A stretch of DNA of 32,000 bases from the NCBI GenBank assembly GCA_963699255.1, contig OY969425.1, forward strand, positions 240,001-272,000, in the 5' to 3' direction. Below, in pieces: positions 1 through 32,000 of the stretch (positions are counted from its first letter, which is position 1; each line of letters begins with the position of its first letter). Position numbers and translations under genes: made by a program. Source of the stretch: an uncultured bacterium (GTDB taxonomy: Bacteria > Margulisbacteria > WOR-1 > CAVSGV01). The notes under the pieces are model-generated. The model had not been told where the DNA came from. It searched no databases and saw nothing but the letters and a program-made list of their open reading frames with translations.

Positions 1-17
1 TTTTAAGGAGGAGATCC

Positions 18-500
18 ATGAAAAAGACAGCTGTGTTTTTGCTCGCATTGTTTTTTTTCGCGACGGCATATGCTCTGAGCAGTTTTCAGGCGGCATATAA
101 ACCCACGGATTTTCTGTTGAACGATCTGACAGGCAAGCCTATTTCTTCTGCGATATATAAAGGCAAGGCCGTGTTGATGGTGTTTTTCCGGGCGGAGTGT
201 CCCGGCTGCCAGCAGGAACTCCCTCAGATAGAGCAGCTTTACGAGAAATACAGATCAAAGAAATTCGATGTCCTGGGCGTGAACGTCAGGGAGGACGCTG
301 ATGTTGTCAGAGCTTTTGCCAGGGACAATAAACTGTCATTCACTGTTATTCTGGATGATGCAGGCGGCCTCGCCTCCGCATATCAGATAAAGTTCATTCC
401 CAGGATAGTGATCCTGGACAGGTCGGGGAAAATAAGATTCAGTTCTTATGGCATTCCCATGAAGGATATTGAGAAAGAGATAAAGAAAGTTCTAAAATGA
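18..500 (+). CDS. TlpA/ResA-family thiol:disulfide oxidoreductase (thioredoxin fold, secreted or lipid-anchored)
   Basis: Strong SD aaggagg 7 nt upstream. N-terminal signal-like MKKTAVFLLALFFFATAYA. Redox motif CPGC in FFRAECPGCQQELP. Translationally coupled (ATGA) to ccdA. Confidence 0.85.
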   Translation: MKKTAVFLLALFFFATAYALSSFQAAYKPTDFLLNDLTGKPISSAIYKGKAVLMVFFRAECPGCQQELPQIEQLYEKYRSKKFDVLGVNVREDADVVRAFARDNKLSFTVILDDAGGLASAYQIKFIPRIVILDRSGKIRFSSYGIPMKDIEKEIKKVLK

Positions 501-1216
501 ACTTTTTCGTTGCTTTTCTCGCGGGCCTTTTGACCTTTTTCAGCCCGTGCGTTTTTCCGCTGATACCGTCTTACATATCATATGTTACCGGATTTTCCGT
601 CGATGACCTCTCGCACGGCGACAAAAAGCTTTTGCTTAAGAGGTCCATATTCGGGTCTTTGAGCTTCATCCTGGGATTCTCGATCATATTTATCCTTATG
701 GGCATTTCCGCTTCTTTTGCCGGCAGCCTGATTTTTCAATTTCAAAATTACATAAGGGTCGTCGGCGGGGCCGTGATAGTATTCTTCGGATTAGCCATGA
801 CCGGATTATTGACAATAAGGTCCCTGGAAACAGAAAAAAGGTTCGGCATGAAGAACAAGCCCGTTGGCTATGCGGGCGCGTTGATATTAGGGATGACCTT
901 TGCGGCGGGGTGGGTGCCGTGCGTCGGGCCGATACTCTCTTCCATCCTGACCATTGCCGCTACTTCCGGCTCGAGATTTTATGGCGGGCTACTTCTGTTT
1001 TCATACTGTTTGGGGCTGGGAAGCCCGATACTCGTGTCCGCGGTAGCGTTTAATTATTTTCTGGCTCTCTACAGGCACATCGTAAAATACCTTAGATTGA
1101 TCTCGGTGGTCAGCGGAGTGCTCTTGATATTTATCGGCCTCCTCCTGATGACAGATAATCTTACCTGGCTTTCCGATCATCTGACCCGTCTTTTCATCTT
1201 CAGCGGAACACATTAA
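497..1216 (+). CDS. ccdA: Cytochrome c biogenesis / thiol-disulfide electron transporter CcdA (DsbD-family membrane protein)
   Basis: Polytopic membrane protein with the two conserved Cys-Pro contexts FSPCVFPLIPSY and GWVPCVGPIL. Paired with the TlpA-like gene. Confidence 0.85.
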   Translation: MNFFVAFLAGLLTFFSPCVFPLIPSYISYVTGFSVDDLSHGDKKLLLKRSIFGSLSFILGFSIIFILMGISASFAGSLIFQFQNYIRVVGGAVIVFFGLAMTGLLTIRSLETEKRFGMKNKPVGYAGALILGMTFAAGWVPCVGPILSSILTIAATSGSRFYGGLLLFSYCLGLGSPILVSAVAFNYFLALYRHIVKYLRLISVVSGVLLIFIGLLLMTDNLTWLSDHLTRLFIFSGTH

Positions 1217-1248
1217 AACACTGAGACAGAGCCACGCGTATCCGTGTA

Positions 1249-1277
1249 TTGTCTAATAGTTGAATTTCTAATATAAT
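1249..1277 (+). promoter_or_regulatory. Candidate sigma70-type promoter for the tRNA-Thr pair
   Basis: TTGTCT (1249-1254), 17-nt spacer, TATAAT (1272-1277). It lies about 13 nt before the first tRNA. Confidence 0.45.
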
Positions 1278-1289
1278 GTGGCAGATTCC

Positions 1290-1362
1290 GCCCGTGTAGC
1301 TCAGCTGGTAGAGCAGCTGATTCGTAATCAGCAGGTCGTCGGTTCAATTCCGACCGCGGGCT
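1290..1362 (+). tRNA. tRNA-Thr (anticodon CGU), CCA not encoded
   Basis: The cloverleaf folds by hand: acceptor GCCCGTG/CGCGGGC, D arm GCTC/GAGC, anticodon stem GCTGA/TCAGC with loop TTCGTAA, T arm GTCGG/CCGAC with loop TTCAATT. Confidence 0.9.
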
Positions 1363-1373
1363 TATGTTTTCGC

Positions 1374-1446
1374 GCCGCCGTAGCTCAGCTGGTAGAGCAA
1401 CTGATTTGTAATCAGTAGGTCGGTGGTTCAAATCCACTCGGCGGCT
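1374..1446 (+). tRNA. tRNA-Thr (anticodon UGU), CCA not encoded
   Basis: Acceptor GCCGCCG/CGGCGGC, D arm GCTC/GAGC, anticodon stem ACTGA/TCAGT with loop TTTGTAA, T arm GGTGG/CCACT with loop TTCAAAT. Confidence 0.9.
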
Positions 1447-1461
1447 TAGCAATTAAGGAAG

Positions 1462-1571
1462 AATTAACAATGACACAATTAACAACAATGTAGCCTCGCT
1501 TGCGCTCGGCATTTATTATTTTTATATAATAATTTCATTGTTGTTCATTGTTAATTGAGAAATTGTTAATT
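1462..1571. repeat. Nested AT-rich inverted repeats built from AATTAACAA / TTGTTAATT units
   Basis: aattaacaat (1462-1471) is the exact complement of attgttaatt (1562-1571). caattaacaacaatg (1476-1490) matches cattgttgttcattg (1536-1550) at 14/15 as reverse complement. aattaacaatga (1462-1473) also matches tcattgttaatt (1545-1556) at 12/12. Confidence 0.6.
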
Positions 1572-1572
1572 T

Positions 1573-2229
1573 ATGATTATAAAAACTATCCAGGTCGGAC
1601 AACTAAGGACAAACTGCTACATCGTAGCCCCGGATTGTGCCATACAGGCTTCCTCACGTCGAAGCGGGCGGGCGGGAGAGACAAGAGAAGCCGTGATAAT
1701 CGATCCCGGTGATGAAGCTGAAAAAATTATCGATGTCATGGATTCCGAGAATCTTAGGCCTATACTTATCGTGAACACGCACATTCATCCCGATCATGTG
1801 GGAGGGAATTTCAGGCTGGCCGAGAAATACGGCATCGTCGCGGCGGCCGGCAAGGACGGCATCGATTTTATCGAAGGGATCAAAAAATATTTTGAAGTGT
1901 TCTCGGGCTTGAGCATCGAAAGCCTCGGCATCAAAAGATTCCTGAAGGATGGAGAGATCATAAGGATCGGGGACATTGACTTGAAGGTCATGGAAACGCC
2001 GGGGCACTCAAAGGGCAGCTTGTGTTTGTACGCTGATGGAGTGCTGTTCAGCGGGGACACGCTTTTTGCCGGGACCTATGGAAGGACGGATATCCCCGGA
2101 GGAAGCGAAAATGATATCCAGGAGTCCATCGCCAGGCTTATGGAACTGCCGGATGATACGATGGTTTACCCGGGGCATGGAAGGATGACAACGATATCGG
2201 AAGAGAGAAAACTGTATGCCAAAGATTAG
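1573..2229 (+). CDS. MBL-fold metallo-hydrolase (glyoxalase II-like)
   Basis: HxHxDH motif THIHPDHVGG, later GHSKGS and GDTLF motifs, typical ~200-aa standalone beta-lactamase-fold layout. Carries an atypical 14-aa insert near the N-terminus (see findings). Confidence 0.85.
   Translation: MIIKTIQVGQLRTNCYIVAPDCAIQASSRRSGRAGETREAVIIDPGDEAEKIIDVMDSENLRPILIVNTHIHPDHVGGNFRLAEKYGIVAAAGKDGIDFIEGIKKYFEVFSGLSIESLGIKRFLKDGEIIRIGDIDLKVMETPGHSKGSLCLYADGVLFSGDTLFAGTYGRTDIPGGSENDIQESIARLMELPDDTMVYPGHGRMTTISEERKLYAKD
1636..1677 (-). other. 42-nt GC-rich in-frame insert (CAIQASSRRSGRAG) inside the MBL hydrolase; putative REP-like miniature element
   Basis: Read on the minus strand it is tcccgcccgcccgcttcgacgtgaggaagcctgtatggcaca. 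It shares both termini (tcccgcc...ggcaca) with the insert in queE. Internal stem gcttc/gaagc. Confidence 0.4.
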
Positions 2230-3151
2230 CCTGTTTTACGGTGATGAAGATTTTCTGCTCGACGAGGAAATAAAGCGGTTGAAGAGCGGGAGTTCGGAAT
2301 TTAACTTTGAACGGATCAATGGGGCAAAAAGCGGACCGGAGCAGATAATTTCCGTGCTTGCGACGTGTCCGTTACTGGGGGGAAGGCTGGTCGTCATCGA
2401 TTCTCTTAAGCTCGATGAGGAAGACGAAGAAAGATTGTTCGGCGTTTTGCGCAGCCTAAATGAGAGCGTGAAGGTCGTATTCGTATATTATGACGGCCTG
2501 GACAGAAGAAGGAAATTCTACAAGTTCATTGAAAAGATAGGGGACGTCAGGGAGTTTAAAAGGTTCACCGAATGGGAGCAGGATAAAGTGCTCGCATGGA
2601 TCGTTAACAGGGTGAATACATACGGGAAAAAGATCGGGAGCCACGCGGCCAATCTTCTGATCGAGATCGTCGGATTTAACCTGAGGATGCTTGACAAAGA
2701 GATAGAAAAGATCGCTACTTATATCGGGGACAGGGACCTTATAGAAGAGCAGGATGTGGCAAGCCTTTCCAGCGCCGGAGAAATCGACTCATTCGCTTTT
2801 TCGAACGCCATAAGGGACAAGAACACTCAGGAGGCGCTTAAATGCTTGAACAGATTATTCAAGGACAACCAGAATCCGCATATGTTGGTCGGGATGCTCG
2901 CAAAGCTTTACAGGATGCTCCTGCAGGTAAAATATCTGGAAGATAAGGGCTTTGGCCAGTACGACATAGCCAGAGAACTTAATGCAAAGCCTTTTTTTAT
3001 AAAAAAATGCGCGGAAAAGACCGGCAGATTCACCCTTAACGAACTGATAAATGACATAAAAATTCTCCAGCGCGCGGACCTGAAAATGAAAAGCGGCGCT
3101 TCTCCTAAGCTGACCCTTGAGATGCTGATCCCGGAACTGTGCAATGGATAA
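2216..3151 (+). CDS. holA: DNA polymerase III delta subunit
   Basis: About 310 aa. N-terminal YGDEDFLLDEE...LKS pattern and a C-terminal helical domain typical of HolA. Overlaps the upstream gene by 14 nt. Confidence 0.75.
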   Translation: MPKISLFYGDEDFLLDEEIKRLKSGSSEFNFERINGAKSGPEQIISVLATCPLLGGRLVVIDSLKLDEEDEERLFGVLRSLNESVKVVFVYYDGLDRRRKFYKFIEKIGDVREFKRFTEWEQDKVLAWIVNRVNTYGKKIGSHAANLLIEIVGFNLRMLDKEIEKIATYIGDRDLIEEQDVASLSSAGEIDSFAFSNAIRDKNTQEALKCLNRLFKDNQNPHMLVGMLAKLYRMLLQVKYLEDKGFGQYDIARELNAKPFFIKKCAEKTGRFTLNELINDIKILQRADLKMKSGASPKLTLEMLIPELCNG

Positions 3152-4895
3152 TTCAGGCGAGAGCGCGGTATTACAGCATGGCAGAACGAGAGCTATGGGG
3201 CTTTTGTTCGCCTTTATTTGCATATTTATTCTTCTGGCGATCAGGCTTTTCTATCTTCAACTCATAGAGCACGAATTCTTTCTGGATAAATCCCTTGAAC
3301 AGAGGATCAGGATCATCACTCTTTCTCCCGACAGAGGGGACATATATGACAGGAACGGGAACGTGCTCGCGACATCAATTAACGCTTTCTCTGTTGGGGC
3401 CTTTCCTTCGGAAATAAAGAATAAACCGGAAACGGCCGACAAAATCTCAAAGATATTAAAAGAAAAAAGATCGGCCGTTCTTCAAAAGCTGAATTCCGGC
3501 AAGCCTTTTGTCTGGATAGCAAGAAAGATTGAAGAGCCGCTTGCCCAGAGAATAAAAGGAAAAAAGATCTCCGGGATCGAACTTCTGCCGGAGGAAAAGC
3601 GGGTATACCCGAAAAGAAAACTTGCTTCGCAGATCATAGGTTTTGTCGGGATGGATAATCAGGGGCTGTCAGGCATCGAGATCTCATACGACAAATATTT
3701 AAAAGGTGAAGAAGGCAGCCTCATAAAGGACATTGATCCGCGCGGACGCGAGATCCTTACGTCAAACCTGCGAGTTCTTAAATCGCCGACCAATGGAGGG
3801 GACATTACGCTGACCATTGACGAGCCGATACAATACAAGGCTGAGACTGAGATAAGGAAAATGGTGGAGTCCTCTCATGCCAACTCCGGCAGCGTGATAG
3901 TAATGGACATCAAGAGCGGAGAGATATTGGCGCTCGCTTCATATCCGGACTTCGATCCGAACGATTACCAAAAGTTCAATAAGAACGTATGGTATAACCG
4001 CGTTGTTACCGACGTTTATGAACCGGGCTCGACTTTCAAGCTTATAACCGTTGCTAGCGCGATCGAGGAGGGAGTGATATCAAAAGATACCGTAGTGTAC
4101 TGCCCTGATACTATCAAGCTGGGGGGGCGCACGATAAAAAATTCCCATAGGTTGAAATTTGACACAAGGAACCTTTCGGTAAAAGAGATACTGCGCGAGT
4201 CCGTTAATACCGGAGCTGTACAGATAGCCCTGAAGCTCGGCAAGGAAAAATTTTACAAACACATAAAAGATTTTGGCTTTGGTGACTATACTGGCGTAGG
4301 ACTTTTTGGGGAATCAAGAGGGATATTGAACGATCCGTCCGTCTGGAACAAGCCGGACATAGGGATGATATCTTTCGGGCAGAGCATAGCGGTCACACCC
4401 ATACAACTTCTTTCGTCCCTGACGGCGATCGCGAACGGGGGAATAATAGTGAAGCCAAGGCTCGTAAAGAAAATAGAGAATGATGATGCGAACTTCATGA
4501 AGGTTTTTGCTCCGGAGGCCAGGGGTAGGGCGATCTCAGAAAAAGTCGCGGGCGACATGCTCGATCTATGCGAGGATGTGGTGGAGAACGGGACAGGGCG
4601 CGCCGCAAAAATATCCGGCTTCAGGGTTGGCGGAAAGACCGGGACGGCGCAGAAACCTCGTCCCGGAGGTGGGGGATACATGGAGGGGCATTTTGTATCA
4701 TCTTTCATAGGGTTTACCCCGATGGACAAGCCCTGCATCGCTGTCCTGGTGGTGGTGGATGACCCAAAACCCGTTTATTGGGGGGAGAAGATAGCCGCTC
4801 CGGTGTTCAAGCAGGTGGCGGAATACGCGCTTAGAAGACTGAATATTTCGCCGGACAAAAAAGAAAGTTCTGTGAAAGAAAGTTCTGTGATATAA
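3144..4895 (+). CDS. Class B penicillin-binding protein (peptidoglycan D,D-transpeptidase, FtsI/PBP2-like)
   Basis: N-terminal TM anchor, PBP dimerisation region, and the catalytic triad of motifs STFK (SxxK), SVN (SxN) and KTGT (KTG). Confidence 0.9.
   Translation: MDNSGESAVLQHGRTRAMGLLFAFICIFILLAIRLFYLQLIEHEFFLDKSLEQRIRIITLSPDRGDIYDRNGNVLATSINAFSVGAFPSEIKNKPETADKISKILKEKRSAVLQKLNSGKPFVWIARKIEEPLAQRIKGKKISGIELLPEEKRVYPKRKLASQIIGFVGMDNQGLSGIEISYDKYLKGEEGSLIKDIDPRGREILTSNLRVLKSPTNGGDITLTIDEPIQYKAETEIRKMVESSHANSGSVIVMDIKSGEILALASYPDFDPNDYQKFNKNVWYNRVVTDVYEPGSTFKLITVASAIEEGVISKDTVVYCPDTIKLGGRTIKNSHRLKFDTRNLSVKEILRESVNTGAVQIALKLGKEKFYKHIKDFGFGDYTGVGLFGESRGILNDPSVWNKPDIGMISFGQSIAVTPIQLLSSLTAIANGGIIVKPRLVKKIENDDANFMKVFAPEARGRAISEKVAGDMLDLCEDVVENGTGRAAKISGFRVGGKTGTAQKPRPGGGGYMEGHFVSSFIGFTPMDKPCIAVLVVVDDPKPVYWGEKIAAPVFKQVAEYALRRLNISPDKKESSVKESSVI
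4859..4888 (+). repeat. Perfect 15-nt tandem duplication at the 3' end of the PBP gene
   Basis: aaagaaagttctgtg occurs twice in tandem (4859-4873 and 4874-4888), giving KESSVKESSV immediately before the stop. Confidence 0.9.
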
Positions 4896-4905
4896 TCAAA
4901 AAATC

Positions 4906-5904
4906 ATGAAAAAGAAAAGAGCTTTATCTGGAATTCAGCCCTCCGGGAAGCTCCATCTCGGCAATCTTGTTGGAGCCATCTCAAACTGGGTCAAGCTTCA
5001 GGATAAGTACGACTGTTATTATTTTATCGCTGACATCCACGCGTTAACGACGGGCTATGCTGACACCGGCAGGTTGAAAGAGAATATCATGGATGTGGCC
5101 ATGGATATGCTCAGCTCGGGACTTGACCCTGAAAGATCAACGCTTTTCATACAATCGGACATCCCGGAACACAGCGAACTTCATCTCATGTTCTCTATGA
5201 TAACGCCGCTCTCATGGCTTGAAAGGATACCGACCTATAAATCCCAGATAGAGGAGCTTAAGGAAAAGGACCTGGGGACATACGGGTTTTTGGGCTACCC
5301 GGTCCTTCAGGCCGCGGATATATTGATATATAAATCTGATGTAGTACCGGTCGGACAGGACCAGCTGCCGCATCTGGAACTTACCAGGGAGATAGCGAGG
5401 AGGTTCAATCATTTTTATAAGGACGTTTTTCCTGTTCCCGCGGATCTCCTTACCGAAGCTCCCGTGCTGCCCGGACTTGACGGAAGAAAAATGAGCAAGA
5501 GCTACAATAATACTATCGCGATATCGGATCCTCCCGAGGCCATATTAAAGAAGATCAATGAGGCGGTGACCGATCCCGCCAGGGTAAAGAGGGAAGACAA
5601 GGGGCATCCGGATGTCTGCACAATATTCGCTTACCATAAGATATTCAATAAGGATGAAAGCAGACAGATACGCCTCGATTGTTCGAACGCGAAGATCGGC
5701 TGCGTTGAATGCAAAAAGATGATCGCCGGAAAACTTAGGGATTATCTTGCCCCGATATACGAGAAGAGGAAATCGCTGGAAAAAAGGAAAGAATACGTGA
5801 GGGAAGTGTTCGTTGAAGGCGGCAGAAAGGCCCAGGTGATCGCGAGGCAGACCCTTTCTGAGGCGAAAAAAGCGATGGGGATGTTATATGATGCCGACCG
5901 GTGA
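4906..5904 (+). CDS. trpS: Tryptophan--tRNA ligase
   Basis: Class I aaRS signatures GKLHLGN (HIGH-type) and KMSKS. About 330 aa and TrpRS-like throughout. Confidence 0.95.
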   Translation: MKKKRALSGIQPSGKLHLGNLVGAISNWVKLQDKYDCYYFIADIHALTTGYADTGRLKENIMDVAMDMLSSGLDPERSTLFIQSDIPEHSELHLMFSMITPLSWLERIPTYKSQIEELKEKDLGTYGFLGYPVLQAADILIYKSDVVPVGQDQLPHLELTREIARRFNHFYKDVFPVPADLLTEAPVLPGLDGRKMSKSYNNTIAISDPPEAILKKINEAVTDPARVKREDKGHPDVCTIFAYHKIFNKDESRQIRLDCSNAKIGCVECKKMIAGKLRDYLAPIYEKRKSLEKRKEYVREVFVEGGRKAQVIARQTLSEAKKAMGMLYDADR

Positions 5905-6646
5905 AGAAGATAGTACATTACTCGCTTCCTATAAGTTGAAGCTGGATGTGTTCGAGGGCCCCTTTGATCTGCTTTTGGCAATGATAGACAAAGGTGAGAT
6001 CGATCTGTTCAAGGTCTCATTGACCCAGATCACGTCCGGATTCATGGATTACATCAGGACAATGGAAAAGTATAACATCGTTATCGCCGGCGAATTCCTT
6101 TTGATGGCGGCGTATCTTCTGGAGATGAAATCCAGGATGCTGCTTCCAGAAGTTCCGTCGTCCCAGGAGGAAGAGGACCTGTTGAACGTGGAAGAGGAAC
6201 TTTTGCAGAGGCTTGCCGAGTACAAGCTGTACAAAGGACTTGCCAAGAGCCTGAAGGACCGCAAGGATGTGTTCCAGAAGGTTTATACGAGATATCAACC
6301 GGAAGAAGCGCTCGAAGACAGGGAGATATTTCTGGTGGAAGTATCGATGAAGGACCTTGTCGCGGCGTTTAAGCGGGTTTGGGACATGGCGGAGAGCAGG
6401 GAAAGGACCGATGAGATAGCCATGGAAGTTTTCTCGGTAAAAGAAATGATCTCTGCGATATTGGAAAAGATAAAAGGCAATCCCGAAGGGCTCCGTTTCG
6501 ACGCCCTGTTCGACAGGTACGTAAAAGCGGAAATAATAGTTACTTTTCTGGCGATACTGGAACTGATAAAGCAAAAGCTGATAAGGATACTTCAGAACGA
6601 CATGTTCGGTGAGATTTATATTTACACGACGGAGGCGGCAAAATAG
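5888..6646 (+). CDS. scpA: Segregation and condensation protein A (kleisin)
   Basis: N-terminal FEGPFDLLLAMI motif characteristic of ScpA. Followed directly by scpB. Confidence 0.85.
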   Translation: MMPTGEEDSTLLASYKLKLDVFEGPFDLLLAMIDKGEIDLFKVSLTQITSGFMDYIRTMEKYNIVIAGEFLLMAAYLLEMKSRMLLPEVPSSQEEEDLLNVEEELLQRLAEYKLYKGLAKSLKDRKDVFQKVYTRYQPEEALEDREIFLVEVSMKDLVAAFKRVWDMAESRERTDEIAMEVFSVKEMISAILEKIKGNPEGLRFDALFDRYVKAEIIVTFLAILELIKQKLIRILQNDMFGEIYIYTTEAAK

Positions 6647-7234
6647 TTGGAAAACGGCATTGAGATAAGTTATCCAAGATTAAAGAATATCCTGGAATCG
6701 CTGCTTTTCATCACAAAGAAACCGGTGACGCCGGAAGAGCTTCAGTCCGTCATAGGCGTTGACATAAAGCTTATCGAAAAAACGCTTTATGATCTTTTCG
6801 TGGAATACGAAAGCAGGGGAATGAACATAGTTAAGATAGCCGGCGGATACCACATGGTGACAAAACATGAAAATGTTGATTATGTCGACAGGCTTATCCA
6901 TTCTCCGATAGAGACCACGCTTTCTAACGCGGCGCTCGAGTCTCTTGCGATAATCGCTTATAAACAACCTATCACGAAGTTAACAATAGAAAATATTAGA
7001 GGAGTTAATTCGGACGGGGTCGTTGATACGCTGCTTGAGAAAAGGCTGATCAAGGAGGTCGGCAGAGGAGAGGGGCTGGGAAGACCCATCCTATACGGCA
7101 CGACCGTTGATTTCTTAAGGCATTTCGGGCTGAAGGACCTGAGCGATCTGCCTGCTTTGCCTAACGATGATGTCTCGGCGTTCAGAGAAGGATTGATCCT
7201 GCCCAAAGAGCAAACCCAAGGAGATGCCTTATGA
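6647..7234 (+). CDS. scpB: Segregation and condensation protein B
   Basis: TTG start immediately after the scpA stop. ILESLLFITKKPVT, GGYHMVTK and LETLAIIAYKQPIT-type motifs. Winged-helix tandem typical of ScpB. Confidence 0.85.
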   Translation: MENGIEISYPRLKNILESLLFITKKPVTPEELQSVIGVDIKLIEKTLYDLFVEYESRGMNIVKIAGGYHMVTKHENVDYVDRLIHSPIETTLSNAALESLAIIAYKQPITKLTIENIRGVNSDGVVDTLLEKRLIKEVGRGEGLGRPILYGTTVDFLRHFGLKDLSDLPALPNDDVSAFREGLILPKEQTQGDAL

Positions 7235-8070
7235 GCATAGGAAAGATATTACGGGAAAAAAGGGAGGAAAGGGGATTATCTGTTGCCGATGTTTTTGCGG
7301 AAATAAAGATAAATAAAAAATATATCCAGGCTCTGGAAGACGATAATTTTCTTCTTATACCCTCCCAGGTCTATGCGAAAGGTTTTTTGAAAGCTTATTC
7401 GGATTTTTTAGGTCTTGACACGAAAAACCTTGTTGGCGAACTGATAAATTATTATAAGAACAGGGAGGGTGAGAGAAAAACGATCTCATCAGCCAAAAAG
7501 ATGCCAAAGGTCATTTCTGTACCGGGCGTACCGAAGCTCCCGAAGATCATAGGTATCCCGGAACTTAAATTAAAGTTCAAATTTAACATGAAAATGGTGT
7601 ATATAGCTGTTATGTCTGTCCTGGCGCTTCTTGTCCTTTTCATATTGATATATGGTTTCATTTCATTCCACAAAAAGAGCGCGGTTTCGATCATGGTAAA
7701 TCCCCCCGCGGCCGGGAAAATTGAGAGACCCATGGTCGGGCCAAAAAAGCCCCCTGCAGTAAAAGCCCCGGCAGTAAAGGCTCCAGCTGTAACTGAAGAG
7801 AAAATGAACGAGGAAAGCTCGATCCCTGAAGGCAAAGTTGAAGTAAGGATCGATACGATAGGGCGGTCATGGATCTATGTCGCTTCCGGCACCAAAGTGC
7901 TATACAGTGAAACGCTCAATCCCGGGGCGAAACTAAGATTTGTCGGCAGGGAGATAACGGTGAAGGCGGGTAACGGCGGCGGCGTAAAAGTATATGTGAA
8001 CGGTATTTCCAAGGGGCTTATGGGAGAAGAAGGTGTGGCATCGGAAAAAACTTACAGGGCATCTGAGTGA
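7231..8070 (+). CDS. rodZ: RodZ-like cytoskeleton protein (XRE-type HTH, single TM, C-terminal DUF4115-like domain)
   Basis: N-terminal LREKREERGLSVADVFAEIKINKKYIQALE HTH, a central TM helix, a PAVKA repeat linker, and a C-terminal beta-rich domain ending in VKAGNGGGVKVYVNG. Confidence 0.7.
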   Translation: MSIGKILREKREERGLSVADVFAEIKINKKYIQALEDDNFLLIPSQVYAKGFLKAYSDFLGLDTKNLVGELINYYKNREGERKTISSAKKMPKVISVPGVPKLPKIIGIPELKLKFKFNMKMVYIAVMSVLALLVLFILIYGFISFHKKSAVSIMVNPPAAGKIERPMVGPKKPPAVKAPAVKAPAVTEEKMNEESSIPEGKVEVRIDTIGRSWIYVASGTKVLYSETLNPGAKLRFVGREITVKAGNGGGVKVYVNGISKGLMGEEGVASEKTYRASE

Positions 8071-8854
8071 GCACCACAGAAGCGCACATCTATGAGATCT
8101 TTTCCTCATTTCAAGGCGAAGGCCTCTACATAGGGGAACGGCAGATATTCATCAGATTTTTGATGTGCAACATGAGCTGCGCGTATTGCGACAGTCCGGA
8201 AAGCCTCACGCCCCAGAAAACGTTCAGGGTTGAAGAAACCCCCGGGAATAAAGATTTCAAGACATTCAACAATCCGGCGACAATAGATCAGATCTCCGGT
8301 TTTATCGATCAGCTAAAAGGGCAGAAAGGGCTTCATCACAGTGTTTCCATAACCGGAGGCGAGCCTCTTCTTCAGGTCGATTTTCTTAAGAATCTTCTCC
8401 CGAAGATCAAGGAAAAAGGCTTGAAAGCTTATCTTGAGACGAACGGCACCATGCCTGACAGGCTTTCTGAAATAATCGATCTTGTCGATATCGTGGCCAT
8501 GGATTTCAAGCTGCCGAGCATGACAGGGGAATCCGACAGGCTGCAGGAACACAAAAAAGCTCTCGAGGCGTCGACATCCCGCCTTCGCGAAGGCTTCGGC
8601 GGGCAGGCACAGATGTGTTCGTGAAGATCGTCATCGGAAAACAGACAAAGCCTGTTGAGATAGAGAACGCCTCAAAAGCCATATCGGAGGTAAACAGCGA
8701 GATACCGCTGGTGCTTCAGCCGGTCACGCCCGTAAGAGAAATAAAACACGGCCCCACCCCTGAGCAGATGTTTTCCTTTCACGCCATCGCCAAGAGGCAC
8801 TTGAACAGCGTGAGGGTCATTCCGCAGGTTCACAAGCTTCTCGGACAGCTCTGA
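8067..8854 (+). pseudogene. queE: 7-carboxy-7-deazaguanine synthase QueE (radical SAM), interrupted. N-terminal part 8067-8624 and C-terminal part from 8615 lie in different frames
   Basis: CNMSCAYC (CX3CX2C) and FQGEG motifs in part 1. Conserved QueE C-terminus VRVIPQVHKLLGQL in part 2. The frame changes across a 35-nt GC-rich segment. Confidence 0.8.
8577..8611 (+). other. 35-nt GC-rich palindromic insert (32-nt core plus repeated ACA) disrupting queE
   Basis: tcccgccttcgcgaaggcttcggcgggcaggc+aca. Perfect 14-nt palindrome 8581-8594, stem cccgcc/ggcggg. Flanked by ACA at 8574-8576 and 8609-8611. Removal restores ...EAST|DVFVKIV... Confidence 0.55.
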
Positions 8855-8872
8855 TGCAAACGTAAAATACGC

Positions 8873-8901
8873 TTGACTACGGGGCGGGGCGCTTTTAGAA
8901 T
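8873..8901 (+). promoter_or_regulatory. Candidate sigma70-type promoter for the small zinc-ribbon gene
   Basis: TTGACT (8873-8878), 17-nt spacer, TAGAAT (8896-8901). Confidence 0.5.
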
Positions 8902-8945
8902 ACACAGTAGAAACAGAGAATTATTAATTGACTAGGAGGTGAATT

Positions 8946-9095
8946 ATGGCAGAGGTAAAGGCTTATTGCGTAAAGTGCAAAAAGAAACAGACAATGGAAG
9001 GCGCGAAAGAAATAACCATGAAGAACAAGAGGAAAGCAATGACGGGGAAATGCCCCAAATGCGGCACAAAGATGTTCAGGATCGGTGGAATGTAA
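8946..9095 (+). CDS. Small zinc-ribbon protein, 49 aa (DUF5679-like): MAEVKAYCVKCKKKQTMEGAKEITMKNKRKAMTGKCPKCGTKMFRIGGM
   Basis: Not in the ORF track because it is under 60 aa. Perfect SD aggagg 7 nt upstream of the ATG. Two CxxC pairs (CVKC, CPKC). Own promoter and a strong terminator. The listed 69-aa ORF 8939-9148 is the wrong frame. Confidence 0.8.
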   Translation: MAEVKAYCVKCKKKQTMEGAKEITMKNKRKAMTGKCPKCGTKMFRIGGM

Positions 9096-9112
9096 ATAGA
9101 TTTTCGCTCAAT

Positions 9113-9159
9113 AAAGCTACCAAGTGGGTCATTTTTACCGCTTGGTAGCTTTTTCTTTT
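9113..9159 (+). terminator. Rho-independent terminator
   Basis: 12-bp stem aaagctaccaag / cttggtagcttt (9113-9124 / 9141-9152), running into ttttctttt. Confidence 0.8.
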
Positions 9160-9160
9160 G

Positions 9161-9249
9161 CCTCACCCCCGTCCCCTCTCCACTTTATGGAGAGGGGAGC
9201 TTAGTAAAAACTTTAGTAGATTATGATTCCAATAAACTTTGGGGTGAGG
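9161..9249. repeat. 89-nt element bounded by perfect 9-nt inverted repeats, with an internal 9-bp hairpin (MITE/REP-like)
   Basis: cctcacccc (9161-9169) pairs with ggggtgagg (9241-9249). Internal stem cccctctcc/ggagagggg (9173-9181 / 9189-9197) with loop actttat. Confidence 0.6.
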
Positions 9250-9265
9250 TATAATATCCAATATT

Positions 9266-10084
9266 ATGCCAGCGGATTTGCATATTCACTCAAACTTCTC
9301 AGACGGATTGTTATCCCCCGAAGAAATAGTAAGAAAGGCGCGAGATGCGGGGCTCACGGTCATAGCCATTACCGACCACGATACCGTCGACGGCATTGGC
9401 CCGGCTATCGCCGAAGGGGAAAAAATCGGGGTAAAGGTAATACCAGGCATAGAGTTCACGACCGATACGAAAGATAATGAGATACACGTACTCGGATATT
9501 ACATCGATTACAAGGCGCAGTGGTTGCGACAGCTCCTCCAGAAGATCCGGGAGGACCGTAAGAACAGGATATATAAGATAGTCGATAAGCTGAAAGAGCT
9601 TGGGGTGGACATAAACGCCCAGGAAGTGCTGGCGCTCGCAGAGAACGGGTCCGCCGGAAGGCCGCACGTGGCAAGGATGCTCATACAGAAGGGCATAGTT
9701 AAGAATATTCCGGAAGCTTTTAATAAATATCTTGTTCGCGGGGCTCCCGCTTACGTTCCTCACTTCAGGCTTAGTCCTGTGGAAGCGGTGCAGACCATCG
9801 TTAAAGCGGGGGGTATACCGGTTTATGCTCACCCGGCCGTTTCAAATTCTGACGAAATAATACCTGAACTCATGGCGAAAGGGTTGGCAGGGATCGAGGT
9901 TTATTACGGCAAAAATTCCGATGCTCAGGTGAAGCATTACCGCGCGCTTGCAGAAAAGTACGGGCTCCTTATGACAGGGGGCTCGGATTTTCACGGGTTC
10001 GGGACCGGGAGAGACGTTTCTCTGGGGGACGTGAATCTTCCCGACGACCGCATATTAGAACTGGAGGAGCATTTAAAAAAATGA
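9266..10084 (+). CDS. PHP-domain phosphoesterase (TrpH/YciV-like)
   Basis: N-terminal DLHIHSNFSDG and ITDHDT metal-binding motifs, C-terminal GGSDFHG. About 270 aa. Confidence 0.85.
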   Translation: MPADLHIHSNFSDGLLSPEEIVRKARDAGLTVIAITDHDTVDGIGPAIAEGEKIGVKVIPGIEFTTDTKDNEIHVLGYYIDYKAQWLRQLLQKIREDRKNRIYKIVDKLKELGVDINAQEVLALAENGSAGRPHVARMLIQKGIVKNIPEAFNKYLVRGAPAYVPHFRLSPVEAVQTIVKAGGIPVYAHPAVSNSDEIIPELMAKGLAGIEVYYGKNSDAQVKHYRALAEKYGLLMTGGSDFHGFGTGRDVSLGDVNLPDDRILELEEHLKK

Positions 10085-11205
10085 GGCCGGAAAATCAGAC
10101 ATTCGTTGAGATATGCGTTCCGAACATATTACATAATATAAGGCAGCTCAAAAAGCTTCTTGATCGGAACGTGAAATTTATGGCCGTCGTTAAGGCGGAT
10201 GCTTATGGACACGGGGCCGTGCCTGTTTCGAAGGCCATAGAGAAAAACGTGGATTATCTGGCGGTCGCGACGCTTTCTGAAGCCGTTGAATTAAAAAGAT
10301 CCGGGATCAAAAAGCCGATATTGCTCCTTGGTGAAACGCATCTGTCGAATGCGGAAGATGTCGTCAGGGACGGTTTCATCCAGACGGTGTATACCCTTCC
10401 TTTCGCGAAAGCGCTGTCGAACGCCGCAACCAGGTTAAAGAAGAAGACAAGAGTGCACCTGAAAATAGATACGGGAATGGGAAGGATAGGCGTTCATTTT
10501 GGGAAAGCCGACGACTTGTTTGAAAAGATTATGGAGCTTCCGAACATAGAAATTGAGGGTATTTTCACCCATTTTGCTGGGGCGGAGGAAATGGATGAAT
10601 TCACATCCGAACAGCTGAAAAGGTTCAGGTCGTTCATTTCAAGGATCGATTCCGCCGGGTATATTTTGCATGCCGCGAACAGCGCAGCGACCCTTTTCCA
10701 CAAGGAAAGCCATCTTGATATGGTCAGGGTCGGGCTTTCCATGTACGGGCTCTATCCTCCCGGGGGGCGCGGTCACGCTATCAAGCTGAGACCGGCTCTT
10801 GAATTTAAGACCCGTGTCATATATATGAAGAGGATCCCCGCCGGGACCCCGTTAAGTTACGGGTCTACATATGTTGCGGGAAAAGAAACGAACATTGCGA
10901 CGCTGCCTGTCGGTTACGCGGACGGGCTTCCGAGAGCGCTGTCAAATAAAGGGGAAGTTTTGATAGGGGGAAAGCGGCATCCGATAGTCGGGAGGATATG
11001 CATGGACATGACGCTGGTCGATGTGGGCAATTCAAAAGTAAACCCCAACAATTCTGTTGGGGTAAAAGTGGGAGACGAGGTTGTTTTGATAGGGCGTCAG
11101 GGAAAAGAGATCATTTCAGCGGATGAAGTGGCCCAACTGGCTGATACAATAAGCTACGAGATAATTTGCGGAATAGGGAAAAGGGTCACAAGAATATATG
11201 TTTGA
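10081..11205 (+). CDS. alr: Alanine racemase
   Basis: PLP-lysine motif AVVKADAYGHG, C-terminal beta domain with PVGYADG and GRICMD motifs. ATGA overlap with the upstream gene. Confidence 0.9.
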   Translation: MRPENQTFVEICVPNILHNIRQLKKLLDRNVKFMAVVKADAYGHGAVPVSKAIEKNVDYLAVATLSEAVELKRSGIKKPILLLGETHLSNAEDVVRDGFIQTVYTLPFAKALSNAATRLKKKTRVHLKIDTGMGRIGVHFGKADDLFEKIMELPNIEIEGIFTHFAGAEEMDEFTSEQLKRFRSFISRIDSAGYILHAANSAATLFHKESHLDMVRVGLSMYGLYPPGGRGHAIKLRPALEFKTRVIYMKRIPAGTPLSYGSTYVAGKETNIATLPVGYADGLPRALSNKGEVLIGGKRHPIVGRICMDMTLVDVGNSKVNPNNSVGVKVGDEVVLIGRQGKEIISADEVAQLADTISYEIICGIGKRVTRIYV

Positions 11206-11237
11206 AATGTGAAGATGTCGGTTGAATTCCGCGTCTT

Positions 11238-12734
11238 TTATATTTCGTCGTTCCCGCCCAGTTGTCTTTCAAGACGTAACGTGTGCCTCATTGCCCAGTC
11301 TTGTAATGCCTGAACAGTCTTGCCCGATTTCTTATATTCTTTTCCGCGTTGAATGTATATAGGCTCCGGTGTGGAGCTTTTTCCGATTGCCGTGGTGTAA
11401 TCTTTGACCGCATTTTCGTGCTCGTGCATTTTACTGTATACATCCCCGCGCATGCAATAGTAGGATTCGATATCTTTAGGGTTATTATTGATCGCATCTG
11501 TAAAAGCTGTGATAGCCGAGTTGAAGTCCTCGTTAGCTTTTGCCTTACAAGCATCTTTATCCGCTTTTTCCGTTGCATATTCGATCGAATCCTTTAAGGC
11601 GCTTCCGCGAGCGCTGTATGCTAATCCGATAGCATAATATAGCCGTGGATTATCAGGAGATGAGCGTAGCGCCTCTTTATAATTGTCTATTGCAGCATTA
11701 AAATCATTCAATGCCAAGTCATGTTCTTCCTTTCCCCATTTACCCCATTCTATCTTCGAGGCTTTTTCATGTGACCTGCCGGAGAGATAGTATACATTGG
11801 CGAGTTCCAGATATGCGGATGACGGGACCGGAGTGCTCTTGCTATTGATCAGGATGTTGAAATCTTTGATCGCCAGGTCCTTGTAGAGAGCTTTTTTATC
11901 CTGGTCGATTGCATTTTGCATTAATTTCGTGTATGCATAGCCGCGGTTTTGGAGAGCTGTTATCTGGTCAAGGGTTAATTTGTTTGGATCCGAGATAGGC
12001 GAATTCTCGAGCAATATGTTGGCATTGTCCACTGCCAAAAGGTAATGATCATTGCCCTCCAGTTTATTAAGTGCTTTCGCCTGGTTATTGAGATACTCCG
12101 GGCGGTTACCGCCATATTGGATCGCACGGTTATAGCTGTTTATTGCCGAGTTCAACTGATTCGTGCTTAATTTGCCGCTTCCATGCGTACGATGCATTTC
12201 ATAAGCATCTCTATTAGCTTCCCCTAAGGCCTTATACGCATTTCCGCGATAATACCAGGCATCCGCAAGGGCTTTCGAAGTGTCATCATTAAGATCTTTC
12301 GCTGATTCGGGGTCATTTTTTACCTGCTCATTTTTTTTCAACATATTGAATTTGATCGCCACATCCAGGTCCTTGATCGCCTTTTCATATTCATTTAATT
12401 TATACTGAGCAAGACCACGATTATAGTAGGCATCTGCATAGTTAGGGTTTAATTTAAGCGCACTGGTAAAATCTTTGACCGCCGCTTCATATTCACCTAA
12501 TTGATAGTGTGCAAGCCCGCGAACCACGTAGTCAGATGCAACAAAGTTAGACTTCGCAAAATCGTCCGGTATTTGAGCTGTTTTTTGTGGGTCTATATTC
12601 GGATCGACATTAATATTGACGTGGTCATCTGTGTCGAGCTTCTGCTCTATAAGCACATGTTTAGTAGAAGGCGTCATTTTTTTGTACCACGGAGAAACGC
12701 CGTTAGAATTGTTGCCTACACCGGACACCGACAT
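11238..12734 (-). CDS. Tetratricopeptide (TPR) repeat protein, 498 aa, function unknown
   Basis: Repeated A..YY.RG.AY..LG.Y..AI.D...AI..NP units along the whole protein. Strong SD aggagggg upstream. It is the only minus-strand gene in its neighbourhood. Confidence 0.8.
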   Translation of the reverse strand: MSVSGVGNNSNGVSPWYKKMTPSTKHVLIEQKLDTDDHVNINVDPNIDPQKTAQIPDDFAKSNFVASDYVVRGLAHYQLGEYEAAVKDFTSALKLNPNYADAYYNRGLAQYKLNEYEKAIKDLDVAIKFNMLKKNEQVKNDPESAKDLNDDTSKALADAWYYRGNAYKALGEANRDAYEMHRTHGSGKLSTNQLNSAINSYNRAIQYGGNRPEYLNNQAKALNKLEGNDHYLLAVDNANILLENSPISDPNKLTLDQITALQNRGYAYTKLMQNAIDQDKKALYKDLAIKDFNILINSKSTPVPSSAYLELANVYYLSGRSHEKASKIEWGKWGKEEHDLALNDFNAAIDNYKEALRSSPDNPRLYYAIGLAYSARGSALKDSIEYATEKADKDACKAKANEDFNSAITAFTDAINNNPKDIESYYCMRGDVYSKMHEHENAVKDYTTAIGKSSTPEPIYIQRGKEYKKSGKTVQALQDWAMRHTLRLERQLGGNDEI

Positions 12735-13021
12735 TTTAAACCCCTCCTAATGTATGGCGCCAAAGCCCAGAGAAATTGCGCGCCATTTCAGGGAAAAGAC
12801 ACTCCATTCTATGAATACTATCGGGATAATTCGCCAAAGACTTGCATGTGGATCAGCTTAAAGATGTTGGCTCTTTGGCCTTATATTTCCCCTCTACTAT
12901 ATATATCGTCAAAATTGGGCAAAAATTTCATTCGGCATACCAAGCAAAGCCGTGTGGAATGTGGCATTTTTTGATGTTTTGGAGTATGATTGATGGCGTG
13001 GAAGGGGCAGAGTGGTGACAT

Positions 13022-14587
13022 ATGGCAAGTGATCAGACCTACGTACCTTTATATAGGAAATGGCGGTCGCAGAACTTTGAGGAAATAGTCGGACAGGGAT
13101 TCATCGTCCAGACCCTTAAGAACGCCATAAAGGGCGGCAGGATCTCGCATGCTTATCTTTTTTCCGGCCCCAGAGGGACGGGGAAAACGAGCACAGCGAG
13201 GATATTCGCGAAGGCGCTTAACTGCGTTAAAGGTCCCACTCCGAACCCCTGCGGGACATGCGACCAGTGCGTAAAAATAAAGAACGGTCATGCCATAGAT
13301 GTCGTTGAGATCGATGCCGCATCGAACAGGGGGATCGATGAGATCCGGGACCTGAGGGAAAAAGTAAGGTATGTTCCCGTTGAAGGGAAATACAAGATCT
13401 ATATAATCGACGAAGTCCACATGCTTACTTCCGAGGCTTTCAACGCGCTTCTTAAGACCCTGGAAGAACCTCCTCAGCACGTGGTTTTCATTCTGGCCAC
13501 GACCGAGCCCCAGAAAGTCCCCGTAACGATATCCTCCAGGTGCCAGAGGCTTGATTTCAAGAGACTCTCGAATCAGGAGATCGTCGCTCAATTAAAGAAG
13601 ATCGCGGATGCCGAAGGCGTTAAACTGGATGACGCCGCCGCGCCTCTGATAGCGAGGAATTCGGAAGGGTCAATGAGGGATGCTATATCGCTCTTTGATC
13701 AACTTGTTTCTTTCAGCGGAAAGAGCATTAAGGGAGATGATGTTATCGCGGTCCTTGGCACCGCCAGCACGGACCTTGTTTTTGAATTCGGCAGCGCTCT
13801 CGGCAGGGGAGATGTGAGCAAACTGTTTGAACTTGTGAATAAGATGGGTTCCTCGGGCAGAAGCATTCCGCAGGTGACAAAGGACATACTTCTTCATTTA
13901 AGGAACCTCATGCTTGTTTTGCTTAACAGCGAATCTATCATTGAGGAATCATCAGAGCATCTTGCGAAACTGAAGGAACAGGCCAGGTCCTTCACCCTCG
14001 ACAGGATAAAGGAAATGATGAGGATAATATCCAGGGCCGAGGTCGATATGAAATGGCATCCACAGGCAAGGCTTTTACTTGAGGTGGCGGTCATGGAATG
14101 TTGCAGAGGCTCGACCCAATCCCAGGAAATTAAGGAAGCCGAGAAAAAGGAGATCGAAGTAAAAAGTCCGGCCAAGCCTGAGCCGGACATAAGATCTGAG
14201 TCGAATATCAAAGCTGGCCCGAGCACCGTCAAACCCGAGCCGAACATCAGGGCTGAAAAATCGGGGGATATTTACGACTTGAGGTCAAAATGGGTGAAGA
14301 TCCTTGAAGAGGTCAAAAAGAAGAATGTTTTCGCTTTCATTTCGCTGCACGAAGGGGATCCTTTCAGGCTGGATGACGGAAAGCTGATAGTTAGATTCAA
14401 GAAGGGATTCGCTTTCCATAAGGGAAGGCTGGAAGAAGATTCGGCAAGATCCGTTGCGGAGGAGGCCGTCAAAAAGGTATCGGGCAAGGACATAAAGCTG
14501 GAATGCATCATTGATAATACCGCTTCTGCTCCTGAAGAGATCTCGTCCAAAGTGGCCGAATTGTTCAGCGGTCAGGTGATATCGTAA
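13022..14587 (+). CDS. dnaX: DNA polymerase III subunit gamma/tau
   Basis: Walker A GPRGTGKTS, zinc module CGTCDQC, DEVH box, sensor SRCQ. Classic dnaX-ybaB-recR synteny. Confidence 0.9.
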   Translation: MASDQTYVPLYRKWRSQNFEEIVGQGFIVQTLKNAIKGGRISHAYLFSGPRGTGKTSTARIFAKALNCVKGPTPNPCGTCDQCVKIKNGHAIDVVEIDAASNRGIDEIRDLREKVRYVPVEGKYKIYIIDEVHMLTSEAFNALLKTLEEPPQHVVFILATTEPQKVPVTISSRCQRLDFKRLSNQEIVAQLKKIADAEGVKLDDAAAPLIARNSEGSMRDAISLFDQLVSFSGKSIKGDDVIAVLGTASTDLVFEFGSALGRGDVSKLFELVNKMGSSGRSIPQVTKDILLHLRNLMLVLLNSESIIEESSEHLAKLKEQARSFTLDRIKEMMRIISRAEVDMKWHPQARLLLEVAVMECCRGSTQSQEIKEAEKKEIEVKSPAKPEPDIRSESNIKAGPSTVKPEPNIRAEKSGDIYDLRSKWVKILEEVKKKNVFAFISLHEGDPFRLDDGKLIVRFKKGFAFHKGRLEEDSARSVAEEAVKKVSGKDIKLECIIDNTASAPEEISSKVAELFSGQVIS

Positions 14588-14603
14588 CCTTGGCAAGAAT
14601 TAA

Positions 14604-14629
14604 GAGCCTGAGGCTAAACGCCTCGGCTC
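14604..14629. repeat. GC-rich REP-like hairpin just after dnaX
   Basis: gagcctgagg / cctcggctc, 9 bp with a 1-nt bulge, loop ctaaacg. No U-tract follows. Confidence 0.5.
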
Positions 14630-14663
14630 CATAGGAATCAGCTGAAACCAACCAAAATATTTG

Positions 14664-14699
14664 GAACCGCGATGTTCAGTCGCAGGTTCTTAAATTTTA
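14664..14699 (+). terminator. Candidate intrinsic terminator between dnaX and ybaB
   Basis: gaaccgcga / tcgcaggttc stem with one bulge, 7-nt loop, followed by ttaaatttta. Confidence 0.45.
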
Positions 14700-14717
14700 T
14701 ATGCCCCAATATTTCCC

Positions 14718-14746
14718 TTGACACCAATAAAAAAGTGAGGTAAATT
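14718..14746 (+). promoter_or_regulatory. Candidate sigma70-type promoter abutting the ybaB start codon
   Basis: TTGACA (14718-14723), 17-nt spacer, TAAATT (14741-14746). The ATG is at 14753, only 6 nt after the -10 box. Confidence 0.5.
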
Positions 14747-14752
14747 ACCATC

Positions 14753-15064
14753 ATGATATTCGGGAATATGGGAGATATGATCGGCAAAGTAAAGAAAATG
14801 CAGGATGACTTTAAGAACGTCCAGAAAGAGCTTTCGCAGGCTATTTTTGAGGAAGAATCGGGGGGGGTAAGGGTCGTGGTTTCCGGAGATATGGAACTGC
14901 GCGAGTTAAAGCTGGACCCGAAGATATTAGAGAACAAGGATATTAAAAGGATCGAGTGGCTCATTTCCGATGCCGTGGACAAGGCCTTTACAAAAGCAAA
15001 AAATGAAGCGGCGAGCAGATTAAAAAAGATAACCGGCGGATTTTCGATCCCCGGTCTTTTTTAA
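14753..15064 (+). CDS. ybaB: YbaB/EbfC-family nucleoid-associated protein
   Basis: About 100 aa. N-terminal GNMGDMIGKVKKMQ..., central G.V.V...G, conserved position between dnaX and recR. Confidence 0.9.
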   Translation: MIFGNMGDMIGKVKKMQDDFKNVQKELSQAIFEEESGGVRVVVSGDMELRELKLDPKILENKDIKRIEWLISDAVDKAFTKAKNEAASRLKKITGGFSIPGLF

Positions 15065-15097
15065 TCGTGTTGGGTTAGATCAGGACAAAGGTAAATT

Positions 15098-15700
15098 ATG
15101 ACAGCAAGATATCCGGAGCCGATGGGACGCCTTATCACGGCACTCGCGAAAATGCCTGGCATAGGGCCAAAATCGGCGCAGAGGCTCGCTTTTTACATTC
15201 TGCAGACGTCAGACAGCGAAATAAAAGAATTGATAGACACCCTGCAGGAGACCAAGGAAAAAGTAGGGTATTGTTCGATCTGCTTTAATATCTCTGTGGA
15301 AGATCCCTGCGAGATATGCTCGGATGAAGGCAGGGACAAGAGCAAGATCTGTGTCGTGGCCCTTTCTCAAGATTTAATTGCGATTGAAAAGACCAGAGAG
15401 TATAATGGCCTCTATCATATCCTTGGTGGGGTGATTTCCCCATTGGATGGCGTGGGGCCCGAGAACTTAAGGACAAAGGAATTGCTGAAGCGGCTTAAAG
15501 ATGATGTTAAAGAGGTGATTCTGGCCCTGAACCCTACAGTAGAAGGGGAAGCAACGGTCATCTATTTGACGAAGCTGATCAAGCCGCTGGAAAAGAAGAT
15601 CACCCGTATCGCATACGGACTGCCTGTAGGCAGCGATATGGACTACGCTGATGAGGTTACGCTTACAAAAGCTTTTGAAGGAAGGCGAGAAGTTTCTTGA
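15098..15700 (+). CDS. recR: Recombination protein RecR
   Basis: HhH motif LPGIGPKSAQRLAF, C4 zinc finger CSICFN...CEIC, Toprim region. 200 aa. Confidence 0.95.
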   Translation: MTARYPEPMGRLITALAKMPGIGPKSAQRLAFYILQTSDSEIKELIDTLQETKEKVGYCSICFNISVEDPCEICSDEGRDKSKICVVALSQDLIAIEKTREYNGLYHILGGVISPLDGVGPENLRTKELLKRLKDDVKEVILALNPTVEGEATVIYLTKLIKPLEKKITRIAYGLPVGSDMDYADEVTLTKAFEGRREVS

Positions 15701-16380
15701 GCTGGTACCTTGATACATTATACAAGATAACATTTAGACCAATATTTTTTTATCAGGACATGCCAAAAGGGAAATGGCGTGAAGATCCTCTTTCTTTTGC
15801 CCTGGTTACCGGATGGATACTTGCTTTTGCACTTACCCTTGTCTTTTTCATCAACAGTTATTTGCCCACAGGCCTGAGCTTGATAGACGGCATACAGGGC
15901 CATAAGCTGATAATAGTAATACCGGTCCTTGCCGTCATGGGGTTCGCTTTTTTCACAATGACGGTCCTTATAGTGGGCGCGTTATTGATCGGTGCGATAC
16001 TCGGCCTGCTGTTTGTCTGCGCGGCAATCCTTAACTTTTTACTGATACTCCTTGGCGGAAAAGGGAATATTTTTGAGGTCGTTAAAGCGTCGCTTTATGC
16101 CAGCGCCTCCTTTCTGGCTGCTCTTTTAAACATATTTTTAATGTTACCTGTAAAGTACAAGCTAATGACGTTTTCAGACTGGATCACGGGAGAACGAGTG
16201 ATCTTTTATTGCGCGTGTGTGTATCTATACGGACTTTTCAGCATTTTGGGCAGGAAGACCCATAATGTGCCGAGGTGGAAAGCTTTTCTGGCCGCGACCG
16301 TTCCGTTCATCATACTGGTTTTGATGAATATTGTTCTGTCCGGGAAAGTACTGCCAAAGCTGTCGTCAATCCTCGGATAG
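15697..16380 (+). CDS. Polytopic membrane protein (Yip1-like topology), function unknown
   Basis: TTG start overlapping the recR stop; an alternative ATG lies at about 15760. About five hydrophobic helices by eye. No catalytic motif recognised. Confidence 0.55.
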   Translation: MSWYLDTLYKITFRPIFFYQDMPKGKWREDPLSFALVTGWILAFALTLVFFINSYLPTGLSLIDGIQGHKLIIVIPVLAVMGFAFFTMTVLIVGALLIGAILGLLFVCAAILNFLLILLGGKGNIFEVVKASLYASASFLAALLNIFLMLPVKYKLMTFSDWITGERVIFYCACVYLYGLFSILGRKTHNVPRWKAFLAATVPFIILVLMNIVLSGKVLPKLSSILG

Positions 16381-16427
16381 GACCTGAAGCACGCGGATCA
16401 CTTTATTACAGGATAAAGGAGGAAACG

Positions 16428-17009
16428 TTGTCAAAGAAGGATATTGTTGAAATAAGATGGCACGGAAGGGGAGGTCAGGGCGCAAAGACCGCGGCGCTTC
16501 TTTTCGCGGATGCCGCCCTCTCCGAGGGAAAGTGTATACAGGCCTTTCCGGAATACGGTCCCGAGAGGATGGGTGCTCCGGTCCAGTCTTTCAACAGACT
16601 GTCCGATGAGCCGATAACGCTCCACTGCGCTATCAGCAATCCCATGTATGTTGTTGTCCTTGACCCGACGCTTATGGCTTCGGTTGACGTTCTCGCGGGC
16701 GTTCCGGATGACGGAAAGATAATCATCAACACGAGCAAGTCGCCGGAAGAGATCAGGGATGTCTTAAAGAACAAAAAGATCAAAATTTTCACTGTTGACG
16801 CTTCAAAAATAGCCATGGATACCATCGGCCGCAACATCCCTAACACTCCAATGCTTGGCGCAATGGCGAAGGCGACGGGGCTTCTTGATTTTGCAAGATT
16901 GATGAAGGACCTTGAGCAGAAGCTTAAAAAGAAATTCGCCTCAAAACAGGAAGTTATCGCGGGTAACCTGAACGCCGTAAAAAAGGCTTATGAAGAGGTC
17001 AGGTCGTAA
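16428..17009 (+). CDS. porC: 2-oxoacid (pyruvate-type):ferredoxin oxidoreductase gamma subunit
   Basis: SD aaggagg 5 nt before the TTG at 16428. N-terminus IRWHGRGGQGAKTAA is typical of gamma subunits. The longer track ORF (from 16275) overlaps the previous gene and is rejected. Confidence 0.85.
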   Translation: MSKKDIVEIRWHGRGGQGAKTAALLFADAALSEGKCIQAFPEYGPERMGAPVQSFNRLSDEPITLHCAISNPMYVVVLDPTLMASVDVLAGVPDDGKIIINTSKSPEEIRDVLKNKKIKIFTVDASKIAMDTIGRNIPNTPMLGAMAKATGLLDFARLMKDLEQKLKKKFASKQEVIAGNLNAVKKAYEEVRS

Positions 17010-17010
17010 A

Positions 17011-17307
17011 ATGGCTAAACTGATGAACTGGAAGGAAATGAAAAAAGGCGATGTGCTGGAAGCAGGCACCGCGGAACAATTTGAGACGGGGGACTGGAGA
17101 AGTTCCCGTCCGGTCTGGCATCCCGATATATGCATCCAGTGCCTTTTTTGCTGGATCCATTGTCCCGACTCTTCGGTTACCGTTGACAAGGCAACATCAA
17201 AAATGACGGGATTCGATTACAAACACTGCAAAGGCTGCGGGATATGCGCGCAGGTTTGTCCCGTAAAGCCGAATAAGGCGATCACCATGGAAAATGAGGC
17301 GAAATAA
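17011..17307 (+). CDS. porD: 2-oxoacid:ferredoxin oxidoreductase delta subunit (2x[4Fe-4S] ferredoxin)
   Basis: Two cluster motifs, CIQCLFCWIHCP and CKGCGICAQVCP. The ATG is 1 nt after the porC stop. Confidence 0.85.
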   Translation: MAKLMNWKEMKKGDVLEAGTAEQFETGDWRSSRPVWHPDICIQCLFCWIHCPDSSVTVDKATSKMTGFDYKHCKGCGICAQVCPVKPNKAITMENEAK

Positions 17308-17308
17308 T

Positions 17309-18490
17309 ATGGCAATAGTTGCGAAAACGGGGAATGAAGCTATGGCGGAGGCGCTGCGTCAGATCAATCCTGATGTCGTCGCGGCATATCCGATAACTCC
17401 CGCCACTGAAATAGCGATGATATTCGCGCAGTTCGTAGCCGACGGTGATGTTGACACGGAATTTGTTGCCGTGGAATCAGAGCATTCCGCTATGAGCGCG
17501 ACCCTGGGTGCGGCTGCTGCCGGGGTGAGGGCGATGACGGCCACATCTTCACAGGGACTCGCATTAATGTATGAAATACTGCCGATCGCATCCGCGCTGA
17601 GACTTCCGATAGTCATGCCGGAGGTGAACAGAACGATATCAGGCCCGATCAACATTCACTGCGACCACAGCGATACGATGGCGGCCAAGGATTTCGGCTG
17701 GCTACATATCTTTTCAGAGAACGCGCAGGAAGCGTACGACAATATCCTTCAGGCGGTAAAGATCGCCGAGGATGCAAGGGTAAGGCTTCCCGCAATGGTC
17801 ACCACGGACGGGTTCATAATAAGCCACTGCATGGAACAGATCGAAACGATCGATGACGACAAGGCAAAAGCTTATATCGGAGAATACAAGCCGGAGTATT
17901 CGGTCCTCGATATTAATAATCCCATATCGGTCGGATCGCTTGATCTCCAGGACTATTACTTTGAGCATAAGTACGCGGTGGCCCAAGCCATGAGAGCGGC
18001 AAAAGACGTTATTCTAGAAGTCGGCAGGGATTTCAGCAAGAGGTTCGGCAGGCCGTATGGCTTGTTCGAGGAGTACAGATTAGATGATGCGGACATCGCG
18101 ATCGTTGCGCTTGGTTCGACCGCTGGAACGGCAAAAGCCGTCGTTGACAGTCTAAGGGACAGGAACGTAAAAGCGGGGCTTCTTAAACCTCGCGTTTTCA
18201 GGCCGTTCCCTTACGCTGAGATGGCGAACGCGCTTTCTAAGGTAAAGGCGGTCGCGGTCTTTGACAGAAGCGATTCCTTAAGTTCTGCGGGAGGGCCTCT
18301 GTTCACCGAGATAAGGTCGGCGCTCTATGATTCCGCGGTCAGGCCTAAGCTTGTCAATTATATATACGGCCTGGGCGGAAGGGATATTTCAAAGGAAGAG
18401 ATCGAAGGCGTGTATCATGAACTTGAAGAGATAGTCAAAACAGGGAACATCAAGAACGCATATAAATATTTAGGAGTGAGGGGTCTGTAA
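17309..18490 (+). CDS. porA: 2-oxoacid:ferredoxin oxidoreductase alpha subunit
   Basis: N-terminus GNEAMAEA...AAYPITPATEI and about 390 aa, typical of PorA/VorA. The ATG is 1 nt after the porD stop. Confidence 0.9.
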   Translation: MAIVAKTGNEAMAEALRQINPDVVAAYPITPATEIAMIFAQFVADGDVDTEFVAVESEHSAMSATLGAAAAGVRAMTATSSQGLALMYEILPIASALRLPIVMPEVNRTISGPINIHCDHSDTMAAKDFGWLHIFSENAQEAYDNILQAVKIAEDARVRLPAMVTTDGFIISHCMEQIETIDDDKAKAYIGEYKPEYSVLDINNPISVGSLDLQDYYFEHKYAVAQAMRAAKDVILEVGRDFSKRFGRPYGLFEEYRLDDADIAIVALGSTAGTAKAVVDSLRDRNVKAGLLKPRVFRPFPYAEMANALSKVKAVAVFDRSDSLSSAGGPLFTEIRSALYDSAVRPKLVNYIYGLGGRDISKEEIEGVYHELEEIVKTGNIKNAYKYLGVRGL

Positions 18491-19419
18491 TGGCAAACAT
18501 AAAGGAAATGGCAAAACAGGAAGAGAGATTGACCGGCGGGCACCGCGCCTGCGCGGGATGCGGCATCCCGATAATCGTTCGCCAGGTAATGCATTCCATA
18601 AAGGATCCCGTGGTGGTCGTCTCCGCTACGGGCTGCCTTGAGGTCGTCACAACGATCTATCCATATACGGCGTGGAATGTCCCGTTCCTGCATAATGCTT
18701 TCGAGAACGCCGCTGCCACGGCCTCCGGAGTGGAATCTGCTTATCGGGCCTTAAAGAAAAAAGGAAAGATCGACAAGGAGATCAAATTCGTGGCTTTCGG
18801 CGGTGATGGCGGGACCTATGATATAGGTTTTCAATCCCTCTCGGGAGCAATGGAGAGAGGGCACGATATGCTTTACATCTGTTACGACAACGAAGCATAC
18901 ATGAACACTGGCGTTCAGAGGTCAAGCGCTACTCCCTATGGCGCGAACACTACAACGGCTCCCGCGGGAAAGAAAAAACAGGGCAAGGAGCAATTCAGAA
19001 AGGACCTGACGGAATGCATGATAGCCCATCACATTCCTTATGTCGCCCAGGCTGCCGTCGGGAACTGGATGGACCTGACAAAAAAAGTGGAAAAGGCGAT
19101 GACGATAAAGGGGCCAAAATTCATGGCAGTTCTTCAGCCCTGCCAGCTTGGCTGGGGATATCCGATGAAAGACACGGTGGAAATGGGTAAACTGGCCGTA
19201 GAAACATGTTTCTGGCCTCTTTATGAAGTTGAGAATGGTGTTTACAAACTGAGTTATAAGCCGAAAGAGAAAAAACCAGTAGCGGAGTGGCTTAAGCTCC
19301 AGACCAGGTTCAAACATCTTTTTAAGCCCGGGAACGAAAAGATACTCGAGGCCATTCAAGCGAACGTAGATAAGAACTGGAATGATCTGCTGAAAAAATG
19401 CGAGGCCGCCTCGACCTAG
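18490..19419 (+). CDS. porB: 2-oxoacid:ferredoxin oxidoreductase beta subunit (TPP-binding)
   Basis: CAGCG near the N-terminus, TPP motif GGDGGTYDIG...YDNEAYMNTG. TAATG overlap with porA. Confidence 0.9.
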   Translation: MANIKEMAKQEERLTGGHRACAGCGIPIIVRQVMHSIKDPVVVVSATGCLEVVTTIYPYTAWNVPFLHNAFENAAATASGVESAYRALKKKGKIDKEIKFVAFGGDGGTYDIGFQSLSGAMERGHDMLYICYDNEAYMNTGVQRSSATPYGANTTTAPAGKKKQGKEQFRKDLTECMIAHHIPYVAQAAVGNWMDLTKKVEKAMTIKGPKFMAVLQPCQLGWGYPMKDTVEMGKLAVETCFWPLYEVENGVYKLSYKPKEKKPVAEWLKLQTRFKHLFKPGNEKILEAIQANVDKNWNDLLKKCEAAST

Positions 19420-19471
19420 GGTCGGGGGACAAAAGTCGCGCCTGAGGCGGACCAAAAGGAGGTGGAACTCA

Positions 19472-19759
19472 ATGAACCAGAAACAATTAGCGGACAGGGT
19501 TGTAGCCAGGTTAGCTGACAGCAAGGTCAAGAAGGTAATGGTTGAGAAGATACTTGAAGGATCGCTGGATGTTATCACGGAAGCAATGGCTAAAGGAGAT
19601 AAGGTCAGACTTGTGGGTTTCGGTAATTTTTTGGTAAGGACAAGAGCTTCAAGAGTGGGAAGGAACCCGCAAACGGGAGAACAGATCAATATACCCGAAT
19701 CAAAGTCCCCTGCATTCGTGCCCGGAATAAATTTAAAGAAGGCAATTAAAGGAAAATAA
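19472..19759 (+). CDS. hup: DNA-binding protein HU
   Basis: SD aaggagg upstream. GFGNF..R.R..R.GRNPQTGE.I.IP...P.F.PG arm motif. Confidence 0.9.
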   Translation: MNQKQLADRVVARLADSKVKKVMVEKILEGSLDVITEAMAKGDKVRLVGFGNFLVRTRASRVGRNPQTGEQINIPESKSPAFVPGINLKKAIKGK

Positions 19760-19763
19760 ATCA

Positions 19764-21338
19764 ATGGCCAGACGACAGAAAAGTCAGTCCCTGAAAGGCG
19801 ACTCTTCAGGGCAAATCTTTGATGACTTAGGCCTTCTGCTAGAAGTTTTACCCCCCAGGATTAAAACAGCCATTGAAGGGAAACCAAATTTACCTGAAAT
19901 GATCGAGGTCGTTCTTGATCTTGGAAAGTCCCCCGAAGTAAGATTTTCCCAGCTTGACGTAAGCGGCGGCAAGGTTGTCTATGTGGATGGTCCTTTGACC
20001 AGCTACGATGATATACAATTTATTACCAGCAAAGTCGGGGAATTCACCTCGGATAACAGGGCCGGCATAGAGAGGACACTTCACAGGATATCCGCGATAA
20101 GGAACAGACACGGAAAGATCATCGGGCTAACGCTTCGCGTTGGCCGGGCGATCTTCGGCACTATCGATATCATCCGGGATATCATCGAATCGGGCAAGAA
20201 CATATTGTTCATGGGGCCTCCCGGTATCGGCAAGACAACAAAACTGAGGGAAGCGGCGAGAGTGCTTTCCGATGACTTTGACAAGCGAGTCATTGTGGTC
20301 GACACTTCAAATGAAATAGGCGGTGACGGCGACATTCCTCATCCGGGAATAGGCCGCGCCCGAAGGATGCAGGTCTCTTCTCCGGACAAGCAGCATGCGG
20401 TAATGATCGAAGCGGTCGAGAACCACATGCCGGAAGTGATTATTGTTGATGAGATCGGGACCGAGGCGGAAGCTGCCGCGGCCAGAACTATCGCGGAGAG
20501 AGGCGTGCAGCTCATTGGTACCGCCCACGGCGTCATATTGGAGAACATCCTGAAAAATCCGACATTATCAGACCTTGTCGGAGGCATACAGACGGTCATT
20601 CTTGGTGATGAGGAAGCAAGAAGGCGTCATACCCAGAAGGCCGTGCTCGAGAGAAAAGCTCCGCCGACGTTCGATATAGCGATAGAGATAAGGGAAAAGG
20701 ATAAATTCGCGATCTATAAGGATGTCGCGTCAGCGATAGATAAGCTGTTGAGAGGCGCCACTCCTGAGCCTGAAATAAGGGTAAGGAATGCCGCCGGCAA
20801 GATCGAGATAAAGGAAGCTCCGAAAGAGATGCCGGAATTCACTCCTGAGGAAGAGAGACAGGCGGAGATCAAAAGGGAGAAGAAACTATTAAGTATCTAT
20901 CCTTTTGGCGTGCACAAGGGCCTGATCGAGAGGGCCGTAAGGTCCATGCAGATCCCGGCGGTGATAGCGGATAACATGGATGATGCGGATATCCTGCTTA
21001 CTGTAAAATCAAAAGCAAGGCCGGGGACCAAAATAATCGTCGCCGCGGAAGAGCGCAGGCTTCCTATCCATGTCATAAGAAAGAATGTTTCAAGTCAGAT
21101 CAATAAATTCCTCAAATATTATTTCAAAGTGGGCGGCACTGATGAGGCGGAAGATATCGCTATGAGAGAAGCGGAGGACGGCATAAGGCAGGTAATTAAC
21201 ACTAAAAAGTCCATCGACCTCAGCCCTCAGAACTCATACATCAGAAGGCGTCAGCATCAGCTGGTGGAGGAGAAAAGATTAAGATCGGAAAGCGTCGGAG
21301 AAGAACCAAAAAGAAGGCTAAGGATCTATCCCGCGTAA
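19764..21338 (+). CDS. SpoIIIAA-like AAA ATPase with C-terminal R3H domain (Ycf45 family)
   Basis: Walker A GPPGIGKTT, Walker B IIVDEIG, GTAHG motif. The C-terminus RRRQHQLVEE...GEEPKRRLRIYP matches the R-x3-H single-stranded nucleic-acid-binding fold. Confidence 0.8.
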   Translation: MARRQKSQSLKGDSSGQIFDDLGLLLEVLPPRIKTAIEGKPNLPEMIEVVLDLGKSPEVRFSQLDVSGGKVVYVDGPLTSYDDIQFITSKVGEFTSDNRAGIERTLHRISAIRNRHGKIIGLTLRVGRAIFGTIDIIRDIIESGKNILFMGPPGIGKTTKLREAARVLSDDFDKRVIVVDTSNEIGGDGDIPHPGIGRARRMQVSSPDKQHAVMIEAVENHMPEVIIVDEIGTEAEAAAARTIAERGVQLIGTAHGVILENILKNPTLSDLVGGIQTVILGDEEARRRHTQKAVLERKAPPTFDIAIEIREKDKFAIYKDVASAIDKLLRGATPEPEIRVRNAAGKIEIKEAPKEMPEFTPEEERQAEIKREKKLLSIYPFGVHKGLIERAVRSMQIPAVIADNMDDADILLTVKSKARPGTKIIVAAEERRLPIHVIRKNVSSQINKFLKYYFKVGGTDEAEDIAMREAEDGIRQVINTKKSIDLSPQNSYIRRRQHQLVEEKRLRSESVGEEPKRRLRIYPA

Positions 21339-21359
21339 GAAGTCACACTGAAATCTATC

Positions 21360-22150
21360 TTATCCAACACCAATATCAATATAGCCGTCATTGGCACGTG
21401 TCAAAGTATGAGGGTGTTCAGAGTCTGTATCTTTTAAAAGTAAAAAAGAACCGGTATCTGAAAAACCCAGTATCCTGCTTCCGCCAAAATTCAAAACGGG
21501 GCGCGCCACATAATCTTTTGTGTCCGTGGTAATTTCAACTGTTAAGCCTGGGAAAAACAAGTTGTTATAAACAAAATTCTTAAGCAATCTTAAATTGGAT
21601 TTTCTCAAAAGCAGCTGCGAGGCTCCTATGTATTTTTTCGTGTCTCTTGATGAATGGTTGGCAAAAACAGTTCTGAGCTTAAAGCATATCTCCATTGCTC
21701 GGGAAAATTCTTCACCAGGGTCTCGTGGTCGGGAATTTTATTGGGCTCCCAGTTTTCCCAATCAGGCAATATTTTTCCATGCTCGATAGAAAGAATAAAA
21801 GGCGAGTTTGGACGATCATGAATGTCAGTAGTGTAGCTATAAGAAACATGTTGTACGCTGCCTTGCTCAAAAAGATCGATCACATTCTTTAAAAGAGGTT
21901 CCTGAGGGAGATAGCGTCTTTCCAAAGTGCGTTTAAGTAAAAAGAATTCTTTTGCATTTTTCTTGTATTGGAGTCCCTTGAACCGCCTGAAGCACAATTC
22001 CAAATCTTGAAATTTATGGGATATTTGGATTTTTGTTTCGCAGATATCCTGACGCTTTTGATTTTGCGGCACAACATTATTTCTGCACTTTATTTGATTT
22101 GCTATCCTGCAGTTTGTAATAATTTTTAGAGGCTCAATTTTTAGCGACAT
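21360..22150 (-). pseudogene. AT-rich orphan gene read as two overlapping ORFs (22150->21626 and 21695->21360). Either a frameshifted single gene of about 262 aa or a -1 recoded gene; no family recognised
   Basis: The two ORFs overlap by 70 nt in adjacent frames. One extra A in the A6 run (plus-strand T6 at 21633-21638) fuses ...HQETRK to KYIGASQLLL.... The locus is visibly more AT-rich than its flanks. Confidence 0.5.
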
Positions 22151-22351
22151 TTCTTCTCCTTGTTTTGCGATCCATATTGCTCTACAGCATTATCGACAAA
22201 TCCTTTCAATAATTTCACGGATCATCCCTATTATTTTAAGAAGCATTCGGGATATGGGCCCTTGAAGTAGTACAAATGGGGTAAACATGACCAATAAATT
22301 AGTGAAACCCGATCAAACCGATTTCCGGTTCTGGCTCTTATGGTGTTTATG

Positions 22352-22360
22352 TGCTAAAAT
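22352..22360 (+). promoter_or_regulatory. Extended -10 element (TGcTAAAAT) directly upstream of fhs
   Basis: tgctaaaat ends 11 nt before the fhs ATG (22372). There is no SD between them. Confidence 0.4.
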
Positions 22361-22371
22361 CTTAAAGTTTT

Positions 22372-24027
22372 ATGCTCACAGACATAGAAATAGCGCAAAA
22401 AGCGAAAATAAAACCTATACAGGAGATAGCCAAAAAAGCCGGTTTTCTTGCCTCGGAAGTCGAGCTTTACGGCAAGGATAAGGCAAAGATAAACTTATCC
22501 GCCCTAAAAAGAGTATCGAAGAGGAAGAACGGAAAGCTAATACTTGTGACCACAATAACCCCGACCCCCTGGGGCGAGGGAAAAACGACCACAACGATCG
22601 GTTTGGGACAAGCACTGGCAAAGATAGGTAAGAGGGCCTTTGTCTGCATAAGGGAGCCTTCCCTTGGGCCTGTAATGGGCGTTAAGGGCGGAGCTGCCGG
22701 AGGGGGCTATTCTCAGGTCCTTCCAATGGATGAAATAAACCTTCATTTTACCGGCGATATCCATATGGTCACAGCTGCTCATAATCTCCTTTCGGCTTTG
22801 ATAGATAATCACATTTTTCAGGGGAATGACCTTGGGTTGGATGCGGGCCGTATTGTGTGGCGAAGATGCATGGATATGAATGACAGGGCGCTCAGGAAAG
22901 TGACGATCGCATATAAAGGTGTGACAAGAACGGACGGATTCGACATCACTGCCGCTTCAGAGGTCATGGCAATATTGTGCCTTTCCAAGAACCTGACGGA
23001 TATGAAGGAACGACTTGGCAAAATAATTGTCGGATATGCTCAAAACGGCGATCCGGTCACCGCAAAGGACATGAAAGCCTCCGGAGCCATGGCGCTGCTG
23101 CTGAAAGAAGCTCTTAAACCGAACCTTGTTCAGACGATCGAGGGGGTTCCGGCATTCGTCCATGGGGGTCCATTTGCCAATATAGCCCATGGTTGTAACA
23201 GTATTGTGTCTACACTGCTGGCATTAAAGGTCTCAGATTACATTATAACCGAAGCCGGATTCGGTGCTGATTTAGGTGCTGAAAAGTTTTTTAACATAAA
23301 ATGCCGCTATGCGGGATTGACCCCCGACCTAGTAATCGTCACTTTGACCTGCAGGGCGCTAAAAAGGCAGGGTGGTGTGGCTAATGATGAGCTGTCAAAA
23401 AATAGCGTTGCAGCGGTAAAAAAAGGGCTTCCAAACCTCCAGAGACATATCGAGAGCTTGAAGTTATTCGGGGTGCCGATCATTGTATCGGTCAATTTGA
23501 GGTCAGAGGATTCAAAAGAGGAGGTAAGCGCGGTCCTTGATTACTGTAAGCAGAAGGGGATCGAGGCGGTCGTGTCCGATCTTTGGGGCAAAGGCGGGTT
23601 AGGCGGGGTGGCTCTGGCTAAAAAGTCGGTAGAAGCAGTAAAAAGAAGGCCAAAATTCCGGTATTTGTACGATCTGAACGCGTCGATAAGAGCGAAGATC
23701 GAGAAGATAGCCATGGATATATATGGTGCTGATAAGGTGGAATTTACACAAGAAGCCCTGAAAGAGCTTGAAAAAATGGAAAAAACCGAATATTCGAAGC
23801 TTCCGATATGCATGGCGAAAACCCAGTTCTCCCTTTCGGATAATCCGGAGTTGCTTGGAGCGCCAAAAAGATTTAATATTACCGTCAAGAGGCTTAAGGT
23901 TTCGGCTGGAGCCGGTTTTATAGTCGCTTATACCGGGGACATAGTGACAATGCCGGGACTTCCAAAGCATCCAGCCGCTGAAAACATGGATATTTCCGAA
24001 AGCGGCAAGATAAAGGGTCTGTTTTGA
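22372..24027 (+). CDS. fhs: Formate--tetrahydrofolate ligase
   Basis: N-terminus TDIEIAQKAK..., nucleotide-binding motif TPTPWGEGKTTTTIGL. About 550 aa, FTHFS-like throughout. Confidence 0.95.
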   Translation: MLTDIEIAQKAKIKPIQEIAKKAGFLASEVELYGKDKAKINLSALKRVSKRKNGKLILVTTITPTPWGEGKTTTTIGLGQALAKIGKRAFVCIREPSLGPVMGVKGGAAGGGYSQVLPMDEINLHFTGDIHMVTAAHNLLSALIDNHIFQGNDLGLDAGRIVWRRCMDMNDRALRKVTIAYKGVTRTDGFDITAASEVMAILCLSKNLTDMKERLGKIIVGYAQNGDPVTAKDMKASGAMALLLKEALKPNLVQTIEGVPAFVHGGPFANIAHGCNSIVSTLLALKVSDYIITEAGFGADLGAEKFFNIKCRYAGLTPDLVIVTLTCRALKRQGGVANDELSKNSVAAVKKGLPNLQRHIESLKLFGVPIIVSVNLRSEDSKEEVSAVLDYCKQKGIEAVVSDLWGKGGLGGVALAKKSVEAVKRRPKFRYLYDLNASIRAKIEKIAMDIYGADKVEFTQEALKELEKMEKTEYSKLPICMAKTQFSLSDNPELLGAPKRFNITVKRLKVSAGAGFIVAYTGDIVTMPGLPKHPAAENMDISESGKIKGLF

Positions 24028-24029
24028 TG

Positions 24030-24127
24030 TGTAGGACAGGGTTTATCCCTGCCCCGTAGAAATGCATAGCATTCTTACGGGGCCTGTCCGAATGAAAGCG
24101 CGGACAGCCACAAGGGCTGTCCCTACA
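24030..24127. repeat. 98-nt structured element with terminal inverted repeats (tgtaggacag ... ctgtccctaca) and three internal hairpins; MITE/REP-like
   Basis: Inverted ends at 24030-24039 and 24117-24127. Stems: caggg/ccctg (24037-24041 / 24047-24051), ccccgta/tacgggg (24052-24058 / 24076-24082), ggacagg/cctgtcc (24034-24040 / 24083-24089), ggacagcc/ggctgtcc (24102-24109 / 24115-24122). Confidence 0.6.
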
Positions 24128-24144
24128 AAATTGGAGGGAAGTTT

Positions 24145-24705
24145 TTGATAAATCAAAATAAAATAGAAAAAGCGATGAAAATGATACTTGAGGCGATCGG
24201 GGAGGATCCTAGACGTTCTGGCATCAGGGAAACCCCGGCCAGGGTCGCGAGGATGTATGCCGAACTTTTTTCCGGGTTACATAAGGATCCCGGAAAGGAA
24301 CTTAATGTTTTCCAAGAGGCGGATCACGAGGAAATGATAATAGTAAAGAACATACCTTTTTACTCCATGTGCGAGCATCATTTTGTGCCTTTTGTCGGTA
24401 AAGCTCACATCGTTTACATCCCCACAAAGGGCAGGGTCACTGGACTTTCGAAGCTGGTAAGGACTATCGAGGGCTTTGCCAAGCGTCCTCAGGTACAGGA
24501 GAGGCTTACAAGCCAGATCGCCGACACGCTGATGAACATTCTTAAGCCAAGGGGAGTGTTCGTGGTAATAGAGGCTGAACACCTCTGCATGTCAATGAGA
24601 GGGGTCAAGAAGCCGGGTTCGATCACCGTTACATCCGCGGTGAGAGGGATATTCAGGAAAAATCCCACTACAAAAGCCGAGGCACTTGCGCTCATAAAGA
24701 CTTAA
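24145..24705 (+). CDS. folE: GTP cyclohydrolase I (FolE type I)
   Basis: SD ggaggg 6 nt before the TTG start. [10 protein letters not shown], the zinc-site motif [10 protein letters not shown] and [12 protein letters not shown] motifs. Confidence 0.95.
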
Positions 24706-24707
24706 GA

Positions 24708-25574
24708 ATGTCCCAAATTAACATCTTAAATATAGCCGACAAAGAATACCCCGAACTCTTGAAAAAGATATATGATCCTCCCAAGGTGCTTTACATTATG
24801 GGTGATGTGACCTCGTTAAGCGGCAAATGCCTGGCGATCGTCGGGACGCGCACAGCGACGGATTACGGGAAAAGGATCGCAAGGGAACTTGCGAAAGGAC
24901 TTGCTCAATGCGGAATTACGATTGTATCCGGGCTTGCGGAGGGGATAGATACCGAAGCGCATATTGGCGCGCTTGAAGCGGCCGGAAAGACGGTCGCGGT
25001 GTTCGGGTGCGGGATCGACATGATATTTCCTCCCAAAAATAAGGGACTCGCGGAAAAAATAGAAAAGAACGGCGCGCTGGTGTCCGAATATGGGCCCGGT
25101 ATTTTTGCGGCAAAATGGACGTTCCCGAGAAGGAACAGGATCATTTCGGGTCTCTCTCTCGGCGTTGTGATGGTGGAAGGGCACTGGGACAGCGGAGCAA
25201 TGATAACAGCAAAGCTTGCCCTGGACGAAGGAAGGGAGGTCTTTGCCGTACCCGGCAATGTCGAACTTGACCAGACAAAAGGGCCTCACTGGCTCATCAA
25301 GCAGGGAGCGAAACTGATAGAGAATGTTGACGATATTCTTGAAGAATTTGATATGGGACGTGTTGCCGGCGGGAAGACAAAAGAAGCGGATCATTCCCAG
25401 CTTTCGATCGAAGAAATAAAGATAATATCCTGTTTAACAAAGGAACCGAAACACATAGATGAAATATCCGCTCAGAGCAAGGTTTCCGCGCATGAAGCAC
25501 TTGGAACACTGTCGATTCTGGAGCTAAAAGGGCAGGTAAAACAGCTGCCGGGCAAGTATTTTATTATTTGTTAG
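24708..25574 (+). CDS. dprA: DNA-processing protein DprA
   Basis: Rossmann-like core with VGTRTAT..YG and SGLAEGIDTEAH motifs. C-terminal winged-helix DprA_WH-like tail. Confidence 0.9.
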   Translation: MSQINILNIADKEYPELLKKIYDPPKVLYIMGDVTSLSGKCLAIVGTRTATDYGKRIARELAKGLAQCGITIVSGLAEGIDTEAHIGALEAAGKTVAVFGCGIDMIFPPKNKGLAEKIEKNGALVSEYGPGIFAAKWTFPRRNRIISGLSLGVVMVEGHWDSGAMITAKLALDEGREVFAVPGNVELDQTKGPHWLIKQGAKLIENVDDILEEFDMGRVAGGKTKEADHSQLSIEEIKIISCLTKEPKHIDEISAQSKVSAHEALGTLSILELKGQVKQLPGKYFIIC

Positions 25575-25606
25575 GAACTCGGAACCTGAGACTGAACCCC
25601 AATGTC

Positions 25607-25650
25607 ACACTGAGACCCGCCATGGCGGGGACTCAGTGTCTGTGTTTATT
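25607..25650 (+). terminator. Candidate intrinsic terminator of dprA
   Basis: Composite stem acactgag...ctcagtgt (8 bp) enclosing cccgcc-at-ggcggg (6 bp), followed by ctgtgtttatt. Confidence 0.6.
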
Positions 25651-25684
25651 AAAGGCAGATTCTGAGCGCCTTCGGCCTCAGAAT
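25651..25684 (-). terminator. Candidate intrinsic terminator of the sigma-factor operon (minus strand)
   Basis: attctgag/ctcagaat (8 bp) plus an inner gcc/ggc stem. On the minus strand it is followed by ctgcctttaataaa, a weak U-tract. Confidence 0.45.
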
Positions 25685-25705
25685 GACATGGAGAACAGGT
25701 TCCAT

Positions 25706-26290
25706 TTATTTAGTGAGAGCTTTTTTCAGTTTTTCCGTGGCGGTTTTCGCTATCCTGGAGACCTGAGATTCCGACAGTTTGACCTCTTTGCCTATTTCTT
25801 TGAACGTCTTATCCTGGTTATAATAGCCTTTTATCACGGCTTTTTCCGATTCCGACAAATGCTTCATCGCGCTCTCCACCGTGATCGACGCGTCAGATTC
25901 CTCATGAACAATGTCTTCCCTGTTGAAGGCCATGTAAATGTTAGCGGCAGAGGTGATGAACTCATATATCCCCGTGACAGGGTCGGCGCCTCTTTTCCTC
26001 AGGTAATCCTGCATGGCCCCTTTAAGGCGGATGCTAACGTACGACCACAGCGCACCTTTTCTCGGGTCCCACGTTTTCAGCGTGTCAATGAAAGCGATCT
26101 TTGCTTCGGATATGAGGTCATCGGCTTCGGCTTTTGCAACGTGGCGGGGCAGCCCCCCGATGTACCACCTCGCGGTCTTTGTGATCTGGTCCTTGTATTT
26201 TTCGAGCACTTCATCCGAATATTTAAGGAAATGCTCCCTCATTATGGCTATTATTCTGTCTTCAATTTCATTCCTGGAAGTTAACATCAC
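25706..26290 (-). CDS. Short sigma-70-family sigma factor (regions 2 and 4, little or no region 3); FliA-like by context
   Basis: Region 2 DDLISEAKIAFIDTLKTWDPRKGALWSYVSIRLKGAMQDYLRK. Region 4 HTH TFKEIGKEVKLSESQVSRIAKTATEKL. The start is GTG at 26290 or ATG at 26287, overlapping the upstream stop (GTGATG). Confidence 0.8.
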   Translation of the reverse strand: MMLTSRNEIEDRIIAIMREHFLKYSDEVLEKYKDQITKTARWYIGGLPRHVAKAEADDLISEAKIAFIDTLKTWDPRKGALWSYVSIRLKGAMQDYLRKRGADPVTGIYEFITSAANIYMAFNREDIVHEESDASITVESAMKHLSESEKAVIKGYYNQDKTFKEIGKEVKLSESQVSRIAKTATEKLKKALTK

Positions 26291-26511
26291 ACCTGTCCTT
26301 TAAAAGATTTGCTTACCACTTTAATTAGTTCTTCTTCTCTCTGCTGTTTTTTGTCTTGATCAAGTTCGTTGCTGAAAGCCCCGGCCCATTTTTTTGTAAA
26401 GTCATAGAATCTTTTGAGTACTGGCGGGATCCAGGATGGGACCGGCCCTGCGGCCCCTCCAACCTGTCCCTCTCTTGAAATGCTTACTCTATCAATTCTA
26501 TTTTCGCTCAT
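26287..26511 (-). CDS. Hypothetical 74-aa protein, no family recognised
   Basis: ATGA overlap with the upstream ORF and TGATG overlap with the sigma gene. Gly/Pro-rich N-terminal half, charged helical C-terminal half. No TM segment. Confidence 0.55.
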   Translation of the reverse strand: MSENRIDRVSISREGQVGGAAGPVPSWIPPVLKRFYDFTKKWAGAFSNELDQDKKQQREEELIKVVSKSFKGQV

Positions 26512-26888
26512 TTTTCCGCGGATCCTCTGACTGACGGTTTTGTTCGCTGATTGTCCGCCGCTTGCCTTATAATGGGCAGGGAAGCCCGAAGGCCATTGGC
26601 GGAAGCTTTTTCAGAGGCGGATGCCTTACGAAGGCGGGTTTCCTCCATTTTCTTGTCAATGTATACGCCCGCTACGGAAAGAGCCTGTCTGCGGAGGTCG
26701 GGATTTGAAACTACAACATCTGCTATCTTTGATACCATCTTGCCAAACCCCGAACTTAGAGCGAATTCTGCGCCGTATTCGACTTCGAGAGCCGATTTAA
26801 CGATGCCCTCGACCAGCTCTTTCGCGGTGCTTCTGGGATCTATTTTTTCAAGCATTCTTGAATGGAATATTTCTATTTTTTCCGCCAT
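26508..26888 (-). CDS. Hypothetical 126-aa protein, no family recognised
   Basis: Starts 47 nt downstream of flhA on the same strand. Globular N-terminal two thirds, Ala/Ser/Arg/Lys-rich tail. The antisense ORF 26551-27033 is rejected. Confidence 0.6.
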   Translation of the reverse strand: MAEKIEIFHSRMLEKIDPRSTAKELVEGIVKSALEVEYGAEFALSSGFGKMVSKIADVVVSNPDLRRQALSVAGVYIDKKMEETRLRKASASEKASANGLRASLPIIRQAADNQRTKPSVRGSAEK

Positions 26889-26906
26889 AAGATTTTCACC
26901 ATACCT

Positions 26907-26933
26907 TTATCGTCCAAACCGTTCGATTATTTC
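26907..26933 (-). promoter_or_regulatory. Candidate sigma28 (FliA)-type promoter
   Basis: The minus strand reads GAAA-N15-GACGATAA, against the enterobacterial/Bacillus consensus TAAA-N15-GCCGATAA. It ends 18 nt before the ATG of the 126-aa ORF. Confidence 0.3.
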
Positions 26934-26935
26934 AC

Positions 26936-29023
26936 TTATTCCAAAGAAACCATGCCTATCGATTGCACTTTTACCTGAGGAACTATCTCATTATATGATA
27001 GCACGGCCACGTCCGGAAAACTTCTTTCGATGAACCTTTTAAAATGGGGCCGAAGTCTTGGAGAACAAAGTATAACGGGAAGAAGCTTCATTCTTTTAAA
27101 GTTCTGAAGCTGAGAAGAGATCTGAACAAGTACGCGTTCCCCTACATTCGGGTCAAGCGCGAGGAAAGAGCCGTATTCAGACTGGTGAATAGCCCCGATC
27201 ATGACTTCTTCAAGGCTTGGGTCAATGGTCACAACGGTTATCACGCCTTCTTTATCCGTGTATGTTTCGCATATCTGTCTCGCGAGGGATTGTCTTACGT
27301 ATTCCGCAAGTATGTTTATGTCGCGGGACAGGTGAGCGTAATCGGCAAGCCTTTCAAGAATGGTGGAAAGGTCCCTTATTGAGACCCGCTCCCTTACGAG
27401 GAGCTGAAGGACTTTGTGGACCTGTCCCAGGGACAGCATGTCAGGGATCAGCTCCCTTACTATTGCCGCATTCGTGTTCTTGACGAGCTCGATCAATGAT
27501 TGGACGTTCTGTCTTGTCATTATTTCATCCGCGAATCGCTTGATTATCTCGGTGAAATGCTTTGCCATTACTTCCACTGTTTCTTCAGATTCTATGTTCT
27601 GCCTCGTAAGCTCTCCGGCCATGTCTTCGGGTACCCACACCACGGGATCGCCGGTAAGCGCATCTTTCAATTCAACCCCAGTGATATTCTTTTCCCTTAG
27701 CTCGGCGGCCGACATGTGCACGCATCTGTGGCCTATCATTGCTTCTCCTGTAGCGACCTTGGTGCCTCTTATTTCGAGCACATATTGATTTGGCGGAAGG
27801 GACAGGTCATCCATTACGCGCACTCCCGGGATGACAAAGCCGAGTTCCTGTCCGATCCTGTACCGGATGAGGGTTATTTTTTCAAGCAAAGGACCTTTTT
27901 GGGCGGGATCGATGAGGGGGATCAGGTTTCTGCCGGCCTTCAGGCTTAAAGGGTCAAGCCCTAAAGTGCCAAGAATGCTCTCCGGCTTTTTTAAGATATC
28001 TTTCGCGGAAACCTCTTCCGTTACCGTTTTTAGTTCTTCTTTTTTCTCTTTTGTTTGCAGTAGAACCAGCGTGAGAATGGCAGAGCCGACGGCGAGGGAC
28101 ATGAATGGGATCGTGGGAAGTCCCGGGATCACCGCAAAGAACCCGAGTATCACTGAAACGAACGCGAAAGCCCTTGGCTGCGCGAATATCTGCGTTGCCA
28201 CATCCGTACCCAGGCTCATCTCCGATGCGGATTTGGTTATGACAAGACCTGTCGCTATGGCGATAAGCAGGGCAGGGACCTGAGTAACAAGTCCATCCCC
28301 TACGGTAAGTAATGCGTAAGTGGACAGAGCTTCCATGACCCCCATTCCATGCTGCAGCCAGCCTACAAGTATGCCTCCAATTATGTTGACCAGCACTATT
28401 ATTATTCCGGCTATGGAGTCTCCCCTGACGAACTTGTTGGCGCCGTCCATTGAACCGAAGAAAGTCGCTTCCTGTTCGATCTTCCTTCTGCGAGCCCTTG
28501 CTTCATTCGCGTCTATAAGCCCGGCGTTCAGGTCCGCATCGATGCTCATTTGTTTTCCCGGCATCGCGTCAAGAGTGAATCTGGCGGCGACCTCAGCGAC
28601 GCGCTCGGATCCTTTCGTTATGACCACGAACTGGACTATGGTAATGATCGTGAATATTATCGCTCCAACTACATAGTTGCCTCTGACGACGAAATTCCCG
28701 AAAGCGGTTATGACCTCTCCCGCGTTCGCCTGAAGAAGTATCAGGCGGGATGCCGCGATGTTAAGTGAAAGCCTGTATAGGGTTACAATAAGAAGGATCG
28801 AAGGAAAAGCCGCGAACTCAAGAGGTTCCTTAAGATACATCGCGACCAGCAGGATCGTAAGCGCAAAACCTATATTCAACGTTATCAATATGTCCAAGAT
28901 CTGCGTCGGGAGAGGAACGATCATCAGGGAGATAATGCAGATGAGAAGGACCGCTACAAGGAGATCCGCTAACGAGAAAAGGTTCCTTAAGCTTTTTAGA
29001 TCAATCGATATTGGGAAAGCCAT
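26936..29023 (-). CDS. flhA: Flagellar type III export gate protein FlhA
   Basis: 695 aa. Conserved FPSILLIVTLYRLSLNIAASRLIL and FVRGD motifs, eight-TM N-terminal domain plus a cytoplasmic C-terminal domain. Confidence 0.95.
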   Translation of the reverse strand: MAFPISIDLKSLRNLFSLADLLVAVLLICIISLMIVPLPTQILDILITLNIGFALTILLVAMYLKEPLEFAAFPSILLIVTLYRLSLNIAASRLILLQANAGEVITAFGNFVVRGNYVVGAIIFTIITIVQFVVITKGSERVAEVAARFTLDAMPGKQMSIDADLNAGLIDANEARARRRKIEQEATFFGSMDGANKFVRGDSIAGIIIVLVNIIGGILVGWLQHGMGVMEALSTYALLTVGDGLVTQVPALLIAIATGLVITKSASEMSLGTDVATQIFAQPRAFAFVSVILGFFAVIPGLPTIPFMSLAVGSAILTLVLLQTKEKKEELKTVTEEVSAKDILKKPESILGTLGLDPLSLKAGRNLIPLIDPAQKGPLLEKITLIRYRIGQELGFVIPGVRVMDDLSLPPNQYVLEIRGTKVATGEAMIGHRCVHMSAAELREKNITGVELKDALTGDPVVWVPEDMAGELTRQNIESEETVEVMAKHFTEIIKRFADEIMTRQNVQSLIELVKNTNAAIVRELIPDMLSLGQVHKVLQLLVRERVSIRDLSTILERLADYAHLSRDINILAEYVRQSLARQICETYTDKEGVITVVTIDPSLEEVMIGAIHQSEYGSFLALDPNVGERVLVQISSQLQNFKRMKLLPVILCSPRLRPHFKRFIERSFPDVAVLSYNEIVPQVKVQSIGMVSLE

Positions 29024-29056
29024 CTTGTGATAATTTTATCAGGGATTGCCTATTAT

Positions 29057-30196
29057 TCAAGGTTTTCTTGTCCCGTCCAAAGTGGCGGGACGAGCGCCGA
29101 CCAGAGGGCCAAGGTACGCTTTCAGCTTTTCAGTTCTTGTCTTTTTCAGTTTGTAAACATAAGCCAGGATCTCTGCGACGGCCTGGTATAGCTCCGCGGG
29201 GATCTGCTTGCCTACGTCCGTCGTTCTGTAAATGGACCTTGCAAGAGGCTCATTTTCCATGATGGGTATGTATGCGCCGTCGGCTATGCGTTTGATCTCT
29301 TCCGCAGCTTTTCTTTCTCCTTTTGCCAGTACTGTCGGGGCTTTCATCTTTGGGATCTCATACTTAAGTGCAACTGCTATATGCACTGGATTTGTGACGA
29401 CGACATCGGCTTGCGGGACGGCTGCCATCATTCTCTGGTAAGCGACCTGTCTCTGCAGCTCCCTCATGCGCTGTTTGATCATAGGATCCCCTTCAAGCCG
29501 TTTGTATTCCTCTTTTATTTCCTGCTTTGTCATCTTTAGGCCTCTCATGTATTCCCATCTTTTATAAAAGTAGTCCATCACGGCAATAGCTACATAGAAC
29601 AGTCCGACTCTTATGGCTACTTTGTAAGCGATAGAGCCTCCAAGGACAACGGCATCCCAGGGCTGGCTGTTGATCAATATGACGATGGAAGGAATGTCAT
29701 CTTTTACAGCGCCCCACATTATCCAGAATACTATCAGTATTTTTAGGATCGATTTTATGAGCTCCACGAATCCTTGAAGAGAAAACATTCTTTTGAAACC
29801 TTCGGCTGGAGATACTCTTTCTATCCTTGGCATCAGCGGGTCGAGAGAAAAAACGAAACCGGTTTGAAGCGCTTCGGCGACGAACGCCACGAAAAGGGTC
29901 AATCCGAAGATCGGTGCCACACTTAGCGCAAGACCCTGTATCCCGAGCAGCAAAATATACCCCGCGAATGGAAAGGAGAAATCGCCTGTATACGGGATCT
30001 GTGTAAGGATCGCTGTTGCCATGTTCGTAAGGTTGTTCCAGATAAATTCACCGGTATATCTGAAAAGCATATAGGAAGTGATCAAAAGAAGCGCGGTCGT
30101 TATTTCCTTGCTTTTCGCGATCTGTCCCTTTTCCCTGGCCTCGTGCAGCCTGTGAGGGGTAGGTTCCTCGGATTTTTCTCCAGCTTCCTCAGCCAA
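29057..30196 (-). CDS. flhB: Flagellar export switch protein FlhB
   Basis: TTG start preceded by SD gggagg. N-terminus EKSEEPTPHRLHEAREKGQIAKS. The autocleavage site reads NPVH at residues 269-272. Confidence 0.9.
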   Translation of the reverse strand: MAEEAGEKSEEPTPHRLHEAREKGQIAKSKEITTALLLITSYMLFRYTGEFIWNNLTNMATAILTQIPYTGDFSFPFAGYILLLGIQGLALSVAPIFGLTLFVAFVAEALQTGFVFSLDPLMPRIERVSPAEGFKRMFSLQGFVELIKSILKILIVFWIMWGAVKDDIPSIVILINSQPWDAVVLGGSIAYKVAIRVGLFYVAIAVMDYFYKRWEYMRGLKMTKQEIKEEYKRLEGDPMIKQRMRELQRQVAYQRMMAAVPQADVVVTNPVHIAVALKYEIPKMKAPTVLAKGERKAAEEIKRIADGAYIPIMENEPLARSIYRTTDVGKQIPAELYQAVAEILAYVYKLKKTRTEKLKAYLGPLVGARPATLDGTRKP

Positions 30197-30199
30197 GCG

Positions 30200-30976
30200 T
30201 TACCTCCCGGAGAGCAGAACCAGTGTTCTTGCGATCTGGTTGCTCGTTTCTCCGATCAAATTCACCATATGCCCGATCAATAATGGGGACAGCAACATCA
30301 GTCCGAAAAGCCCAAGAGACGGCTTTACCTGGAATCCCAGCATGAAAACGTTCACCTGGGGTGCTACCCTGGAAACTATCCCGAAAGAAAAATCAGAAAG
30401 GAATATAAGAAGAAGCATCGGAGCGCAAAGCTGTATGGTGGTTATCCAGAACCAGGTAAGAAGACTAAGGATCTGAAAAAGCAGGTCCGGTTTTGTGAGG
30501 TCTATGAAGCTTATGATGGGGATCGCGACAAAGCTCTGATATATGGCGGATAATACAAGATGGTGCCCATTCACTATCAAAAAAACCACCAGCGCTATCA
30601 TATACATGAATGTGCCTGTTATGGATGATGCTGCCCCGGACGTGGGGGATAGGACATTTGCGACCGAGAGGCCCATCTGCATATCAAGTATATCTCCAGC
30701 TGCCTGGGCGGCCTGAAGGACTATCGAAGCCACGAAACCAATAATATATCCAATTAAAACCTCGACAAATAACGCGAGGACAAAAGTCACAAGGGAATCA
30801 GGAAGCATTCTGACCGGGACAACGAACCACATTATTGCTGAGAGCCAGATAGCCAGGCATGTTTTTACCATCATTGGTATGGATTTTGCGCTGAATACGG
30901 GAGCGTCAATGAAAAGTCCGGCGACCCGCGCAAGGATCAGGAGAAAGATCTCAATTTGAGGGAGTGATATGACCAT
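30200..30976 (-). CDS. fliR: Flagellar export apparatus protein FliR
   Basis: 258-aa polytopic protein, N-terminus FLLILARVAGLF...PVFS. Position between fliQ and flhB. Confidence 0.9.
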   Translation of the reverse strand: MVISLPQIEIFLLILARVAGLFIDAPVFSAKSIPMMVKTCLAIWLSAIMWFVVPVRMLPDSLVTFVLALFVEVLIGYIIGFVASIVLQAAQAAGDILDMQMGLSVANVLSPTSGAASSITGTFMYMIALVVFLIVNGHHLVLSAIYQSFVAIPIISFIDLTKPDLLFQILSLLTWFWITTIQLCAPMLLLIFLSDFSFGIVSRVAPQVNVFMLGFQVKPSLGLFGLMLLSPLLIGHMVNLIGETSNQIARTLVLLSGR

Positions 30977-30977
30977 T

Positions 30978-31247
30978 TTACCTTACCATTAACGGTATGT
31001 TCGACCAGAGAGTGACCGTAAAATCTATCAGGAGAGAAGCGATCCACGGCGCTGTCATGGCCACTATTCCCAGGACCGCGACAACTTTTGGCACGAAGGT
31101 GAGAGTTTGTTCCTGTATCTGCGTTACCGCCTGGAAAAGACTGATGGCAAAGCCAACTATCAATCCGATCCCAACGGCTGGCATTGAGATCAGCAGCGTC
31201 AATATCACACCATTATAAATTATCTGAACAGCAAAATCAGTGCTCAT
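30978..31247 (-). CDS. fliQ: Flagellar export apparatus protein FliQ
   Basis: 89 aa, two TM helices, conserved SLFQAVTQIQEQTLTFVPK motif. Confidence 0.9.
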   Translation of the reverse strand: MSTDFAVQIIYNGVILTLLISMPAVGIGLIVGFAISLFQAVTQIQEQTLTFVPKVVAVLGIVAMTAPWIASLLIDFTVTLWSNIPLMVR

Positions 31248-32000
31248 CTAAAGCTCATCAGCAATCCTTTTGTTATTAAATTCCATCCGTCTGAGAGCAC
31301 AAAAAGCAGTATCTTGAACGGCAGTGAGACCATGACGGGAGAGAGCATGAACATGCCCAGCGACAGGAGAATGTTCGATACGACAAGATCTATTATCACG
31401 AACGGGATGAACAGCAAAAAACCTATTTGAAAGGCGGTCTTTAGTTCCGATATCATAAATGCCGGGATAACGACATAGACAGGGATCTCGTTAACGGTTT
31501 TTGGAACCGGGATCTTTGCGAATTGCACAAAAAGCGCAAGATCGGCCGGCCTTGTTTGTCTTAACATGAATTGCTGGAAAGGCTTCATTCCTATTTCAAA
31601 GGCCTTCATCTGGGTGATCTGCCCTTTGTTATAGGGGACGATCGCGGTTTTGTTCACGGCTTCAAAGGTCGGAGCCATCGTATATATCGTCATGAACAGA
31701 GCAAGCCCTATAAGGATGGAATTGGGCGGGACCTGAGCAGTGCCGATCGCGGACCTTATCATTGATAATACTATGATGATCCTTAAGAAGGAAGTGATCG
31801 ACATAAGCAGGAATGGCAGTATCGAAATAACGGATATTGCCAGCAAGAGCTGGATGCTGTTGCTGAACGCCTGGGAGTTCATGACAGTTCCTATGTCCAG
31901 GTTGATCGGCCTTGGTGCGGCATAGGCAGAATCGATGGAAATCAAAAGCATGAAAACAGGGAAAAGTAACAGTGATCTTTTTGATATAAGCTTAAGAATG
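31244..32000 (-). CDS. fliP: Flagellar export apparatus protein FliP (5' end probably outside the window)
   Basis: Conserved SFLRIIIVLSMIRSAIG and AFQIGFLLFIPFVIIDLVVSNILLSLGM motifs. The frame stays open from the first in-window ATG (31951) to 32000 and encodes a signal-peptide-like KRSLLLFPVF segment. Confidence 0.85.
   Translation of the reverse strand, partial: ILKLISKRSLLLFPVFMLLISIDSAYAAPRPINLDIGTVMNSQAFSNSIQLLLAISVISILPFLLMSITSFLRIIIVLSMIRSAIGTAQVPPNSILIGLALFMTIYTMAPTFEAVNKTAIVPYNKGQITQMKAFEIGMKPFQQFMLRQTRPADLALFVQFAKIPVPKTVNEIPVYVVIPAFMISELKTAFQIGFLLFIPFVIIDLVVSNILLSLGMFMLSPVMVSLPFKILLFVLSDGWNLITKGLLMSFR

Follow-up and report, generated by a model that had tools for sequence, protein, structure and literature searches.

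The gene for an MBL-fold hydrolase at positions 1573 to 2229 (plus strand) of the window contains a short GC-rich segment. The question raised by this locus is whether the segment is an insertion and, if so, whether it belongs to the same family of miniature elements as the insert in queE further downstream. The window is the whole 32,000-nt stretch of DNA analysed here (G000:C1:240001-272000), taken from a single-contig genome, G000, of 1.77 Mb with a GC content of 47.5%, the named homologues of which point to Margulisbacteria. In the initial annotation, the two inserts were regarded as members of one family lying in opposite orientations, with TCCCGCC and GGCACA as their common termini.

Host enzyme and position of the insert

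The 218-residue product of the gene matches PF00753 (Lactamase_B; E-value = 6e-26, 92 bits against a cut-off of 22.7). Its nearest solved structures are 2xf4 and 2zwr, which are YcbL/GloC-type, glyoxalase II-like hydrolases; 2xf4, a hydroxyacylglutathione hydrolase, is the best of these (E-value = 9e-30). The protein is alignable with these enzymes over the whole catalytic domain, including the HxHxDH metal-binding motif and the later His and Asp ligands, whereas the 14 residues between strands 1 and 2 are an addition to the YcbL/GloC-type framework, and the alignment with 2xf4 begins at residue 36, directly past them. His70, His72, Asp74, His75, His145, Asp162, and His202 are invariant in alignments of 16 and 55 sequences, and the catalytic motif columns are all intact in the alignments of relatives.

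The insert covers positions 1636 to 1677 of the plus strand (1635 to 1676 is equally possible), and the protein around it reads NCYIVAPD-CAIQASSRRSGRAG-ETREAVIIDPG, as initially described. In the 16-sequence alignment of species-level relatives (42 to 74% identity), all 15 other sequences have a clean gap of 14 columns at this site. Six residues (e.g., ASEKTR) separate the two strands in the insert-less relatives, which agrees with the spacing of about six residues that the initial annotation gives for homologues. A clean gap of 42 nt, the boundary of which is uncertain by 1 nt, is also observed in the DNA alignment with four genomes of the same family.

The AlphaFold2 model based on the 55-sequence alignment has a mean pLDDT of 91.8 and a pTM of 0.89. 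Residues 25 to 34 have pLDDT values below 50 and are flanked by the strands formed by residues 13 to 19 and 38 to 43. The insert is thus predicted to form a disordered surface loop between strands 1 and 2 that the enzyme tolerates.

The region upstream of the gene (positions 1217 to 1572, between the DsbD-like and MBL genes) contains two tRNA-Thr genes, at 1290 to 1362 (CGT) and 1374 to 1446 (TGT), and an AT-rich inverted repeat that encloses a short GC-rich core, at about 1455 to 1570. In the relatives L081, L077, and L079, this position is occupied by an RseC/MucC gene.

Composition and folding of the insert

The GC content of the insert is 0.667, against 0.491 for the remainder of the gene, and just 1.3% of the 42-nt windows of G000 reach this value. 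A weak 5-bp inverted repeat, gcttc-N8-gaagc, lies within it at positions 1648 to 1665 (gcttc at 1648 to 1652 and gaagc at 1661 to 1665). Both the GC-richness and the stem noted in the initial annotation are therefore present, but the stem does not make the insert a hairpin beyond expectation: the DNA folds at -4.1 kcal/mol (z = +1.1), and 182 of the 200 dinucleotide shuffles fold at least equally well. No stable palindrome of 20 to 40 nt was found in the G000 insert when its fold was compared with those of the shuffles. The version of the insert in the orthologue P0002 likewise folds no better than its shuffles (z = +0.5), and the L078 version, with a stem of CTTTCCTC and GAGAGGAAAG (z = -1.7), is the only somewhat stable one among those folded. 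The L079 version has a different stem, CTCTTC/GAAGAG, at about the same place. No Rfam family was found for this insert or for that of queE.

Distribution and age of the insert

Most metagenomic homologues lack the insert, as does the syntenic 20.7-kb contig L081 from a close relative. In a large protein collection, four metagenomic orthologues carry an insert at the same site, namely P0002 (90% identity), P0003 (81%), P0007 (77%), and P0005 (73%). It is 14 residues long in P0002 (peptide RAIQASSRRSGQAG), P0003, and P0005, and P0007 is N-terminally incomplete there. The 14 residues are thus lineage-specific, with a gap in the 15 species-level relatives and the insert in four closer orthologues. 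The insert DNA of P0002 and P0003 is clearly homologous to that of the window. These observations also bear on the suspicion that the insert is an assembly or binning artefact, such as a chimeric join or a misassembled repeat, for which nothing speaks except its odd composition. The four contigs with an insert at the same site were assembled independently and come from different JGI metagenome samples, the insert keeps the reading frame, and all 19 other genes in the 17-kb region of synteny with L081 are free of frame damage. We regard an artefact as highly improbable.

The composition of the insert changes with divergence from the window: its GC content is 0.67 to 0.69 in G000 and P0002, 0.60 in P0003, and 0.47 in P0007, against a gene background of 0.49. 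This fall fits a foreign GC-rich piece that would have relaxed to the composition of its host. The residues of the insert are less conserved than its flanks, and Arg, Lys, Ser, and Gly are abundant in every version. A loop co-opted for a function, for example, as a basic flexible arm in contact with a partner or a nucleic acid, would account for this residue composition and for a length fixed at 14 codons, since all complete versions have 14 residues despite strong drift. On the other hand, the conservation of the insert is low relative to its flanks, the region is predicted to be disordered, and the close relatives P0004, from the organism of L081, and P0006, which lack the insert, have this gene at an unchanged place in the operon; we consider co-option very unlikely.

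P0004 and P0006 fall within the same group of the MBL tree as the insert-bearing orthologues, and the branching order within this clade does not separate a single gain from a gain followed by loss. A single clade of insert-bearers was not rejected by the AU test (p = 0.25), and a single gain of the insert would be allowed by the tree. The neighbouring genes disagree on the nearest lineage when positions 1 to 3151 of the window are compared with L078 and L081: AhpC and DsbD are nearer to L078, and HolA and queE are nearer to L081. These conflicting relationships suggest recombination among these Margulisbacteria lineages, and since such exchange of alleles with and without the insert would suffice to produce the observed pattern, no excision is needed. 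On the basis of sequence comparison, the insert is best described as a genuine, lineage-specific, old, and vertically inherited in-frame insertion. It can serve as a dated example of a short GC-rich insertion in a housekeeping-type enzyme, kept down to 73% protein identity with a constant length and a relaxing sequence.

The queE insert and its hairpin family

The gene queE, which encodes 7-carboxy-7-deazaguanine synthase, lies at positions 8067 to 8854 (plus strand) in two frames, 8067 to 8624 and 8612 to 8854, with hits to Radical_SAM and Fer4_12. Both halves are 94% identical to the intact 252-residue orthologue P0122. The frame is broken by an element of the form CCCGCC-N14-GGCGGG-CAGG at positions 8578 to 8607 (plus strand), which gives a net insertion of 29 nt; a net gap of 29 nt is found at this site in four relatives and in L081. 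The empty site of L081 reads ACATC-AAAG-GATGTG, compared with ACATC-(29 nt)-CACA-GATGTG in the window.

The 30-mer of queE, CCCGCC-TTCGCGAAGGCTTC-GGCGGG-CAGG, has five more copies in G000 with 26 to 28 of the 30 nt identical (at most four mismatches), and the family profile finds seven canonical copies and two variants in this genome. The family is described by the pattern YCCGCC-N14-GGCGGR-CA[AG]G, with the consensus CCCGCC...GGCGGGCAGG and the conserved loop TTCGCNAARGCTTC. Compared with relatives, two copies are exact 10-codon inserts, SAFAKASADR in LpxC and PAYAKASAGR in a BioA-like class-III aminotransferase. One further copy makes up part of the MazG C-terminal tail, one is located in a YdjM gene but on the opposite strand, and the others are intergenic. 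The queE insert is, from these matches, a true member of a dispersed 30-nt hairpin family. No paper containing the sequence of the family or its peptide translations was found in a literature search.

The 24-nt core of the family occurs in 14 of the 61 genomes of the class, where the reversed control pattern gave no match, and also in more than 120 contigs from Alphaproteobacteria, Acidobacteriota, Patescibacteria, Bacteroidota, the PVC group, and others. Among 122 copies from different phyla, the closing pair of the stem covaries: it is T..A in 69 and C..G in 41, and in 6 copies the two bases do not pair. In 53 of these copies, the core is followed by CAAG or CAGG. The tetranucleotides with the highest enrichment behind GC-rich 6-bp hairpins in G000 are CAGG (2.4-fold) and CAAG (2.3-fold). 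Relative to 678 kb of the related genome G002, G000 has 63 specific insertions of at least 6 residues, 20 of which have a GC content of at least 0.62; these 20 represent about 15 distinct loci, and many of them are modules consisting of a hairpin and CA[AG]G. G002 shows few such insertions. G000 has clearly been colonised by miniature GC-rich hairpins, which are found in frame within conserved genes. To this extent, the view put forward in the initial annotation is upheld.

The frameshift in queE could be a homopolymer error, with CCC read for CCCC, although the 19 other syntenic genes all have intact frames. Ribosomal bypass of the element, between two ACA codons across a gap of 32 nt, was also considered; the take-off codon is followed by neither a stop nor a rare codon, and the element itself is one of the copies of a dispersed repeat. 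We consider this explanation very improbable.

An element also occupies the same queE site (8560 to 8620 of the window) in another lineage: L080:1506-2306 (JGI contig Ga0643848_0125013, protein P0123) has a 42-nt in-frame element, the ends of which, CCCGCC and GGCGGGCAGG, are identical to those of the window and the 26-nt interior of which is unrelated. This pair suggests that either the site has been targeted repeatedly or the interior of the element has been replaced. In the aminotransferase and MazG, the 30-nt element is placed between GAGATG(C/A)GA and GATG. A motif of the GAGATGCGA type (peptide EMRDxRCEM) is also found in the aminotransferases of relatives and in other G000-specific inserts, and it may be a preferred target sequence or a second type of repeat; the loci of the element and the motif are G000:C1:694363-695802, 698834-699649, and 1489199-1490092.

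G000 further contains a perfect inverted duplication of 1292 bp, at G000:C1:1054069-1055360 and 1093516-1094808, 39 kb apart. It has no ORF of more than 95 residues and is dense with hairpin and CA[AG]G modules, including composite forms, and it may delimit a large segment that is mobile or invertible, or serve as a reservoir for these elements.

The genome has one gene for a Y1 transposase (IS200/RAYT-like, PF01797), at positions 1290815 to 1291165 (L181:1468-1956, minus strand). It is flanked by GGAACC...GGTTCC hairpins that are unrelated to the CCCGCC family, and so the latter cannot be tied to a mobilising enzyme. Both hairpins of the GGAACC type also occur together in the N-terminal part of the ORF at 661188 to 663263. 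In its arrangement, the Y1 locus resembles a classical REPtron and is separate from the CCCGCC family.

Relationship between the two inserts

The proposal that the MBL insert is a member of the queE family in the opposite orientation relied on its ends. The literal matches of 7 and 6 nt (TCCCGCC and GGCACA) do exist, twice in the window against an expected number of 0.01, and when the queE element is reverse-complemented and aligned locally with the MBL insert, the uncorrected p is 0.025. However, the pattern was built from the same two sequences that it matches. When G000 was searched for TCCCGCC-N20-35-GGCACA, six matches were obtained against roughly three expected, and the other four are unrelated sequences. 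The ends of the family proper are CCCGCC and GGGCAGG; the T before and the CACA after the queE element belong to the host, as seen in the empty site of the L081 orthologue, which has 94% identity. At the MBL site, the first codon of the insert encodes Arg in P0002, P0003, and P0005 (P0007 is incomplete there), and in the DNA of P0002 and P0003 it is CGT, compared with TGT in the window. With CGT in the orthologues, the TGT of the window, which makes the GGCACA end, is probably a derived single-base coincidence.

The features that define the family were then compared with the insert itself. On the plus strand, the 3' end of the MBL insert carries GGGCGGGCGGG, a single GGCGGG-like arm for which there is no CCCGCC partner (CCGCC arm) upstream, and the insert thus has no terminal inverted repeat. 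It has only the 7-mer AGGCTTC in common with the loop TTCGCNAARGCTTC. The CA[AG]G tag is absent from the G000 insert, which has GCGGGCGGG. The P0002 version has GCGGGCAGGCG, which is identical to the 3' end of the family copies and is the one suggestive, if weak, resemblance to them; it does not stand directly behind a stem, and its orientation is that of the gene, opposite to the one first proposed. The family profile (nhmmer, six copies) does not report the MBL insert at E-values up to 100.

Against 59 elements consisting of a hairpin and CA[AG]G, the best local score of the G000 insert is at chance level (p = 0.30 with shuffles and p = 0.36 with GC-matched genome segments). In the same controlled test, P0002 is marginal (p = 0.017 and 0.05) and P0003 is not significant. 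The pairwise tests of the MBL insert have uncorrected p values of 0.01 to 0.04 in both orientations alike, none of which survives correction. Three partial resemblances were rejected as post hoc and at chance in the controlled test: TGCCAT-N3-GGCTTC, common to the MBL insert and the 42-nt modules of two YdjM paralogues; the 9-mer GCCATACAG, common to the insert and the element at genome position 1054622; and three collinear blocks common to the insert and the MazG copy.

The MBL insert has no second copy in G000 detectable by BLAST, which returned only chance matches of 11 to 14 nt, and a profile of three versions of the insert found no further copy in G000 or in any orthologous or relative locus searched. 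The hairpin core GGCTTCCTCNCGTCGAAGC was matched 85 times in a metagenome scan; every match belongs to an unrelated high-GC genome, and the flanks of the insert accompany none of them. Membership of the MBL insert in the queE-type CCCGCC...GGCGGGCAGG family is not demonstrable from these comparisons, and the similarity between the ends of the two inserts appears to be coincidental. Opposite-orientation membership, as first proposed, is unlikely.

Origin of the MBL insert

The main rival to the reading that we prefer is an ordinary indel, in which the GC-richness would be incidental. Replication slippage, recombination with an allele that had diverged, or the repair of a break by new synthesis would then have lengthened the loop. 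It agrees with an insert that is single-copy, has no significant hairpin, and has no significant likeness to any repeat class, and indels that are not GC-rich do occur in neighbouring genes (e.g., 8 residues in Alr and 7 in DnaX). However, no duplicated flanking sequence was seen within the insert by inspection, its GC content is rare among the 42-nt windows of G000, and the decay of that content with divergence is as expected for foreign DNA. The genome also has about 15 other GC-rich gene inserts, many of them recognisable hairpin modules, and 42 nt is also the length of the in-frame hairpin element in queE of L080. The ordinary indel is, in our judgement, a possible explanation with the odds against it.

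A further reading would place both inserts in one superfamily of 30- to 42-nt elements, each composed of a hairpin and CA[AG]G, that move between phyla and into coding sequence. The MBL insert would then be an ancient, decayed 42-nt copy of the L080 length class in the orientation of the gene. We hold this to be rather unlikely; if true, it would mean that such elements can persist in the long term as protein loops.

Our preferred reading, to which we give a probability of roughly 0.55, is that the MBL insert is an old, inherited insertion in the loop of the first β-hairpin, which is probably a decayed REP-like piece and not a demonstrable member of the queE family. The insertion probably occurred in the ancestor of a small Margulisbacteria clade, in the first β-hairpin loop of its YcbL/GloC-type hydrolase, and the length has stayed at 14 codons while the sequence drifted, leaving a tolerated passenger peptide in a predicted disordered surface loop. 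The source would most likely be small GC-rich REP-like DNA of the kind accepted inside genes of this lineage, which would later have decayed past recognition. For the element origin taken by itself, the odds are about even, as it derives from the composition of the insert and from events elsewhere in the genome, not from the insert itself. It is favoured because the genome accepts such pieces, because the insert matches their composition and size range, and because its GC content decays with age.

Significance and comparison with known systems

Taken alone, the MBL insert illustrates, on a small scale, how a protein can tolerate extra residues in a surface loop. Of greater interest is a 30-nt hairpin that is nearly unchanged across many phyla and contributes exactly ten codons to essential genes (LpxC and the BioA-like aminotransferase), together with the presence of hairpin elements at the same queE site in two lineages. 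For annotation, inserts of this kind account for odd loops, split genes, and spurious peptides of the FAKASAGR type in metagenome-assembled genomes.

Rickettsia palindromic elements (RPEs) are selfish repeats of about 100 to 150 nt that occur in frame inside the genes of conserved proteins, mostly at the protein surface, where they are tolerated; they form multi-copy families that are not known outside Rickettsia. The MBL insert resembles them in lying in frame in a conserved gene and in its predicted placement in a disordered surface loop, but it is 42 nt long, single-copy, and found in Margulisbacteria. The GC clusters of yeast mitochondria are short (about 30 to 50 nt), GC-rich, palindromic mobile pieces in an AT-richer genome, some of which are in frame in coding sequence. 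By description, they differ from the MBL insert in being organellar and in belonging to other sequence families.

The closest parallel is provided by the intragenic REPs, which are GC-rich stem-loops of 20 to 40 bp, tagged at one end with the tetranucleotide GTAG or CGTC (Di Nocera et al. 2013, PMC3733652). They are mostly intergenic, and in several species they are found inside known genes, to which they add a few residues (PMC3733652). Small REP-like elements inside genes are thus an already described kind, and the statement that elements of this class could not be assigned to any described family was too strong. The MBL insert itself is unlike these REPs: it has no tag directly behind a stem, no intact palindrome, and no further copies, and neither GTAG nor CGTC was seen in it by inspection. 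The queE-type family differs from them in that its tag is neither GTAG nor CGTC and in that the sole Y1 gene of the genome is flanked by hairpins of the GGAACC type. In its architecture, however, the queE-type family corresponds well to the intragenic REPs, with a stem of 6 to 7 bp, a loop, and a tag that reads CA[AG]G on one strand and C[CT]TG on the other, and, like them, it is found in frame inside known genes, here LpxC and the BioA-like aminotransferase.

Follow-up and report, generated by a model that had tools for sequence, protein, structure and literature searches.

An insert of about 30 nt in a QueE-family gene and the dispersed hairpin family to which it belongs

Short palindromic repeats and interruptions of coding sequence

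The described systems closest to the insert treated here are the RAYT-associated REPs and REPINs, which are GC-rich imperfect palindromes of 21-65 nt with a GC-rich basal stem and a tetranucleotide at the foot of the hairpin. Their copies lie mostly just downstream of genes, occasionally in frame inside genes (in loops or linkers), and often within palindromes. RAYT-type REPs carry the tag GT[AG]G 0-2 nt 5′ of the hairpin foot, the classical ones are present in high copy number, and the REP literature describes them as species-specific. Rickettsia RPE-4/6 and Neisseria dRS3 belong to a second group, the CGTC-tagged REPs, which are not known to have a dedicated transposase and whose insertion into pre-existing palindromes and ORFs has been reported (Di Nocera et al. 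2013; PMC3733652). This superfamily is marked by an unpaired CGTC (or TGTC/CCTC) at one end of the stem-loop. The described CGTC families, four in number, have stems of 8-9 bp that start with A/T pairs, loops of 4-5 nt, and CCA tails. Rickettsia RPE-1 is a palindromic selfish DNA that is inserted in frame in protein-coding genes and translated, as are some copies of the present unit, but it measures 100-150 bp and is confined to Rickettsia. The small dispersed repeats (SDR) of cyanobacteria are reportedly hairpin-forming units of 21-27 nt that are mobile and are nested in other repeats and in genes. Unlike the present unit, SDR are high-copy within Nostocaceae, and their sequence is another one.

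Short GC-rich hairpin inserts in coding sequence, with matched flanking codons and UUCG tetraloop motifs, are also found in the T4 gene 60 cassette, the byps of Magnusiomyces mitochondria, and the GC clusters of yeast mitochondria. The published signals that define bypassing in T4 gene 60 and its homologues served as our comparison for the recoding readings discussed below.

The split QueE-family gene and its insert

The gene considered here lies in a window of 32 kb, the term we use for the whole stretch of DNA that was analysed, and it is spread over two forward-strand reading frames (Table 1). As the original prediction described, the upstream ORF carries the CNMSCAYC cluster and ends in a non-homologous tail, STSRLREGFGGQAQMCS, while the conserved C-terminal part, DVFVKIVIG...VRVIPQVHKLLGQL, continues in another frame. 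Gene callers put the start of the C-fragment at the GTG at 8621 (77 aa, P0123), and the NCBI/ENA record of the 1.77-Mb source contig lists the two halves as proteins in their own right, 150 and 77 aa long. The start codon at 8621 shares a GTGA with the stop codon that ends the N-fragment, an overlap that could couple translation of the two fragments.

The assignment to QueE holds, albeit at scores far under the equivalog cut-offs. The best NCBIfam models for the split gene are those of QueE (73 bits, against cut-offs of 200-300), and a profile of 21 orthologues aligned end to end, over positions 8-249, with Bacillus subtilis QueE 5TGS (E = 3e-13), the PQVHK motif of the C-fragment falling on the C-terminal PQxH motif of that enzyme. 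The radical-SAM cluster motif and the full-length similarity to a solved QueE, set beside the low model scores, place the split gene, as judged from its sequence, in what appears to be a divergent QueE-like clade.

Table 1. Coordinates of the split gene, its insert, and neighbouring signals (window positions)
Feature	Position	Strand	Remark
N-terminal ORF	8067..8624	+	185 aa; QueE-family radical-SAM core in residues 1-170, then a short out-of-frame tail reading through the insert
A6 run	8553..8558	+	Only slippage-prone stretch upstream of the insert; also in an intact orthologue, so no dedicated signal
ACATC	8574..8578	+	Left arm of the pre-existing target hairpin; contains the ACA 'take-off' codon 8574-8576
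Hairpin element of ~30 nt, CCCGCCTTCGCGAAGGCTTCGGCGGGCAGG	8578..8607	+	Insertion relative to L001 and L003
Outer-stem 5′ arm, CCCGCC	8578..8583	+	Pairs with 8598-8603
Invariant 23-nt core, GCCTTCGCGAAGGCTTCGGCGGG	8581..8603	+	Used for collection scans; includes the palindrome 8581-8594
Outer-stem 3′ arm, GGCGGG	8598..8603	+	Pairs with 8578-8583
ACA 'landing' codon and GATGT	8609..8616	+	ACA at 8609-8611, then GATGT at 8612-8616, the right arm of the target hairpin
C-terminal QueE part	8612..8854	+	-1 frame relative to the N-part; 77-79 aa
GTGA	8621..8624	+	C-fragment start codon overlapping the N-fragment stop codon; read directly from the sequence

Between the two halves is a block (8577-8608) that had been singled out as GC-rich, and indeed its GC content is 75%, whereas the gene has 49% and the window 47.5%. 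Both the perfect 14-nt palindrome and the CCCGCC/GGCGGG stem that had been described within it are present. The folding energy of the hairpin, -14.4 kcal/mol, is unexceptional for its composition (z = -1.1). The absence of stop codons in all six frames was considered as a designed property and rejected, 49% of shuffled sequences being likewise free of them. The block is nevertheless more than a chance structure, because it is absent from every orthologue and its exact 23-mer core occurs in 32 other contigs; the palindrome itself is not the evidence.

Alignment of both halves to orthologues, as had been proposed, placed a gap exactly at the junction, with a net size of 29 nt and not the 35 nt originally suggested. 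The insert is absent from all 20 aligned orthologues, none of which is split. At the protein level, deleting 35 nt does give a single open frame of 250 aa, as predicted, but in the 21-sequence alignment every one of the 20 orthologues is two residues longer than that product, the extra pair falling right at the junction (ALEAS-TSK-DVFVK in P0001, for instance), and the closest relatives, at up to 93% identity, have 252 aa. At the DNA level, the intact orthologue L001 reads GTCAACATC-AAAG-GATGTG where the window reads GTCGACATC-[C CGCC...CAGGC ACA]-GATGTG, a net gain of 29 nt with few target bases changed, and alignment to a further intact orthologue, L003, gives a clean 29-nt block at 8578. 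The extra 29 nt are 8578-8606 or 8580-8608, according to the alignment, and excising 8580-8608 yields ALEASTSTDVFVK, which has the orthologous length. No other indel breaks the frame in the approximately 17 kb of coding sequence that was aligned with relatives. L003 had itself been considered as a second split QueE and was rejected, its break being a run of N.

The earlier suggestion of a tiny REP-like insertion with a 3-bp ACA duplication is thus supported in one part, insertion being the best-supported explanation, and amended in the other, since neither the anatomy nor the size (net +29 nt, not 35) agrees. The two ACA codons are present where they had been placed. When the unit was inserted at random into genes of this genome, a matching pair of codons, each no more than 2-3 codons from the unit, arose in 11-21% of simulations. 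Given that rate, and a net insertion of 29 rather than 35 nt, the ACA/ACA bracket is probably due to chance, and matched flanking codons constitute weak evidence for bypassing.

In L001, the site without the insert forms a small hairpin, ACATC-AAAG-GATGT, whose loop the insert has replaced in the window. We consider it probable, if well short of certain, that a REP-type stem-loop element of about 30 nt entered the QueE gene with a net gain of 29 nt and split it, recent loss of function being the most likely outcome. The GC-rich stem-loop now at 8578-8607 would have landed in the loop of this target hairpin, at a position corresponding to a surface loop that links a helix to a beta-strand in the QueE-family protein. 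It would have replaced a few target bases and added 29 nt net; as this is one short of an in-frame 30, the reading frame would have been broken. Mobilisation might proceed on single-stranded DNA hairpins, either by an enzyme acting in trans or by template switching.

A dispersed family of hairpin elements

Scans with the exact 23-mer, following a proposal that the core be sought elsewhere, recovered it from 6 GTDB genomes and 26 metagenome contigs. By our own estimate, about 0.02 such matches would be expected by chance in 596 Gb, and up to about 0.4 in GC-rich DNA. The GTDB species representatives belong to Lentisphaeria, Ignavibacteria, Horticoccus (a RefSeq isolate), Flavobacteriales, Peribacteria, and Brocadiia. 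Each of the six holds one exact copy, unlike the classical high-copy REPs, and this was counted against the insertion of a REP-type element as the best explanation. The flanks of the copies are unrelated to one another, and conservation reaches [C]CCGCC...GGCGGGCARG, that is, about 26-30 nt.

Searches of other material gave no further members. Within the 32-kb window, no second copy was detected with up to 3 mismatches, by stem pattern, or through k-mers of at least 12, a result also counted against the best explanation. The window and the 26 loci had no match to an Rfam family at gathering or permissive thresholds, the viral contig collection had no match to the element, and PLSDB plasmids gave only partial matches at chance level. 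Full-text literature searches for the element sequence returned nothing. Moreover, no RAYT gene was found in the 32-kb window and no candidate mobilising enzyme was recognised in the collected loci, and this lack of a RAYT or other candidate enzyme in the DNA examined was weighed in the same direction.

The copies occur in several settings. Some are solitary units, the window copy among them; others are the central hairpin of a dispersed or tandem repeat of approximately 150 nt, found on 8 contigs of one assembly; and in others the hairpin is the apex of longer palindromes, where L010, L016, and L021 show compensatory changes in the flanks. Longer palindromic repeats with the element at their apex also characterise the ERZ1066133 family. 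In L013 the hairpin occurs twice (once in diverged form), in each case capping a MITE-like unit of approximately 170 nt with terminal repeats CCGATTGTCGG. A tetranucleotide is conserved at the hairpin foot, being CGTC or TGTC in the multi-copy classes (CGTC in the ERZ1066133/QLAH01 class, TGTC in L010, L016, and L021) and CYTG in the solitary copies, with CCTG in the window copy. Several copies lie 3-100 nt past stop codons, and others are upstream of genes. One of the loci, L009, was examined as a second split gene and rejected; its long overlapping ORFs are frame artefacts of high GC content, and the copy sits between fliN and fliO.

Copies were also found inside other genes, where they are read in frame. 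In an Ignavibacteria genome of 36% GC (L005), the unit lies in reverse orientation and makes a T9SS sorting domain 10 residues longer (…FRLP-AEAFAKAGIA-DRGFV…) than it is in nine homologues. In a Planctomycetota-like phosphodiesterase (L014), PAEAFAKAG plus one residue is missing in P0245 (90% identical) and in nine others, whereas P0246 (99% identical), from a different project, contains it. PDB homologues proved too distant for judging this insertion, and close orthologues decided instead. At the nucleotide level, the filled L014 and L038 exceed the empty 90% orthologue L037 by exactly 30 nt; the insertion is inherited, its filled allele being present in two independent projects. As these are MEGAHIT short-read assemblies, neither platform nor assembler explains the element. 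In L026, the unit lies within a DUF6597 domain that is approximately 14 residues longer than its profile. In other hosts the element measures exactly 30 nt and is read through in frame, as would be expected of translation but not of bypassing.

A preference for hairpin targets was visible beyond the QueE locus. Among 22 distinct contexts, the two flanks of the element were more complementary to each other than permuted flanks were (mean stem 3.7 versus 3.2 nt), and stems of at least 6 nt occurred in 14% of contexts versus 2% after permutation (P about 0.01). This enrichment agrees with the position of the hairpins at the apices of longer palindromes and with the published REPs that lie within palindromes.

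With a length of about 30 nt and an outer stem of 6 GC pairs, the element has the GC-rich stem-loop form and size of REPs, and it resembles them also in its imperfect palindrome, its foot tetranucleotide, and the placement of its copies. In contrast to RAYT-type REPs, GT[AG]G is not found 0-2 nt 5′ of the hairpin foot, the copies are singletons in the scanned genomes and multi-copy only in some metagenome organisms, and the same core is shared by different phyla. Lacking the tag, high copy number, and species specificity, it falls outside the RAYT-type REPs. In the REP literature consulted, where REPs are described as species-specific, we found no precedent for an identical REP-like sequence across phyla, and such identity was also counted against the best explanation. 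The multi-copy classes resemble the CGTC-tagged REPs in carrying CGTC or TGTC directly at the stem foot, whereas the window copy has CCTG. Here, however, a 6-bp GC stem encloses a 14-nt palindrome and is followed by a CARG tail, and by this anatomy of stem, loop, and tail the element lies outside the four described CGTC families.

The element family is a more interesting result than the QueE case. Tentatively, the hairpin of about 30 nt might be an undescribed, ultra-small mobile unit with an invariant core, spreading or being repeatedly regenerated across phyla and targeting the loops of DNA hairpins, including those in coding sequence; copies of 30 nt would persist as translated insertions of 10 residues, and QueE would represent a landing that was off by one. 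We regard this broader proposal as less likely than not. If true, the element would rank with the smallest known mobile DNAs and, to our knowledge, would form the first REP-like family unchanged between Margulisbacteria-like bacteria, Ignavibacteria, CPR, and Planctomycetota. If truly mobile, it would extend the REP/RPE phenomenon to a smaller unit and a wider taxonomic range, and would generate loop insertions of 10 residues and, occasionally, frameshifts. The filled and empty sites at nucleotide resolution make it a tractable system for how REP-like DNA moves.

Fate of the gene and readings of the frame break

In an AlphaFold model (pLDDT 89), the junction falls in the loop formed by residues 168-171, between a helix (159-167) and a strand (172-178), and the sequence of this loop varies among orthologues. 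According to the model and the profile alignment, the C-fragment supplies three further barrel strands and the conserved C-terminal motif, so that a complete enzyme cannot consist of the N-fragment alone. Measured against L001, the N-half has a dN/dS of 0.057 and the C-half one of 0.073, with neighbouring genes at 0.04-0.11; dS to L001 is approximately 0.4. Neither half shows decay, so the break either is much younger than the divergence from L001 or leaves a gene that still works. On the best reading, the disruption of the QueE gene is recent, and we infer that recent loss of function of this gene copy is its likeliest consequence. The complete lack of decay also fits a still-working gene and was entered against this reading.

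The gravest rival to a frameshift is that the true insertion is 30 nt and in frame, the 29-nt state reflecting a single-base deletion in the consensus, such that QueE would be unbroken and would carry 10 additional residues in a surface loop. The two verified in-gene copies each measure exactly 30 nt (10 aa), so the 29 nt could be a 1-nt consensus error, as was also noted in weighing the best explanation. In addition, the insertion site is a loop of variable sequence, neither QueE half has decayed, and the source, a single 1.77-Mb contig, suggests a long-read assembly, of which 1-nt deletions are a typical error. Against this, a separately built Logan assembly of run ERR10755942 (L002) is identical to window positions 5691-10636, insert included, and has the same 29-nt state, though perhaps from the same reads; the approximately 17 kb of aligned coding sequence contains no other frame-breaking indel; and the 23-nt core is letter-perfect, so any consensus error would lie at the edges of the element. 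Eight hypothetical in-frame alleles and two element-free versions (with 29 or 35 nt removed) had no exact matches in a collection of 15 billion proteins. Overall, we give an intact 30-nt allele a small but real chance.

The gene might instead work as two polypeptides, the C-fragment being translated through coupling at the GTGA and reassembling with the N-fragment. The overlap of stop and start codons, the position of the break in a surface loop, and the conservation of both halves were counted for this arrangement, as were the split enzymes of T4-like phages that are known to have been created by mobile-element insertion. Nevertheless, a C-fragment beginning at 8621 would lack the DVFV half of strand 172-178 and thus start in mid-strand, the N-fragment has a short out-of-frame tail, no strong Shine-Dalgarno sequence is present, and none of the orthologues is split. 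We judge reassembly from two chains unlikely.

Programmed bypassing, which had been put forward as a gene-60-type alternative, would have peptidyl-tRNA(Thr) leave the message at the first ACA and resume at the second, skipping 35 nt and giving a QueE of 250 aa. The matching codons and restored frame, the stable GC-rich hairpin with UUCG motifs that begins 2 nt after the take-off codon, and the lack of decay are compatible with it. Against it, no stop codon directly follows the take-off codon, as had been remarked, the next codon being TCC and the first in-frame stop lying 46 nt downstream; the bypass product would be two residues shorter than all orthologues, and the codon match is at the level expected by chance. 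Apart from matched codons, the signals published for gene 60 are missing: TCC is the commonest Ser codon (14.8 per 1000 codons); the take-off codon is outside the stable stem, which starts at 8578; the pre-landing sequence, GGCGGGCAGGC, is GC-rich where an AU-rich stretch with an SD motif would be expected; and the upstream peptide is ordinary QueE sequence, the same in insert-free orthologues, with no nascent-peptide extension specific to the insert. The element also differs from the bypass and GC-cluster systems in that, in other hosts, its length is divisible by three and it is read through. Bypassing is accordingly unsupported and very improbable, and what seemed an attractive recoding candidate becomes a probable recent gene disruption.

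That the whole insert is an assembly or library artefact, likewise among the alternatives originally raised, is effectively excluded. An artefact would account for identical sequences in unrelated MAGs, for a single copy per genome, and for there being only one match in an isolate genome. Yet correct gene sequence on both sides requires real molecules spanning the junction, two assemblies agree at this locus, and one copy does occur in a RefSeq isolate. Insertion of the same unit has been verified in other genes, in Illumina/MEGAHIT assemblies from independent projects: the filled allele of L014 and L038 is shared by inheritance, at 1% divergence, between a JGI project and an ENA project, the in-gene copies are in frame, and the multi-copy families hold diverged copies. 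The sole artefact with any appreciable probability is an error of 1 nt (29 versus 30).

Finally, a 262-aa protein produced by -1 ribosomal frameshifting or +1 transcriptional slippage at the A6 run is scarcely credible: the required shift is indeed -1 and AAAAAA lies 20 nt upstream of the stable hairpin, but in this frame the run (C AAA AAA G) does not form a canonical X XXY YYZ heptamer, the spacer of approximately 19 nt compares with the 5-9 nt between slippery site and stimulator in programmed -1 frameshifting, the insert contains no slippery site, the product would replace the conserved ALEAS segment, and the same A6 run is found in the intact orthologue.

A second hairpin insertion in the window

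Relative to L001, the aligned locus that carries an intact QueE orthologue, the window has a second insertion, consisting of 59 nt of extra intergenic DNA (see table). This insertion contains another GC-rich hairpin, CCCCTCTCC-ACTTTAT-GGAGAGGGG, which is preceded by CCTCACCCCC. Searches with Rfam returned only sub-threshold matches to the insertion (ctRNA_p42d scored 26 bits where 50 were required), and partial relatives (E 0.003-0.01) were multicopy in Cupriavidus and Pseudanabaena replicons. The window's genome may therefore have acquired cross-phylum hairpin repeats of at least two kinds.

Coordinates of features in the window and in the compared contigs
Feature	Sequence	Position	Detail
QueE-like gene	window	8067-8854	
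Second insertion	window	9164-9222 (context 9155-9225)	59 nt
TPR protein gene	window	11238-12734 (minus strand)	one protein, 498 aa
FolE	window	24145-24705	intact
Counterpart of TPR protein gene	L001	13003-15555	two Pfam-less genes (411 + 434 aa)
Run of N in QueE	L003	8073-8082	scaffold gap
POR alpha gene	L003	16729-17917	called as two overlapping pieces (184 + 231 aa)
Solitary hairpin copy	L012	around 410-460	29-nt insert
Hairpin and tRNA gene	L008	4384-4530	same strand
Long palindromes	L013 (oriented)	~1770-1960 and ~7750-7940	~170 nt each
Group II intron domain hit	L024	625-739	RF00029, 45 bits

Solitary copies and longer repeats carrying the hairpin

Among the copies of the small REP-like hairpin that splits the window's QueE-family gene, a solitary one on contig L012 had a 9-nt direct repeat, CAATTTCCC, on either side; this was the sole case resembling a target-site duplication, with none found in the other copies. 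On the Peribacteria contig L008, the hairpin preceded a tRNA gene on the same strand by 52 nt.

The hairpin also formed part of longer repeats. On contig L013, a long, MITE-like palindrome bounded by terminal inverted repeats (CCGATTGTCGG...CCGACAATCGG) occurred twice, and the small hairpin was placed at the apex of each copy, exact in one and diverged in the other (CCAGCCTTCGCCAAGACTTCGGCGGG). Additionally, a repeat family of ~150 nt, with the layout …GGGAGCGGGTGGGGCG…GGAGGTCC-[hairpin]-ACGAGGTCAGCGCTTCC…GTCGGCGGCTACGG, was present on at least eight contigs of assembly ERZ1066133 and two QLAH01 contigs (L011, L015, L017, L024, L025, L027, L029, L031, L034 and L035), and was partly tandem in L017. 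A group II intron domain match was noted on L024, ~640 nt from the hairpin copy.

The QueE-like clade and its surroundings

The window gene and its orthologues, hosted by Margulisbacteria/Saganbacteria-type genomes, reached only 73 bits with the QueE equivalog models, whose cut-offs are 200-300, and the QueE activity of this clade is putative. The conserved neighborhood comprised rodZ-like, DUF5679, PHP and alr genes, and neither queC nor queD adjoined the QueE-like gene in the window or the orthologues.

In L003, a related WOOD18-1 scaffold, the sole interruption of QueE was a scaffold gap, and the two-piece call of the neighboring POR alpha gene may reflect a frameshift or an assembly error. 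Conservation within the syntenic block was lowest between the window's TPR protein gene and its L001 counterpart.
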